Part shown: positions 1-64,000 of the stretch, one piece after another
Numbering within the stretch: the stretch's first letter is position 1
How the letters are laid out: each line of letters starts with the position of its first letter
DNA from: Spirosoma sp.
GTDB lineage: Bacteria; Bacteroidota; Bacteroidia; Cytophagales; Spirosomataceae
Reading direction: 5' to 3'
Assembly (NCBI GenBank): GCA_031425355.1
Contig: JANPJE010000145.1
Coordinates: 5,671 to 69,670 of the forward strand
DNA: 64,000 nt
The notes under the pieces: generated by a model
What the model saw: only the letters and a program-made list of their open reading frames with translations
Databases searched by the model: none
What the model was told of the DNA's origin: nothing
Translations under genes and position numbers: made by a program

Positions 1-437
1 TCCGTGCCATAGACCCGGCTCGATGAAGGGCTGGCATTGCAGTGAAGCGAGATAAACAGATCAGCTTTGTTCCGATTGGCAATGGCCGACCGTTCGGACA
101 ATTCGACAAAATGATCGGTTGAGCGGGTATAGATAACGCGCATATTTGGCATCTCCTGCTTGATTTTACGCCCTAATTGCAACACGAGCTTGAGAACAAT
201 CCGCGATTCACGTACTTTTCGGCCAATGCAACCGGGGTCTTTGCCGCCATGACCTGCATCGAGCACAACCGTACGGAGTCGATTCGGCGCGTCATTATTG
301 GCCGATGTTGCTGTCTCAGATGCTCCTGTTTCCTGCGACCCTGCCCGCCGAATGGTATCCTGCGTCAATTCGGGCAACAGAATGTCCGGCGTTGTCAGGG
401 CGAGCAATGGTAACGCAATTAAAACCAGCGTTGTCAC
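1..437 (-). CDS. N-acetylmuramoyl-L-alanine amidase (Amidase_3), N-terminal part; runs off the window start
   Basis: Not in the ORF track. Manual minus-strand translation gives VVLDAGHGGKDPG, FVELSERSAIANRNKADLFISLHCNA. Probable GTG start at 437 (MTTLVLIALPLLAL, signal-like); the frame stays open to 548. Confidence 0.9.
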   Translation of the reverse strand, partial: MTTLVLIALPLLALTTPDILLPELTQDTIRRAGSQETGASETATSANNDAPNRLRTVVLDAGHGGKDPGCIGRKVRESRIVLKLVLQLGRKIKQEMPNMRVIYTRSTDHFVELSERSAIANRNKADLFISLHCNASPSSSRVYGT

Positions 438-615
438 TATTCCGGGAGCCGTAGCTGGAATCTGAATACCGGTTGATTTAATAATTTTTAACGACCAAAA
501 ACGTTTCAATGCGGTAGTGGAATAACTGTTCGTGAATACCTTTGTAAGTCATAGACTTAACGGTGTTTTGGCAAATATAATTTTTTTAATAAACTGGATA
601 ACACCATACTTTATT

Positions 616-3600
616 TTGCGGCCCTCCCGAATACACGCTACGTGGATCAAAACAGTGAGTTGCCTTATCGGGCTTCTCTGGTCGTTGAACACGTTGGGGC
701 AGGGCACTCCAACCCCTCAGCAGCCTGCTAAGGGCGGTTTACCCCCGGCTACCGTTCCAGCCCAGCGGGTGCCCGGAGCAACCTCTACTTCCCCATCTGA
801 CAGTACATCACCAACCAATAAAAAAAAACCTGCTTCCCGTACTATAAAAGGCCCATCGTCGGGTACAATTACACTGCCCAACTCGCAAACTGGGGTTACT
901 GAAACCGCACCTGAGAGTGATTTAGAGCGTGAACTCAATCCCAGGTATTCAGCACCCAACCGGCTTGGCCCCACACCAGCCCGACGTAAGGACGTAGTGC
1001 CGCCTGCTGTTGCCCGCCCGACAGAGCGGGATTCCATTCGTTCACAACCCAAGGAAGGTGTAGCAATAACGGTTGATTCGATCCAAGATAGCCCGGTTAA
1101 CCTAAATCCGCTGCTACGTTTGCAACCTAAATCTGTGCAGATAAATCAACGGTTAGCGGTGCGTTTACCTGTTCGTTTGGTTCAGCCAAAACAGGCCTGG
1201 TTTGTTCCGGTCAATAATTCAGCACCCACAATTCCCCAAAAAACAGATCCAATTGCCCAGTTGCTGCCTAAACGGGTTCAAGTCGATAGTATCCAGTCAA
1301 AGCCCGCTTTACCAACCCCAACCCGGCTATCCGTTCCACCGGTTGTTTCCAAACCATTACCAGCCAAAGCGGGCAACAATGTAGACTCTCTACGCATAGC
1401 GGCCGACAAAGTAACGCCAAAAGTCCCAATTGTAACTAAAACAGAGTCAACATCTGCTACGTCGGCAACAGTGTCGGCTCCCCGTTCGCAAACGAGTTTG
1501 ACTCAACAAACCAAACCCGTTCAACCGGCGCTTGCCAACCAAACGAAGCCAATTCAATCCCGGCCCGGTGTGGATGCACCGGGCACGTCCATGCCGGGCG
1601 CATCCACGCCGGGACTTGTTTCGCCGAACGTCGTTCGTCCGGAGGGGCGAAGAGCGATCCGTACGGATTCGTCGCGTGTAGCGCTCAACGATTCGGTTCA
1701 AACGGCTGATTCATTCAAAACAACAGTCAAATACCAGTCCAGAGATTCAACATTTTACTCGGCCGACGGGCGAACGGTGGAGTTATTCGGTGATGCGAGT
1801 GTTATTTACGGCGACATCTCGCTCAAAGCGGAATACATCCGTTTGAATTACCTCACAAATGAGGTTTACGCCAAAGGACGATACGATTCGACGGCGAAGA
1901 AGCTGATTGGGCAACCCATATTTCAGGATGGTGAAGGGAAGTATGATGCCAAAGAGATTCGCTATAATTTCAAATCCCGCAAAGGGCGAATTCAGGGTGT
2001 GATTACCCAGCAGGGTGAAGGCAATGTTCGCGGGCAGACCGTAAAGAAAGACGATCAGGATAACCTTTACATTGGCCGGGCGATTTATACGACCTGTAAT
2101 CTGGCGACACCGCACTTTCACATCAATGCCAGCAAACTGAAAATTGTTCATAACAAACAAGTTGTAGCCGGGCCGTTCAACCTTGTTATCAACCAGATTC
2201 CGCTGCCTATTGGCTTACCATTTGGTTTCTTCCCGTTCCCGAAACGGAAGGAGATTGGCGTGTCGGGCATTATTGTGCCGCAGTACGGTGAAGAACCCAA
2301 CGGGCGGGGATTTTATCTCCGCGACGGTGGATATTACTGGGCCGTGAATGAGAATCTGGGCCTCCAGTTCAAAGGGCAAATTTACTCAAGGGGAAGTTGG
2401 GGGCTGGGTCTCTCGTCGGCCTATAATAAACGGTATCGCTATAGCGGAAGCGTGAACCTGCAATTCAACCGCAACCGTTCCGGCGACCGCGTTGACACAA
2501 CACAGACACCCCGTAACGACTTTTCCTTCAGTTGGGCGCACTCGCCGATACCGCGCGGGCGGGGCAGTTTCTCGGCTAATGTGAACGTTAGCAGCAATAG
2601 CTACAACCAATTTAACTCCTACAATACACAGTCGTATATTTCCAACGTAGCGGGATCGTCGGTGCAGTACAGCCGCACGTTTGGGCAGTATGTTCGGGCG
2701 GGGGCCAATATCCGGGTGAACCAGCAGTTTGGGCAGGTAAACCAGCTAACGGGCGTTCGGGCAAACGGCAAGACCGACGTATCGACGGATTTCAACCTCG
2801 GCATCAATCAGATTTCGCCATTCGCGCTCAAAGGAGGCACGGGCCGGTGGTACGAGAGTTTTCGGGTGGGGTTAGATATCAGCGGGTCCTTTTCGGCCAG
2901 CAATACCATTCGCAGGCAACTCGATACAACCGGGCTGGGTTTTCCGGTTATTACAAATCTGGCCGTTATCAGTTCGATCGACCGGATTCTTGACAGCACC
3001 CGGCGAGCCAATAATGTTCGCTTCGGTATCGTTGAATCCGACCCAAACCTGATTGCGTTCAGTCTGGAAAATCTGCCGCAAATTCTTAGAAACCGCGTGG
3101 TGCAGGCCCGTTACAGCATTCCAATTTCGCTGCCAAACCTCAAGCTACTGCGATACATCAACCTCACACCGGGCTTTTCACTCCAGGGAAATATTTACAG
3201 TAAAAAACTACAGCCCGACGTAGCGTATAATGCCGCACACGATTCGGTGAAAATTGATACGATTCCCGGCTTTTTTCCGTCATACAATTTTTCAATCAAT
3301 GCCAGCCTGAACACGCGTTTCTACGGTACGTATTTCATCCGGGGCAAGCGTATCGAGGCCATTCGTCATACGGTAGCCCCGTCGATTTCCTTTAGCTACG
3401 TTCCCGATTTCACAAACCCATCATTTGGGCAGTTTTTCATATTGGATGCGAAGGGGTCGCTGGCGAATTTGCCGCTGTATCGCCGAACCATATCCGCTTT
3501 CCGGGGCATAGACGGCAACAACAGCAGTGGCGCGTCGAGTACACAATCAGCGTTCATCTCGTTTGGGATCGTCAACCAGTTGGAGATGAAAGTGCGTACC

Positions 3601-4440
3601 CGCAGCGATTCGGCGGGGCAGGATTTCAAGAAAATTCCCATTTTCGACAACCTGAGTCTCAACGGGAGTTATAACCTGCTGGCTCCTGACTATAAATTAT
3701 CGCCGATTTCGGTAAGCGCTAATACGCAGATTTTCAAGAATATAAGCTTTAACTTCTCGTCTACCTTCGATCCGTACGCTTTCCGGCCTTATGGCGGTAC
3801 AGCACAGTATAATTTCCCAACAAGCAACGCCCCCCTGACTCCGCTCTCCTATTCGCCCTCGATTCTGGCGTTGAATGCGGAGCAGAATTACATTAATCAG
3901 GAATATATTCGGGTGCCCAATCTATATGCTTTTCAGGCCGGACAGGGATTACTTCGCCTGACGAATATGCAGGCTTACGTTAGCGCACGGTTCGCACCGA
4001 AACAGGCGGAGAAACCCAAAACCAGCCCGACGGCATCGGATGCTACGTTGAAAGCGATCAACAACAATCCAGAACTGTATGTCGATTTCAACATTCCCTG
4101 GTCCATGAACGTCAGTTACACCTTTGGCTTGACAAAACTAACGCCGGAACTCTCACAGGTCATTCAGGCCCTGACCCTCACGGGCGATTTAAGCCTGACA
4201 CCCAAGTGGAAAGTGACAATTACTACGGGCTATGATTTTCAGTTCAAAAGTCCAACGCTGACCACCATTGGCATTAATCGCGACCTGCATTGCTGGGAAA
4301 TGGCTTTCAACTGGACACCTTATTCAGGCAATAATTTCCGGTCTGGCAACTACTCGTTCGACCTGCGGGCGCGCTCGTCCATCCTTCAGGAGTTAAAACT
4401 TAGTCGGCGACGGAGCTTCTATGACCGGGGTGGTTTTTAG
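616..4440 (+). CDS. lptD: Putative LPS-assembly protein LptD (Bacteroidota type) with a long Pro/Thr/Gln-rich N-terminal extension
   Basis: OstA-like region (VELFGDASVIYGDISLKAEYI), YTTCN..PHFHI, GIIVPQYGEE..RGFYLRDGGYY, C-terminal RDLHCWEMAFNW. The ORF opens at 532; TTG at 616 precedes a signal-like segment (start uncertain). Confidence 0.85.
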   Translation: MRPSRIHATWIKTVSCLIGLLWSLNTLGQGTPTPQQPAKGGLPPATVPAQRVPGATSTSPSDSTSPTNKKKPASRTIKGPSSGTITLPNSQTGVTETAPESDLERELNPRYSAPNRLGPTPARRKDVVPPAVARPTERDSIRSQPKEGVAITVDSIQDSPVNLNPLLRLQPKSVQINQRLAVRLPVRLVQPKQAWFVPVNNSAPTIPQKTDPIAQLLPKRVQVDSIQSKPALPTPTRLSVPPVVSKPLPAKAGNNVDSLRIAADKVTPKVPIVTKTESTSATSATVSAPRSQTSLTQQTKPVQPALANQTKPIQSRPGVDAPGTSMPGASTPGLVSPNVVRPEGRRAIRTDSSRVALNDSVQTADSFKTTVKYQSRDSTFYSADGRTVELFGDASVIYGDISLKAEYIRLNYLTNEVYAKGRYDSTAKKLIGQPIFQDGEGKYDAKEIRYNFKSRKGRIQGVITQQGEGNVRGQTVKKDDQDNLYIGRAIYTTCNLATPHFHINASKLKIVHNKQVVAGPFNLVINQIPLPIGLPFGFFPFPKRKEIGVSGIIVPQYGEEPNGRGFYLRDGGYYWAVNENLGLQFKGQIYSRGSWGLGLSSAYNKRYRYSGSVNLQFNRNRSGDRVDTTQTPRNDFSFSWAHSPIPRGRGSFSANVNVSSNSYNQFNSYNTQSYISNVAGSSVQYSRTFGQYVRAGANIRVNQQFGQVNQLTGVRANGKTDVSTDFNLGINQISPFALKGGTGRWYESFRVGLDISGSFSASNTIRRQLDTTGLGFPVITNLAVISSIDRILDSTRRANNVRFGIVESDPNLIAFSLENLPQILRNRVVQARYSIPISLPNLKLLRYINLTPGFSLQGNIYSKKLQPDVAYNAAHDSVKIDTIPGFFPSYNFSINASLNTRFYGTYFIRGKRIEAIRHTVAPSISFSYVPDFTNPSFGQFFILDAKGSLANLPLYRRTISAFRGIDGNNSSGASSTQSAFISFGIVNQLEMKVRTRSDSAGQDFKKIPIFDNLSLNGSYNLLAPDYKLSPISVSANTQIFKNISFNFSSTFDPYAFRPYGGTAQYNFPTSNAPLTPLSYSPSILALNAEQNYINQEYIRVPNLYAFQAGQGLLRLTNMQAYVSARFAPKQAEKPKTSPTASDATLKAINNNPELYVDFNIPWSMNVSYTFGLTKLTPELSQVIQALTLTGDLSLTPKWKVTITTGYDFQFKSPTLTTIGINRDLHCWEMAFNWTPYSGNNFRSGNYSFDLRARSSILQELKLSRRRSFYDRGGF

Positions 4441-4451
4441 GTCGGCTGAGA

Positions 4452-4497
4452 TAAAGATGTCATCTTTACGAATAGCGTACTACAAAAGATGGCATCT
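4452..4497. repeat. Palindrome doublet (taaagatgtcatcttta ... aaagatggcatct); terminator or operator candidate
   Basis: Two near-identical self-palindromic 13-mers directly after the lptD stop; they can also pair with each other. Confidence 0.45.
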
Positions 4498-4549
4498 CTA
4501 TTGCCACTCAAAAACACTAACTTGCTGATTAAACTCACTGTAAACGACT

Positions 4550-4798
4550 ATGACTGAACGCGATAAACAACGCCTTGATGAACTGGAAGTTAAAACGGCT
4601 TATTTATTGGCCCGGCAGGATCAGCAGGCCACCCAAATGAGTCAGATTGTAGCGAGGCTGGTTTACATGGAGTCCTGCCAGCACCGGATCATGAAAGAGT
4701 TAGGCATTGAACCCGAAAAAATTGACTCGCTCCGAGCCGCACGGGACGACGCGAAGGCCATTAACTTAACGGCCATTCCCGAACTGCGGTTGAACTAA
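4550..4798 (+). CDS. Small coiled-coil hypothetical protein
   Basis: 82-aa ATG ORF filling the gap between lptD and gldG, AT-rich leader, heptad pattern (RLDELEVKTAYLLARQDQQ). Confidence 0.65.
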   Translation: MTERDKQRLDELEVKTAYLLARQDQQATQMSQIVARLVYMESCQHRIMKELGIEPEKIDSLRAARDDAKAINLTAIPELRLN

Positions 4799-4843
4799 AT
4801 TTTTGTTTCTTCCGGACTTGAATCCGGTGGAGGATAATACTGT

Positions 4844-6511
4844 ATGAAACCCGCTTCCCTGCGAACCCTTCTTGTTATTGCTGCTTTGCTTGTCGTCAAT
4901 GTGTTGTCGGCATTTGTGTTTTTTCGGCTCGATTTGACCCAGGAAAAACGCTATACCCTTTCCGAAGCTACACAAAATCTGCTGGCTAATCTGCCCGACG
5001 ACATTCATATTGATGTGTACCTGACCGGCGACCTACCTCCCGGTTTCAAGCGGCTCGAAAATGCTGTTCGTGAGACACTGGACGAGTTTGGAGCGGGAGC
5101 GAATAAAACCGTTACGTATCGCTTTATCAATCCTGATGCGGTTACCAATGTTGATGAGAAAAATAAGCTCATCGACAAACTACAGCAGCGGGGCCTTTTA
5201 CCGACTAATTTATTTGATAATGAAGGCGGAAAGCGCACCGAGAAACTGGTTTTTCCGGGTGCTGTTGTTTCCTACAAAGGGCAGGAAACCGTCGTTCAGC
5301 TATTGAAAGGCAACAAAGCCGCATCGCCCGAAGAACAACTGAATCAATCGTATGAAGGTGTCGAGTTTCAGTTCGCTTCGGCTATTCGGAAGCTGACGCA
5401 GACGAAAGAGAACCGCCGACGGGTTGGGTTGCTTTACGGTCATACGCAGGTGCCGCCGTCGCGCTTCGCCGATTTGCTGGCTTCCGTGCAGCAGAATTAT
5501 GAACTGTATTTTATTGATATGGCAAAACCAGGCCCCATTGCCGGTTTAGATGCTATTCTGGTACCAAAACCCGATAAACCATTTACAGAAGAGGAAATTT
5601 TCAAGCTCGACCAGTTTGTAGTGAACGGTGGACGGGCACTATTTTTTGTGGATGGGCAGCGCGTAGACAGCGTCAGCAATGAAGGCACCTATGCTCAGCC
5701 CATCAGCCTCAACCTCGACGATTTATTTTTTCGCTGGGGCATCCGACTCAACCGCGATGTAGTGAAGGATTACTTATGTGCACCTATTCCGCTCAACGTG
5801 GGCAACCTCGGCGACAAACCAAATATTCAATTGCTGCCGTGGCGATTTTATCCATTGCTCAACAACTTCGGTTCAAGTGGAAATCCCATTGTGCGCAACC
5901 TCGATATGGTGCTGGGACGATTTATCAGTACGCTCGATACGGTGCGCTCTCCGGGTATTCAAAAGACGCCATTATTGCTGACCTCGCCTTATACGAAAGT
6001 GCTGAAGGCTCCCGCCCTGATTTCCTACAACGAAGCCCGGCAGCAACCCAATCCCAAAACATACAACGACGGAATTAAGATCATCGGGTGTTTGCTCGAA
6101 GGCCGCTTCCAGTCGCTGTTTGCCAACCGGATTTTACCAGGCGACCCCCGCGCAAGCGGCTTCCGGGCCGAAGGCGTCCCGTCGCGGGTGTTCATCTGTT
6201 CCGATGGTGATCTGATTGTGAACGATGTGGATTACAAGCGCAATACGCCCTATCCGCTGGGCTTCGACCGATTCACGCGCAACACCTTCGCTAATAAAGA
6301 CTTCGCGCTGAACGCCATTGATTATTTAGTCGACCCAAACGGTGTGATTGCGGCCCGTGCCCGGACCATTACGTTACGTCCGTTAGACAAAATTCGGGTC
6401 GATGCCAACCGCACCGGCTGGCAGTTGCTCAACGTCCTCGGTCCGCTGGCATTAGTGGGCATCGTGGGATTTATCTGGCAGGCAATGCGGAGACGACGGT
6501 ATGGACGGTGA
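4844..6511 (+). CDS. gldG: Gliding motility-associated ABC transporter auxiliary protein GldG
   Basis: RLDLTQEKRYTLSEAT, IDVYLTGDLPPGFKRL, KLDQFVVNGGRALFFVD, SDGDLIVN, FANKDFALNAIDYL; N- and C-terminal TM helices. Confidence 0.92.
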   Translation: MKPASLRTLLVIAALLVVNVLSAFVFFRLDLTQEKRYTLSEATQNLLANLPDDIHIDVYLTGDLPPGFKRLENAVRETLDEFGAGANKTVTYRFINPDAVTNVDEKNKLIDKLQQRGLLPTNLFDNEGGKRTEKLVFPGAVVSYKGQETVVQLLKGNKAASPEEQLNQSYEGVEFQFASAIRKLTQTKENRRRVGLLYGHTQVPPSRFADLLASVQQNYELYFIDMAKPGPIAGLDAILVPKPDKPFTEEEIFKLDQFVVNGGRALFFVDGQRVDSVSNEGTYAQPISLNLDDLFFRWGIRLNRDVVKDYLCAPIPLNVGNLGDKPNIQLLPWRFYPLLNNFGSSGNPIVRNLDMVLGRFISTLDTVRSPGIQKTPLLLTSPYTKVLKAPALISYNEARQQPNPKTYNDGIKIIGCLLEGRFQSLFANRILPGDPRASGFRAEGVPSRVFICSDGDLIVNDVDYKRNTPYPLGFDRFTRNTFANKDFALNAIDYLVDPNGVIAARARTITLRPLDKIRVDANRTGWQLLNVLGPLALVGIVGFIWQAMRRRRYGR

Positions 6512-6551
6512 ACGAAGATTTATTGAACACAGAGATGCCGCAACGGCGGAT

Positions 6552-6596
6552 CGTAGCGTACACAAAGCTTTATTCTAATTCTTTGTGTACGCTACG
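6552..6596. terminator. 16-bp perfect inverted repeat between convergent gldG and nuoM
   Basis: cgtagcgtacacaaag (6552-6567) / ctttgtgtacgctacg (6581-6596). Confidence 0.6.
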
Positions 6597-6617
6597 GTCA
6601 ATCACTTTAGATAAATC

Positions 6618-8297
6618 CTACTCTACCGCGAACCTCACCAACCACTTCGCTACGGTTGTGCTTGTCAAGTTAAAAACAAGGTTCGGAAATAAGCCCAGCA
6701 TCAGCGCAATCAACCCAAGCGGAATCAGCAGGAGTTTTTCGCGGGCGGTCAGGTCGGTTAGGGTAGTCAGTACGTCCCGAGTGGACTCGAAAGGGCGAAT
6801 CCAGGTTGATCCAAAAAACATGCGTTGGAGTGTCCAAAGGAAATACGCAGCCGCCAGCAGAATGCCTGTTGTGGCAACCGCCGTGAGCCAGCCCGGCAGC
6901 CATTCGGATTGAAAACTGCCCATGAGCGTAAATAACTCGCCCACAAATCCTGAAAATCCCGGCAACCCCAGTGAGGCAAAAAACGCAATGGCGGTGAGTG
7001 TGGTGTACTGCGGCATGGGTTGCATAAGGCCTCTGTATGAGTCGATACGCCGGTCGTGGGTTTGGTCATACAGAACGCCAGCAATCAGGAACAGCATTGC
7101 CGATAAAACGCCATGACTGACCATCTGGTAAACAGCTCCATTAATGCCTTCGGCCGTTAATGAAGCCACACCCAGCAACACGAAACCCATGTGCGAGACC
7201 GACGAGTAGGCAATCATCTTTTTAATATCTGTTTGTGCCAGTGCGATTAATCCACCGTATACGATGGACAAAACGCCCAGCCCGGCCAGTATCTGAGCAT
7301 ACTCAGCCGCTCCATCCGGAAAGAAATTCCAGACAATTCGTATGAAGCCGTAGCCGCCAATTTTGAGCAATACGCCCGCCAGCACCACCGATACGGGCGT
7401 CGGAGCTTCAACATGAGCATCGGGCAACCACGTATGTAAGGGTACAATGGGGAGTTTGATAGCGAAGCCGATAAATAGGACCCAGAATGCCAGCATCCGG
7501 GCGGGTAGTCCTAACACGAATGGCTCGGCGGCTGGATTCAGGAAGGCGTCGGGTAAATAGTTGCCGCCATCGGCAAGGTAGCGCATATCGAACGTGTGAA
7601 CAACCTGCGCCGGATTTAACTGCCCGCTCTGCAGATACGATTGAATACCCCGAATCATTTCATCGGTCACAGCTAATGGATCATTTACCAAACCAGCCGC
7701 CACCGCCGTGCTGACAGGGTCCATGACCGACAGATACAAGCCAATCATAACCAGCAGAATCAGCAGTGAACCCAGCAGCGTGTACAGAAAAAACTTAATA
7801 GACGCATACTCCCGCCGTGGGCCGCCCCATAAGCCAATCAGGAAGTACATTGGGAGGAGCATGAACTCAAAAAAGAGGAAAAACAGGAAAAAATCGAGTG
7901 CCACGAAGCAGCCCATAATGGTGCCGGTAAGCAGCAGATACAGCGCGTAATAGGCTCTAAGCCGATGGGTCATTTGCCACGATGAGATGACGCCCACCAG
8001 CATCACCACCGCCGACAGCACGACCAGCGGCATACTGACACCGTCGACACCGACCAAATAATCAATGGATGCAATGCCCAGATTGCCAAGAGGTAAAGTA
8101 ATCCAATTGGCCTGTTCGAGAAGTTGATACCCGGCTATCGTTGTGTCAAATTCGGAATACGCTACGCCTGCCAGTGCCACTTCGGCCAGCGTTACGGTCA
8201 GGGCAATCCATCGAAATAGACCTGTTTGACTCTCTGGAAGCAGCGTTACCAGTAATGAACCAAAAAGGGGCAAAAAAATGAGTAACGATAGAATCAT
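6618..8297 (-). CDS. nuoM: NADH-quinone oxidoreductase subunit M
   Basis: GVDGVSMPLV, FFEFMLLPMYFLIGLWGG, KFFLYT, PLHTWLPDAHVEAPT, AYSSVSHMG, GLPGFSGFVGE. ATG at 8297 (MILSLL) is preferred over 8396. Confidence 0.95.
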   Translation of the reverse strand: MILSLLIFLPLFGSLLVTLLPESQTGLFRWIALTVTLAEVALAGVAYSEFDTTIAGYQLLEQANWITLPLGNLGIASIDYLVGVDGVSMPLVVLSAVVMLVGVISSWQMTHRLRAYYALYLLLTGTIMGCFVALDFFLFFLFFEFMLLPMYFLIGLWGGPRREYASIKFFLYTLLGSLLILLVMIGLYLSVMDPVSTAVAAGLVNDPLAVTDEMIRGIQSYLQSGQLNPAQVVHTFDMRYLADGGNYLPDAFLNPAAEPFVLGLPARMLAFWVLFIGFAIKLPIVPLHTWLPDAHVEAPTPVSVVLAGVLLKIGGYGFIRIVWNFFPDGAAEYAQILAGLGVLSIVYGGLIALAQTDIKKMIAYSSVSHMGFVLLGVASLTAEGINGAVYQMVSHGVLSAMLFLIAGVLYDQTHDRRIDSYRGLMQPMPQYTTLTAIAFFASLGLPGFSGFVGELFTLMGSFQSEWLPGWLTAVATTGILLAAAYFLWTLQRMFFGSTWIRPFESTRDVLTTLTDLTAREKLLLIPLGLIALMLGLFPNLVFNLTSTTVAKWLVRFAVE

Positions 8298-8302
8298 AAT
8301 TC

Positions 8303-8359
8303 TCTCCGGCAGCATCCCGCTGTCGCAACGATAGACCGACAGCATCCTGCTGCCGGAGA
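8303..8359. repeat. REP-like doublet between nuoL and nuoM
   Basis: Two palindromic units, cggcagcatcccgctgtcg and cgacagcatcctgctgccg, with outer IR tctccggcagc / gctgccggaga. Confidence 0.6.
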
Positions 8360-8361
8360 CA

Positions 8362-10269
8362 TTAAAGCAACCACCAAAGTACCAGCAATAAACCAAGTAC
8401 CATCACCGTAATATACGATTGTACCCGGCCATTTTGCACCGAACGCGTGACTTGCCCCAACCGACCGGTCAGCCAGGCCGCGCCGTTTACCAGACCATCA
8501 ACGCCCAAGCGGTCGAATCCGTTGGTAAGATGTGCCAGTATAACCGTAGCCACGCCCGTTCCATTTACGGCCCGGTCAACCACACGCTGATCGGTGCGGT
8601 TAAGAAACGCAGCCAGTCTTAACGTCGGTCGGATCACCATATACTTGTAGAAAAAATCTAAAAATCCGTAGTGAAGCGAAAGGCGGACGTAGCTGGAATA
8701 AGATTTCGGATCGCGCATGCTGAAGCCAAGCCAGCCGCCCAGCAACACCAGCCCAATAGAAATTGGGGCCAGCCAAACGAATGTTTCTTCCTCTGTCACT
8801 GGCACAATTCGGAAGAACCAACTACCGTGTCCCGAAAGTGGATTGACTGAGAACCAGGCCCAGACGGACAGGGCGGCCAGCAGTGCTACCGGACCACGCA
8901 TTAACCAACCAGGCTCGTGAGCCTGCGTCAACGGCATGGATTCGTTTCGATACGTACCGAAGAAAACGAGCCGCCACTGCCGGGCCATATACAGAGCTGT
9001 CAACCCCGACGATACTAATAGCAGTATTGGCACACTGTATGCCAGGCCGTTGCTCTGTGTGTCAGCCCAGGTAAAAGCACCACCCAAAACCGCTTCTTTG
9101 GATAAAAAACCTGAGAAGAAAGGCACTCCCGCCAACGCAGCCGCACAGGCGGTATACGCCAAAAACGTTATCGGCAATACCCGTCGCAAACCGCCCATCT
9201 GCCGCATATCCTGCGTATGAACGGCATGAATAACCGCCCCCGCGCTCAAAAACAGGCCAGCTTTAAAAAACGCATGGGTTAGCAAGTGGAACGTCGCTCC
9301 GCCTACGTTATCGGTCCCCATTCCGGCCACCATTAACCCCAATTGCGAGACCGTCGAGAAAGCCAGTACTTTTTTAATATCAGTTTGAAAAACGGCTGAG
9401 TACCCACCCCAGATCGTTGTGATCGCACCAATTACGGTAATGACAACCAAGGCATCGGGCGAAAGCAGCGGATGAATTCGGGCCAGCAGAAAAATACCGG
9501 CGGCAACCATCGTAGCGGCATGAAGCAAGGCCGATACGGGCGTCGGACCTTCCATCGCGTCGGGGAGCCACGACAACAACGGGAACTGCGCTGATTTCCC
9601 CATACAACCCATGAATAGGCACAACCCAAGGGCCGTTGGCAGCACGGCGGGGAGGGTACTACTTGTCAGGGCTGAAAACTCAAGTGTATCGAAATAGTAG
9701 TACGTTAGAAAAATACCAATCAGGAAGCCAACATCGCCAACGCGGTTCATCAAAAATGCTTTCTGAGCGGCCTTCGATGCGGCAGGGCGTTCGGCATAGA
9801 AACCGATGAGCAGATAAGACGCCAGCCCAACCAGTTCCCAGAATGCGTACAGTACCAGCAGATTACCCGCCAGCACAATGCCAAGCATGGCGCCAATAAA
9901 CAGTTGTAGATAAGAAAAATAACGACGTAGCTTAGGCTCGTTGTGCAGGTAAGAAATCGAATAAATCTGAACCAGCAGGGCGACAAAATGCACCAGCACC
10001 AGCATCAGGACGGCCAGCGCATCGAGTCGAAAGCTAACGCCAAACGACACCCCCGATATGGTAGCCCAATCGGACTGTACGACTACCGGTTGCTCGGGTA
10101 AGACGACCGCCAGCCACACCGACAATGCCAGACCTGCGCTGGTGAGCAAAACCGCAACCAGACCAGCCATCCGCCGGGTGGTACCAGTCAGCACCAGAAA
10201 GCCTGCAAAGGGTAGCCCCAGCAGGATAGCCATCAGTACAGGAAGCAGTTGGGAGGTATTGGCGGGCAT
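8362..10269 (-). CDS. nuoL: NADH-quinone oxidoreductase subunit L
   Basis: FWELVGLASYLLIGF, KAFLMNRVGD, GKSAQFPLLSWLPDAMEGPTPVSALLHAATMV, HAFFKAGLFL, QNGRVQSY. ATG at 10269. Confidence 0.95.
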   Translation of the reverse strand: MPANTSQLLPVLMAILLGLPFAGFLVLTGTTRRMAGLVAVLLTSAGLALSVWLAVVLPEQPVVVQSDWATISGVSFGVSFRLDALAVLMLVLVHFVALLVQIYSISYLHNEPKLRRYFSYLQLFIGAMLGIVLAGNLLVLYAFWELVGLASYLLIGFYAERPAASKAAQKAFLMNRVGDVGFLIGIFLTYYYFDTLEFSALTSSTLPAVLPTALGLCLFMGCMGKSAQFPLLSWLPDAMEGPTPVSALLHAATMVAAGIFLLARIHPLLSPDALVVITVIGAITTIWGGYSAVFQTDIKKVLAFSTVSQLGLMVAGMGTDNVGGATFHLLTHAFFKAGLFLSAGAVIHAVHTQDMRQMGGLRRVLPITFLAYTACAAALAGVPFFSGFLSKEAVLGGAFTWADTQSNGLAYSVPILLLVSSGLTALYMARQWRLVFFGTYRNESMPLTQAHEPGWLMRGPVALLAALSVWAWFSVNPLSGHGSWFFRIVPVTEEETFVWLAPISIGLVLLGGWLGFSMRDPKSYSSYVRLSLHYGFLDFFYKYMVIRPTLRLAAFLNRTDQRVVDRAVNGTGVATVILAHLTNGFDRLGVDGLVNGAAWLTGRLGQVTRSVQNGRVQSYITVMVLGLLLVLWWLL

Positions 10270-10292
10270 TCGTCGTTCGTCGGAATTGGCCG

Positions 10293-10324
10293 CAAATATC
10301 CCATTTCTACAGTATGGAAACAAA
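10293..10324 (-). promoter_or_regulatory. Possible internal Bacteroidota sigma-70 promoter for nuoL-nuoM
   Basis: Minus strand reads TTTG (10324-10321), 20 nt, GATATTTG (10300-10293); one mismatch to TTTG-N19-21-TAnnTTTG. Confidence 0.35.
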
Positions 10325-10330
10325 CGACAA

Positions 10331-10939
10331 TCAAGCCGTTTTCAACCAGCCCGTCACACTGAGCCGTTCGCTGGTGGCAGGCAGCACCTCATGCTCCAGC
10401 CGCCCGCTCTCGAAACAGACCAACCGACCACCCGTTGGCGTGATGATGACCTGCCGTTCGGGCTTACTCCCTGAACCAGGAACGTAAAGAGCCAGTTGAC
10501 CGCCATCGGTTTCATTCCAGTCGGTATTGAGGTAGCAAACGACCGATAATTTCCGGCGGGAATCACTGCGAAACTGGTCCAGATGGCGTTTGTAGAACGT
10601 GCCTGTTGGATAGAGTGCGTAGTGAAATTCGTACTCCCGCAAACCAAGGTAGCAGGTTTGGTTCATATAGTTTACAAACTCCCCGATACGTTGCAAAAAA
10701 GCGGCTTCGTCAGATGTGGCGGTGGTATCGTCCAGCCACATAATTTCATCGCCCCGAATCGTATTTTCGGTCGTTACCTGCTGATTTCCAATGCCAGCCG
10801 CCCTAAACTGTCCGGCTGTACGTCGTTCGCGCAGCCGGTTGGCAAGTGCGATTACTTCAGATTGCGTCAAAAAATTATCCGTAATGCCGTACCCGTCCTC
10901 CAGAATTCCGTCGATGATTGGGTCAAAAAGATCTGTCAC
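10331..10939 (-). CDS. 2OG-Fe(II) oxygenase, EGLN/PHD/SM-20-like prolyl 4-hydroxylase family
   Basis: RGDEIMWL, YPTGTFYKRHLD (HxD), CYLNTDW..GGQL, RLVCF, HEVLPA, RLSVTGW match PHD2-type motifs. Start overlaps the nuoK stop (ATGA). Confidence 0.88.
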   Translation of the reverse strand: MTDLFDPIIDGILEDGYGITDNFLTQSEVIALANRLRERRTAGQFRAAGIGNQQVTTENTIRGDEIMWLDDTTATSDEAAFLQRIGEFVNYMNQTCYLGLREYEFHYALYPTGTFYKRHLDQFRSDSRRKLSVVCYLNTDWNETDGGQLALYVPGSGSKPERQVIITPTGGRLVCFESGRLEHEVLPATSERLSVTGWLKTA

Positions 10940-11247
10940 TGTTTCATTTCGTTCAGTTCGTCTAATTGCGCCGTCCGGAAATGGCGATATACCTGCAAAA
11001 CAACAGCCAGCGCCACCGCCGATTCGGCAGCCGCTACGACCATAACAAACAAACTCAGCATCTGTCCCTGCAAGCGATCAGGATCATATTGACTAAAGGC
11101 TACGAGATTGATGTTGACCGCATTAAGCATTAGTTCGATGCCCATCAGCACGACAATAGCGTGGCGTTTCAGTAGGACCACTGCCAGCCCAATGCTGAAC
11201 AGGGCCGCGCCAACAATTAAGAATAAATGACTGTCAACGGGTTGCAT
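10936..11247 (-). CDS. nuoK: NADH-quinone oxidoreductase subunit K
   Basis: LMGIELMLNAVNINLVAF, FVMVVAAAESAVALA. Confidence 0.95.
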   Translation of the reverse strand: MQPVDSHLFLIVGAALFSIGLAVVLLKRHAIVVLMGIELMLNAVNINLVAFSQYDPDRLQGQMLSLFVMVVAAAESAVALAVVLQVYRHFRTAQLDELNEMKQ

Positions 11248-11788
11248 CGGGCGAGGATTTGGTTTGTGGAGACGCTAAATACGTAGCACCAACGAGAGCT
11301 GCCAGCAATAGAATCCCGACGATTTCAAACGGCAGTACGTACTCCGTCATCAGTTGCTTGCCAATGGTATTGACAGTGCTTTGCCAGCCAACAGCTTGAG
11401 TCAATAAAGTAAAATTTGCCCGTGACAGTAACGTGTACAGGGCAACAAATAAAGCACCGGCAACCAGCACGGCTACGACCCATCCTGACCCGGCACCCAC
11501 CCTATTTCCAGAGATAATCTGGTTGGGTTGCTGGCTATCGGTCGTCGTTCGTTCGGGCTTGTGGGTGAGCATGACGCCAAAAATTACCAAAACCAACACG
11601 CCCCCGACGTAAATCATAATCTGGGCAATGGCCAGAAAATCGGCACTGGCCAGCACAAACAAGCCTGCTACGCCAAGTAAGGTTAGCAGCAGAAAAAATG
11701 CTGCATAAATGACGCTTCGGGTCAGCAAAACGGCCAGTGCGCCGACAAGCGTCAGTGCGGAAAAGGCATAAAAGGCGAATTGAAGCAC
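11234..11788 (-). CDS. nuoJ: NADH-quinone oxidoreductase subunit J
   Basis: ADFLAIAQIMIYVGGVLVLVIFGVML, IGKQLMTEYVLPFEIVGILLLAALVGA. Confidence 0.95.
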   Translation of the reverse strand: MLQFAFYAFSALTLVGALAVLLTRSVIYAAFFLLLTLLGVAGLFVLASADFLAIAQIMIYVGGVLVLVIFGVMLTHKPERTTTDSQQPNQIISGNRVGAGSGWVVAVLVAGALFVALYTLLSRANFTLLTQAVGWQSTVNTIGKQLMTEYVLPFEIVGILLLAALVGATYLASPQTKSSPDATR

Positions 11789-11808
11789 TAATTTGTTAGT
11801 ATTGATGG

Positions 11809-13050
11809 TTAGGCAGGTGTCTCGTCGTCGGGTTTCGACTTCGGTTTCATTGTTGGGCGGAACGTAGCGGGCTTTGGTTTCGGAACATCAGGCTGTTTCT
11901 CTGGTTCCGATTCAACTGGCTTCGCGGGTTTCATGGTTGGCCGAAAAGCCATTGGTTTCGGTACGTCTGTATCTGCCGGACCGTCAGGCTGAACCTCTGG
12001 CTGTATTTCCGCTGCTTTTGGCGGCTTCATCGTTGGCCGAAAAGCAGGTTTTGGCTTCTCAGGTTCAGATTTTACGGGTGCGTCCGGCACTATTTCAGTT
12101 GGTTTCGCGACTGGCGGCTTCATCGTTGGCCGGAAACCGCCAGATTTTACAACTGGCTGAGCAGAGGCTGACTGCAAGTCTGGTGACGGTGTTTCTGTTT
12201 TTGATACGTCGTCTGATACGTCCGTTACCAGCGTCGTGGGCTTTTGTGTCGGCCTGAACACCGGTTTCTTTTTGGCTTCTAACCCGCCCTGGGCAATCTG
12301 CTGCATTTCATCCGGCGTTGCATCAGTCAGCGGATGTTCGATGGACGAGCCTTCCGAGTTGGCGGGTTCGGCAGGCGTTTCCGTCAGTGCGACTGGTTTG
12401 GCTGTTGGCCGAAATACAGGACGTTTCGGTGCTGTTGTTACTGGATTAGTTTCTGCTGGCGGAATCAGTGCCTTTGCAGCTACCTGAGCCGCCTTTGCTT
12501 CTTCTTTCTCCCGAACGAACTGCTCATACAACGCCCGTTTTTCATCTGCCTGCTCCGGCGTCAGTTCAGCGAAATGATACGTTAGTTTGCCAAGATCGAA
12601 CTCGCTGTAATCGAACTTCTTATCCATTGTCAGGCACTCGGTCGGGCACACCACCGTGCAAAGGCCGCAGTAGCAGCACTTAGCCATATCAATGTCGAAT
12701 TTGGCGGCATATAACCGAATCGGCGACCCATCCGATGCCCGTCCGACTTCCTCCGTAGCCTTGATAGCGTCAATGGTAATGCAATCGACCGGACAGATCT
12801 TCGCGCATTTGTCACAGACGATGCAATCCTCAATCTCGTTGCGAAGCCGGTAGCGACCATTATCGGGAACGGGCAGTTGCTCGTGTGGGTACTGAAGCGT
12901 AACGAGACCATTCTGCAAATCGAAATAATTGTCACTCGCTATCCCTTCGGAAGTTCGGCGTTTGGTAGCATTCCGAAGATGCCGAAGCGTCAGGCTCAGG
13001 CCTTTAAGCGTCGTTCGGATACCCGATTGTATGTCCTGAAAGTATGACAT
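11809..13050 (-). CDS. nuoI: NADH-quinone oxidoreductase subunit I with a ~220-aa repetitive C-terminal tail
   Basis: VTLQYP, CIVCDKCAKICP, FDIDMAKCCYCGLCTVVCP (two [4Fe-4S] motifs); lies upstream of nuoJ; ATG at 13050 (MSYFQD). Confidence 0.9.
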   Translation of the reverse strand: MSYFQDIQSGIRTTLKGLSLTLRHLRNATKRRTSEGIASDNYFDLQNGLVTLQYPHEQLPVPDNGRYRLRNEIEDCIVCDKCAKICPVDCITIDAIKATEEVGRASDGSPIRLYAAKFDIDMAKCCYCGLCTVVCPTECLTMDKKFDYSEFDLGKLTYHFAELTPEQADEKRALYEQFVREKEEAKAAQVAAKALIPPAETNPVTTAPKRPVFRPTAKPVALTETPAEPANSEGSSIEHPLTDATPDEMQQIAQGGLEAKKKPVFRPTQKPTTLVTDVSDDVSKTETPSPDLQSASAQPVVKSGGFRPTMKPPVAKPTEIVPDAPVKSEPEKPKPAFRPTMKPPKAAEIQPEVQPDGPADTDVPKPMAFRPTMKPAKPVESEPEKQPDVPKPKPATFRPTMKPKSKPDDETPA

Positions 13051-13061
13051 TTTTAAATGAG

Positions 13062-13142
13062 TGATTGATAAAATGATTGAATAAGCTGACGCATTACATT
13101 CAATCACCGCGCGGGCGGCCCCGTCAATCATTCTATCAATCA
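13062..13142. repeat. Intergenic inverted repeat made of tgat/tgaa units, with a GC-rich core
   Basis: tgattgataaaatgattga / tcaatcattctatcaatca (19 bp, 1 mismatch) around ...ccgcgcgggcggccccg. Confidence 0.7.
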
Positions 13143-13145
13143 AAA

Positions 13146-15551
13146 TTATAGCTGTGGAAATCGCTCGGGTTCGGCTTCACTCATGAGCGAATAGACCGTT
13201 TCGATTACGTCGTCGACGTTTGGTTTTGAGAAATAATCGCCATCGGAGCCGTAAGGAGGCCGGTGTGGTTTGGCCGATAAGGTACGCGGAGCAGAATCTA
13301 AATACTTATATGCATTCTGGCCTTCGACAACCTGCTGCATCATATAGGCCGATGCGCCACCCGGCACGTCTTCATCGGCAAACAACACCCGATTCGTTTT
13401 TTTAATGGAATTAACAATGGAATGATGCACGTCGAATGGCAATAATGTCTGCACGTCGATTACTTCGAGACTGATACCCAGTTGGGCCAACTGATTGGCG
13501 GCTTCCAGTACAATCCGGCACATAGAGCCGTAGGTAATTACCGTTACGTCGGAGCCAGTCCGTATAGTTTCCGGCACACCCAGCGGTACACAGAATTCAT
13601 TCAGATTAGCAGGCAGTATTTCTTTCAAACGGTACCCATTCAGCGATTCAATAAGCAAAGCCGGATCGTCGCCTTTGATGAGTGTATTGTAAAAACCAAC
13701 TGCCTGAGTCATGTTACGGGGTACCAGTACGTGCAATCCCCGAAGACTCCCAAGCATAGCACCCATCGGCGAACCCGAATGCCAGATACCTTCCAGTCGG
13801 TGGCCGCGAGTCCGAACAATAAGCGGAGCTTTTTGACCGCCTTTCGTTCGGTAATGGAGCGTAGCCAGATCGTCGGTTAGCGTGGCTAAGGTATAATAGA
13901 CATAATCGAAATATTGAATCTCGACAATGGGGCGGAGGCCACGCATGGCCATGCCAATGCCTTGCCCAATGATGGTCGTTTCGCGAATGCCGGTGTCGGT
14001 GATTCGTATTTCGCCAAATTTTTCCTGCAAACCCGCAAAACCCTGATTGACATCGCCAATTTGGCCCACATCCTCACCCAATGCGACCACGCGCGGGTCG
14101 CGGGTGAACAGGCTTTCGAAATAATGCTGAAGAAGTAAATAGCCATCGAGCACCGGACTATTGTCGGTGTACTCCGCGGGTACAGATTCAACCCGCATGG
14201 GCGAATCTGGCGACTGGCTGTATAAATGTGAACTGAACCGGTCGGTGTTCTCGGTATTGGTCCGGTCGAGCCAAGCCTTCAACCGGTTCCGACCATGGCT
14301 GTTATCCGTACGCAGAATACGTAACGCTTTTCGCACAGCAGAGACGGCATCCCGACGGATTGGCGAGAAGCTTTTGCGAAGTTCCTCGCGAATAGCCATT
14401 AATTCAGCCGACTTAGCATGATGGCGGGCTGTTTGTTGAAGCAGATCGAGAGCCTCACTTAAATCACCTTTCATCGAGTCCTGGTACGCGTTCCAAGCAG
14501 CAACACGGGCATTTTTCGCTGTTTGCTTCGCTTCGTTCTCAATGATTTCCAATTCCTCATTGGTCGCGTAGCCATTTTCCAGAATCCACTGCCGGAACAT
14601 ACGATTGCAATCGTGTTCGGCCTCCCACGTTAACCGATCTCTCGATTTGTAGCGTTCGTGGGAACCGGAAGTCGAATGTCCCTGTGGCTGGGTAAGTTCC
14701 TGTACATGAACCAGTACGGGCACATGCTCAGTACGGCAAATATGGGCCGCCTGCTGATAGGTTTCGAGCAGGGCGACGTAATCCCAGCCTTTCACCGTAA
14801 ATATCTCCATGCCTCTGTCGTCTGCATCACGCTGAAAACCAGCCAACGCTTTCGATATACTACCTTTAACCGTCTGGTATTCAACGGGTACTGATATACC
14901 ATATCCATCATCCCAGACGGACATCAGCAACGGCACCTGCAACACACCGGCGGCATTCATCGACTCCCAAAACATACCCTGAGACGTAGATGCGTCGCCA
15001 ATGGTGCCAAAGACGATTTCGTTGCCGTTGCGCGAAAAGTTGGTCAGATCGTTCAGAGCGGGGTTGTTACGAAACAGTTTGGAGGCATAGGCCAGCCCAA
15101 GCGCACGCGGAATCTGCCCCGCCGTAGGAGCAATATCACAAACAGAATTATAGAGTTCGGTTTGGTTGCGCCATTGTCCCTGCTCGTCGAGCCAGCGGGT
15201 AGCAAAGTGGCCGTTCATTGACCGACCGGCGGTGTTGGGATCGGCCTCCAGATCGGTATGTGCGTATAATTGGGCGAAAAATTCTGCCCATCGGAGTTCG
15301 CCCAGAGCCGCTACGAACGTCTGATCGCGGTAGTAGCCCGAACGAAAGTCTCCCCGTTCGAAGGCATGTGCGGCTGCCATTTGGGCCAGTTCTTTTCCAT
15401 CACCAAATATGCCAAATTTAGCCCGCCCGCCCATCACATCACGCCGACCCAACAAACTTACCTGCCTGCTTTCAAAAGCCAGCCGATAGTCTGAAAGGAT
15501 TTTTTCACGACTTAAAATATCAGTCGAGCGAAGTTGTTCGTTTGCTATCAC
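13146..15551 (-). CDS. Fused alpha/beta E1 component of a 2-oxoacid dehydrogenase (branched-chain or pyruvate type)
   Basis: TPP motif GDASTSQG..N; beta part LGEDVG..GDVNQGFAGLQ, DTGIRETTIIG, EVIDVQTLLPFD; 801 aa. Confidence 0.9.
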   Translation of the reverse strand: MIANEQLRSTDILSREKILSDYRLAFESRQVSLLGRRDVMGGRAKFGIFGDGKELAQMAAAHAFERGDFRSGYYRDQTFVAALGELRWAEFFAQLYAHTDLEADPNTAGRSMNGHFATRWLDEQGQWRNQTELYNSVCDIAPTAGQIPRALGLAYASKLFRNNPALNDLTNFSRNGNEIVFGTIGDASTSQGMFWESMNAAGVLQVPLLMSVWDDGYGISVPVEYQTVKGSISKALAGFQRDADDRGMEIFTVKGWDYVALLETYQQAAHICRTEHVPVLVHVQELTQPQGHSTSGSHERYKSRDRLTWEAEHDCNRMFRQWILENGYATNEELEIIENEAKQTAKNARVAAWNAYQDSMKGDLSEALDLLQQTARHHAKSAELMAIREELRKSFSPIRRDAVSAVRKALRILRTDNSHGRNRLKAWLDRTNTENTDRFSSHLYSQSPDSPMRVESVPAEYTDNSPVLDGYLLLQHYFESLFTRDPRVVALGEDVGQIGDVNQGFAGLQEKFGEIRITDTGIRETTIIGQGIGMAMRGLRPIVEIQYFDYVYYTLATLTDDLATLHYRTKGGQKAPLIVRTRGHRLEGIWHSGSPMGAMLGSLRGLHVLVPRNMTQAVGFYNTLIKGDDPALLIESLNGYRLKEILPANLNEFCVPLGVPETIRTGSDVTVITYGSMCRIVLEAANQLAQLGISLEVIDVQTLLPFDVHHSIVNSIKKTNRVLFADEDVPGGASAYMMQQVVEGQNAYKYLDSAPRTLSAKPHRPPYGSDGDYFSKPNVDDVIETVYSLMSEAEPERFPQL

Positions 15552-15796
15552 AACAGAGCTACGGATTGAAATCGTCCAGGAATCAATTTATTGATGAAGT
15601 ATAAATGGCATTGGACAGGCCAATTACCAAGTGAAAGTAAAAGTAAGGCAAAACAAGTCAGCTTTCAAAAAAACGATTTTCTGCGTTTATTTGTTGACCA
15701 AATGAAAGTCAGTACGTGCTTTGGCAAACTGTTTGCTCTGGGTACATTTTATCAATGCACTATTTTAACAACCAAACCATAATTCCGTTTAGTCCG

Positions 15797-16246
15797 ATGA
15801 AAAAGATTTTTTCACTTTTTGTAGCTTTATTTGTGTTCGTCGCAGTTGGCTACGCTCAGAAAGGGGTTTTGAAATTTGCCAAAGAAACGCATGACTTCGG
15901 TAAAGTTGAGCAGGGCAAGCCGGTGACACACGTGTTTGAATTCAAGAATACAGGTTCTGACCCCATTGTCATCAACGACGCGCAGGCCTCCTGCGGCTGT
16001 ACAAAGCCAAGTTTCTCTCGTGAGCCAATTATGCCGGGGAAAAGTGGTTCTATTTCAGCAACGTACAACGCAGCCGCTTCCGGGCCGTTTAACAAATCAG
16101 TAACGGTAACGAGCAATGCGGAAGCAGGCCAGGCGGTATTGTATCTTAAAGGCGAAGTTGTAGCCGCCGGAGCCGCCACAACGGCCGCTGCACCAACAGG
16201 CGCTCCTGTTAAAGACAAAAAGAAAGGAACAAAAACCTCACGCTAA
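15797..16246 (+). CDS. DUF1573 Ig-like domain secreted protein
   Basis: Signal peptide MKKIFSLF; HDFGKV, FEFKNTG, ASCGCT, PIMPGKSG, GPFNKSVTVTSNA. Confidence 0.88.
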   Translation: MKKIFSLFVALFVFVAVGYAQKGVLKFAKETHDFGKVEQGKPVTHVFEFKNTGSDPIVINDAQASCGCTKPSFSREPIMPGKSGSISATYNAAASGPFNKSVTVTSNAEAGQAVLYLKGEVVAAGAATTAAAPTGAPVKDKKKGTKTSR

Positions 16247-16275
16247 TTTACTGAAGGGTTAATAGTGTGGTTAAG

Positions 16276-16312
16276 AAAGGCATCTGGTTGTTTACCGGAT
16301 GCCTTTTTTTTG
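16276..16312 (+). terminator. Rho-independent terminator
   Basis: aaaggcatctggt / accggatgccttt stem followed by a T-run. Confidence 0.75.
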
Positions 16313-16561
16313 CGCGTTTTTTATCCAGTTCGGCAACCGGTTGACTAACCCGGCGTCCACTCTTCCCATACTTCTTTTTTATGCACTGACTACTACCTAC
16401 TTTTGGTACGTCTTCTGACTACAACCTGTCTATGGCTCCGCCCCAACGCTGGTAAATCCGGCCTGTTTCCGCTCTTCGGACGTACTAATTTTTCACTATC
16501 TCTTCCACGAATAGCCACTTTGTTGTGATAGGCAATGGGACTGTTCATTACTACCTAAGCT

Positions 16562-17467
16562 ATGTTTTTTATTGTTCTCGGCATTCTGGCCCTTATTGCC
16601 GGATTTGCCATTAATACGCCTGCACTGGCGTTTTCGCGCTTCTCCCGACCCGCTAAGGTGGTCGGTTTTATTCTGATTGTTCTCGGTTTGCTAACATCCA
16701 GTGTCCGCCAGATTGACGCCGGGCATGTGGGCGTGATTTCGCTTTTTGGTAATGTTAGCGACCGCACATTGAACTCTGGTCTGAATTTCGTCAATCCATT
16801 AGCCACGGTAACGGAGTTCGATACCAAAACATTGAACTACACAATGTCGGCCACGCACGATGAAGGCGACAGGCAGGGCGATGATGCCATTCGGGTACTG
16901 ACCGCCGATGGATTGGAGGTAGTCATTGACCTGACCGTTTTATATCGTGTAGTGCCGGATGACGCACCGAAAATCTACCGTCAGATTGGTGCCGATTATA
17001 CCGACAAAGTTGTTCGTCCGATCACGCGTACCCGTATCCGCGATAACGCCGTTTATTACGATGCCGTTGCGTTGTATTCAACCCGGCGCGACGAGTTCCA
17101 GACCCGAATTTACAAGACCATTGAAGCCGATTTTAAAAAGCGTGGGTTATTACTGGAGCAACTATTGATCCGAAATATCGACCTGCCTGCATCCGTCAAA
17201 AAAACCATTGAGTCGAAGATCAACGCCGAGCAGGATGCCCAAAAAATGCAGTTCGTGTTGCAAAAGGAACGTCAGGAAGCTGAGCGGAAACGGGTAGAAG
17301 CGCAGGGTATCGCCGACTATCAAAAGATTTTATCGACGGGGCTGAGCGACAAGCAGTTGCAATATGAGCAGATCAAAGCGCAGCGGGAGTTGGCCGCATC
17401 ACCCAATGCAAAGATTGTGATTATGGGTGGGCGTGGCAATGTCCCGCTTATTCTTAACGAGAAATAG
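16562..17467 (+). CDS. SPFH/prohibitin family membrane protein
   Basis: GHVGVISLFG, GLNFVNPL, VLTADGLEV, C-terminal coiled coil EAERKRVEAQGIADYQ. Confidence 0.9.
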   Translation: MFFIVLGILALIAGFAINTPALAFSRFSRPAKVVGFILIVLGLLTSSVRQIDAGHVGVISLFGNVSDRTLNSGLNFVNPLATVTEFDTKTLNYTMSATHDEGDRQGDDAIRVLTADGLEVVIDLTVLYRVVPDDAPKIYRQIGADYTDKVVRPITRTRIRDNAVYYDAVALYSTRRDEFQTRIYKTIEADFKKRGLLLEQLLIRNIDLPASVKKTIESKINAEQDAQKMQFVLQKERQEAERKRVEAQGIADYQKILSTGLSDKQLQYEQIKAQRELAASPNAKIVIMGGRGNVPLILNEK

Positions 17468-17473
17468 TAACGT

Positions 17474-17540
17474 ACCTACCAACGGAATTCATCCCGTATT
17501 TTGAAGTGGCCTAAATACGGGATGAATTCCGTTGGTAGGT
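17474..17540. repeat. 28-bp perfect inverted repeat, REP/REPIN-like
   Basis: acctaccaacggaattcatcccgtattt / aaatacgggatgaattccgttggtaggt with an 11-nt loop; each arm holds an inner acgg...ccgt palindrome. Confidence 0.75.
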
Positions 17541-17636
17541 TAATAAATTCACAAAAACGCAGTCTGTTAAACCATTTCGGTTTGATGAACTGCGTTTTTT
17601 GCATATCATTGTTTTATTCCACCGTCTGTCCACCTT

Positions 17637-18785
17637 ATGCAAAATTCTACCTACGCTACTCAGGAACCCGCCCTTGCTCAACCTTCGCCTGTCCGGCGGC
17701 TCTTATCGCTCGATGCTTTACGGGGTTTTGACATGTTCTGGATTATTGGTGGGGAAGAGGTTTTTCACGTGTTAGCTAAAACAACCGGATGGGCATGGGC
17801 TGTTTTCATGGCCGATCAATTTACACACGTAGCCTGGAACGGTTTCCGGCCTTACGACTGCATTTTCCCACTTTTTCTGTTTCTGGCGGGTGTTTCAACG
17901 CCTTATTCTTTAGGAAGCCGATTAGCTAAGGGTGACGACCGGGCTATGCTGGCGCGAAAAGTCATTACGCGCGGGCTGATTTTAGTCTTGCTGGGGATTA
18001 TCTATAACAACGGCTTATTTATGCGCCCTCTGGCCGAAATGCGTTTTGGCAGCGTTTTGGGACGCATCGGGCTGGCCGGCATGTTTGCCCAACTGATTTA
18101 CCTATATGTGCAGAATGAACGGGCGCGTTACGGCGTTTTTGCGGGTATCCTGCTGGGTTTCTGGGCTTTGTTGATGTTCGTGCCGGTGCCGGGCTTTGGT
18201 GCCGGAAACCTAACGATGGAAGGCAGTTTAGTCGGTTACGTAGACCGGCTGCTCATGCCTGGTCGGTTGTACAAAATCATTCACGACCCCGAAGGGATCC
18301 TCTCTACCCTGCCCGCCATTGGCACCGGTCTGCTGGGCGTTTTCGCCGGAACGATTCTGCGTCGGCACGGTGCAACCGACAGCCGAAAGCTTCAGCAACT
18401 TATTGTTTGCGGAGTGATTTGTGTTGCGCTCGGCTGGATTTGGAACGTCGTGTTACCAGTTAATAAAAACCTATGGACGAGCTCATTCGTGCTCGTTGCC
18501 GGGGGCTGGAGTTTCCTGATACTGAGCTTATTCTACTGGATTATCGACGTGCGAAACTGGCAGCGGTGGACCTTTTTCTTTGTGGTAATCGGCATGAATT
18601 CGATTCTGATTTATCTGGCTGGCAAGATTATTGATTTTGATCATGCCACGCATTTTCTTTTTGGCGGCCTGCTCACTTTCTTCAGCGAACCCGTTCAGGC
18701 GGTGGGGACTGTACTGGCTTTCCTCGCCGTAAAATGGCTTTTTCTTTATTTTCTTTATAAGAAGAAAACGTTTCTACGGGTGTAA
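17637..18785 (+). CDS. HGSNAT/NagX-like (DUF5009) membrane acyltransferase family protein
   Basis: RLLSLDALRGFDMFWI, DCIFPLFLFLAGVS, VLGRIG, HDPEGILST, PVNKNLWTSSFVL, GMNSILIY. Confidence 0.85.
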   Translation: MQNSTYATQEPALAQPSPVRRLLSLDALRGFDMFWIIGGEEVFHVLAKTTGWAWAVFMADQFTHVAWNGFRPYDCIFPLFLFLAGVSTPYSLGSRLAKGDDRAMLARKVITRGLILVLLGIIYNNGLFMRPLAEMRFGSVLGRIGLAGMFAQLIYLYVQNERARYGVFAGILLGFWALLMFVPVPGFGAGNLTMEGSLVGYVDRLLMPGRLYKIIHDPEGILSTLPAIGTGLLGVFAGTILRRHGATDSRKLQQLIVCGVICVALGWIWNVVLPVNKNLWTSSFVLVAGGWSFLILSLFYWIIDVRNWQRWTFFFVVIGMNSILIYLAGKIIDFDHATHFLFGGLLTFFSEPVQAVGTVLAFLAVKWLFLYFLYKKKTFLRV

Positions 18786-18790
18786 GTAGG

Positions 18791-18861
18791 AGTCAGGAAT
18801 TAGTCAGTAATGGTCAGGTGTTGTCAGACATAGACGACCAAAACCTGACCATTCATGACTA
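18791..18861. repeat. ~10-bp periodic GTCA/TGAC tandem-inverted array between convergent genes
   Basis: gtca at 18792, 18803, 18813, 18823; tgac at 18846, 18856. Same family as 48777-48916. Confidence 0.7.
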
Positions 18862-19779
18862 TTTTTTCGCCGTCAGAGTCATCAGCCAGGCTTTGCAGTT
18901 GTCGGGCCAGGAGTTGAGCGAGCCGAACTTTGCCGTTCGCAGACCGTACCCATGCCCTCCCGCTGGATAGAGGTGCATTTCGGCTTGAACGCCGTTTTTC
19001 AGGCAGGCTAAGTAATAATTGATACTATTCTCGACAGGAACGGCTTTATCATCTTCGGAATGCACCAGAAAGGTAGGCGGTGTTTGATTGGTCACCTGTA
19101 ACTCATTGGAATAGTAAGCCACCATTTCAGGCGACGTATTAAGTTTACCCAACAGTTTATCCCGCGAACCCGTATGGGCTTTGTCGCCAAAAGTCACGAC
19201 CGGATAAAGCAAAATGGCGAAATTAGGCTTAGCCTGTTCACTTGCTTTCGGCCCCCGGTGATAATGGGTGGCGAGCGTTGCTGCCAGATGCCCACCCGCT
19301 GAGAAGCCCATAACGCCAATTTTGTTCGGGTCAATGCCATACCGGGCCGCATTTTGCCGGATTATTGTCATACCCTGCATAGCATCCATCAAGGGCACCT
19401 CCTCCTGATTTGTCATGATTTCAGGATTCGGCAATCGGTATTTCAGCACGAAAGCGGCCACCCCCATTTCATTAAACCAACGTGCTACGTCGGCCCCTTC
19501 GTGGCTCGCGGCCAGAATGCCATAGCCACCACCGGGGCATATCATCACTGCCGCCCCCGTTGCTCTCTCTTTAACAGGAAGGTAGGTCGTGATTGTCGGG
19601 ACGGATACGTTGCTGATTCTCAGAATATTATTGGCATCTGTCTCCGATTTTTCCGTAATCAACGATCCGGCAACAGCATTAGGAATGGCATTATCGGGCC
19701 AGAGTTTAGTAACCTCCTGCGCGAAGGCGGGTTGACCTAATGTAGTGGCAAGCAGCATACTAAGCAGAAGAAATCGCAT
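18859..19779 (-). CDS. Secreted alpha/beta hydrolase (carbohydrate esterase-like)
   Basis: CPGGGY, LKYRLP, GFSAGGHLA nucleophile elbow, PPTFLVHSEDD, GGHGYG; signal peptide from MRFLLL. Confidence 0.88.
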   Translation of the reverse strand: MRFLLLSMLLATTLGQPAFAQEVTKLWPDNAIPNAVAGSLITEKSETDANNILRISNVSVPTITTYLPVKERATGAAVMICPGGGYGILAASHEGADVARWFNEMGVAAFVLKYRLPNPEIMTNQEEVPLMDAMQGMTIIRQNAARYGIDPNKIGVMGFSAGGHLAATLATHYHRGPKASEQAKPNFAILLYPVVTFGDKAHTGSRDKLLGKLNTSPEMVAYYSNELQVTNQTPPTFLVHSEDDKAVPVENSINYYLACLKNGVQAEMHLYPAGGHGYGLRTAKFGSLNSWPDNCKAWLMTLTAKK

Positions 19780-19829
19780 AGTAAAGTAGGGTTGAAAACA
19801 GAAAAAGCCGACCGGATGGTCGGCTCTAC

Positions 19830-21077
19830 TCATATTTCTACCTCACTGTCGGCATCTGATAGTTTGCTGTTCGGACTTTCACGCAATACGTCAATAAGCT
19901 CTTTGACCTGATATACAGATGTGTTGTATCGGTTTCCGAGAATAATAATCACATATTCATCTTTGGGGCTAAACCAGAACATTGTGTTGTAGCCTTTCCA
20001 CCAACCAGAATGGTAAATGTATTCGGGCTGATTGGTTTCGTTCAGCATCATCCGAAAGCCATACCCGTAATTTTTGGCACCTTTCCGCTCAAAACTACGG
20101 GGTAGAAAAGCTTCATCGAGCATTTTCTTCGGCAATAGACAATCGCCGTTCAGGGCACGATACCAGCGAAACAGATCGCCAGTTGTTGAATATATTCCCT
20201 TATCACCAACGACATCATCATAATAGTCTTTCGGAATGCGTCTATTCCACTGGTAACCAGCCGTTCGATGATGGTTAATTGAATCATTTTTTGTCGTTGC
20301 CACAAAGGTCTGGTGCATACCCAATGGCTCAAAAATGTTCTTGTGAACAAATGCCTCGTAACTCTGGCCGGTTACCTTTTCAATAATCGACGCCAGAACC
20401 ATGTAATTGGTATTGCTGTAGCTAAATCCCCGACCCGGAATATTATACCTCTGGGGCGTCGGCTTAACCGTTGCGAACCAATGCATGATGGTCGCGTTGG
20501 ACGGGTAAGGCTTTTCTTTCTTATAAAAATTAACCTTCATGCTATCATCGAAGGCATATTGATAGTTGGGCAGGCCGCTTCGATGGCTCAACAATTCGCG
20601 GATGGTGATGCCGTGATATGGGAAGCCAGGGTAAAATTTCTGAATGGTATCCTCAAATTTGAGTTTGCCCGTTTCAATCAATTTTAGGGTACCGACAGCC
20701 GTGAATGTCTTCGAAAGGGAAGCCAACTGGAATTTTGAATCATCAACCAGAGTGTCGCGCTGATTTCGTTCAAAATGACCCAGTCCAAAGCATTTCTTGT
20801 ACAGAACCATGCCTTTTTGAGCCACCAATACGTTACCATTCAATCCCCCGCGTACCTTCTGCTGAAAAATTTCATCAATCTGCCGCACCTTTTCATCCGC
20901 CCTGATCTGCTCTCGAACATTTTTTTGTTGAGATGCTGTCAGAACTTGCTCATCGGCACAGGTACGCAATGCGTTTGCTGTCTGATTAAGGGTTTTCTGG
21001 TCCTGCCCACAGGAGACACCGACTCCTGCGACTATCAAAACACTAATCCAACTCCAGATTTTATTTGTCCACACCAT
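19830..21077 (-). CDS. Serine hydrolase, beta-lactamase/AmpC-PBP superfamily, probable lipoprotein
   Basis: SLSK (SxxK), LLSHRSGL, YSN, HSG; lipobox-like GVSC. Confidence 0.85.
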   Translation of the reverse strand: MVWTNKIWSWISVLIVAGVGVSCGQDQKTLNQTANALRTCADEQVLTASQQKNVREQIRADEKVRQIDEIFQQKVRGGLNGNVLVAQKGMVLYKKCFGLGHFERNQRDTLVDDSKFQLASLSKTFTAVGTLKLIETGKLKFEDTIQKFYPGFPYHGITIRELLSHRSGLPNYQYAFDDSMKVNFYKKEKPYPSNATIMHWFATVKPTPQRYNIPGRGFSYSNTNYMVLASIIEKVTGQSYEAFVHKNIFEPLGMHQTFVATTKNDSINHHRTAGYQWNRRIPKDYYDDVVGDKGIYSTTGDLFRWYRALNGDCLLPKKMLDEAFLPRSFERKGAKNYGYGFRMMLNETNQPEYIYHSGWWKGYNTMFWFSPKDEYVIIILGNRYNTSVYQVKELIDVLRESPNSKLSDADSEVEI

Positions 21078-21216
21078 CCTAACCCGCTTATTGTCCTGTA
21101 ATTATATCAAGTAAGTTCCAACAAAAGTAGCAGTTTGCGCTACACACGTCTCTATTTTCTGTGGAAATTGCGCGAAAATTCGTAAATGGTCTTGGGAGAG
21201 ACTGCCAGGGAATGGT

Positions 21217-22731
21217 TCAGAACCCTCTGCGGGGCGAGGTAATTGATCGGGGTCGGCTGCCTAAAATGCCCGTTTTGCGCAGGCTGATGTAAGCCCCCAT
21301 ACTATTTGGCAACAATTCACCCGCATCAATGGCGAAAGAACCGTTTAGCACTGTGCCACCGAACAGATTTATTGGCAAGGATGCAGTCAATAAACCAGAA
21401 AACTGAGCAGGAACGGTCAAATAAGGAATTGGGTACGTTCCAGCGTTTCGGCTATATGACAAGCGAGCCGTCAGGTCTACTTTATTAACCACTAATGCGC
21501 TCAGGCCTAAATGAAAAACGCTCACCCGGTTATTAACAATGCCCGCCCGGCTGGGTAGTGAGGGCAGCGCTTCCGATTGGGGTGTTAAAAACGGGGTTCC
21601 GATAGTACGTCCAAAATAAGCCCATCCATCTAAAAACTGACTATGGTTAAAATAATCGTCACGACCCCGACGCTGGGGATCGTCAATAATAAATAACTCT
21701 CCTCCCTGGCTGCCCGTAAACAAGTATTCAGCCGTGATCTGACGCAGAAAAAAACTGGCTCCAGTTGGTTGTTGACGATTTTTAAGCCGTAATCCATTAA
21801 GTCCATCTTCAAGATTAGTCCCGTAAAAGAGCGAACCATCGTCATATAAAAATTGGCGGTACGCAAACAGATTCCAGTTAGTGAAGTTAATGTCAGCCGC
21901 TAAATCAAGCGATCCTAAATGATTACCAATGCGGTTGTCTTCAAACGAGGTCAGGTTTTTATCATTGGTATAATCGTTTCCCCGAGTTCCCAATACTACG
22001 GCCGGAAAGTAACGTAGTGTTGATGGCAATTGCCCATTCACGGAAACGACTGGCCCCAGAATGCTGGAATAGCCAGCCCAGATCACTTCATGATTGAAAC
22101 CGCCATACAAGCGAAACCGCCACGAGGGCTTGCCAATACGTCCGTATACATAAGTTTGATGGAGATAGGAGCCTGTTATTAAGCGGTCAGCGTTTTCAAA
22201 CCAGCCATGTGCAAAGACGCCCATAACCGAAAATGCCCCTTTGGTAAACGGTATAGGGGTATAGCTAGGCAGACCAACCTGAATTTTGGGGATTGGCAGG
22301 GCATTACCTGACCAGGCATACGAACCCGTTGTCAGGAGCGTATCGACTAAGCCAACGATTTCCTTCCGACGACCGGCGTAGAGTTCGAGCGCACCAAAAC
22401 GGACTTTTAAGTAGGCTTCGGGTATGAGGAACTGATTTGTCGTTCCTGCATTGGTAATCAGATTGAGACCATAGCCCCAATCAATTTTCGGTCTGTAACC
22501 TGAGCTATCGGTCGCTCTATAATCAGATCTGAGACCCACATTCAGGCGCAGGGCAGGATTCTGAAGAGGAACAGTGCCATATTGATTAGCCCGCAACCAG
22601 AACGGAGTTTGAGCCGTCGAAACCAGTACACCTACTTCTGCCTGGTAGTGGTTATTACGTTGGCCATAAATTAGTAGAGGAGAGGTAATAACGAACAATC
22701 CACATAAAACCCCTAAAAGTGCAAATCTCAT
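21217..22731 (-). CDS. Capsule assembly Wzi family outer-membrane protein (paralog 1)
   Basis: TPFWLRANQYG, TGSYAWSGNALPIPKIQ, GNHLGSLD, DDYFNH, GTPF; at the end of the polysaccharide locus. Confidence 0.8.
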   Translation of the reverse strand: MRFALLGVLCGLFVITSPLLIYGQRNNHYQAEVGVLVSTAQTPFWLRANQYGTVPLQNPALRLNVGLRSDYRATDSSGYRPKIDWGYGLNLITNAGTTNQFLIPEAYLKVRFGALELYAGRRKEIVGLVDTLLTTGSYAWSGNALPIPKIQVGLPSYTPIPFTKGAFSVMGVFAHGWFENADRLITGSYLHQTYVYGRIGKPSWRFRLYGGFNHEVIWAGYSSILGPVVSVNGQLPSTLRYFPAVVLGTRGNDYTNDKNLTSFEDNRIGNHLGSLDLAADINFTNWNLFAYRQFLYDDGSLFYGTNLEDGLNGLRLKNRQQPTGASFFLRQITAEYLFTGSQGGELFIIDDPQRRGRDDYFNHSQFLDGWAYFGRTIGTPFLTPQSEALPSLPSRAGIVNNRVSVFHLGLSALVVNKVDLTARLSYSRNAGTYPIPYLTVPAQFSGLLTASLPINLFGGTVLNGSFAIDAGELLPNSMGAYISLRKTGILGSRPRSITSPRRGF

Positions 22732-22772
22732 AGATAAATGGGCCCTTTAGATTGCTGAATCTGCAAGATGAA

Positions 22773-24152
22773 TCATTTCCCACGACCTTGTGCCATTACC
22801 CGAAGTGTCTGGGCAATAATCCACATATCGAATAAAAAAGACCGACGCTGGGGATAAAGCAGATCATAACGCAAACGCTGTACCATCTCATCAATATTGG
22901 CTGCGTATCCGTATTTAATCTGACCGATGGACGTAATGCCTGGTTTTACTTTTAACAGGGAGCGGTATTCTGGTGCAATTTCAACAATCTGATCAATGAA
23001 AAACTGTCGTTCCGGCCGTGGTCCTACTACTGACATATCTCCAATCAGTACGTTGTAAAATTGCGGAATTTCATCAAGGCGGGTCTGACGCATAAATCGT
23101 CCCCAGGGCGTAATACGATTGTCGAGTAATCCTCCCGATAGTACAGGCCCCATTTTTTCAGCATCAACGTACATACTCCGGAATTTGTAGATACTGAAGG
23201 GTTTACTGTTCCGCCCAATACGTTCCTGTGCATAAAAAATTGGTCCTGGCGATGTAAGTCGCGTAATGGCAGCGATCAGCAAGAAGAATGGTGAGCCTAA
23301 ACCCAGAGCCGCTATTGAAAATAGAATATCGAAAGATCGTTTCAGGATATTAACCCGAAAATCGGCCAGCATTTCCTGGGACAAATTCAGAACCGGCAGA
23401 AAATCGTGGTATTCAACAGAGGTGCCCCTCGTTAGAAATCCTCTAAAGTCAACCAATAGTTTCACCTGATAATCAAGCTCTTCGGCATTATCTGTAATCG
23501 TTCGGAGGTGATCATTATCCATGTATGGCAGGCAACAGTAAACGCAATCTATACCTTCCTGTTGTATATAGGCTGACAAGTTGTTGTAGTCCCCCTTGAT
23601 AATGCTTTCATTTTCGGTGGAAGGCTGGTCGAAATACCCATAAAAACGAAAGCCCATTTCGGGGTGCATCTCGTAAAAACTTTGGATGGAAGCCGCCAGT
23701 TTGCCGTAGCCAACAATCACGTACCGTCGATTATTATACCCTCTGGCTCTATATTCCCTTAAGAAAAGTAATCCTCCTATTCGGAAGGCGGTTGCCAGAC
23801 CAGTGAAAAGGGCGTAAGTAATTAATAGATGTTCCCTCGAAAAATAGTATCCTTTTACAGCTACCCAGTAGATGGAGATGACAGCCATATGAACAGCCAT
23901 CAGAATTAATAATTTTTTTATTAAGTGGTCAATTTTAAATAATTGTCGGGGAAATATGTACGGTTTAAATACTATTATTTCAACTAACCATATTAAATTA
24001 AATAAACCCCAGAGCGACGCATACGGAGGTTCTGAGACGGTCTGTAATGTTTGAAATTTGATTAAAAAAGCCCCCACAAAAGCGACATTGAGGCTCAGGA
24101 AATCAACGATTACATGAAGCGGAAAAAATAATATGGAATAACGATGCCTCAT
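22773..24152 (-). CDS. Undecaprenyl-phosphate sugar phosphotransferase (WcaJ/CpsE-like initiating transferase)
   Basis: KRSFDI, GPIFYAQERIG, KFRSM, RLDEIPQFYNVLIGDMSVVGPRPER, KPGIT; N-terminal TM helices and CoA-binding-like domain. Confidence 0.93.
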   Translation of the reverse strand: MRHRYSILFFPLHVIVDFLSLNVAFVGAFLIKFQTLQTVSEPPYASLWGLFNLIWLVEIIVFKPYIFPRQLFKIDHLIKKLLILMAVHMAVISIYWVAVKGYYFSREHLLITYALFTGLATAFRIGGLLFLREYRARGYNNRRYVIVGYGKLAASIQSFYEMHPEMGFRFYGYFDQPSTENESIIKGDYNNLSAYIQQEGIDCVYCCLPYMDNDHLRTITDNAEELDYQVKLLVDFRGFLTRGTSVEYHDFLPVLNLSQEMLADFRVNILKRSFDILFSIAALGLGSPFFLLIAAITRLTSPGPIFYAQERIGRNSKPFSIYKFRSMYVDAEKMGPVLSGGLLDNRITPWGRFMRQTRLDEIPQFYNVLIGDMSVVGPRPERQFFIDQIVEIAPEYRSLLKVKPGITSIGQIKYGYAANIDEMVQRLRYDLLYPQRRSFLFDMWIIAQTLRVMAQGRGK

Positions 24153-24332
24153 ACCTGTTAGGTTTACTCATCTGCGTTTGGACGTATTTACCGAACTGGA
24201 TACGCTAAAAGTAGCATATAGGATTGATGAGTTCTTACGAATATTATCCTACGGTTCAGACAACCGGACTGCAAATTAGTCACAAAAGCCATCTTAAAAA
24301 AATCCAAATACTACTGGTGCATACAAAGTACT

Positions 24333-25871
24333 TTATCTATAACCATTAGCGTGCCAACTCTTACGTACACTAATAAAGGTGCCAAAACTATTTCGATAGA
24401 GCGTGCCTGCATCAGCAGCAACGCTTCCGGTTACCTGTAGGCCACCCATAATAGTAAGTGGAGCAACTATACTTAAGTAGGCCGAGAACTGATCCCGAAC
24501 CGATTCGTAAGGTACATTATACGTACCAAAATTTCGACTGTAAGAAAATTTCGCCTGATACGAAACAGGAGCAGTTAACGCCCGTCCACGAATTGGCAAA
24601 CTTCCCGCAAGGCCAGTATGAAACACATAAACCCGATTATTGGCTGTGAATGTTCCCTGCGGATACTGATTTTGCGCCCCCAAAGCCGGAGGAATGAATG
24701 GTGTGCCTATAGTGTGCTGGCGATAGGACCAGCCATCGCGATACTGCTGATGGTTAAAATAGTCGTCCTTACCTCGCTTTTGGGGATCGTTGATTATAAA
24801 TTCAGGTCCACCCTGACTGGTCGTATTCAGAAACTCAAAGAGTATGTCCCGCACGAGTGCGTCAGGATCATTACGCCGAATACGTAACCCATGCAATCCA
24901 TCTGCAATGTTAATCAGTGAGAATAGTGAACCATCTTCATAGAAACTCTGCCGATAGAAATACAGGGTGTGTCTGACTAAATCTACTTCAAGACCTACAT
25001 CGATGCTTCCTAAATGATTACCAACCCGGTTAGTAATTTCAAAATACGTATAAGCACTCGAATCTGTACGGCTAAAGCGGTCGCCAACGACTACGTAATA
25101 ATAATCACGTAAGCTTGATGGCAACTGCCCGTCGCTTGGGACTAAACCTGTGCCTTTCAACTGATCGGACTGTCCGCCCCAAATAGCCTGGTGATTGAAC
25201 CCGCCATAGGCACGTATCACTTCCTGTGGCCGTCCGAAACGGATATACAATGATTTCTGGTGCAGCATTGGATTTTGTACATACCCTGAAGCAGGCAAGA
25301 AACCGTGCGCGAACGTACCCTGAACAGCAACCCACCCTTTTGTAAACCCGATTGGTGTAAAAACCGGGATCGAAATCTGAATTTTGGGGATTGGCAGGGC
25401 ATTACCTGACCAGGCATACGAACCCGTTGATAGTGTCGAATCGGCCAGACCAAATTTCTCGCGCTGTCGTCCGATGTACCCTTCAAAAATACCCCGGCGC
25501 ACCTTCACATACGCTTCCGGGAGCAACACGCTTTTCTCGTACGGTAACTGATTTAGACCAGCATTGACCACTACGTTCATCCCGTAGCCAACATCAAATT
25601 TCGACTCGCGCCAACGACCTGTACTGTGGCGGGCGGTATCGTAATTGCTCTGTAGGCCAGCCCGAAACGTGAACACCGGCGATTGATTTGAAACAATACC
25701 GTATTGATTAGCTCTCAGCCAAAAAGGAGTTTCAACGGATGAAGATAAATAGGTACCTGCTTCGGCCGTGTATTGAGAGGGTTTGCGAATTGACTGAGCC
25801 GGTAGATAAGATGAAGTAATTATTAAAAAAAATAACGCGAAAAATAAACCTGACTTTAAGCAAGTGTGCAT
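24333..25871 (-). CDS. Capsule assembly Wzi family outer-membrane protein (paralog 2)
   Basis: Same motifs as paralog 1 (TPFWLRANQYG, WSGNALPIPKIQ, GNHLGSID, DDYFNH); ATG at 25871. Confidence 0.8.
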   Translation of the reverse strand: MHTCLKSGLFFALFFLIITSSYLPAQSIRKPSQYTAEAGTYLSSSVETPFWLRANQYGIVSNQSPVFTFRAGLQSNYDTARHSTGRWRESKFDVGYGMNVVVNAGLNQLPYEKSVLLPEAYVKVRRGIFEGYIGRQREKFGLADSTLSTGSYAWSGNALPIPKIQISIPVFTPIGFTKGWVAVQGTFAHGFLPASGYVQNPMLHQKSLYIRFGRPQEVIRAYGGFNHQAIWGGQSDQLKGTGLVPSDGQLPSSLRDYYYVVVGDRFSRTDSSAYTYFEITNRVGNHLGSIDVGLEVDLVRHTLYFYRQSFYEDGSLFSLINIADGLHGLRIRRNDPDALVRDILFEFLNTTSQGGPEFIINDPQKRGKDDYFNHQQYRDGWSYRQHTIGTPFIPPALGAQNQYPQGTFTANNRVYVFHTGLAGSLPIRGRALTAPVSYQAKFSYSRNFGTYNVPYESVRDQFSAYLSIVAPLTIMGGLQVTGSVAADAGTLYRNSFGTFISVRKSWHANGYR

Positions 25872-25987
25872 CGAGTACCGGGTGTAACGTGAATAATGGG
25901 AGCACAATAATAATGCCGGACGATTATCTTTATTGTAAAATTTTATAGATTCTGAGATTACGGCGGTGTGTGTATAGGTAATTAATC

Positions 25988-26028
25988 AAAAAAAGAGACC
26001 AGCCTATATAGAGCTAGTCTCTTTTTTT
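25988..26028 (-). terminator. Rho-independent terminator (bidirectional-type) after the fibre/T9SS pair
   Basis: aaaaaaagagaccagc ... gctagtctcttttttt. Confidence 0.7.
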
Positions 26029-26049
26029 ACGTTGATTTCGCACAAAAAA

Positions 26050-26583
26050 CTACTTCTTGACGATGCGGCCAACGGCCTTCTGCTGATTAGCTTCTACGAT
26101 AGGCATGTAAACACCCGCATTGACCGCATCCGCCTTCCATTCGATCTGATGCTTTCCAGCCGACTGGTTTTCGTCCGTTACAAGCTGGCCGACAATTTTA
26201 CCCTGCGAATCGGTGATCCATAGATTCACCTTGCCATCGGCAGGCAGATAATAGTCAATCATGGTTGACTGATCAAACGGGTTCGGAAATGCTTTTAACT
26301 GTAGAGAAATTTCGTTTTCGCCACCAACTGGCTTAACCTCAGCCGTGAACAAACTACCCGTTTTTGCCTCGAAACCCGGCATTAACGTAATCGACTGGCC
26401 TGCCTTATAGTCGACAGTTGTGCCTGAGCTTACTTTGTTAACTGCTTCGATTGTCTCTACCGCCTGCTCCAGATATTGACCCGCTTTTTCGTAGCTGATT
26501 TGAATACGCAGTTTTTTTTGAGGGCTTTGCGCCAGGCAAACCAGCGACAGGCAAACTCCCGTGAGTGTCAGAATAGTTTTCAT
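26050..26583 (-). CDS. Small T9SS type-A CTD protein with one small beta domain (resembles the 3-coathanger stack motif)
   Basis: Signal peptide MKTILTLTGVCLSLVCLA; YKAGQSITLMPGFEAKTGSLFTAEV; CTD AFPNPF...GKIVGQL...AGVY...GRIVKK. ATG is 1 nt after the upstream stop. Confidence 0.8.
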   Translation of the reverse strand: MKTILTLTGVCLSLVCLAQSPQKKLRIQISYEKAGQYLEQAVETIEAVNKVSSGTTVDYKAGQSITLMPGFEAKTGSLFTAEVKPVGGENEISLQLKAFPNPFDQSTMIDYYLPADGKVNLWITDSQGKIVGQLVTDENQSAGKHQIEWKADAVNAGVYMPIVEANQQKAVGRIVKK

Positions 26584-26584
26584 A

Positions 26585-28327
26585 TTACTTACGGGTTTTC
26601 GCTTGTAGTTTGTTGATACGTCGTTCCAGTTTGACACTTTTGACTTTCAAGGCGTCGTTCTGTTTTTTCAGATCAATTACGTACAAGGTCAGCTCTTCCA
26701 CTTTTTCGAGGAGTTTAGCCTGCATCTTTCCAATGTCAACACCTTCACTAACAACCTCTTCGGCAGATGGCACGCCGGGCAAGTGCTTGTTGAGCGCAAC
26801 GTACTGCTCGACTTCTTCCAAACCCCGCAGGTGATACCCACTTTCAAACACCCGATCCGACCAGTCGCTTGTGCTTTTCACGGCTACTTTCACTTTTTCG
26901 GTCAACACGCCATCCGCTACATACAGGCGATATCCGGCAGGGGTTTTTGCAACACCCGGCCCTATAATTACGCCCCCTACATTAGTATTTTGTAAATTAT
27001 CGCCGTTGGCCGTCCACAAACCGGACTCGTCGGCAGCCAATCGCCCCGATCCATTCAGACTACCCAGAATTACATCACCCTGCGCATTTACAGTCAGAAA
27101 TTTAGTTTGGTTAAGTGCCGTGGCAGTGGCCGACGAGGTTAAATTAGTAAAGCGAAGGCCGCTATTACCCGCTGTGCCCTGCGTGATTTCCAGTTTGTTT
27201 TGTGGAGCTGAGTTACCGATGCCCACTCTAACAGCATTATCGCCAAGGACTATGCTGTTACTCTGACTCACGATTGCATTAGCACCAATGGCGGCTGCGT
27301 TCGTGAGGCTGGCTGCATTTGCTCCTGTACTATTTGCCTGCCAACCTATAAATGTATTATTACTACCACTTACAATGGATTGAGCCACGTCCTGGCCGAT
27401 GAACACATTATTGCTACCTGATTGATTATTAAATCCTGCGTGTGTACCGATATATGTATTTTGGTTCGCATTGTTTTTAAAACCAGCTCCGTCACCAATA
27501 GCCATGTTGAAGTTACCCGTTGTATTGTTGCCGCCGGATGAGTTTCCCATAAACATGTTGTAACTACCTGCTGTATTGTTAGCCCCCGATTGTGGCCCCA
27601 AAAAGACATTAAATTTGCCTGTCGAATTTGAATACCCGGCTTGTGATCCGGTAAACACATTACTATTGCCCGAAGTGTTACTAAAACCCGCTTGAGATCC
27701 TAAAAAAGTGTTCGCACTAGCGGTGTTATTTGCTCCAGTGTTTGCTCCGATAAAGGTGTTTAAGGTCGCTCCCCCATTCGATGCACCGGATAACGACCCA
27801 ATAAGGGTGTTCCCTGTCCCCGTGTTATTTCCGCTTCCAGCGTCAGAACCTATAAATGTGTTGTCGCTGCCTTGTGTATTAGAATAGCCTGCTCCGGTCC
27901 CAAAAAAAGCATTGTTGTTACCCTGTGTATTGAAATAACCCGATCTGTAACCAGAAAACGCGTTATTATAACCTACACCGTTGGTATAGCCAGCTCCTGA
28001 GCCGAGAAATGTGTTATTGTTTCCAGACGTATTACTATAACCGGAACCATATCCCACAAACGCATTATTTTGCCCAGAGCTATTCTGGTTACCGGCCGAA
28101 GCCCCCAAAAAGGCGTTTTGTGTACCGGCCATATTCTGTATACCGGTCCCACGTCCGATAAATAGGTTGCTGGCGCCACTCATATTGAGGTTGCCCGCAC
28201 CAACACCAACCAATGTATTATCAGATCCGGGTGTTGATGAAGACGGCGTAGTCGCTACATAATTCGTCTGGGCGTAGCTTACCAACCCCTGTGTTACCAA
28301 TGTTAAAATGAGTACAATTCGCTTCAT
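26585..28327 (-). CDS. Secreted fibre-like protein: ~18 N-x-F-x-G beta-solenoid repeats plus a C-terminal tail-fibre chaperone-like domain and coiled coil
   Basis: Signal peptide MKRIVLIL; mostly 17-aa repeats (NAFLGASAGNQNSSGQN); RVGIGNSAPQNKLEI; WSDRVF..HLPGVPSAEEV..KLLEKVEELTLY. Confidence 0.8.
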   Translation of the reverse strand: MKRIVLILTLVTQGLVSYAQTNYVATTPSSSTPGSDNTLVGVGAGNLNMSGASNLFIGRGTGIQNMAGTQNAFLGASAGNQNSSGQNNAFVGYGSGYSNTSGNNNTFLGSGAGYTNGVGYNNAFSGYRSGYFNTQGNNNAFFGTGAGYSNTQGSDNTFIGSDAGSGNNTGTGNTLIGSLSGASNGGATLNTFIGANTGANNTASANTFLGSQAGFSNTSGNSNVFTGSQAGYSNSTGKFNVFLGPQSGANNTAGSYNMFMGNSSGGNNTTGNFNMAIGDGAGFKNNANQNTYIGTHAGFNNQSGSNNVFIGQDVAQSIVSGSNNTFIGWQANSTGANAASLTNAAAIGANAIVSQSNSIVLGDNAVRVGIGNSAPQNKLEITQGTAGNSGLRFTNLTSSATATALNQTKFLTVNAQGDVILGSLNGSGRLAADESGLWTANGDNLQNTNVGGVIIGPGVAKTPAGYRLYVADGVLTEKVKVAVKSTSDWSDRVFESGYHLRGLEEVEQYVALNKHLPGVPSAEEVVSEGVDIGKMQAKLLEKVEELTLYVIDLKKQNDALKVKSVKLERRINKLQAKTRK

Positions 28328-28470
28328 GATCGTTTTGTCTAATGACTTAAAAGAAAACCAAAGAACAAGATAAGGCAATACCAACTTCTAAGTTCAGTGT
28401 TTATTTTTCAAATTTGTAAACTAAATATGTCTACTATTAAATTTAAGTAAAGTTTACATTTATCGAACTT

Positions 28471-28540
28471 AAAGTTCATCATCATGTTTACAGTTCATTC
28501 GTATAAAGCTCCAGTTCATTAACAGAAATGGTCAATTCAA
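28471..28540 (+). promoter_or_regulatory. Candidate LytTR-family regulator binding repeats
   Basis: aaagttcat (28471), acagttcat (28490), ccagttcat (28511), tcaattcaa (28532); the last three are 21 bp apart (9-mer + 12-bp spacer). Confidence 0.5.
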
Positions 28541-28999
28541 GGTATGATCACGTATCTGCTAAAGTATTGACAACCAACACGTTTAACTTACGCATAAAAT
28601 CTGTCTGCAACGAAAGTACCCGTTTTGTCTCAGTTTTTACAAATCTATAACAGCCTAAAAGATAGTTGCAGTAAACTTCAACAGCCTATTAGGTTCAAAT
28701 TTGACTCAACCAAATATACCTATGTTTTTAAGATTACGAGACAGTGGTCTACGAAATGGTTACACTCACATTAACTGAACCACATTAACCAATGCCCTGA
28801 CGCTAGTCATATAGGCATCACCAGATGATGTACAACAACTTTATCGGTCAACAATCACGCCAAAACTATTTGAGTACAAACAATTTTGCTTCGATTGATG
28901 ATATAAAGTAACATTTAAGCCATTATGAATTAGGCCTCATAGATGACTCAAAATCACTACTTAATAAACACTCATTTACCTACCCTTCAGTTTTTCATC

Positions 29000-30628
29000 A
29001 TGGCAATAAATGTAAGAGACCCTCAATTTGGTGTTGTCGGCGACGGAGCTACCGACGATTCAGCGGCTATTCAACGAGCCGTCGATTTCGCCAAAAGCCG
29101 TAGCGTACCCAATAGCCCATCCGTAATATACCGGGCTACAGTGTATTTTCCAGCGGGCTATTATTATCTCGCTACCCCTATCAACCTGACGAGTACTAAT
29201 GGTATTTGGCTAACGGGCGATGGGGGCTCTTACATAAACACAATTATTTTAGGGAGCACAGGTGGAGTTATTTTTGATTTCAGCGGGTCATCTCTATCAG
29301 GATGTGAGAATTTCACGTTTATAACCTCCGACCGCAATAATCGCTCCACCATTGGTGTGCTGTTTGCTTTGGCGGCAAGTGGGGGTCTTAACTGTGGCAT
29401 TAGAAATTGCTATTTCGAGATGAACGACACTCCTGCAGCTAACGGGGGGTTTGGCTCTATCGGGTTATTGAATATACGAAGCGAAGAGTTTTTCGGGCGT
29501 GATTGCTTAATTCGGGCGAATACTTCCATAATCTTCTCCAATACACGCAACTTGTCCGAAACCGGAACAAACTTTACAGCCTCAAGTCCATTTCAAACAC
29601 TGCCAACCGATACTGGCTCTATGGGTGTGGTAAGTATCACGGGCACCTCGCTGCAAAATTACCAAAAACGTCAACCAGCATTGGTGCTGATTGGGACCAA
29701 CAGCATTAACTTCCAAGGATATCTTAGCAGGCTTTCGTCTAATTTGGGTACCAATGAAACAGCTATTTTATGCGTACGGTACACAACTAACTTGCGTGTC
29801 CAGGCAACAATCGAATCATTTTCCCGGGCTTTAAAAGCTATACTCGGCGGCTTTGAAGGTAACGAAATTAAAGTTGTTGTTGCTAATAGTACAGCCCCAG
29901 CTACTGAGCTTGTGGATGTCACAGATTGCGGTGTAAAAGGCTTAACCCTTCAGGTCAGTTTACCTCTCCCCAGCGAACGCAATCGGTTTGTATTGTATCA
30001 TGCGCCTGCGGGTAACGGTACTCAACAGGCTTTCGGACTCCTCACCAACTCAGTGATTACATGTACCGACACAACAGACAACCGTAATGTTATTACGGCT
30101 AATTTACTCCGAAAGAGCGAAAATGTAGTCTTCAATTCAGATCAGCCCTTTGAAAAGAAAGGAGGGCGCGTTCGGCAATTGTTTACCAGTTCTATTGCAG
30201 TTGGTCAAACCCCAAGCGGATCAACTACACCTGTTATACGTTTCGCGCTTGCCAGTGCCACAACCATCAATAATACAAATGGTGGTAGTTACCGAATCTG
30301 GATTGACGGATTGATTCAGGCGGGGTCTTACGGTACACAGGCATCCGCAACCCTAACCTTTCAAGTCCAATTACTTGTGTCTCAGAGTTATAACGGTCAG
30401 TTTAGTCCAACCTCCGTAACTGTAGTTGTTCTTGATAGGACCAGCACTAATGCAGCATATGTGGATATTGTTGGAGTTATAGCTGACCTGACTTTTAGTA
30501 ATGGCATTGGTGCCGTTGTGATTACTCCTCGTACAATTGGCACAAGTGTCGGTGAACCTATTACTTATAATGGTCATGCTGAACTACAATCCGATTTTCT
30601 GATGAACGATTCAGTTATTTTTCGGTAG
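29000..30628 (+). CDS. Pectate_lyase_3/GH28-related right-handed beta-helix protein (tailspike-like), no signal peptide
   Basis: INVRDPQFGVVGDGATDDSAAIQRA..VYFPAGYY is the typical N-terminal motif; ATG at 29000; 3' end overlaps the convergent GT by 18 bp. Confidence 0.75.
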   Translation: MAINVRDPQFGVVGDGATDDSAAIQRAVDFAKSRSVPNSPSVIYRATVYFPAGYYYLATPINLTSTNGIWLTGDGGSYINTIILGSTGGVIFDFSGSSLSGCENFTFITSDRNNRSTIGVLFALAASGGLNCGIRNCYFEMNDTPAANGGFGSIGLLNIRSEEFFGRDCLIRANTSIIFSNTRNLSETGTNFTASSPFQTLPTDTGSMGVVSITGTSLQNYQKRQPALVLIGTNSINFQGYLSRLSSNLGTNETAILCVRYTTNLRVQATIESFSRALKAILGGFEGNEIKVVVANSTAPATELVDVTDCGVKGLTLQVSLPLPSERNRFVLYHAPAGNGTQQAFGLLTNSVITCTDTTDNRNVITANLLRKSENVVFNSDQPFEKKGGRVRQLFTSSIAVGQTPSGSTTPVIRFALASATTINNTNGGSYRIWIDGLIQAGSYGTQASATLTFQVQLLVSQSYNGQFSPTSVTVVVLDRTSTNAAYVDIVGVIADLTFSNGIGAVVITPRTIGTSVGEPITYNGHAELQSDFLMNDSVIFR

Positions 30629-31891
30629 ATGCGACTCCATAATTTTTACCCGATTGATAGGGTTATCGACCAATTCGAAAAGCATAGCTTCAAAGCGAGG
30701 CAAAATAGCTTGTTTACTCAGATGTTGTTCCGCATACCGACGAGCATTGAGCCGGTACTGTTGTAAATGAGGAGAACAAAGTGCCAACGTAATCTCATTG
30801 GCAAGTTTGTCACCTCGGTCAGGCTCAACCACCCAACCTAATTCATTATTAAGAACAACATCACTCAGTGAGGTTCCTATATCAGCTGCAACAATAGATG
30901 CTCCCCCAGTCGCCAAGATATTCACTAACTTGGATGGCATCACTAAATCGGATGCGGCTCTCTTTTGCACTACTAAATGCACATCGGCCATAGCCAACGC
31001 TTGTGGTACTTGATCATAAGGCAACATAGGGAAAAAGATCAAGTTCTGAAGTGATTGCTGACGGGTAGCTTCCTGAAGCCGCTCACGCGCGACTCCTTCC
31101 CCAATAATAACAATCTTTATATTCGGTTGAAACTGGAGTAGAGATGCGGCCTCAACTAACACCTCCAAGCCCTGCTTTTCGCCTATATTACCTGAATAGA
31201 GCGCAATCTGATCTGTTGGAGTAAACCCGAATTTGGCTCGAAGTGACCGTTCCATTGGTATAGGTCGAAACGTGCTAACGTCTACCCAATTTTCAATCAT
31301 ACGATATCGTTCAGGGAGTGTTCCTTTTGAGAGAATATTACGTTTCATTCCCTCACTGATGCTCGACACGCGGTTAGCCTTACGCAATAAATACCGTTCA
31401 ATCCCATCCAGAAAATTCAATAACCGCTCGTTTTTAATCATACCTAAATTACGGGCGGCATCAACCTGTAAATCCTGTATATGAAACACAAAAGGCGTTC
31501 GCTTGAGTTGGCCGAATACATAGGGTAGCAGACCAGATTGTAGGGGTGGGCACACCCCTATCAGCACATCATAACGTTTAAAAATAAGCCGTCCCCAATG
31601 TACTAATGAATTAAAAGCAAACGAGAGTTCATGCAGTATACGGGTTCTGCCAGTGACACGCTCGGGTACATACAATGGTGTTCGATAAACGGTTAAATTA
31701 CCTTCTTTTTCAGTAAACCAGCCTTTACCTTGGTACTTGGCATTAATTTTCCACTCAGGATAGTAAGGATGTGCTGTGATTACATCAACATGATGTCCCT
31801 GTTCGGCAAGCCATTTAGTTAATTCGCTGTTGAAACGTCCCGATCCAGCCATTTCCGGGGAATAACTGATGCTGTAAAGCAAAACACGCAT
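30611..31891 (-). CDS. WcaI-like GT4 glycosyltransferase
   Basis: YSPEMAGSG, VITAHPYYPEW, PLYVP, HIQDLQVDAA, YSGNIGEKQGLE, VMPSKL. Confidence 0.9.
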   Translation of the reverse strand: MRVLLYSISYSPEMAGSGRFNSELTKWLAEQGHHVDVITAHPYYPEWKINAKYQGKGWFTEKEGNLTVYRTPLYVPERVTGRTRILHELSFAFNSLVHWGRLIFKRYDVLIGVCPPLQSGLLPYVFGQLKRTPFVFHIQDLQVDAARNLGMIKNERLLNFLDGIERYLLRKANRVSSISEGMKRNILSKGTLPERYRMIENWVDVSTFRPIPMERSLRAKFGFTPTDQIALYSGNIGEKQGLEVLVEAASLLQFQPNIKIVIIGEGVARERLQEATRQQSLQNLIFFPMLPYDQVPQALAMADVHLVVQKRAASDLVMPSKLVNILATGGASIVAADIGTSLSDVVLNNELGWVVEPDRGDKLANEITLALCSPHLQQYRLNARRYAEQHLSKQAILPRFEAMLFELVDNPINRVKIMESHLPKNN

Positions 31892-31900
31892 GATGTACAA

Positions 31901-32641
31901 TTAATCGACAGTAAAAATTCTTTTTAGCAAAGCAATAGCCAGAAGCATGCGTCCACGCAGTTTATGGCTCAATGGCTGAGGACTTTTAACACTCATTTCA
32001 GTAGGACTGGCATTACCATCATGCCTTCTAAAACTGGAAAGTTTTTCTGGTATAAAAACTACGCGGAAGAGGGCATTGGCCAATAGGCCAAACCAAACAT
32101 CCTGGTATATTAAATATGTTGAGGCCCGATGCAGTTCCTCCGGAAATGGCAAAGCCCGGTCGAGTACAGACCGACGAAAAGCCATGCAGTTGCCCAAATA
32201 GGTATTTTTCACAAAGTTTTTTATAAGGCCAGGGCCAGAGTTAAAGTTCTCAAAGAAAGATTGGCTCATTGGCCTTCCGAACGCATCAATAAAATCGCAG
32301 TTACTTATTGCTAAATCATAATTTTGCAGATAAGGCATTAATACACTCATCTTATTAGGGAACCAAATATCGTCCTGATCTGACAAAAATATCACATCCC
32401 CAGTAGCATGACTCAATGCATTCTCAAAATTCCGGGTGGCTGATCGTGGTGACGGGTTGACCAGTACCCGTACGCGTTTGTCTATGAACTGGTTAATAAT
32501 GCATAAAGTATTGTCCGTTGACGTATCATCAGAAATAATCAATTCATCGTTAGCAGTCAATTGAGGTAAAATAGATTCAATTTGCTCACGAATAAATTGC
32601 GCACCATTATATGTAGCCATGCAAACACTAACTCGCTTCAT
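31901..32641 (-). CDS. GT2 glycosyltransferase
   Basis: SVCMATYNG, ISDDTSTD, FLSDQDDIW. Confidence 0.92.
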   Translation of the reverse strand: MKRVSVCMATYNGAQFIREQIESILPQLTANDELIISDDTSTDNTLCIINQFIDKRVRVLVNPSPRSATRNFENALSHATGDVIFLSDQDDIWFPNKMSVLMPYLQNYDLAISNCDFIDAFGRPMSQSFFENFNSGPGLIKNFVKNTYLGNCMAFRRSVLDRALPFPEELHRASTYLIYQDVWFGLLANALFRVVFIPEKLSSFRRHDGNASPTEMSVKSPQPLSHKLRGRMLLAIALLKRIFTVD

Positions 32642-32642
32642 A

Positions 32643-33956
32643 TCAACTTGGTTGAATCTTTTTATGATGTAGACTACTTAATCGTATAGTCATTTTCCCG
32701 GTCAATAAAAAACTGAGCAGTAAAAATGGAGGAAATATAAAAAAAAACAAATTAAATAACTGACCTACAGCGAGGTTGACATCAATCATTATTGCCTGAG
32801 CGAGATGGCAAAAGCTACCCATGAAAACAAAGTAGAACGAACTTGTACGTATAATTGAAAAAAATTTAATTCTAGTAATTCCGTATAAATAACCCACTAA
32901 CAGGCTGTAAAAAAAAGCGCCCCAATAATAAAAATAAATCCGTCCTTCCATATAAAAAGGTATGTTCGGACCTACTGTAACGCCATCTGCTGTAAAACCC
33001 GGGGGACGTAGATTATCATAGAGCGTATTTCCGAGAGCTTCCTGATAAGGCTGAAGGCGTAAGAAGCCCAGAATCGGATTTGTCAAGCGTGGAAAATAGT
33101 CGCCCCAGGAATAGTCACTGAAATAACTAACGTTAACAGGTATATAGAAATATAGAAGAGAATCAGAGGTATAAAGTAAGCGCTTAATAAAAGCCAGAAT
33201 AGCATTATCCAGACCATCATTCTCTTTCAGAAGTACGGTGAATACTACTCCTATAACGCCCACGAAAACAAATGGCACATACCGCCGGAATTTCTTCAGT
33301 AAAGTCCGGTTTTCTAAAAAAGCGGGGTGATAGAAAACAACCCCTGCTGACACGATAATTTGCAGAAGTGCACCTTTAGACCCCTCTAATGAAGAAAAAA
33401 ATGCTACGACAGTTAGAAGTATCAAATACAACTTATGTCTCCTAACAAAGTACATAAAGACAAGAGAAATAGTAATGAAAGTACCTAACGCCCAATTCAT
33501 TTTTCTAAATAAGCCGAATCCCTCCTGAAAATTCCCGAACTTAGCTTCCGTTGGTCGCTCAGATAAGAGTGCAAACCCCTTTGAATACCCAATAATTATA
33601 TTCGAAAGTATATAGACAACCAAAAATGAGTATGTAATCCACTTTAGCAATGACTGATTAGAGAAATCATAAACTTTATTGGATCGGCCTATACCGGCAA
33701 ATGAATAATTCGTACGCCGGTGCGCGATGACAAATCCAACCCACACCGAAGCTTGACACCCAAAAAAATGAATTAAATCTTCAGTAGTTGGGATGACTTG
33801 AATAGCAAGTACGCTGGCAAAAGCAGTAGCAAATACAAACAGAAATAAAGGATCAATAACTGAATAAATGAACCTGTAGTATAATAAGAAATATATAGCA
33901 AACAGAGCTGCTGTCCAGAGCAAAATGACCGGCAATATGTTGAATGTAATTTCCAT
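32643..33956 (-). CDS. Probable polysaccharide polymerase Wzy
   Basis: About 10-11 hydrophobic segments, GSKGALL motif, large late periplasmic loop, AT-rich, among GT genes. Confidence 0.7.
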   Translation of the reverse strand: MEITFNILPVILLWTAALFAIYFLLYYRFIYSVIDPLFLFVFATAFASVLAIQVIPTTEDLIHFFGCQASVWVGFVIAHRRTNYSFAGIGRSNKVYDFSNQSLLKWITYSFLVVYILSNIIIGYSKGFALLSERPTEAKFGNFQEGFGLFRKMNWALGTFITISLVFMYFVRRHKLYLILLTVVAFFSSLEGSKGALLQIIVSAGVVFYHPAFLENRTLLKKFRRYVPFVFVGVIGVVFTVLLKENDGLDNAILAFIKRLLYTSDSLLYFYIPVNVSYFSDYSWGDYFPRLTNPILGFLRLQPYQEALGNTLYDNLRPPGFTADGVTVGPNIPFYMEGRIYFYYWGAFFYSLLVGYLYGITRIKFFSIIRTSSFYFVFMGSFCHLAQAIMIDVNLAVGQLFNLFFFIFPPFLLLSFLLTGKMTIRLSSLHHKKIQPS

Positions 33957-34074
33957 AATAATTTAGCCTCCCGATAAGACTATTTTAAATCCTGTACGTA
34001 AGCATCCACTACTTATTTTGCAAATTTTATTTAGTAAAAATAATACGTGTCATTTTAGATTGGTAGCTCGCACT

Positions 34075-34851
34075 CTAACCAAAAAGTCTCTTAAGACCTA
34101 CGCTGAATCCAGGTAGATTATATTTCCTTAAAGTTGCCCCTGCCTTACGTCTTAACCAAAAGTAATACATTGCCCAGTTGCGGCTAATTCCTTTGAACAG
34201 TCGACTGTGAATCTGTTGCATTTCTGCGTAGCCGCGCGCCATCTGGTTTTCACTAATGCCATCTCCACCGAAGTTACACACGGTAATGTTCATAAGTTGG
34301 TGTGGAACACCACTTAACGCTAATTTTAGATTGAATTCATAATCCGATGCGATCCGCATATTCTCATTATATAACGAATTCGTGAATACCTCTCTATCAT
34401 AGAACATACCCTGATGATGTACTTGATGACGCATCCAATAAGGCGATCCGAACAAGGGGCGGAGCAGAATGTCTTGTTTTATACACTCCACACTACCTAC
34501 AAAGACTTGTGTATTGCTGGCACCTGCTTTAATCTGTTCAGACACCTTCTGTAATGTACCAGGTTCACGTAACTCGTCGTCAGCACCAATAAAGTAAAGC
34601 CATTTCCCACTCGACAGGCTAATACCAGTATTCAAACCTGCGTAGAGGCCAAGGCCGGGTATAATACGTACTGTCTTGTTAGCGATATTGCTCTCATTGA
34701 CAATAGAAACGGTGCAATCTGAACTACCTCCATCAACGACAACCAGTTCATAATCAGAAAAGGTTTGGTTAGCAATACTGAGCAAACATTGCTGTATTGT
34801 CTTCTCTCCGTTGAGCACTGTTATGATGATAGATATAAATGGATGATACAT
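34075..34851 (-). CDS. GT2 glycosyltransferase (WcaE-like)
   Basis: VVDGGSSD, GLYAGLNTG, FIGADD, HHQGMFY, ASDYEF. Confidence 0.9.
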   Translation of the reverse strand: MYHPFISIIITVLNGEKTIQQCLLSIANQTFSDYELVVVDGGSSDCTVSIVNESNIANKTVRIIPGLGLYAGLNTGISLSSGKWLYFIGADDELREPGTLQKVSEQIKAGASNTQVFVGSVECIKQDILLRPLFGSPYWMRHQVHHQGMFYDREVFTNSLYNENMRIASDYEFNLKLALSGVPHQLMNITVCNFGGDGISENQMARGYAEMQQIHSRLFKGISRNWAMYYFWLRRKAGATLRKYNLPGFSVGLKRLFG

Positions 34852-35014
34852 GGCTTGAATTCAAAAAATGACAGACGATGATGCTTCGCGACAGGGTCAA
34901 CGTCTACCGTATAATATCCATAACGTTGTACCTAACCTGACAAGTCGAGTAGCTTATTTAAGAAGAATCTTAAATTTTAACATTATAAGCATGGTAGTAT
35001 GTTCACTATATTAA

Positions 35015-35749
35015 CTACACACGATGCCCATATAGCAGGAATCTCAGTCTCTTCTGCGAATAGTACATACCTAAAAACATGGATAAAACCCTATTTCTCC
35101 ATTTGCCTGAAACGTAGCGAGCTCTAACTCTATTGGTCTCTACTAACGACTTTGATAAATTACTACTGGCTCCGCCAACAGCGCAGTCAGCTATTATCAG
35201 AGGAACATAGCATGTAGACAATTTTTGCGTATACAATCGTAGATGAATGTCATACTCCGACACTATAGTCAATGTTGGATCGTAGCGATAGTTAGTAAAG
35301 AGTGTGGAATTATAGAACGCGCTTTGGTGGTGAACGGTGTTCTGAAAAATGGTTCTCGGCCCCAAAAATGAGCGCATTTGATGACCATTATCGAATAATA
35401 CGTCGCCATAGACAATAGCGTATTGTGCAGTTAAATAAGGTTGAATTTGTTTTATTATATCAGGACGCAATGTATCATCACCTCCTAAAAAATAGATCCA
35501 TTCACCCTTGGCACGGTCAATTCCCTTATTCATGGCATCATAAATTCCCTTGTCAGGCTCACTGATCCATCCGGCTAACTGATGTTCGTGCCGTTTAATA
35601 ATATCGATAGAGCCATCGGTGCTCCCTCCATCAATTATCCAAAATTCACACAGTCCTTTCTCCTGACCAAGAACGCTTTTGATGGTACTTTCGAGCGTAG
35701 AATACGCATTATATACTACGGTAATAACAGTTACAAGCGGACGTTTCAT
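35015..35749 (-). CDS. GT2 glycosyltransferase (WcaE-like)
   Basis: IIDGGSTDGS, SEPDKGIYDAMNKG, FLGGDD, HHQSAFY. Confidence 0.9.
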   Translation of the reverse strand: MKRPLVTVITVVYNAYSTLESTIKSVLGQEKGLCEFWIIDGGSTDGSIDIIKRHEHQLAGWISEPDKGIYDAMNKGIDRAKGEWIYFLGGDDTLRPDIIKQIQPYLTAQYAIVYGDVLFDNGHQMRSFLGPRTIFQNTVHHQSAFYNSTLFTNYRYDPTLTIVSEYDIHLRLYTQKLSTCYVPLIIADCAVGGASSNLSKSLVETNRVRARYVSGKWRNRVLSMFLGMYYSQKRLRFLLYGHRV

Positions 35750-35797
35750 CAACAATAGATTTTTACTTACATACCAATTAGCAGAGAGTTACAGTTG

Positions 35798-36880
35798 CTA
35801 ATTTTTTAATTTAATTCGAATCCACTTTTGCGCTGGTTTTTCAACTGTAATGTGAAGTAACCATGCGAATGTAATGGCAGTTAAGCCATAGAAAGCAAAA
35901 AACAGACCATCATTGTAAATTATAGTAATGTGATTTAAATTGAGAAAAAGTAAAATAACAATTTGAACAGGCAAATGAATCATATACAACGAAAGAGATA
36001 TATCGCCGAAAAGCCTGAATACTTTATTGTCCAATGCTCTACGTATTGTTTTGTTAAAGTGGCATTCAGCTATTAAGAATATTGCGGTAAATACCATTAT
36101 CAATTGGGACGATACGATAATGTACCTTTTTAGATAGATAAAATAAAAAACCATGCATAATATATAGCCTGTAATGAAGAACCATCTATAAACCTCATAT
36201 CTACTATTCTTAATCAATAGTTCATAAACTAAACAGCCAGAAAAGAAGCCGATTAATCCTCGTGCGACAGGATGGTTTATAATAAATACCATGTCATAGG
36301 GTAGACGATAAATAAAAAGTCCAAATATTATCAGAAGTATAGAAGTGTAAAGTACATTCCAATACCTTGCCTGTATAAAAAACAATATGTACATAAATGC
36401 TTCTATTGATAGAGACCAAGCCGGAGCATTAAAAGAATACCCGTTATCAAAAAACCCTTTCTGCACAAAAGCGATATTAAGTATAAAATGGTATGTATCA
36501 TTAAGATCATACACGGGAAATCGCCCAGAATAAGAATGATAAATTTTGACCAGAATGGCAACTACTATCAATGTAAAGAGGTGAACGGGATACAGTCGGG
36601 AAAAACGTTTAATGAAAAAATCGTACACACCAATTTGTGAGGTACTAACCGCTGTCTTATAAGTATACGAAAAAATTACGCCAGATAAAACAAAAAATAA
36701 GTCAACCATTATATCACCGTAATCGAAAAAGAAACGCGCTGGAATCAACCAATATAAAGGCGGTTCTAATCCTACGGAATTTGGTTGAAACGAATTCGAA
36801 AAATGTTTATAGTGCCAAAATACAGCAACTCCTACTGAGGCAATGCCCCTTAATGAATCTATGTAAATTAATCTTTTCAT
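35798..36880 (-). CDS. Acyltransferase family 3 (polysaccharide O-acyltransferase)
   Basis: IDSLRGIA, VDLFFVLSG, KRFSRLYP, WSLSIE, GDISLSLYMIHLP, VEKP. Confidence 0.9.
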   Translation of the reverse strand: MKRLIYIDSLRGIASVGVAVFWHYKHFSNSFQPNSVGLEPPLYWLIPARFFFDYGDIMVDLFFVLSGVIFSYTYKTAVSTSQIGVYDFFIKRFSRLYPVHLFTLIVVAILVKIYHSYSGRFPVYDLNDTYHFILNIAFVQKGFFDNGYSFNAPAWSLSIEAFMYILFFIQARYWNVLYTSILLIIFGLFIYRLPYDMVFIINHPVARGLIGFFSGCLVYELLIKNSRYEVYRWFFITGYILCMVFYFIYLKRYIIVSSQLIMVFTAIFLIAECHFNKTIRRALDNKVFRLFGDISLSLYMIHLPVQIVILLFLNLNHITIIYNDGLFFAFYGLTAITFAWLLHITVEKPAQKWIRIKLKN

Positions 36881-37124
36881 ATAAATAAGCATGGTATTCA
36901 GCAACAAAAACACTAAATACGTATTACGTGGAGTTTACAGTCAATTAAAAATAAAACAGGCAATGTGCAATGTTAATATTAGCTTCTAAACAGAAGGCGT
37001 ATATTTTGTTCTACAACTCCAACATTCCCCTTAGTTCTCCGACCAAACTTAACAGACACAATGAGTAAAAACTCACTCGTCGTAATATCTCGATGACTGT
37101 TTTTGTTAAACCATCACTTTTTTC

Positions 37125-38228
37125 TTATGTGATGGCTCTGTACAAATCAAGTGTCTCATCAACAGCACGTTTCCATGAGAATAGCGATAAGCGTTCATAA
37201 CCGTTGAGAACTAACGTTTTCCGTAATTCAGAGTCAATTAATAACTGCTCCACAGCGTGGGCCATAGACTCTGGCGAATGGGGGTCCATATAGAAAGCTG
37301 CTTCACCGGCTACTTCAGGAAGTGAACTTACATTACTTACAATACAAGGACATCCACAAGAGAAAGCTTCCAGTACTGGTATGCCAAAACCTTCATATAA
37401 AGAGGGAAACACAAATGCAACAGCATTTTGATAGAGAGTTGATAATATTTGGTCATTGATAGCAAGTTGTTCAACGTATCCATCGACGTTAAGAGAACGA
37501 ACAAATTCTCTCTCATTTTTTGTAAATTGCCCTCCCCCAGCACATAATAGACGTATCTTATACTTATGCAGTAATGGATGAATAGCTGCTAAAAACCCAC
37601 TAAAATTTTTATACATGCTACGATTGCCTACGAATAACAGATAGGGAATAGCAGCGAACTCCTCAACTAATTCGCGTGGCTTTGTTACTAACGAGCTCCC
37701 CAAATAAATTACCTCAATTTTAGACGGATTAATATTTAGTAGTTCAACTAAGTCATTCTTTGTACTTTCAGATATAGCAATGATTCGTTCAGCGCGATCA
37801 GCCATCAGGCGCTTGTGCTTTGTGATTACTCCATCGTAGACCAACTCACTATATTGAGATCCGAATTTTTCATGGATCATATCCAAAAAAGTGATCACGA
37901 AAGGACGGCCTTTTAAATAAGGTATAAAATATGGGTCATAGTAAGTTGCATGAAACACATCGTATGATTTTTGATACAGCTTACCAATAGTATAAAATTC
38001 ATTTAAGAGACAAATGGTCTGAAGTTTTTTAGGAATCTTTGTATCAGCAAAATAAGACTTTGTCGGTATACCCATTTCACGTAGGTGAACATTATTCGAA
38101 ACAAGAAGGGGTAGATAAGCATCGTTATCAGCAGTGGAGTTAATACCAGTAATTAATTCTGCATAATAGCGCGATATGCCCCCGTATGTCTGTTGAGAAA
38201 ATGTTTGATGGTCAAAAAATATCTTCAT
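37125..38228 (-). CDS. GT4 glycosyltransferase (mannosyltransferase-like)
   Basis: [41 protein letters not shown]. Confidence 0.92.
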
Positions 38229-38249
38229 ATAAGTTCAATAAATACCATC

Positions 38250-39059
38250 TTAGCTGTCCCGGTTTAACAAAAAATTATTATTTATATTGCTTTGAATAAG
38301 TGAATAATCTTTATGCAAAAGCGTTGGTCTCTCTCCTATAATTTTATTATATAAGCGTGCTAAACGTGGATTTGTAATCGTTTTGAATAAGCGATTATTA
38401 ATTGTTTTTCTACTAAACAGGTGAATATTGTATTCATTCCAACAATAATTCAAATTAAAACGGTTTGCTAAAGCCTGTAACGATGCTCGGCTGTATAAGG
38501 CTATATGCTGACCAGTTTCAGGTGTAAAATACCACCACGATTCCGGAGTAATTTTTGCTGACGGTTGTACCTCCGTGGAGAATAGAATGGTATCGCTAAA
38601 CTCCAGCATTTTCTCAAGTTCTTCAACAGGGTTGGTTAAATGTTCAAATACCTCAAAAGCAGTCAATAGTTCAGCTTTAAAAGGAGGTACATCCGTAACA
38701 TCAAACGACTTCGCATACAAATTGTCGCAATAAATATCCTGGCGATAATAATCAAAACCCCGATCACGCATCATTCGAACAAGCATGCCATAACCCCCGC
38801 CATAATCAATAAATCGCCCGTTTGAGTTAGTCCATTTATTAATGACAGCCTGTACTAGAGGAACTATAAACTCGTTACGCACAATTAAGCCTATATCTAA
38901 TTTAGTTATGGCAGAATCATAGGCTTCACTTAGCCAGTAAGGAGACTCCGTAAAAATAAACTGGCAACGGCTACATCTATAATACTGAACGTCGTATTTG
39001 CCAAGTAATTGGGCTGAACAATATGGAGAGGCCCCGGATTTACAAATCGAACATGTCAT
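38250..39059 (-). CDS. Class I SAM-dependent methyltransferase with an N-terminal CxxC...CxxC motif
   Basis: CSIC..CSRC, DYGGGYG, TAFEVFEH, ETGQHIALY. Confidence 0.85.
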   Translation of the reverse strand: MTCSICKSGASPYCSAQLLGKYDVQYYRCSRCQFIFTESPYWLSEAYDSAITKLDIGLIVRNEFIVPLVQAVINKWTNSNGRFIDYGGGYGMLVRMMRDRGFDYYRQDIYCDNLYAKSFDVTDVPPFKAELLTAFEVFEHLTNPVEELEKMLEFSDTILFSTEVQPSAKITPESWWYFTPETGQHIALYSRASLQALANRFNLNYCWNEYNIHLFSRKTINNRLFKTITNPRLARLYNKIIGERPTLLHKDYSLIQSNINNNFLLNRDS

Positions 39060-39076
39060 TAGGATTTCATAGGGGT

Positions 39077-40441
39077 TTATTTATTCCAAATTCCTTTAGC
39101 TGTGTTTGAAATTAATTTATTCGCTTGTAATGCACTAAAAACGGATCCGATCAATAAAGACACGCCCGTTGCTAAAATCACGCCCGCACTACCCATATGT
39201 AGGGTTCGGCCAAATAATATCGCCAAAGGTACATTAATTAAGGCTGAAATTATGGAATAGTACAATTGTAGCCGGACTTTTCCTGATCCGTTTACTACAG
39301 CTATAGCAACACTGTTCCAACAACTAATAACCACAAAAATACCCATGCATACATTGAGCATATGGGGTACAATTACCCGGTTTCCAATCCAGGCAGAGTA
39401 GATCGGGTCAGCTATGAGAATCATCAGTATTACTATTGTAACTAATCCCAACCATAGTCTTCGTAGGTAATTATATGTCCTGTTCATCCAAACTGTATCG
39501 TTTTTTACGAATGCTTCGGTAAAAGCAGACCAATAGGGTGTTATCGCAATAGCAAATAGTGTATTAATCGCATTAAAATACCGGAAAGCTACGTTATACG
39601 TAGTCACTTCGGATGGACCGAATAATTGGGTAATAATGAGATTATCTGTATAGAAAACCAGAATGACTGCCATTTGAATGATAAAAAACTTGTACCCAAG
39701 TGATAACAAGCTTCCGGCGTATTTCAGATTAACCAATCGAAACGTAGGGCGATATAGCCTAAGCCGATTCTGATATAAAACAATTCCACTAATGAGTAAA
39801 ACAAGGATAGGACTAAGTGCGGTTACGGCTGCTAAATAAACCAGATTAGCATCTGTGTAGCGAGTTAATGTATACGTGCCAATGAGAATCAGCGCATTGG
39901 ACAGGAATGTTATTAAGCCGGGCAGACTGGGTTCCTGAAGGGCGAATAGAATGTATGATAAAACGTCGAGTACTAACTTAATTGCCATCGCAATGACTGT
40001 TAGCAATACAACCGTTTGCAACTGATGAATATCAAGTTGGGTATTGAATATGCGTTGCCAAGGAATATACCAGACAACAAGCAGAAAAACACCAATAAGT
40101 GATAGTTGAATCGCGCTAAATATCGCATATGACGTACTGACATAGGCGCGGGCAAGGGTTGTGTCCTGATTGGCAACAGCTTCTGAAAATTTGTTTCGTA
40201 GGCCATTTCCAACACCTATGTCCATGAATGTCAGCATCGTAACGATTGAACTGATCGTTAACCAAGTGCCGTAGGTATCTTTAGAGAGATAGTCGATGGT
40301 TAAGGGCACCAGCAACAGCGAGATTAGCATCCCTCCACCCTTGATTACTAACCCCAAAGCCGTATTTAACTGCGCTTTTCGGGTGCGAGGATGGGCATTT
40401 CGGATGCGCCCGCGAATATAATCAAGTGCTACTGTTTTCAT
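39077..40441 (-). CDS. Polysaccharide flippase Wzx (MOP/MATE superfamily)
   Basis: YGTWLTISS, DIGVGNGLRN, TDNLIITQLFG; ~12 TM segments. Confidence 0.88.
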   Translation of the reverse strand: MKTVALDYIRGRIRNAHPRTRKAQLNTALGLVIKGGGMLISLLLVPLTIDYLSKDTYGTWLTISSIVTMLTFMDIGVGNGLRNKFSEAVANQDTTLARAYVSTSYAIFSAIQLSLIGVFLLVVWYIPWQRIFNTQLDIHQLQTVVLLTVIAMAIKLVLDVLSYILFALQEPSLPGLITFLSNALILIGTYTLTRYTDANLVYLAAVTALSPILVLLISGIVLYQNRLRLYRPTFRLVNLKYAGSLLSLGYKFFIIQMAVILVFYTDNLIITQLFGPSEVTTYNVAFRYFNAINTLFAIAITPYWSAFTEAFVKNDTVWMNRTYNYLRRLWLGLVTIVILMILIADPIYSAWIGNRVIVPHMLNVCMGIFVVISCWNSVAIAVVNGSGKVRLQLYYSIISALINVPLAILFGRTLHMGSAGVILATGVSLLIGSVFSALQANKLISNTAKGIWNK

Positions 40442-40447
40442 AATGAA

Positions 40448-41413
40448 TTAGCCAGTCTTACCCTGCATCCGTTGCTCCACCATTAGCCGGGCTACATTCT
40501 CCATTGTGTGGTTTGCTTTCCAACCTAACTCAAGTTGGGCTTTAGCCGGGTTAGCATGGCCTTCGGCAATATCCGTCGGCCGGAAAAACGACAGATCAGT
40601 GCGAACGTGTTCTTCCCAATTAAGGCCAACTGTATCGAACACTATTTTGATAAAATCGCTGAGTTTGTTTGTTTGGCCTGTAGCAATCACGTAATCGTCA
40701 GGTACATCCTGCTGAAGCATTCGCCACATGGCTTCTACATAATCGGGCGCCCATCCCCAATCACGAGCGATGTCAATATTACCCAGCGTTAAGGTTTCAA
40801 TACTTCCATTGGCAATTCGGCAGGCGGATGCTACAATTTTTTGAGTAACAAATCGCTCAGGGCGGAGGGGTGATTCATGATTAAATAAAATACCGGTACT
40901 GGCCTGAATCTGGTAGGCTTCGCGGTAGTTGGCTACTTGCCAAAAAGCGGCTGCTTTGGCTACACCATAAGGACTGCGAGGCCGAAAAGGCGTCATCTCA
41001 TCAGCAGCTAAACGGCCCGTATCACCAAAGCATTCGCTGGAACCGGCATTGTAAAATTTTATAGGCAGATTACTAAAACGGATTGCTTCAAGCAGATTTA
41101 ACGTGCCGATACTTATACTTTCAAGGGTTTCAACGGGTTGCTCAAACGATAAACCTACAGAACTCTGTCCGGCGAGATTATAAACCTCGTCCGGCTTGAC
41201 TTTCAAGATGGTTTGCAATACACTTCTAAAGTCATTGATACTCAAGGAAACTGTTTCCACACTGCTCCTAATCCCCAGCCGGTGCAAATTGCTAAATGAG
41301 GCCATTTGCGCATCCCGGGAGCCACCGTAGACTTCATAGCCTTTGTCAAGCAGCAATTTAGCTAAGTAAGCCCCGTCCTGCCCTGAAATACCACAGATCA
41401 ATGCTTTGTTCAT
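40448..41413 (-). CDS. gmd: GDP-mannose 4,6-dehydratase
   Basis: GISGQDGAYLA, YNLAGQSSV, SSECFG, SPYGVAK, GILFNHESPLR, RDWGWAPDYV. Confidence 0.88.
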   Translation of the reverse strand: MNKALICGISGQDGAYLAKLLLDKGYEVYGGSRDAQMASFSNLHRLGIRSSVETVSLSINDFRSVLQTILKVKPDEVYNLAGQSSVGLSFEQPVETLESISIGTLNLLEAIRFSNLPIKFYNAGSSECFGDTGRLAADEMTPFRPRSPYGVAKAAAFWQVANYREAYQIQASTGILFNHESPLRPERFVTQKIVASACRIANGSIETLTLGNIDIARDWGWAPDYVEAMWRMLQQDVPDDYVIATGQTNKLSDFIKIVFDTVGLNWEEHVRTDLSFFRPTDIAEGHANPAKAQLELGWKANHTMENVARLMVEQRMQGKTG

Positions 41414-42504
41414 GCTATATGCTGATATCTGTCAGTGAACCTTAAACGCCGATACAGCGCATACGCTAAACTAATCACCACACCAACAACACCAAACCCA
41501 AGCATAATGAGTGTGCGTTTAGGTCCACTTTTTCGCAATGGAACAGTAGGTGGTTCCAGCGTTTTAAATACTGGTGTTTCCTCTTGAACTTTTATCTTAG
41601 ATTGCTCCAATTGCTTGGATAGTTCATTGTATACAGATTGAGCAAGCATGTAATCTGCCTGAAGCCGTTGTTCGTCAATTTTAGCCGTATTTAAATACAA
41701 ACTTCGGTTACGATCCCGGTAACTGGATAACGCATATTCAGAAGATTGATAGTTGTTTTTTGCTTCACTTACGCGCTGGCTTAGAAACGCTACCTGCTTG
41801 CGGGCCTTCTCGGTGCGATAGGTGGTCACATAATTCGTCAGATACTCTAATGATAGACGAGCGACTGTAGCAGCAACGGCAGGATCCGGTTCAATAGCGG
41901 TAATGGTGAGAATTCCTGTCTTTTTATCATGTTCTGCCAAAGCACTTGTCTGTATCAGCTTTATTAATTCGTTCTGCTGTTTCGTTACCTGGATAGCTTT
42001 ACTAAAGTTTGTTGGATCTGGTTCTTCGTCTTTATCATCCCCGCCGGAAGGAAAAAGGTTACTTAACCAACCAACGAAACCAGTATTAGAAAACCGCTTG
42101 ATGAACTCCTCCAGCGTCATTTTAGCCCGTAGTTTTGTCGAATAAACGGGTTGTTTTAGTAGGTACAACGCAAAGGGAACGCTATGCAATACGTTCGGGT
42201 ATAGATCAGGGCGAATAGCATCCTGGCTATTTATGTTGTCAACATTTATACCCGCTAATCCAGCTAAGGAACCTAAATTACCCAACCCTGCACCCTTAGA
42301 CTGTAACTCAGGGAGTACAGTAACCTGGGTAGTGTACACGTTGGGTTTAGAAAAGGCATATAAAGCACCAAGACAAAGTCCAATTATAAAGGCCCAAATT
42401 ATGCGCCGGCGACTTTCTTTTAAAAACAGTATAATATCACTTAAACGAATCTCAATCTCGTCCTTATCAATCTCTCTTTCTTTTATAACTTCCGTAACTG
42501 ACAT
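41410..42504 (-). CDS. Wzz/GNVR-type chain-length determinant (polysaccharide co-polymerase, no kinase domain)
   Basis: Two TM helices, LGSLAGLAGIN, coiled coil, EPPTVPLRKSGPKR; no Walker A motif. Confidence 0.85.
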   Translation of the reverse strand: MSVTEVIKEREIDKDEIEIRLSDIILFLKESRRRIIWAFIIGLCLGALYAFSKPNVYTTQVTVLPELQSKGAGLGNLGSLAGLAGINVDNINSQDAIRPDLYPNVLHSVPFALYLLKQPVYSTKLRAKMTLEEFIKRFSNTGFVGWLSNLFPSGGDDKDEEPDPTNFSKAIQVTKQQNELIKLIQTSALAEHDKKTGILTITAIEPDPAVAATVARLSLEYLTNYVTTYRTEKARKQVAFLSQRVSEAKNNYQSSEYALSSYRDRNRSLYLNTAKIDEQRLQADYMLAQSVYNELSKQLEQSKIKVQEETPVFKTLEPPTVPLRKSGPKRTLIMLGFGVVGVVISLAYALYRRLRFTDRYQHIA

Positions 42505-42525
42505 AACAACGTGAGAAAGTGATTC

Positions 42526-44925
42526 TTATCGGAACAGAACATTAACAAGCGCAACCGTTACAGTGACTAATAAAGATAAAATACCTAATCGTTCTGTTGC
42601 ACTTAGTTTGGTAGAGTCTGTAGGTTTAAACGGTATAGTAACCGTTGACCCCGGCTCGACTCGAGGATGCGACGTAAAAAACAGGAATCGGTGCGTACGG
42701 TCTTTTCGACCATTCGGGTAACTCACATACGCTTTACGTTTTCGGGCATTCTCGGTATATCCCCCTGCGTCACTAATGTAATCGTCAAATTTGTAGTCTG
42801 TTTTATAACTCACGGATGATGGATTCAACACCGCTCCCTGAATCGTGATAACCTCGGACCTGCGAGGTACAAGCAACGTATCGCCATCCTGAAGCAGCAT
42901 ATTCTCTTCAATGCCCGGATTGCCCAGTAAATTACGAAGATCATTTCCGATTAAGTTTCCAGCTCTCCTGAATTGCGCTCCAGCCATAAACGCACCCGGT
43001 TTTAAGCCGCCTGCTCGTTGAATAATATCGGAAATGCGTTCCTGACGGTTGGCGATGGCATAGTTTCCAGGCTGCATAATCTCGCCAAGTACTGTTACAT
43101 GTCGCTGGGATTCATAGTTGACCGATGTACGTACATAGACAATATCAAAAGGTTGAAGCTGGAACTCGGCGGAACTACCTGAACTGCCTTTCAGCGCCGT
43201 AATCTGCAAGTCACGGTCAACTGCAAATTGAAATAGTTCGAGTACAGTCGTTCGAATACCCGCTGAGTCCTGGCGAATCCGGCGTGCCACTTCGATCAGG
43301 TTTGGTTTAGCTCCTTCCTGAAAGCCGCCAGCCCGCGTTATTAAATCGGGAACACTCAGATTTGTGGTAAATTGGATAGTGTCCGGATTATTGACAGCTC
43401 CCTGAATAGTTATATAATAGTTTTCACGCAAATCCCGGATCGATAATATTGTCAGGCTATCCTGCCGCATGAGTGGAATATCAGGTACTTCTCCCTTCAT
43501 GATCTTGCTTAAATCGAAGGACAGATTTTCATTGTCCATGTCTGGCCGCTCACGACTGATGCTTGCCCGATTCATAAATGCATCCTTACGGAGACCTTCT
43601 GCCCGGCTAATAAGTTGTCGAACCGTTTCTAATCCCGGCTCAAGTGAGTAATCACCGGGGCGCATAACAGCACCCGCAACCCGAACCCGGTTTTCATAGC
43701 GGTCCAGAATCTTCCCAACCTCATATTTATCACCCCGTTGTGGTAAAAAGCCAGCAATCTGCTCTTCCGTAATTGTTACGATTCGTCGTTCGCGGGCCGT
43801 ATTACGCCGTAGGGTGATAGATGCCCGATACGCATCATCGGCAAAACCACCAGCAAAGCCCATTACCGTTTTTAGTGTCTCACCGGGTAATACTTCGAAA
43901 ACTGCCGGTCGGCGTACCTGACCTGTCAGTTCTACATGCGTTTCGTAATCGGCTACGCGGATAACGTCCTGATCCTGTAAACGAATATTATCGCGCTGGT
44001 CGGCCCTAAGAATGAAATCGTATAAATCGACGGTACGAATAACCCGGTTGCCCCGGATAACATTTATTTTACGAAACGATCCTGTTTCAGGGTTAGGCCC
44101 ACCCGCCAGATAAAGCGCGTTGAAAGCTGACCCTAACGATGAGATTGTGTAGGTACCCGGACGGACAACCTCACCCACCAACGTAACGCGGATACTACGG
44201 ATGTTTGTTAAGGCTATTGTAGCACTTGTACCACTTCCCGGCCGACCCAAATCCTGAAAACCACCTTGCCGGAGCCGGCCAATGATTCGCTGCTCTGCTT
44301 GTTCTATTGTCAGCCCACTGACAAAAATCGGTGCCAGATTGGGTACTTTTACAGTCCCATCTGGACTAACTTTCAATTGAAACTCTCCACTGGACGCACC
44401 CGAGATATCGATCTTAATTTCATCATCCGGTCCAACTACATAACCACGGGGCGTAGCAATCCTTAAGTTTGGTTCAAATGACAAATTGGCATTCTCAAAC
44501 AGCGATGCGCCAAAAACCCTTGTTTTAGGAGTTTTATCTAAGCGAGCAGTCGATGGCAATGATGAGTCGACTGGGGCAGTAAGATCTTCGGGGAGTGTGC
44601 GCTCAGCGGAGCTTTTGGTTGTGGTCTGATTTTGAGGTCCTGTCGGCAGTGTACGTATCTGATTTATGCGTTTACGCATCTTTGCTATATCGTCGAGTGT
44701 ATAGCCCTGCGACATAGCTGCCTGTTCAATCTGCACTTCACTCATCCCACTGGCCTGTGCCTTTTTGTAAAAGTTCTGCACATCCTCATCGCTCAACTGA
44801 TCGACCCGGGAGCGAGGCTGCTGGGCCTTCGCCTGATACGACACTGTTAGAAGCAGCAATAGAAAAACAGCTTGATACGGTCGGATACGATGAATGAAGC
44901 GTAAAATTTTGTCCTTTGTAAACAT
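42526..44925 (-). CDS. Polysaccharide export protein with multiple SLBB domains (Wza/KpsD-like)
   Basis: YVVGPDDEI, VGEVVRPGTY, ALYLAGG, repeated G(A/Q)V..PG and AGG SLBB units. Start 44925 or 44931. Confidence 0.9.
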   Translation of the reverse strand: MFTKDKILRFIHRIRPYQAVFLLLLLTVSYQAKAQQPRSRVDQLSDEDVQNFYKKAQASGMSEVQIEQAAMSQGYTLDDIAKMRKRINQIRTLPTGPQNQTTTKSSAERTLPEDLTAPVDSSLPSTARLDKTPKTRVFGASLFENANLSFEPNLRIATPRGYVVGPDDEIKIDISGASSGEFQLKVSPDGTVKVPNLAPIFVSGLTIEQAEQRIIGRLRQGGFQDLGRPGSGTSATIALTNIRSIRVTLVGEVVRPGTYTISSLGSAFNALYLAGGPNPETGSFRKINVIRGNRVIRTVDLYDFILRADQRDNIRLQDQDVIRVADYETHVELTGQVRRPAVFEVLPGETLKTVMGFAGGFADDAYRASITLRRNTARERRIVTITEEQIAGFLPQRGDKYEVGKILDRYENRVRVAGAVMRPGDYSLEPGLETVRQLISRAEGLRKDAFMNRASISRERPDMDNENLSFDLSKIMKGEVPDIPLMRQDSLTILSIRDLRENYYITIQGAVNNPDTIQFTTNLSVPDLITRAGGFQEGAKPNLIEVARRIRQDSAGIRTTVLELFQFAVDRDLQITALKGSSGSSAEFQLQPFDIVYVRTSVNYESQRHVTVLGEIMQPGNYAIANRQERISDIIQRAGGLKPGAFMAGAQFRRAGNLIGNDLRNLLGNPGIEENMLLQDGDTLLVPRRSEVITIQGAVLNPSSVSYKTDYKFDDYISDAGGYTENARKRKAYVSYPNGRKDRTHRFLFFTSHPRVEPGSTVTIPFKPTDSTKLSATERLGILSLLVTVTVALVNVLFR

Positions 44926-44957
44926 GAACACTGGCGATTATGCCAAAAATTGAACTG

Positions 44958-44965
44958 CAAAAGTA
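44958..44965 (-). promoter_or_regulatory. Bacteroidota -7 promoter element for the polysaccharide operon
   Basis: TACTTTTG on the minus strand, ~30 nt upstream of the start, overlapping the imperfect palindrome caaaagtaatcattactttg. Confidence 0.5.
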
Positions 44966-45222
44966 ATCATTACTTTGAAAACACCATTCCCATACACTAA
45001 GGAGTCGTTGGTATTTCAGCATAGAGGCCGTTAGCTTCGGGGGTGATACTCACCTGTTAACCACTCAAAACGTGACAATTTGTCTTTAGAATAGGGTAAT
45101 GATGGCTATTGGGCCAAAAATTGACTTGTAAAAGCATTAAGATGATCCATGCAGCCTTATTTTCGTATAGTAAGGAATGCTTATCCATAAGACACTTGGG
45201 TTGTAGTCCGGCTGTAATGCAC

Positions 45223-45230
45223 TAAATTTG
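45223..45230 (+). promoter_or_regulatory. Bacteroidota -7 promoter element for secA
   Basis: TAAATTTG matches TAnnTTTG, ~95 nt upstream of the ATG. Confidence 0.5.
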
Positions 45231-45324
45231 CAGAAAAAATCAGTTGGTCGTCACCCAATAAGCCATTGTTTTTAACCAATCAGAACGGGTTTCTGATGAT
45301 TGACGATTAATCACTAAAGACAAC

Positions 45325-48300
45325 ATGATTAACCTCATAGCTAAACTTTTCGGGACCAAATCGCAACGGGACATCAAGGAACTGCTCCCCTACGTTGAGA
45401 TGGTAAATGCCGAGTTTATTCAATTAAAAGATTTGTCAAACGACGAGCTTCGTCGAGTGTCGATTGAGCTTAAAGCGCATATTGCCAGCGAATTAACCAC
45501 TATTGACACGCAACTTGCTGAACTCAATGAGCAGGCCAGCCATGCCGACGTGGATGTTAATCAGAAAGAGCAGATCTTTAATCAAATCGATAAACTCGAA
45601 GCGGACCGCAACACCGAACTGGAGCGTGTGCTACTCGATATTCTGCCCCGCGCCTTTGCAGTGATGAAAGAAACAGCCCGGCGGTTTACCGAGAACGAAC
45701 GGCTTACCGTTACAACTACTGACTTCGACCGCGAAATTGCTTCCCGCAAAAAGAATGTAATCATTGACGGCGAGCAAGCGCATTGGGCCAATACGTGGGA
45801 TGCTGCCGGATCGCCTATCAAGTGGGATATGGTGCATTATAATGTCCAGATTATTGGGGGCGTCGTTCTTCATCAGGGTAAAATCGCCGAGATGGCCACG
45901 GGTGAAGGCAAGACCCTTGTGGCTACCTTTCCAGCTTTCTTGAATGGCCTGGCCGGGCGGGGTGTTCACATCGTAACGGTCAATGACTACTTAGCCAAGC
46001 GTGACTCGGAATGGATGGCACCCTTGTTTGAGTTTCATGGGTTGCGTGTCGATTGCATTGATAAGCACCAGCCGAACTCCGAGCAACGCAAACACGCTTA
46101 TTTGGCCGATATCACGTACGGAACCAATAATGAATTTGGATTCGACTACCTGCGCGATAACATGGCCCGCGAAACGGGTGAACTGGTGCAGCGCAAACAC
46201 CATTATGCGATGGTAGATGAGGTTGACTCCGTGTTGATTGACGATGCCCGTACACCGCTGATAATCAGCGGTCCCGTGCCGCGTGGTGATGAGCAGGACT
46301 ACATTGAACTAAAACCCCGCATAGCCCGCTTAGTTGAAGCGCAGCGGAAATTAGTTTACGACTACCTGAATGACGCCAAACGGAAGATTGCGGCTGGCGA
46401 CGAAAAGGAAGGTGGCGTATCGCTGTTTCGCGCGTACCGGGGGTTGCCCAAGCACAAACCACTCATTAAGTTTTTAACGGAAACGGGAAATAAAGCCCTG
46501 CTCCAGAAAACGGAGTCGATCTATCTGGCCGAAAACCAGAAACTTATGCCCGAAGCCGATGCTCCGCTGTATTTTACGATCGACGAGCGGCATAACGGTA
46601 TCGACCTGACCGAGAAAGGTATTGATTACATTACCGGATCAGGAGAAGATCCGCACTTCTTTATTTTACCCGACCTGTCGATAGACCTAAACGTCATTGA
46701 CAAAAACGGTGAATTTTCAGAACAGGAAAAAATTCTGAATAAAGAAGCTGTCATTCGTGACTATGCCGTTAAAACGCAACGTATCAACACGGTTAACCAA
46801 TTACTGAAGGCCTACTGTCTATTTGAGCGCGATACCGAGTACGTGATTATGGACGGCAAGGTGAAGATCGTGGATGAGCAGACGGGCCGGATTATGGAAG
46901 GTCGCCGGTGGTCGGATGGATTGCACCAGGCCGTTGAAGCGAAGGAAAATGTAAAGGTCGAGGATGCCACGCAAACGTATGCCACCGTTACACTCCAGAA
47001 TTACTTCCGCATGTACCACAAGCGGGCGGGCATGACCGGAACGGCGGAAACCGAAGCCTCTGAATTCTGGCAGATTTATAAAATGGACGTAGTGGTTATT
47101 CCGACCAACCGGGCCATCAGCCGTGCCGACGAAGAAGACAAAGTCTACCGCTCAGTACGCGAAAAATACAACGCTGTGGTCGATGAGATCACCGAATTGG
47201 TCGAGAAAGGGCGTCCGGTGCTGGTTGGTACTACGTCGGTCGAAAACTCCGAGTTATTGAGCCGCCTGCTGGCACTCCGTAAGATTCAGCACCAGGTTTT
47301 GAACGCCAAATATCACCAGCGCGAGGCCGAAATTGTGGCTACAGCGGGTCTGCCCGGCAACGTTACCATTGCGACCAACATGGCTGGACGCGGTACGGAT
47401 ATTAAACTGACTCCCGAGTCCCGGTCGGCGGGGGGGCTGGCCATTATCGGTACAGAACGTCATGAATCGCGCCGGGTTGACCGGCAGTTACGCGGCCGGG
47501 CCGGACGTCAGGGCGACCCTGGTACGTCGCAGTTCTTTGTCTCGCTGGAAGATAGTCTGATGCGTCTGTTTGGGTCCGAGCGAATTGCGAAAGTAATGGA
47601 CCGGATGGGACTCGAAGAGGGCGAAGTGATTCAGCATTCGATGATTACGAAGTCCATCGAACGGGCACAGAAGAAAGTTGAAGAAAACAATTTCGGCATT
47701 CGGAAACGTCTGCTGGAATATGATGACGTAATGAACTACCAGCGCGAGGCCATTTACAAACGCCGTCGCAACGCTCTTTTTGGCGACCGTCTGCCGTTAG
47801 ACATTGCCAACACGATGTATGATGTAGTGGAAGAAACGGTCAATAACGCCGAAGGAAATTACGAAGAGATAAAACTCCAGCTTCTGACAACGCTCGGTGT
47901 CACGCCCGAATTGACCGCCGATGAGTTCAGTCATCTGAAAAAACCTGCTCAGGTAAGGCAGTTGTACGACGCAGCCGAAGCACACTATCAGGCTAAGAAC
48001 CACGCGATTGCCGAAAAAGCGCTACCTATTTTAACGCAGGTACTAACGGATCAGGGCCATCAGATTAAAAATATTGTGGTGCCCTTTTCAGATGGTTTGC
48101 ACGAGTTGACGGTGGTTTCTGATTTGCGCAAAGCCGTTGATTCAGGTGCGCGTGACATTGTGACAGAAATGGAAAAAGCCGTAACGCTGTCGGTGATTGA
48201 CCAGGAGTGGAAGGAACACCTTCGCGAAATGGACGATCTGAAGCAGTCGGTACAAAACGCTGTTTTCGAGCAGAAAGACCCGTTGCTGGTTTATAAATTT

Positions 48301-48714
48301 GAGTCGGTGGAGTTGTTCAAGCGATTCCTGAACAAAGTCAACTTCGACACGATCAGTTTCTTAACGAAAGCCGACATTCCGGCGCAGGATACTGAGGAAA
48401 TGCGGCAGGAAATTCATCAGGCTCCAACCCAGCGTCGTCCGCAGCCCCAACCGAAACTGCATACGAATATCGAGGATTTCGACGATGAGCATCTCGCTAC
48501 CGGTCCCGAAGAATACGCTCGCCGTATGGCCGAAAACGATGCGATGGGCGCGGGAGCACCACCTATGCCCCGACAAGCTCCGGTTCGGGTTGCCAAGTTA
48601 GACCGCAATGCCCGCGTGAATGTGCAGTATGCAGATGGCTCGGTAAAGCGTGATGTGAAGTTTAAAACCGTCGAGAATGACGTAATGAGTGGCCGGGCTA
48701 TGCTCATTGAGTAA
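45325..48714 (+). CDS. secA: Preprotein translocase ATPase SecA (long Bacteroidota form)
   Basis: [70 protein letters not shown]. Confidence 0.98.
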   Translation: [1129 protein letters not shown]

Positions 48715-48734
48715 TGCCTTAATCACTACTTGAT

Positions 48735-48774
48735 AAAACGCCCTCCCGATAGTACATTCGGAGGGCGTTTTTTA
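48735..48774 (+). terminator. Rho-independent terminator after secA
   Basis: aaaacgccctcc / ggagggcgtttt followed by a T-run. Confidence 0.8.
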
Positions 48775-48776
48775 TA

Positions 48777-48916
48777 CGGTCAAAAGTGGTCAGGCAATCG
48801 TCAAGAGTGGTCAGGAATAGTCAGAAACGGGCAGTGTTTCAACAACGTACTGACCACATCTGACCACTCTTGACCAACTCTGACAATACCTGACCAAATT
48901 TGACTATACCTGACAA
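48777..48916. repeat. 10-bp periodic tandem-inverted array (5-6 GTCA units, then 7 TGAC units)
   Basis: gtca at 48779, 48789, 48800, 48810, 48820; tgac at exactly 48851, 48861, 48871, 48881, 48891, 48901, 48911. Confidence 0.85.
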
Positions 48917-48947
48917 TTTATTCAGAATAAGCCGTTATCAATACAGA

Positions 48948-50030
48948 ATGAACAACGTGTTTTTAGCTCTGTTTTTGTACGGGTTTGTTTCACTGTCGCC
49001 ACCACCCGACCCAATTCGGCTCCGTTCAGAGTCGCTGCCGTTTACCCCGAAAGAATTTTATATCGCTGCCGTTACAGACCAGCGGTCCGAACGCGGGCCG
49101 ATTGCCCGGTTGGTTCTGACTGCAAATCAATCTGCCCAGCCCGTTGATTTGGAGAAAGGAGTGGCCGCCAGTTTTCAGCAGTTCATCAATCAGGGATTAA
49201 AACAAAATAAGTCGTTACGTCCCATTGCCATGCGCGTTCGACAGTGCCGGGTAAGCGAAACCGCCGTTGGCAACCGCGTAACCGGTCAGTTTTCCTATGC
49301 CGTTGCGTTTGACTTAATGGGCAAAGACGATGCCGGTGCCGAAACAAGCACTCGCCTGACCGAATACCGGGGCAGCGCGAACTACACACGCCCGGTGGGA
49401 CAGACCGATGTGATTGAATCGACAATCCGCCAAATTTTATCCGCATCGCTACGTAGTTTAAATGAGTACATGAAGCGCGAAAGCGGCAAAAATGAGAAGT
49501 TAGCCAAAAGCCTTCGGGTTAACTTCACCGACGATACCCGCATTACAGACGACGATACGGTCCAGTATAATCCAGCCCGTAAATTGACCTGGGCTGATTT
49601 TCGGGCAGAACCGCGCCGGGGAAGTCATTATGCCGCCGAGGTATTTACCAGTTTCGCCTACGAGGGGAAAAGCACCGTGAAAGATGGCGTCATTACCCTG
49701 AATCTGTCGGCCAAAGTGTATATGTTGAAAGAATCATCGTGGGCGCGGGCTGACGCCCGAAACGCCTACGCACTCAACCACGAGCAGCGGCATTTCGATA
49801 TTGTAAAGATTACGCTTGAGCGATTTAAGCGAAAAATTCAGCCCGACAGCCTGACGTTAGAAGATTACAACAGCATTATTCAGTATCAGTTTATCGAATC
49901 GTTTCGGGAGATGAACCGGATGCAGACCCAGTATGATAGTGAAACCAGGCACAGTCTCAATCAGGCTGCACAGGAAAGCTGGAACCGAAAAATTGACGCC
50001 GAACTGCGTACATTTGGGGTTATCAAATGA
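48948..50030 (+). CDS. Exported hypothetical protein with a C-terminal DUF922-like putative zinc-peptidase domain
   Basis: RKLTWADF, ALNHEQRHFDI (HExxH), MQTQYDSETRHS..QESWNRKI; ATG at 48948. Confidence 0.7.
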   Translation: MNNVFLALFLYGFVSLSPPPDPIRLRSESLPFTPKEFYIAAVTDQRSERGPIARLVLTANQSAQPVDLEKGVAASFQQFINQGLKQNKSLRPIAMRVRQCRVSETAVGNRVTGQFSYAVAFDLMGKDDAGAETSTRLTEYRGSANYTRPVGQTDVIESTIRQILSASLRSLNEYMKRESGKNEKLAKSLRVNFTDDTRITDDDTVQYNPARKLTWADFRAEPRRGSHYAAEVFTSFAYEGKSTVKDGVITLNLSAKVYMLKESSWARADARNAYALNHEQRHFDIVKITLERFKRKIQPDSLTLEDYNSIIQYQFIESFREMNRMQTQYDSETRHSLNQAAQESWNRKIDAELRTFGVIK

Positions 50031-51151
50031 AAAAAGTTCGCGTTCTGCACGTCAGCACCGCCCACCAGCCCCAGGACCCTCGCATCGTTTTCAAACAGTG
50101 TCAGACACTTACCGGGTCGTACGACGTATTTTGCGCATTACCCAACGCCAACCCAGCCGTTGCACCCGACATCCAGTTCATCCGTCTGCCTTATTTCCGA
50201 CGTGTTATTTGGCGGATACTGCTTACCTGTCCGCTTATTCTGGTACGTTGTCTATGGCTGCGACCGGGAATTGTTCACATATACGTACCGGAATTTATTC
50301 CATTTGCGTTCGTGTTCCAACTCTTTGGCGCGAAGATAATTTACGAAGTTCAGGAGAACCTGTATAAGAAAATGCAGCTCAAGGCCATTAACAACGGCTT
50401 TTGGCTGGAAAAGGCTTTTTATTGGTTTGACCATCTTGCCCGTCGGCACTTTCACCTGATTTTCACCGAGCATGGCTATCTGGACACCTATACGCAACTC
50501 GCCAAACCCCACGCGGTCATTTATAATTATCCGCTCCTCTCCTTTCTGGAGCCTTTCCGAACACCTTACCAACCCAATCAGGAACAACCATCATTTTTCT
50601 ATATTGGCTGGCTCAGTTTCGAGCGGGCGTTTGATACGCTTGTGACCAGTCTGTCGCAATTGACCATTACCCACCCGAATTTTATTGTACATCTGTTTGG
50701 TCGGCGTACCTTTGCAGACGCCGATTTGGCAGAACTTCCTCACTTCACTCATGTGCGCAAACAGTTGCGGTTTTATGGTTACACGGATCAGCGTATTGCT
50801 TTCCCTTATTCGGTCGGTGCAACAGCCGGACTGGCTCTGCTGAAACCCATCGGTGATTATCCAGATTCCTACACAACCAAACTGTTTGAGTATATGGCCC
50901 TCGGCCTGCCGGTTATTACGTCTGACTTCGCCCTTTACCGGGACGTGGTCGAACGCCATAACTGCGGCTTATGTGTGTCGGCTAATGACCCCGTACAGAT
51001 CACTACGGCACTTGTCTATTTAATTGAACATGCTGATAAGGCACGGGCCATGGGACAGCAGGGCCGGGAGGCCGTTGAGCAGTTTTATAACTGGACCAGC
51101 GAAGCCGACAAGCTATTGCGATATTATGATCTTGTTATTTCGCAAACGTAA
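50027..51151 (+). CDS. GT4 glycosyltransferase
   Basis: HQPQDPRIVFK, TKLFEYMALGLPVITSDF, YNW; ATGA overlap with the upstream gene. Confidence 0.88.
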   Translation: MKKVRVLHVSTAHQPQDPRIVFKQCQTLTGSYDVFCALPNANPAVAPDIQFIRLPYFRRVIWRILLTCPLILVRCLWLRPGIVHIYVPEFIPFAFVFQLFGAKIIYEVQENLYKKMQLKAINNGFWLEKAFYWFDHLARRHFHLIFTEHGYLDTYTQLAKPHAVIYNYPLLSFLEPFRTPYQPNQEQPSFFYIGWLSFERAFDTLVTSLSQLTITHPNFIVHLFGRRTFADADLAELPHFTHVRKQLRFYGYTDQRIAFPYSVGATAGLALLKPIGDYPDSYTTKLFEYMALGLPVITSDFALYRDVVERHNCGLCVSANDPVQITTALVYLIEHADKARAMGQQGREAVEQFYNWTSEADKLLRYYDLVISQT

Positions 51152-51296
51152 TATTCTCTAACAGAAGCATTAAAATAAAATATATCCAATACAATGTAGT
51201 ATTGTTCTAATGTTCAATACCACGTTTTCCCGGAAGGATTTAACTTTAAGGACTAATTCAAGTTATAGCTGAGTTAGCCCTCTATTATTTGGCCTG

Positions 51297-52235
51297 ATGT
51301 ACATACATGCAGTAAGCCATTATCTGCCTACGCAGGTAATTGGTAACGAACATTTTACCCAGCTTAACGGGCTGTCCAGCGAGTGGATTATCGAGCGCAC
51401 GGGCATTGTGGAACGACGTAAAGCCGCCCCCGGCGAAAATACAAATACCATGACGGTTGCTGTCATTCAACGGCTCATGGATAAAGTTGATTTGTCTGCC
51501 GTCGATCTAATCGTTGGGGCTACTTATACACCTTATGACACCATCGTTTCATTAGCCCACGAAGCGCAGCATTTCCTCGGCATTGCTGATATCCCCGTGG
51601 TTTCGGTGTCAACCGCTTGCTCCTCACTGCTCAACGCCATCGAAGTCGTAGAAGGGTATTTCGCGTTGAATAAAGCAAGCCGGGCACTCGTCATCGTATC
51701 GGAGCATAACACGCTCTATTATAATGAGACAGACACTATTTCGGGGCACTTGTGGGGCGATGGCGCAGCGGCTTTATTGATTACCAAAGAACGCCAAAGC
51801 GAAGGGGATTTTTCCATAAAAGGACTGCTCACGGGTGGGGCGGCCCACACGGCCAAGGCGACAACGGCGGTGATGATGAAACCCGCCGACGGTGGCGTTA
51901 CCATGCCACACGGCCGCGATGTATTTATCAACGCCTGTCAATACATGCCCAAAGCCAGCCTGCAAATATTGGAACGCTGCGGCCTGACGCTGGCTGATGT
52001 CGACTATATTTTGCCACACCAGGCCAATTTGCGCATCTCGCGGAACGTAATGAAAACGCTTGAGCTGCCTGAATCCAAACTGATTTCCAATATCCAGCAC
52101 TACGGAAACACGGGATGTGCGGGTTGCGCTATTGCCCTCTCGGAACAGTGGGATACGTTCAAAAAAGGAGAGCGCATTGTCGTCACCGTATTCGGGGGAG
52201 GCTACTCGTTTGGCGCAATGCTGGTGGAGGTGTAA
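51297..52235 (+). CDS. 3-oxoacyl-ACP synthase III family (FabH-like)
   Basis: WIIERTGIVERR, TACSS (Cys), WGDGAAA, PHQAN (His), GNTG (Asn), FGGG. Confidence 0.9.
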   Translation: MYIHAVSHYLPTQVIGNEHFTQLNGLSSEWIIERTGIVERRKAAPGENTNTMTVAVIQRLMDKVDLSAVDLIVGATYTPYDTIVSLAHEAQHFLGIADIPVVSVSTACSSLLNAIEVVEGYFALNKASRALVIVSEHNTLYYNETDTISGHLWGDGAAALLITKERQSEGDFSIKGLLTGGAAHTAKATTAVMMKPADGGVTMPHGRDVFINACQYMPKASLQILERCGLTLADVDYILPHQANLRISRNVMKTLELPESKLISNIQHYGNTGCAGCAIALSEQWDTFKKGERIVVTVFGGGYSFGAMLVEV

Positions 52236-52300
52236 ATAAAAGGAGGAAAGGGAGAAGAAGTGGTCTATTGGCCCCCTCCTCTCCCTTTCCTCCTTTTATT
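52235..52300. terminator. Purine/pyrimidine inverted repeat; bidirectional terminator between convergent genes
   Basis: aataaaaggaggaaagggaga / tctccctttcctccttttatt; touches both stop codons. Confidence 0.7.
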
Positions 52301-54284
52301 GGGCTTCTCCCTGCCAGATGTTGTTTTTACTATTTATATCCGGCAGTTTCTGATCGGGATCGATACTGACCGTTTTGAGAGATGAGGTCGAATTGTATCT
52401 GAATGTCCAGGTGCCTCCGCGCTGCCAGACTTCGATAGGCAGATTTACACGCCCTTTTTTACCGTTCGTTTCGGTCACTTCAACGGTAACGGGCATGGCA
52501 AACTTTTCGAGGTTTTCGATGGAAATGAGCGAGCCTTTATCAGCCGCGCCATCGACGTACTTCACCTCTTTTATGCCCTGATCCAATTTCCAGGTTTCGT
52601 AGAAATAACCCCGCCAGAACCAGCCCAGATCTTCACCGGCTCCATCTTCCATAGTGCGAAAGAAATCATAGGGCGTTGGGTGTTTAAACGCCCAGCGACT
52701 AACATAATTTTTGAAGGCATAGTCGAATCGGTCGGGACCGAGAACGACCTCACGAAGCAGTTTAAGGCCCATTCCCGGCTTGAAATACGCAAGAATGCCC
52801 AACATTCTGGCCTGCTGCACATCAGGAATGGTCATTATTGGCTCGACGGGTAAGAACAAAGCCGGGGCAAGATCATGCATCGTACCCCGTTGCCGGTCAT
52901 ATTCACCTTTATTGAAATTAGCCGTCGACAGGGTGTTGATGAACGTATTGAATCCCTCGTCCATCCATGGAAATTTCCGCTCGTTGTTACCCACAATCAT
53001 CGGGAACCAGTTGTGGCCGAACTCATGATCGGTTACGCCCCAAAGCGCATCTCTCTTGTCTTTGTGATCGCAGAAAACAATTCCCGGATACTCCATGCCA
53101 CCCACGATACCAGCCACGTTCGTTGCAACGGGGTAGCTGTATTCGTAGAGATATTTTGAGTAAAACTCAAGGCAACCCTTAACATATTCGGTCGAGCGAC
53201 CCCACGAATCATTGGTGGCACTTTCGGCGGGGTAAACCGATTGGGCAAGGGCTGGTTTGCCACTGGGCAGGTTCATTTTAGCCGCATCCCATACAAACGC
53301 CCGCGACGATGCCCACGCGACATCGCGCGTGTTCTGACACCGGAATTTCCAGGTCAGCGTACCTGATTTTTTTGGGCGGCTGTTCGCATCCGTTACTTCG
53401 TCTTTTCCCCGGATAATAACGGTCTGATCGCTTTTACGAGCCTGATCGAGCCGTTTAATTTGTTCGGCGGTCAGTACGTCGGTAGGGTTGAGCAACTCGC
53501 CCGATCCTACAACAATGTGGTCCCACGGAGCGGTAATGCTGTATTCATAGTCGCCGTAGTCGAGGTAAAACTCGCCCGCGCCCAAGTAAGGCAGTACGTT
53601 CCAGCCTTCGACATCGTCATAAACGCACATACGCGGATACCACTGCGCAATTTCATAAATGATGCCGTCCCTGCGTTTCAACTGGCCCATGCGGTCTGAG
53701 CCGTATTCCGGAATTTTAAACGAGTAGGCGACTTTCACTTTCACTACGTCGCCATTGGGTTTTACGGGTTCTGCCAGCCGAACCTGCATTCGGGTATCAG
53801 TTATGGTGTAGGGAATAGCAGCAAATTTGCTTTTGTCCTGTTCAACCGTTACGCTGGTAATTGTCAAGCCACCCGCAAAACCCTGATTACCAAACCGCCC
53901 GCCCGACACCGGCGTCGTTTTCGTCGCTCTTGAGCTATCACTAAAAGCGTTTTGGTCCAATTGAAGCCAAAGGTATGGCAGCGTTTCGGGCGAGTTGTTT
54001 TTGTAGGTAATCGTCACTTCTCCCTTGATTATATTTTGCTGATCATCGAGCGTAACAGCAATCTGATAATCAGACCTATTTTGCCAGTAACGCGGACCGG
54101 GCGCACCGCTGCCTGTGCGGTAATCATTACCGGGCTGCATATTGAACAACGGGTGAAATAAGGCAAGCGGATCGTATTTAGAACCAGCAGAAGTAGATGT
54201 AGTCCCAACAGACGATGGCCCGTTTTGAGCAAAGGAAGCCAGACCAAATAGCCAGAAGCCTGCCCATAAAGCAATTTTTTTCAT
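52296..54284 (-). CDS. M1 family metallo-aminopeptidase, secreted
   Basis: [14 protein letters not shown] (HExxH), [13 protein letters not shown]; signal peptide MKKIALWA. Confidence 0.92.
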
Positions 54285-54353
54285 GAATTTAAAGTACGTC
54301 AAACGTAGGTTTTTATACAAATATCGGCATTAAGCCCTAAAATCTGATACGAC

Positions 54354-54962
54354 TCAAAGGGACAGACTCAAATCGAGACCATGATGAATAAGCAGAAAGA
54401 TAAAGAGGCAAATCCAAAGTACATCAACGAAGTGCCAGTAGAGAGTTATCAGCTTTATTTTCAATCGATTAGGCGGATTTACGCTGTACACGAATGAGTC
54501 AACATACGGTCGGCGACGCAGGGCTTCAACCAGCATAAGGGCTATGAAAATAAGACCGATCAGAATGTGAAGCAGATGAACCCCTGATATAATGTAAACG
54601 AAGCCGCCCGCCGGATTACCTTCCAGGCCGATGCCTGACCGAATCATCTGCCGCCATCCCCAGGCTTGAAGCAAAATAAACAGCGTACCAAGCCCAAGTG
54701 TAGTGGCAATATTGGTACGGTAATTACTGAAACGTTCGTGGCGAAACGACTGAACGGCATTATGGAGCGTTAAGCTGCTTAACAAAATGACCCCCGTACT
54801 GATTAAGAATACGTTGGGCAACTTTATATCGGCCCAGTCCGGCCCGGTTCGGCGGACAACATAGGCTACCAGCAACATCGTAAACAGGATCACACTGCCT
54901 GCAATACCCAGCCAAAGCATAAAGCGGAACGGCTCGCGCCGTTTCGTTACAAAATTGCTCAT
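54354..54962 (-). CDS. Heme-copper oxidase subunit III-like protein (orphan)
   Basis: FMLWLGIAG, STGVILLSSLT, YIISGVHLLH, LYWHFVDVLW. Confidence 0.85.
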   Translation of the reverse strand: MSNFVTKRREPFRFMLWLGIAGSVILFTMLLVAYVVRRTGPDWADIKLPNVFLISTGVILLSSLTLHNAVQSFRHERFSNYRTNIATTLGLGTLFILLQAWGWRQMIRSGIGLEGNPAGGFVYIISGVHLLHILIGLIFIALMLVEALRRRPYVDSFVYSVNPPNRLKIKLITLYWHFVDVLWICLFIFLLIHHGLDLSLSL

Positions 54963-55064
54963 AGAATGTGTTCGTAATGTATAAGTTACGCCGGGTCGCC
55001 GGACGGTCCGTCGTTATTTCGGTTGGTTCCGGTGGGAACCATGACCATCAAACAACAAACTATC

Positions 55065-55871
55065 TTACAGGTTTCCTTTCCAAACGCGGTAAGCTGAAAA
55101 TTGGTTTGGCGTAGCGATTGGCGCATTAAAAATGCCATATACCGTTGAGCCGGAACCGCTCATACTGGCGTAGACTGCACCAGCCTCATACAGCTGCTGC
55201 TTAAGCTGATTCAGAACCGGATATTTTGGAAACAGGCTGTCTTCAAAATCGTTACGAACCGTGTTGCGCCAAGTGTCGATGGGCATTTGTAGCTGTTCAC
55301 AGAGTACCGTTTCGGGTTGCCGGGGTTGAACACCTGCGTAGGCTTCGGCAGTTGAGATAGCCAGATTTGGGTAAATTAGTACTACATGAAAGCCCTGCAG
55401 GTCAACACCTATATCGGCGAATACGTCACCTTTTTCGGTGCAGTATAGTGGCCTATTTTGAATAAAGAACGCACAGTCACTACCTAATTTACGGGCATAA
55501 TTTTCTAATTGAGCGACGTCTAATCCTACCGCAAATTGCTCATTCAGGAGTTTGAGCATGAAAGCAGCATCGGCAGAGCCACCGCCCAGACCAGCACCAA
55601 TCGGCACAATTTTGTGAAGATGTATCTGGATTGGTGGCAGGTCAAAATCAGCTTTTAGCAGTTCATACGCCCGAACGCAAAGATTTTTGGCCGACTCACC
55701 CGGAATGGGCAACCCACTACTACTGAACGAGAATGTAGAAGAGGGAATGGATTCCAACGCATCGCTCCACCCGACCGGATAAAAGCACGATTGCAGATTA
55801 TGAAACCCATCGGACCGCTTTTCGGTGATGCGCAGACCGATGTTGATTTTACAGGACGGAAAGACGAGCAC
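55065..55871 (-). CDS. ispE: 4-(cytidine 5'-diphospho)-2-C-methyl-D-erythritol kinase
   Basis: KINIGL, PIGAGLGGGSADAA, LGSDCAFF, NDFE, SMSGSGSTVYG; GTG start at 55871. Confidence 0.95.
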   Translation of the reverse strand: MLVFPSCKINIGLRITEKRSDGFHNLQSCFYPVGWSDALESIPSSTFSFSSSGLPIPGESAKNLCVRAYELLKADFDLPPIQIHLHKIVPIGAGLGGGSADAAFMLKLLNEQFAVGLDVAQLENYARKLGSDCAFFIQNRPLYCTEKGDVFADIGVDLQGFHVVLIYPNLAISTAEAYAGVQPRQPETVLCEQLQMPIDTWRNTVRNDFEDSLFPKYPVLNQLKQQLYEAGAVYASMSGSGSTVYGIFNAPIATPNQFSAYRVWKGNL

Positions 55872-55931
55872 AGTATAGAAAGACAAATGATAGTCAGTAA
55901 ACGCTACGTAAAGGAATATCATTCATCACGC

Positions 55932-58376
55932 TTACTTTATAGCCACCACTCTAAACTCCGTTCGGCGGTTGCGCTGGTGCTCGGCGTCTGTGCAAATAAC
56001 CCCGCCGGTGCAGTTATTTACCAATTGCGACTCGCCCATGCCGAGCGTAGACATGCGTTTTCTACTTATCCCCTTCGACACTAAGTAGTTAGCGACGGCT
56101 TTGGCGCGTTGCGACGATAAGGCCCTGTTGCGCTCTGCCTCACCACGGCTATCGGTGTGTGACCGGACTTCGACAACGAGCGATGGGTATTTTCGCATGG
56201 TTGCCACGATTCGATCCAGTTCGCGGGCGGCATCGGTTCGGAGATTAAACTTATCGAGATCGTAATAAATGTTATCAATCGTCACTACATCTCCCACGCT
56301 GAGCATACGTAAATCAGCCGAAACTTCCTTAGGCTTCGTCTTTTTGGGTAATCGCTTAATCCGGTTTGTATTCGTACCAAAAGCCGGTTTTGAAGCCACA
56401 AGTGTATAATCGCAACCTTCGGTTAGGTCGAAAACATAGCGACCATCGGGACCCGTTACGTATTCTGTCTGCGAACGGTCGCACTCGTTACGTAGCCGAA
56501 CCGTTACTCCTTCAATGGGCCGTTGGTCGCGTTCGCCCAACACCACCCCCCGAATGCGCGAGCGAACCAACGGCCCGGTCACATAGTCTTTCTCGGCACC
56601 GATCGTATCGACAACGACCGTTGGTTTTATTAATCCGATTTCCAGTTGGCTCGGCTGGTCATCCACCAGCAAACGCGATGTAAACCCTACCATACTATTG
56701 ATATAACCATCTCGGCTGGCCTGAAATGTGAACGCATTGGCCCCTTCGAGACAGATCCGGACAAAGCCATTCTGATCGCTGATGAGCGTGCGGTCGGGTT
56801 GCCCCTCGGCCCGTGTTTTTATCAGTACGTTCACACTGTCTAAAGGCTGACCGGTGTTGGTGTCATACAGGCGTATAGTCAAATCACGGCACCCGTACAG
56901 GGAACTTTCCCGAACAAACCGATAGATATCATCATTGCCATTACGTCGGTTGCTGCTAAAATATCCCCCCAGTCGGTTTGGGTCGGCAATCAGACCGAAG
57001 TCATCCTGTGCCGAGTTGATGGGCGCGTCGAGGTGCTCAACCGTTCGTACGCTCATGCCAGCAGACAGACTGGCAAAAAATATGTCTAATGCACCAAGCC
57101 CTTTGTGTCCATCCGATGAGAAATATAAGTTTCCCGCATCATCCACGAATGGGAATAGCTCATTACCACGCGTATTCACGGTGCTGCCGAGGTTTACAGG
57201 CCGGGTCCACTGGCCATTCTGATATCGGCTTACATACAGGTCAGTACCCCCAAAACCACCGGGCATGTCAGACGCGAAATAAAGATACTGTTCGTCGCGG
57301 GTCAATGTTGGATGGCCCACTGAATATTCGTCGCTATTGAAAGACAATTCCTCAATGGACGACCAAGTGCCGTTTTGTTGTGTGGCCGTATAAAGTTTGA
57401 GCTTATTGACACCTGTAGCACTTTTGCTGGCGCGACCGTTGTTGTAATTGTTTCGGGTAAAAATTATGCGCGTACCATCCCGTGAGAACGTAGCGGGGCC
57501 TTCATGGTATCTGGTATTGAGTGATTTAGTAAACCGCTGTGTCGGATTTACGAAGCTGTCGTCGTAGCCTAACCCTTCCGAAATAGCAATGCCCTCATAG
57601 AAATTTGGTACGGTGCGCGAGTCATTAGACGTTGGGCGGGAATAGTTGTCATCGCCAACGTAACGCTCACTTTTAGCGCGGGTATCAGGCACTTTCGTAA
57701 AACTCCCGTTAGCGTTAACGATACTGCCAACCTTTAGATTATTTCGGTCGGGCGCGTAAAATAAGTCGAGGTAGCCTGAGCCGCCCCCGCTGCCCATCGT
57801 TTCAATAGCCGCCCCTCCCTTCTTCCCGGCTACGTAAACCAGCCCATCCCGATAAAACGCCGGACTAAATTCTTCACCAGACGAGTTAAGAGCCAGATAT
57901 TCTAACCGGTAGCGTACAGGAGCCGTCCGGGTGGCGCCTGCAGGTCCGGTTGGCCAAACGATGGTTTGCCGGGCGGGTTGTTTGTCTTTTAGTTGCAGAT
58001 AGCGTTCATACTGTCTCTGAGCTTCCGGAAATTTCCCGTTACCGGCCAGCGTTTGGGCAAATTGTAGTGTCTGTTGCGCGTCTTCCTGGACATTGCCCGC
58101 CAGGGCTTCGCGGTAATATTGCTCCGCCTTCTCACCATCGCCAACCTGTTTATACGCAAAGGCCAATCGACTATGTGCCGTCGTTTTTTGCATGGGCGTG
58201 AGTTGGTCGCTACGTTCAGTTAACAACTCCTGGTACGCTTCGATGGCGCGGCCGTACGCTTTATAATTGAGCAATCGATCTGCCTGCTGCAACAACGAAT
58301 CTGCCTGTGCCCAAGCTGTTGACCAACTTACCCACAGAAGTGTACCTAAAAGCCATATCGTCCAATTCTTTGTCAT
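55932..58376 (-). CDS. PorE-like protein: TPR, PD40/beta-propeller, carboxypeptidase-regulatory-like domains and OmpA_C
   Basis: YHEGPATF, YFASDMPGGFGGTDLY, LYFSSDGHKGLG, IYYDLDK, SHTDSRG, LSSQRA, HQRNRRTEF. Confidence 0.88.
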   Translation of the reverse strand: MTKNWTIWLLGTLLWVSWSTAWAQADSLLQQADRLLNYKAYGRAIEAYQELLTERSDQLTPMQKTTAHSRLAFAYKQVGDGEKAEQYYREALAGNVQEDAQQTLQFAQTLAGNGKFPEAQRQYERYLQLKDKQPARQTIVWPTGPAGATRTAPVRYRLEYLALNSSGEEFSPAFYRDGLVYVAGKKGGAAIETMGSGGGSGYLDLFYAPDRNNLKVGSIVNANGSFTKVPDTRAKSERYVGDDNYSRPTSNDSRTVPNFYEGIAISEGLGYDDSFVNPTQRFTKSLNTRYHEGPATFSRDGTRIIFTRNNYNNGRASKSATGVNKLKLYTATQQNGTWSSIEELSFNSDEYSVGHPTLTRDEQYLYFASDMPGGFGGTDLYVSRYQNGQWTRPVNLGSTVNTRGNELFPFVDDAGNLYFSSDGHKGLGALDIFFASLSAGMSVRTVEHLDAPINSAQDDFGLIADPNRLGGYFSSNRRNGNDDIYRFVRESSLYGCRDLTIRLYDTNTGQPLDSVNVLIKTRAEGQPDRTLISDQNGFVRICLEGANAFTFQASRDGYINSMVGFTSRLLVDDQPSQLEIGLIKPTVVVDTIGAEKDYVTGPLVRSRIRGVVLGERDQRPIEGVTVRLRNECDRSQTEYVTGPDGRYVFDLTEGCDYTLVASKPAFGTNTNRIKRLPKKTKPKEVSADLRMLSVGDVVTIDNIYYDLDKFNLRTDAARELDRIVATMRKYPSLVVEVRSHTDSRGEAERNRALSSQRAKAVANYLVSKGISRKRMSTLGMGESQLVNNCTGGVICTDAEHQRNRRTEFRVVAIK

Positions 58377-58472
58377 TAACCCGTTATTTCCATGCCTCAC
58401 GGCGAACTATCTGTACTCATTCGGCAAATGAATTTACCCGGCAATCACTGCTTAAATCTCATCACATGAGCA

Positions 58473-58793
58473 TCAGGAATAGCTGCTGTCACAGGCTATT
58501 CCACAATCGAATCTGGTCGTAATAAATACGGATTCTTGTTGTTTATCGGTCCAGATCGAGCAGATTATACGGCGGGGCCAGCGAATGATGAGGGCGTCAC
58601 CCATTGCGATGAGAAGCGCGGGTTTGTTTCGGCAAACAGCCGCTACCGAGTCTATAGTAACGGACGTAATTTGATGCGGATACGACGTCGTTGGCTGGGG
58701 ATCAATGGCAACACTGGCGTACGAACGAGCCAACATCGACCTTGTTAGCCACCTAAAGTTACCAGCAGATTTATTCAGTAAATCCTTCTTCAT
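58473..58793 (-). CDS. Hypothetical protein or gene remnant upstream of the PorE-like gene
   Basis: ATG ORF MKKDLLNKSAG...; co-oriented with its neighbours; no recognised motif. Confidence 0.3.
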   Translation of the reverse strand: MKKDLLNKSAGNFRWLTRSMLARSYASVAIDPQPTTSYPHQITSVTIDSVAAVCRNKPALLIAMGDALIIRWPRRIICSIWTDKQQESVFITTRFDCGIACDSSYS

Positions 58794-59020
58794 GTAGAAC
58801 CGATGATTATCCCACAGTAAGACGAATATCATGCCAAGCCCTTCCTGTGGCGATGTTTAGCCCGTGGGAGGTCGACAATTTACCTGAATTGCGGTATCGC
58901 AGAGTACGTTTATGGATAAACGACTATTGTATCCTATGATAAAGAAAGCGTGGCTGATTCCTCACAAACCATGCCAACGTTAGGGTAAGGTTATAAGATC
59001 AGGCAATTTGCCCGTTAACA

Positions 59021-60472
59021 TTATTTCGGAGAAGGCTCATGTTCTGACAACTTGTTGTTACCAGTATTAAGATCGAAGATCCGGTCAATGCTGCGGGGAA
59101 GTTCGCTCCGGTCGTGCGTGATGAACAGGATTGTTTTATCAGCGAAACTGTCGATCAGTTGGCAGGCCAATTCCCGTCGATGCGCGTCGATAGCCTGAAA
59201 TGGCTCATCCAGCAACAAAACCGGTGCGTTTTTCAGGAAAGCCCGCACTAACAGCAGTAATCGCTGCTCCCCCGATGATAAGGTGCTAAACGGTCGGTTT
59301 TCGATGTCTGCCAGCCCGAAGTAGTTGAGGAGGCTGGCTAAATCCAGTTCGGTTTCAGGTGAAACTCGGTTTGGCGGGGTGAGTGTATCGGTCAGGCCGG
59401 ACAGAGCTACCTGGCGGGCCGACAGGTGTTGAGGGAAGTACAGGTGCAGTTCCGGAGAGACAAACCCAATTCGGCGTTTCACATCCCAAATGCTCTCGCC
59501 CGATTTGCCCCGCCGGTAACCAAACACGCTTACATCATTCGCGTAAGCCTGCGGATGGTCGCCGTAGAGCAAACTGAGCAACACCGACTTCCCGGCTCCA
59601 TTTTGTCCAAATAACGCCCATCGCTCGCCCGCCCGAACAGTCCAATTGAGGTTATCCAATATGATTGTGTCGCCGTACCGAACGGTCACATTACGAAGTC
59701 GAAAAACTTCCTGAAAAGTGACTGGAGGCTCAGGCGTATGCAAAACGGGGGAGCATGCGATAAACGTTTCAGGAGTGGAGTATTGATACGTTTCACGGGC
59801 ACCTGACCATTGAATTTCGCCGTTTTCCATCACCGCCACATGCGTAACGAATGGCGGAATTTCAGCCGGTTCAGCTATGAGAACGAGCGACAGACCGTGC
59901 TGGATCAACTCGCCCAGCCAATTTGTCAGTTCAGCCCGAAAGGCACTGTCTAAGCCTACAAACGGATTATCCAACAACAAAATAGCTGGATGCCGCAAAA
60001 GTGCCTTCCCAATGCGGGCCTTACGCGTCTGGCCGTTCGATAATTTTATCAGTGAGCGATTTAGTATAGACTGGAGACCTAACCGCTCAACCAGCGCAGC
60101 AGATTCGGGCGAGTCAGCAAATTGCAGGAAATCACGAAGTGTTGGGATCGACTTATAGCCAGAGTCGGTGCCTTCGTCACTCATTGTGGCCTGATATCGT
60201 TGCTGATAAAAGTACCCGCTATACGAAAACCGGCTGGACTCCTCCTTAAACGAAACAAATTCGGCAGGTAACCGACGTAGTAATGCACCTGAAGAAACTG
60301 GATATTGCCCAGACAATGCTTGTAGAAACGTTGTTTTACCGCTGCCCGTCGGCCCGATTATAGCCCAGCATTCACCCGGATTTAGTTGAAATGAAAGGTT
60401 ACTTAGTACGACTCGCCCAGCGCGTCGAACGGTTAATGTATTGGCAATGAGCAACGGATTTTGTTCGGGCAT
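59021..60472 (-). CDS. ModF-like ABC ATPase with two nucleotide-binding domains
   Basis: GPTGSGKT and GQNGAGKS, LSNGQTRK, LSSGEQR, GDHPQAYAN, SIWDVKRRIGFVSPELHL; no permease adjacent. Confidence 0.85.
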   Translation of the reverse strand: MPEQNPLLIANTLTVRRAGRVVLSNLSFQLNPGECWAIIGPTGSGKTTFLQALSGQYPVSSGALLRRLPAEFVSFKEESSRFSYSGYFYQQRYQATMSDEGTDSGYKSIPTLRDFLQFADSPESAALVERLGLQSILNRSLIKLSNGQTRKARIGKALLRHPAILLLDNPFVGLDSAFRAELTNWLGELIQHGLSLVLIAEPAEIPPFVTHVAVMENGEIQWSGARETYQYSTPETFIACSPVLHTPEPPVTFQEVFRLRNVTVRYGDTIILDNLNWTVRAGERWALFGQNGAGKSVLLSLLYGDHPQAYANDVSVFGYRRGKSGESIWDVKRRIGFVSPELHLYFPQHLSARQVALSGLTDTLTPPNRVSPETELDLASLLNYFGLADIENRPFSTLSSGEQRLLLLVRAFLKNAPVLLLDEPFQAIDAHRRELACQLIDSFADKTILFITHDRSELPRSIDRIFDLNTGNNKLSEHEPSPK

Positions 60473-60512
60473 AAAAAATGGGGACAATACCTATGTAAAG
60501 GTATTGTCCCCA
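60473..60512 (-). terminator. Rho-independent terminator after the Thr/Gly-rich gene
   Basis: tggggacaatacct / aggtattgtcccca 14-bp stem; U-tract corresponds to the A-run 60473-60478. Confidence 0.75.
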
Positions 60513-60537
60513 CTCTACTTATTAAATTACGCCACCC

Positions 60538-61143
60538 TTATTTTCTGGGAGGTGTTGTTGGGGTTGTTGTCGTCGTTGGCGTTGTTGTCGAACTGCTCTT
60601 CGTGCGACGGCTATTATTACCCGTCGTACCTGATTTAGTCCGGTCGGTCGTGTTATTCATGCCTTTTGAGTCAGTGGTCGAGCTGGAGTTCATCGTGCCT
60701 GTACCAGTGCCATACGTCGTGCCGGTCGTTGAACCGCCGTTCGTTACAGAACCTGTTCCGCTGGTCGAATTACCCGTTCCGGCATTGTTATACTGACTTC
60801 CGGTACCCGTTGTGGTTGGCGGCTGATTCGTACCCGTATTAACGCCCGTACTTTGGCCGTTTACCGTTGAGCCTGTCGTCCCCATCGTTCCCGTGGACTG
60901 AGTCTGGTTCGAGTTGGTTGGTGGCTGCGTTTGATACGTTCCCGAAGTAGTACCTGTGTTGGTGCTATTCGTACCCGTCGTTCCCGTTCCGGTTGTACCA
61001 GTGCCAGTTGTTCCCGTTCCCATCGTGCCTGTCCCGGTTGTACCTGTCGTACCCGAATTTGTTGTCGAGTTGGTCGTCTGCGCCGTTGCGTTGAGGGCCA
61101 TGCCAGCTACCAGCATCCAGCCCATAATGATTATTTTTTTCAT
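60538..61143 (-). CDS. Secreted low-complexity Thr/Gly/Ser/Asn-rich protein
   Basis: Signal peptide MKKIIIMGWMLVAGMALNATAQ; TGTTG repeats; own terminator. Confidence 0.8.
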   Translation of the reverse strand: MKKIIIMGWMLVAGMALNATAQTTNSTTNSGTTGTTGTGTMGTGTTGTGTTGTGTTGTNSTNTGTTSGTYQTQPPTNSNQTQSTGTMGTTGSTVNGQSTGVNTGTNQPPTTTGTGSQYNNAGTGNSTSGTGSVTNGGSTTGTTYGTGTGTMNSSSTTDSKGMNNTTDRTKSGTTGNNSRRTKSSSTTTPTTTTTPTTPPRK

Positions 61144-61260
61144 CGTTGAGTTTGAAAGGTTTTCACCTGTTATTCTATCATATAACTCGACTAATAGTGT
61201 ATTGTTTTCGGCATGGTTAATTTTTTCTAAAATAAAATCTTCAGAATGACCATTTTAATT

Positions 61261-61299
61261 AAAAAAACAGGCCATCAGCAAAAATTTGCTGATGGCCTG
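61261..61299 (-). terminator. Rho-independent terminator after the GMC oxidoreductase
   Basis: caggccatcagcaaa / tttgctgatggcctg with a 7-nt A-run (U-tract on the minus strand). Confidence 0.8.
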
Positions 61300-61368
61300 C
61301 GAATTATTTCTACTATATAAAGTCTTGCTTTACAGCAACTTAATGCCAAAAATAAAACCGACTTTCTG

Positions 61369-63093
61369 CTACAAGGTGCCTTTTTTCATCTCCTTCACGG
61401 CGAAATCAGCCGCACGAGCGGTTAGAGCCATATAGGTTAGTGAAGGGTTCACACAGGAAGCCGATGTCATGCAGGCACCGTCGGTATTAAATACGTTCTT
61501 GACCGCATGAAGCTGATTATGCGAGTTTAGTACCGACGTTTTCGGGTCACGGCCCATCCGGGCGGTTCCCATTTCGTGAATACCGATACCCGGATTTTTG
61601 GTCGTGTCGTTATACGTGTTGATGTTTTTCAGACCGGCAGCCTCAAGCATCTCAGCGGCATCATTCATCATGTCAATCCGCATTTTCTTTTCGTTCTCGC
61701 CATACGCTGCGTCGAAAACGATTAATGGCAGGCCCCACTTATCCTTCTGATCGGGCGAGAGGGTCATGCGGTTGTTGGGATCGGCAATCATCTCTCCGAA
61801 ACCACCCAGACTCATCGACCACGGGCCGGGGGTAGTCAGGCTTTCTTTAAAATCAGCTCCGAAACCGTCTATGCCATTACCCCGGTTCCAGCCACCGCGA
61901 CCGGCACCGCCCTGGTAGCCAAAGCCCCGAACGTAATCACGCTTGTCGCCCCCCCAGTTACGGTAGCGCGGCACGTACACACCATTAGCCCGGCGCCCAA
62001 AATAATACTGATCGTCCATGCCTTCAAACGTACCGGCGGCACCCACGGCAAGGTGGTGGTCCATAATATTGCGGCCAAGCTGGTCTGATTCATTGCCCAT
62101 GCCATTCGGGAAACGGCTCGACTTCGAATTCATCAGAATAGACGTACTGGCAAACGCTGACGCATTCAGGAAGATAATCCGGGCGTAATATTCGCGAACT
62201 TCCTTGGTGTTTTGGTCGATAACCCGAACACCGGTTGCCTTGTTCTTTTTATCGTCATACATCACTTCCGACACAATTGAGTCAGGAAGGAGCGTCAGTT
62301 TTCCGGTTTTAACAGCCGCTGGCAGCGTTGCCGACTGGGTGCTGAAATAAGCTCCATATGGACAACCGCGCATACACTGATTACGGAACTGGCAAGCGGC
62401 CCGACCGAGGTCGTAGTGTTGCTGTTTCGGCGCGGTCAGGTGAGCCGTTCGCCCGATGGTAACGCGCCGGGCCGGAAACATTTTTTCAATCCGTTTTTTG
62501 GCTTCTTTTTCAACACAGTTAAACTGCATGGGTGGCAGGAAGTTGCCGTCGGGCAGAACGTCAAGTCCATCTTTATTACCAGAAATACCGGCGAATCCTT
62601 CTACGTATGTGTACCAGGAAGCGAGGTCTTCGTAGCGAATTGGCCAATCGACGCCGATACCTTCTTTGGCATTTGCCATAAAGTCTTCTTTGTTCCAGCG
62701 GTAACTCTGCCGACCCCACATCAACGACCGGCCGCCCACGTGATACCCGCGAATCCAGTCCACCTTACGATTTTCCTTTTCGAGATATGGGTTTTCCTTA
62801 TCGTTTTCAAAATGGTGCCGATGTTCTTCGCCGGCCGTGTAACCGGTACGCATATTGGCCCAGTATTCCTCGGCGGCCATAGTTGTCACGCGCCCCCGAT
62901 GAGGAAAATCCCAGGGGTTATTGGTGGCTGTTACGTACCCTTCGATGTGTTTGATATCGCGTCCCCGTTCCAGCATTAATACTTTCAGGCCCTTCTGGGT
63001 CAACTCTTTAGCAGCCCATCCACCCGAAATACCTGACCCAACGACAATAGCGTCGTAGGTCATATCTTTTTTTGCGTCTATGTTAAGGTTCAT
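61369..63093 (-). CDS. GMC family FAD oxidoreductase (glucoside 3-dehydrogenase-like large subunit)
   Basis: GSGISGGWAAKEL, VGGRSLMWGR, CQFRNQCMRGC (Fe-S), IHEMGTARMG, NPSLTYMALTARA. Confidence 0.9.
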   Translation of the reverse strand: MNLNIDAKKDMTYDAIVVGSGISGGWAAKELTQKGLKVLMLERGRDIKHIEGYVTATNNPWDFPHRGRVTTMAAEEYWANMRTGYTAGEEHRHHFENDKENPYLEKENRKVDWIRGYHVGGRSLMWGRQSYRWNKEDFMANAKEGIGVDWPIRYEDLASWYTYVEGFAGISGNKDGLDVLPDGNFLPPMQFNCVEKEAKKRIEKMFPARRVTIGRTAHLTAPKQQHYDLGRAACQFRNQCMRGCPYGAYFSTQSATLPAAVKTGKLTLLPDSIVSEVMYDDKKNKATGVRVIDQNTKEVREYYARIIFLNASAFASTSILMNSKSSRFPNGMGNESDQLGRNIMDHHLAVGAAGTFEGMDDQYYFGRRANGVYVPRYRNWGGDKRDYVRGFGYQGGAGRGGWNRGNGIDGFGADFKESLTTPGPWSMSLGGFGEMIADPNNRMTLSPDQKDKWGLPLIVFDAAYGENEKKMRIDMMNDAAEMLEAAGLKNINTYNDTTKNPGIGIHEMGTARMGRDPKTSVLNSHNQLHAVKNVFNTDGACMTSASCVNPSLTYMALTARAADFAVKEMKKGTL

Positions 63094-63103
63094 TTTTTGA
63101 ATA

Positions 63104-63199
63104 AGTTTTATAGTTACAAAGTCATACAGTTGTGTAGTTTTAGAGACCGCTTTAAAGCAACTCTATAACTTCGTAACTATGACAACTCTATAACTTTTT
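63104..63199. repeat. 8-bp periodic tandem-inverted array (AGTT/AACT units)
   Basis: agttttat, agttacaa, agtcatac, agttgtgt, agttttag ... aactctat, aacttcgt, aactatgac, aactctat, aacttttt. Confidence 0.75.
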
Positions 63200-63838
63200 T
63201 TAGATGGCCCACGCCTTCTGGCCGGGTTTGAGAGGGACACAACCGTCGTAGCGCCCCGGAACAGCTACGTATTCGAGTGCCTGGGTCGCACCAATTTCTG
63301 AGGTGAAATAGCCCGTCAGCGTCAGGTCTTTCAGAATGGTAAAAAACGGCCTGTATTTCTTCTTCGCATCGGGCATTTGCAGGTCAGCCTGACCGTTATC
63401 TACCTTTTTGGCGGCTTTGTCCGTATCCATTTGCGCCAGTTGGGCCTTTGCATCGGCCTGGAGTTTCTTAACAATCTCGATCCGTTGGGTCGGATCAAGC
63501 TGCACAAACGCTTTTCCGTACGCATCCTGACTTAATTTATTGGTCTGTGCCAGGCCCTCGATAAAGCGTTTCTGATCGTCTTCTTTGTAACAGTCCTTCA
63601 GCATAATATCAATCACTTCATTCACCTTGGCGGCTTTGGCACCGGGGGTAGTGGTTGTAGGGATGATCGTATCAGCCAGTTCGGCAACGGTAGCGTCCTG
63701 GTCAGCCGTAAAGAAAAGCGGTTTGCCCGTCAGGGCGCGTCGGGCAGCCGAAGCTTCGAGCGTATCGGCCAATGCGGGCAGTGCTATGGTTGAGCCAGCC
63801 AGCGCGGCCACCCGCATAAGGGCGTCTCTTCTGTTCAT
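63200..63838 (-). CDS. Gluconate 2-dehydrogenase subunit 3 family protein (Tat-signal small subunit)
   Basis: MNRRDAL Tat motif, ADTIIP.T.TPGA, LTLTGYFTSEIGA, VPGRYDGC. Confidence 0.9.
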   Translation of the reverse strand: MNRRDALMRVAALAGSTIALPALADTLEASAARRALTGKPLFFTADQDATVAELADTIIPTTTTPGAKAAKVNEVIDIMLKDCYKEDDQKRFIEGLAQTNKLSQDAYGKAFVQLDPTQRIEIVKKLQADAKAQLAQMDTDKAAKKVDNGQADLQMPDAKKKYRPFFTILKDLTLTGYFTSEIGATQALEYVAVPGRYDGCVPLKPGQKAWAI

Positions 63839-63885
63839 GTGCGTAGAGCGAGTTAGACTTTCAATGAGAACGATATTAGGAACTA

Positions 63886-63893
63886 CAAATATA
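63886..63893 (-). promoter_or_regulatory. Bacteroidota -7 promoter element
   Basis: TATATTTG on the minus strand, ~48 nt upstream of the ATG. Confidence 0.5.
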
Positions 63894-64000
63894 TAAAAAT
63901 CAAGGAATGGATTGTGCAATTTGGAGATTCCCTTTTGGAGAGAAGCTAATTTTTAACGATGTTGTTTAGGGTATAAATACAATAAGGTCTGCAACGGATA

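What the first reader, a model, noticed from the sequence alone, without database searches (positions are those of the whole stretch)
10331..13050. PHD-like prolyl hydroxylase inside a complex I operon whose NuoI carries Pro-rich motif repeats: candidate O2/2-oxoglutarate-sensing module
Seen: a 202-aa 2OG-Fe(II) oxygenase with EGLN/PHD-type motifs (RGDEIMW, YKRHLD, YLN..W..GG, HEVLP, RLSVTGW) sits between nuoK and nuoL, and its ATG overlaps the nuoK stop. The same operon encodes NuoI with six FRPTxKP repeats and begins with a 2-oxoacid dehydrogenase E1. Established: PHDs hydroxylate prolines in flexible segments using O2 and 2OG; the Pseudomonas homologue PPHD acts on EF-Tu; canonical nuo operons have no such gene. 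Inference: the enzyme may modify the NuoI tail or another complex I partner, linking complex I assembly or turnover to oxygen. No substrate is shown by the sequence.
Basis: partly seen in the sequence, partly recalled or inferred. Interest (0 to 1): 0.8.

Follow-up and report, generated by a model that had tools for sequence, protein, structure and literature searches.

The report
Passenger prolyl hydroxylase among respiratory genes
A predicted proline-hydroxylating enzyme sits between respiratory complex I genes throughout one Spirosoma-centred lineage, but the proline-rich NuoI tail it was proposed to modify also occurs in many relatives where the enzyme is not found, so the enzyme is likely an inherited passenger with an ordinary target such as elongation factor Tu.

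Summary
The 202-aa gene is a PPHD-type 2OG-Fe(II) prolyl-4-hydroxylase: about 40% identical to P. putida PPHD, TM-score 0.89, metal triad intact. It lies between nuoK and nuoL of a second, scattered complex I gene set that has no nuoF of its own. The position is conserved in Spirosoma, Nibrella, Rudanella, Fibrella and close genera, and fits one ancestral insertion.

The proposed enzyme-substrate module is not supported. The NuoI tail is present in 60 of 60 family loci, with equal repeat counts whether the enzyme is adjacent (13), elsewhere (27) or not found (20). It extends across Cytophagales, where the enzyme is never adjacent (0 of 40). A promoter-like element precedes nuoL in 43 of 45 family loci. 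The enzyme therefore likely ends an upstream transcription unit, in a slot that other unrelated genes also occupy.

Best reading: a passenger PPHD homologue, probably acting on EF-Tu (Pro54 is present; untested). The order-wide repeated NuoI motif (PKP[AV]F[KR]P[TS][MF]KP) on a headless complex I is the better lead.

The parts
13146..15551 (-). Fused alpha/beta 2-oxoacid dehydrogenase E1 (801 aa); likely first gene of the E1-nuoI-J-K-oxygenase unit
   Evidence: Pfam E1_dh, Transket_pyr and Transketolase_C. Adjacent to nuoI in 21 of 59 family loci and 0 of 40 loci outside the family.
13062..13142 (-). Intergenic inverted repeat (hairpin) between E1 and nuoI
   Evidence: RNA fold -31.6 kcal/mol, z -3.79. 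Relatives carry palindromic repeats of different sequence at the same place (by eye).
11809..13050 (-). nuoI of the second complex I set: 2x[4Fe-4S] core (about 185 aa) plus a roughly 230-aa Pro/Lys/Ala-rich tail
   Evidence: Two CxxCxxCxxxCP motifs. NuoI models match below their cut-offs. The canonical paralog on C242 is 26% identical, 188 aa long and has no such tail.
11842..12414 (-). Six FRPT[AQM]KP motifs, starting at 12414, 12258, 12135, 12042, 11946 and 11862; family consensus PKP[AV]F[KR]P[TS][MF]KP
   Evidence: profile from 381 motif windows; last copy a median 12 aa from the C-terminus.
11234..11788 (-). nuoJ
   Evidence: PF00499, E 3e-35.
10936..11247 (-). nuoK; its TGA overlaps the oxygenase GTG
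   Evidence: PF00420 and NF004320 over cut-off; sequence.
10331..10939 (-). PPHD-type 2OG-Fe(II) prolyl-4-hydroxylase, 202 aa (H119, D121, H183; R192; finger loop about A48-D64)
   Evidence: Best PDB sequence hit 4iw3/4j25, E 9e-42. AF2 pLDDT 90.8. Foldseek top hit 4iw3_A, TM 0.89. One copy in the assembly.
10293..10324 (-). Conserved promoter-like element for nuoL-nuoM: TTTG, 20 nt, GATATTTG (Bacteroidota -33/-7 type, with G for the first T)
   Evidence: 43 of 45 distinct family nuoL upstream regions; 0 of 9 nuoK-nuoL junctions in other families; genome background 7.7e-5 per 175 nt.
8362..10269 (-). nuoL (likely start is the ATG at 10269, not the TTG at 10323)
   Evidence: TIGR01974 over cut-off. 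Relatives start at the equivalent ATG.
6618..8297 (-). nuoM (likely start about 8297)
   Evidence: TIGR01972 over cut-off. Start inferred from relatives.

Best explanation
The gene encodes a predicted PPHD-type Fe(II)/2-oxoglutarate prolyl-4-hydroxylase that likely entered the nuoK-nuoL gap once, in the ancestor of the Spirosoma-Nibrella-Rudanella-Fibrella lineage, and is likely carried there as a passenger, probably hydroxylating an ordinary cytoplasmic protein such as EF-Tu (Pro54) rather than the NuoI tail. Shown: fold and catalytic residues, conserved position in the lineage, independence of tail and enzyme, a conserved promoter-like element before nuoL, and other genes in the same slot. 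Inferred: co-transcription as the last gene of an E1-nuoI-nuoJ-nuoK unit; a single insertion; catalysis (O2 + 2OG + prolyl residue giving trans-4-hydroxyproline + succinate + CO2, as for PPHD); EF-Tu as substrate (about 50%). The NuoI tail is an older, order-wide feature of a headless second complex I, likely a multivalent docking or tethering segment with its own function.
For: Enzyme. Tail independent of enzyme: 60 of 60 family NuoI loci have a tail; at least 3 motifs in 12/13 (adjacent), 24/27 (elsewhere) and 16/20 (not found), medians 6, 6 and 5.5; exact FRPTxKP in 8 of 20 'not found' genomes, up to 8 copies in G116. A profile search found no full-length homologue in 27 of 27 such genomes and found 3 of 3 positive controls. 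Other families: adjacent 0 of 40; tail in 15/17 with the enzyme and 21/23 without; 9 of 40 show nuoI to nuoM together with no oxygenase; Fisher p 0.55 (kin not independent). Losses inside the linked lineage keep the tail: G013, G097, G120. Splits separate enzyme and nuoI in G113, S. profusum and L054. Quick tree: the linked label needs 3 changes, with unlinked Runella nested among linked rows. Only 4 fixed differences between linked and free enzymes, none in the triad or finger loop. nuoL promoter-like element in 43 of 45; in 8 of 42 loci a gap of 1 kb or more lies between enzyme and element, with an extra ORF seen in 5 of the 6 of these inspected. EF-Tu has Pro54 and aligns without gaps to 4iw3_B. 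PPHD hydroxylates EF-Tu P54 (passages of PMC6235002 and PMC7864055).
Against: The linkage is stable: nuoK is upstream in 29 of the 31 closest loci, often with overlapping stop and start codons, across 10 genera. That is long retention for a neutral passenger. EF-Tu Pro54 is a generally conserved residue (recalled), so its presence does not show that it is this enzyme's substrate. The enzyme ends 4 residues after the last GW, against 9 in the PPHD chain, and PPHD's C-terminus contacts substrate (PMC6235002 passage), so the substrate may differ; short ends also occur in 12 of 51 unlinked enzymes. The tree is the quick one, with many open forks. The promoter element departs from the consensus at its first base and was not tested for activity. 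Independence across taxa does not exclude a lineage-specific, non-essential tail modification.
Confidence: 0.7

Rival explanations
1. Regulon-level link without a complex I substrate: the enzyme keeps an EF-Tu-like target, but its place in the E1-nuoI-J-K unit is selected so that O2/2OG-dependent hydroxylation is expressed together with 2-oxoacid oxidation and the second complex I.
For: Retention across 10 genera with tight junctions. Where E1 precedes nuoI, the -7 box before nuoI is mostly absent (4/21 against 31/38), consistent with one transcript from E1.
Against: In S. profusum and L054 the enzyme follows unrelated genes, and in G113 it has left E1-nuoI-J. Runella keeps the orthologue unlinked. 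Most relatives carry it elsewhere or lack it.
Confidence: 0.15
2. One reading: the enzyme hydroxylates prolines in the NuoI tail motifs and so gates assembly, docking or turnover of the second complex I by oxygen, as a gain specific to this lineage.
For: Same predicted transcription unit; a disordered tail with 46 Pro in 233 aa; animal PHDs act on disordered segments (PMC7864055 passage); the enzyme's C-terminus is shorter than PPHD's.
Against: Tail and repeat number are unchanged with or without the enzyme, including identical FRPTxKP repeats in genomes where it is not found. The enzyme occurs with a tail-less NuoI (G031, G163) or with no match to this NuoI (G152, G180, G195). No sequence shift in the substrate loop accompanies linkage beyond a one-residue length difference. 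The motif prolines follow Lys or Arg, not Ala as in EF-Tu DNAPEE or HIF LxxLAP (recalled).
Confidence: 0.07
3. The enzyme is an accessory maturation factor that hydroxylates another subunit of the second complex I (for example NuoB, C, D or a loop of NuoL).
For: In 31 of the 31 closest loci it stays beside at least one nuo gene, even after splits. Hydroxylation of a core subunit is known in mitochondrial complex I assembly (NDUFAF5; recalled; different fold).
Against: The second complex I set is present in genomes where the enzyme is not found, such as G097 and G121. The enzyme is present in genomes with no match to this NuoI.
Confidence: 0.08

Closest known systems
Pseudomonas putida PPHD (PDB 4IW3, 4J25), EF-Tu Pro54 prolyl-4-hydroxylase
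   Same: About 40% identity over the whole length, TM 0.89, HxD...H triad, IRGD finger-loop base, same overall size.
   Different: C-terminus about 5 residues shorter; encoded among nuo genes in one Bacteroidota lineage; substrate untested.
Animal HIF prolyl hydroxylases (EGLN1/PHD2, TaPHD) and Dictyostelium PhyA
   Same: Fold and active site: E about 1e-13, 24-28% identity, TM about 0.85.
   Different: The protein ends right after the last strand, with no C-terminal helix in the model. No HIF-like system is known here, and O2-sensing kinetics are untested. A hypoxia-sensing role is not established even for PPHD according to a PMC6235002 passage, though PMC5701443 describes PPHD as oxygen sensing.
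11-subunit (NuoEFG-less) complex I, with the Bacillus NuoC N-terminal extension as a parallel for the tail (PMC3144371)
   Same: A second set of Q- and P-module subunits without a second nuoF. An extension on a hydrophilic subunit, which that paper suggests may contact partner proteins.
   Different: Here the genes are scattered over several loci, coexist with a canonical 14-subunit set, and the extension is a C-terminal repeated motif on NuoI.

Membership tests
PPHD/EGLN-type prolyl-4-hydroxylases | Double-stranded beta-helix fold most like PPHD/PHD2 | tested here: met
   AF2 pLDDT 90.8; Foldseek ranks 1-9 are PPHD, TM 0.89 to 4iw3_A.
PPHD/EGLN-type prolyl-4-hydroxylases | HxD...H iron triad | tested here: met
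   H119, D121 and H183 are invariant in 56 of 56 aligned sequences and align to PPHD's triad (H124/D126/H183 in PMC6235002).
PPHD/EGLN-type prolyl-4-hydroxylases | 2OG-binding Arg and PHD-type active-site residues (IRGD, W, Y, R, YLN, final W) | tested here: met
   R62, D64, W68, Y110, Y116, R129, Y136, R192 and W198 are invariant and identical in PPHD and PHD2. Their roles are recalled from PHD2.
PPHD/EGLN-type prolyl-4-hydroxylases | Mobile beta2/beta3 finger loop | tested here: met
   Residues 50-58 are the only segment with pLDDT under 50 and align to the PPHD loop (A53-D70 in PMC6235002).
PPHD (EF-Tu hydroxylase) in the strict sense | C-terminal segment that contacts the substrate | tested here: inconclusive
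   4 residues after the last GW against 9 in the PPHD chain; 3-5 residues in 39 of 45 linked enzymes.
PPHD (EF-Tu hydroxylase) in the strict sense | Hydroxylates EF-Tu Pro54 | not testable with these tools
   The target Pro54 is present; activity needs an assay.
Oxygen-sensing PHDs | Slow, high-Km reaction with O2 and a downstream reader of the hydroxyproline | not testable with these tools
   No kinetic or expression data.
11-subunit (headless) complex I | Extra Q/P-module set without its own NuoF | tested here: met
   5 of 5 single-contig family genomes have one nuoF, two nuoH and two nuoC. The own assembly has two nuoA, two nuoB, two nuoD and one nuoF. Sharing of the canonical NuoEFG is not excluded.
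11-subunit (headless) complex I | All 11 subunits present in this genome | tested here: inconclusive
   A second nuoH was not found in this 87%-complete assembly; nuoC was not searched by family here.
Enzyme-substrate module (oxygenase plus NuoI tail) | Co-occurrence of enzyme and tail | tested here: not met

The most novel reading that the evidence does not exclude
In the Spirosoma-Fibrella lineage a PPHD enzyme was recruited to hydroxylate prolines in the repeated PKPxF[KR]PTMKP motifs of the NuoI tail. Oxygen and 2-oxoglutarate would then control docking of an electron donor onto a headless complex I: a bacterial counterpart of HIF-style sensing acting directly on a respiratory complex.
Probability: 0.07. 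Interest if true: 0.75.

Novelty: new member of a known kind. Interest (0 to 1): 0.3.

Why it matters
As a passenger PPHD homologue it is modest: it extends the family to Cytophagales and offers cultured, non-pathogenic hosts for testing whether EF-Tu hydroxylation is general. If the enzyme did act on the tail, it would be a direct O2-dependent modification of a bacterial respiratory complex, which would be surprising. The side result may matter more. Most Cytophagales genomes searched carry a second NuoI (62 of 80), part of a scattered, NuoF-less complex I set where checked, and it usually ends in a variable number of copies of a conserved motif (36 of 40 loci outside the family). The electron donor of 11-subunit complexes is an open question, and this motif is a ready-made bait for finding it. 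I found neither the gene arrangement nor the tail in print (searches, listings only; most subscription papers and all supplements were not searched).

Tried and rejected
- Co-folding of the oxygenase alignment with NuoI residues 326-413 and Fe gave no verdict (score 0.03, controls not run). It is not used as evidence either way.
- No RNA holder was listed for window 9000-13600, so transcription was not tested.
- The ESM Atlas search on the tail did not run.
- The primary PPHD paper (Scotti 2014) was not held, so EF-Tu contact residues could not be mapped one by one.
- The sigma-70 promoter scan gave chance-level counts (10 against 8.8) and does not cover Bacteroidota promoters.
- A TAnnTTTG at the E1 stop codon looked like a nuoI promoter, but is not conserved in close relatives; rejected.
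- E1 as a conserved partner of the tailed NuoI: adjacency is family-limited (0 of 40 outside); rejected as an order-wide link.
- Neighbours of the unlinked oxygenases give no single functional context. prfC is divergently adjacent in Emticicia-like genomes only; not taken as evidence.
- The careful tree did not finish; only the quick tree was used, and no one-clade test was run.
- Four look-ups in earlier scan findings returned nothing.
Full report
Observation. The minus strand carries E1 (13146-15551), nuoI (11809-13050), nuoJ, nuoK (10936-11247), a 202-aa oxygenase (10331-10939), nuoL and nuoM. The oxygenase start overlaps the nuoK stop as GTGA, so the codon is GTG. NuoI has two 4Fe-4S motifs and a tail of about 230 aa with six FRPT[AQM]KP copies; 100,000 shuffles never gave two copies. 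Relatives place the host in Spirosoma.

The enzyme. The best solved relative is P. putida PPHD (E 9e-42), far ahead of human PHD2 (about 1e-13). The AF2 model (pLDDT 90.8) matches 4iw3_A with TM 0.89 and 40% identity. H119, D121, H183, R192 and the PHD-type residues are invariant in a 56-sequence alignment, and the only low-confidence segment (50-58) is the finger loop. There is one copy in the assembly. Databases name relatives '2OG-Fe(II) oxygenase' or 'SM-20-related protein' (4454 hits at E 1e-20 or better). PPHD hydroxylates EF-Tu Pro54 (passages of PMC6235002; PMC7864055; abstract and passages of PMC5701443). The primary paper was not held. The genome's one EF-Tu match has Pro54 and aligns without gaps to 4iw3_B. 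Against a strict EF-Tu assignment, the enzyme's C-terminus is about 5 residues shorter than PPHD's. Short ends (3-5 residues after GW) occur in 39 of 45 linked and 12 of 51 unlinked enzymes.

Which complex I. The assembly has a canonical set (C242, C511, C314) and a second, scattered set: nuoA and nuoB on C99, nuoD on C454, a probable nuoN on C188, and nuoI-J-K-L-M here. A second nuoH was not found in this 87%-complete assembly. Five of five single-contig family genomes have one nuoF but two nuoH and two nuoC. This fits the 11-subunit type, reported for Bacteroidetes in PMC3144371 (passages). The passages seen in PMC4453560 list only Chitinophaga as a Bacteroidetes with two complete isozymes.

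How conserved is the position. All 23 genus-level loci have nuoK and/or nuoL next to the enzyme; 4 of 4 full-length matches in other families do not. Among the best 80 of 425 loci from genome contigs, the 31 closest (Spirosoma, Nibrella, Rudanella, Fibrella and unnamed Cytophagales) all lie beside nuo genes: nuoK in 29, nuoL in 24. One further partial Spirosoma locus has nuoL. The other 48 (Runella, Emticicia, Cyclobacteriaceae, Saprospiraceae and others) show no nuo gene in the DNA held; one of these, L069, is an 81%-identical partial copy that I did not examine further. On a quick tree of 96 rows the linked label needs 3 changes, with unlinked Runella nested among linked rows; one origin is not ruled out and not proven. 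In other families 9 of 40 loci show nuoI to nuoM together with no oxygenase (nuoJ undetected in one), which suggests the ancestral order. Linked and free enzymes differ at only 4 nearly fixed positions, none catalytic or in the finger loop.

Does the enzyme go with the tail. No. I took 60 of the 108 family genomes with a NuoI match, chosen by hand to span genera. The enzyme was adjacent in 13, elsewhere in 27 and not found in 20. The 'elsewhere' group includes G113, where it follows a relocated nuoK, and G105, a contig break. All 60 have a tail. Three or more motifs occur in 12/13, 24/27 and 16/20, with medians 6, 6 and 5.5; one 'not found' tail is partly masked. Exact FRPTxKP occurs in 8 of the 20 'not found' genomes. 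A profile search found no full-length homologue in 27 of 27 'not found' genomes (5 had short 1e-6 matches) and found 3 of 3 controls. Outside the family I examined 40 of 57 NuoI loci: the enzyme was adjacent in 0; a tail of 40 aa or more was present in 15/17 with the enzyme and 21/23 without; the motif there drifts towards KPxxKP variants. Five of 20 enzyme-positive genomes have a tail-less NuoI or no match to it. Fisher p is 0.55 on 53 genomes, with the caveat that kin are not independent. Losses inside the linked lineage leave the tail intact (G013, G097, G120). When the cluster splits, the enzyme stays with nuoK or nuoL but not specifically with nuoI (G113, S. profusum, L054).

Why a passenger can sit here. 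Directly after the oxygenase stop lies TTTG-N20-GATATTTG, 24 nt before the nuoL ATG. The pattern TT[TG]G-N18-21-GATATTTG occurs in 43 of 45 distinct family nuoL upstream regions (near-duplicate genomes not removed), whichever gene precedes it. It occurs in 0 of 9 nuoK-nuoL junctions of other families; background is 7.7e-5 per 175 nt. It resembles the Bacteroidota -33/-7 consensus TTTG/TANNTTTG (passages of PMC6847099 and PMC9723704), with G in place of a nearly invariant T, so its activity is inferred. If nuoL-nuoM has its own promoter, the gap after nuoK is a unit boundary. In 8 of 42 loci a gap of 1 kb or more separates the enzyme from the element. Of 8 long-gap loci inspected (6 of those 8 plus L053 and L060), 7 showed an extra ORF, looking by eye like methyltransferases or other dioxygenases. 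In outgroup genera various unrelated genes follow nuoK. Upstream, a -7 box precedes nuoI in 31 of 38 loci without E1 and in 4 of 21 with E1, so E1-nuoI-J-K-oxygenase is likely one unit here. E1 is next to nuoI in 0 of 40 genomes of other families. In Runella the enzyme sits beside an alpha/beta-hydrolase 54% identical to the one at window 18859-19833, which hints at local shuffling.

Mechanism and odds. Most likely (0.70): a passenger PPHD-type hydroxylase with a non-complex-I target, EF-Tu being the best single candidate (about even odds). Rivals: selected co-expression without a complex I substrate (0.15), maturation of another subunit (0.08), tail hydroxylation (0.07). The main point against 'pure passenger' is retention across 10 genera with tight junctions.

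Novelty. The enzyme is a new member of a known family. I found no paper on this arrangement or on the NuoI tail (listings only, supplements not read). An unchecked earlier scan note (e1-1523256) describes passenger genes in another 11-subunit nuo operon; it is a lead, not support. The tail, with consensus PKP[AV]F[KR]P[TS][MF]KP and a last copy a median 12 aa from the C-terminus, parallels the Bacillus NuoC extension suggested to contact partner proteins (PMC3144371 passage). It deserves its own follow-up.

Noticed in passing
window 11842-12414 (-); loci L111-L170, L173-L212: The NuoI tail of the second complex I is an order-wide, copy-number-variable array of one short motif (up to 18 copies counted; NuoI up to 779 aa) with a copy near the C-terminus. 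Its partner is unknown; it is a candidate docking element for the electron donor.
   Followed up: partly
window 10293-10324 (-): Highly conserved promoter-like element before nuoL whose -7 box begins with G instead of T in 44 of 45 family loci; may be a deliberately weak or regulated promoter.
   Followed up: partly
window 13062-13142: Strong intergenic hairpin between E1 and nuoI; relatives have palindromes of different sequence at the same place, like REP-type elements.
   Followed up: partly
L068, L070-L074: In Emticicia-like genomes the unlinked oxygenase is divergently adjacent to prfC (release factor 3, named from its sequence by eye), another translational GTPase; seen directly in 4 loci inspected.
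   Followed up: partly
L009, L023, L060, L126 (between oxygenase and nuoL): A second, unrelated ORF of about 320 aa that looks by eye like a phytanoyl-CoA-type dioxygenase occupies the same slot on the opposite strand in several genomes.
   Followed up: no
G000 C242:16858-17298: The canonical nuo cluster also holds a 146-aa non-nuo ORF between nuoD and nuoE, and its NuoG is short (359 aa).
   Followed up: no
L069 (contig labelled Enterovirga): An 81%-identical partial copy of the oxygenase (residues 80-202) with no nuo genes upstream; possibly misbinned or chimeric.
   Followed up: no
G180 C1:97724-98302: Oxygenase homologue with one in-frame TAG, in a genome with no match to this NuoI.
   Followed up: no
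window 532-4440 (+): A 1302-aa ORF that looks by eye like an LptD-type outer-membrane protein, with a roughly 380-aa Pro/Thr/Ser-rich N-terminal region.
   Followed up: no
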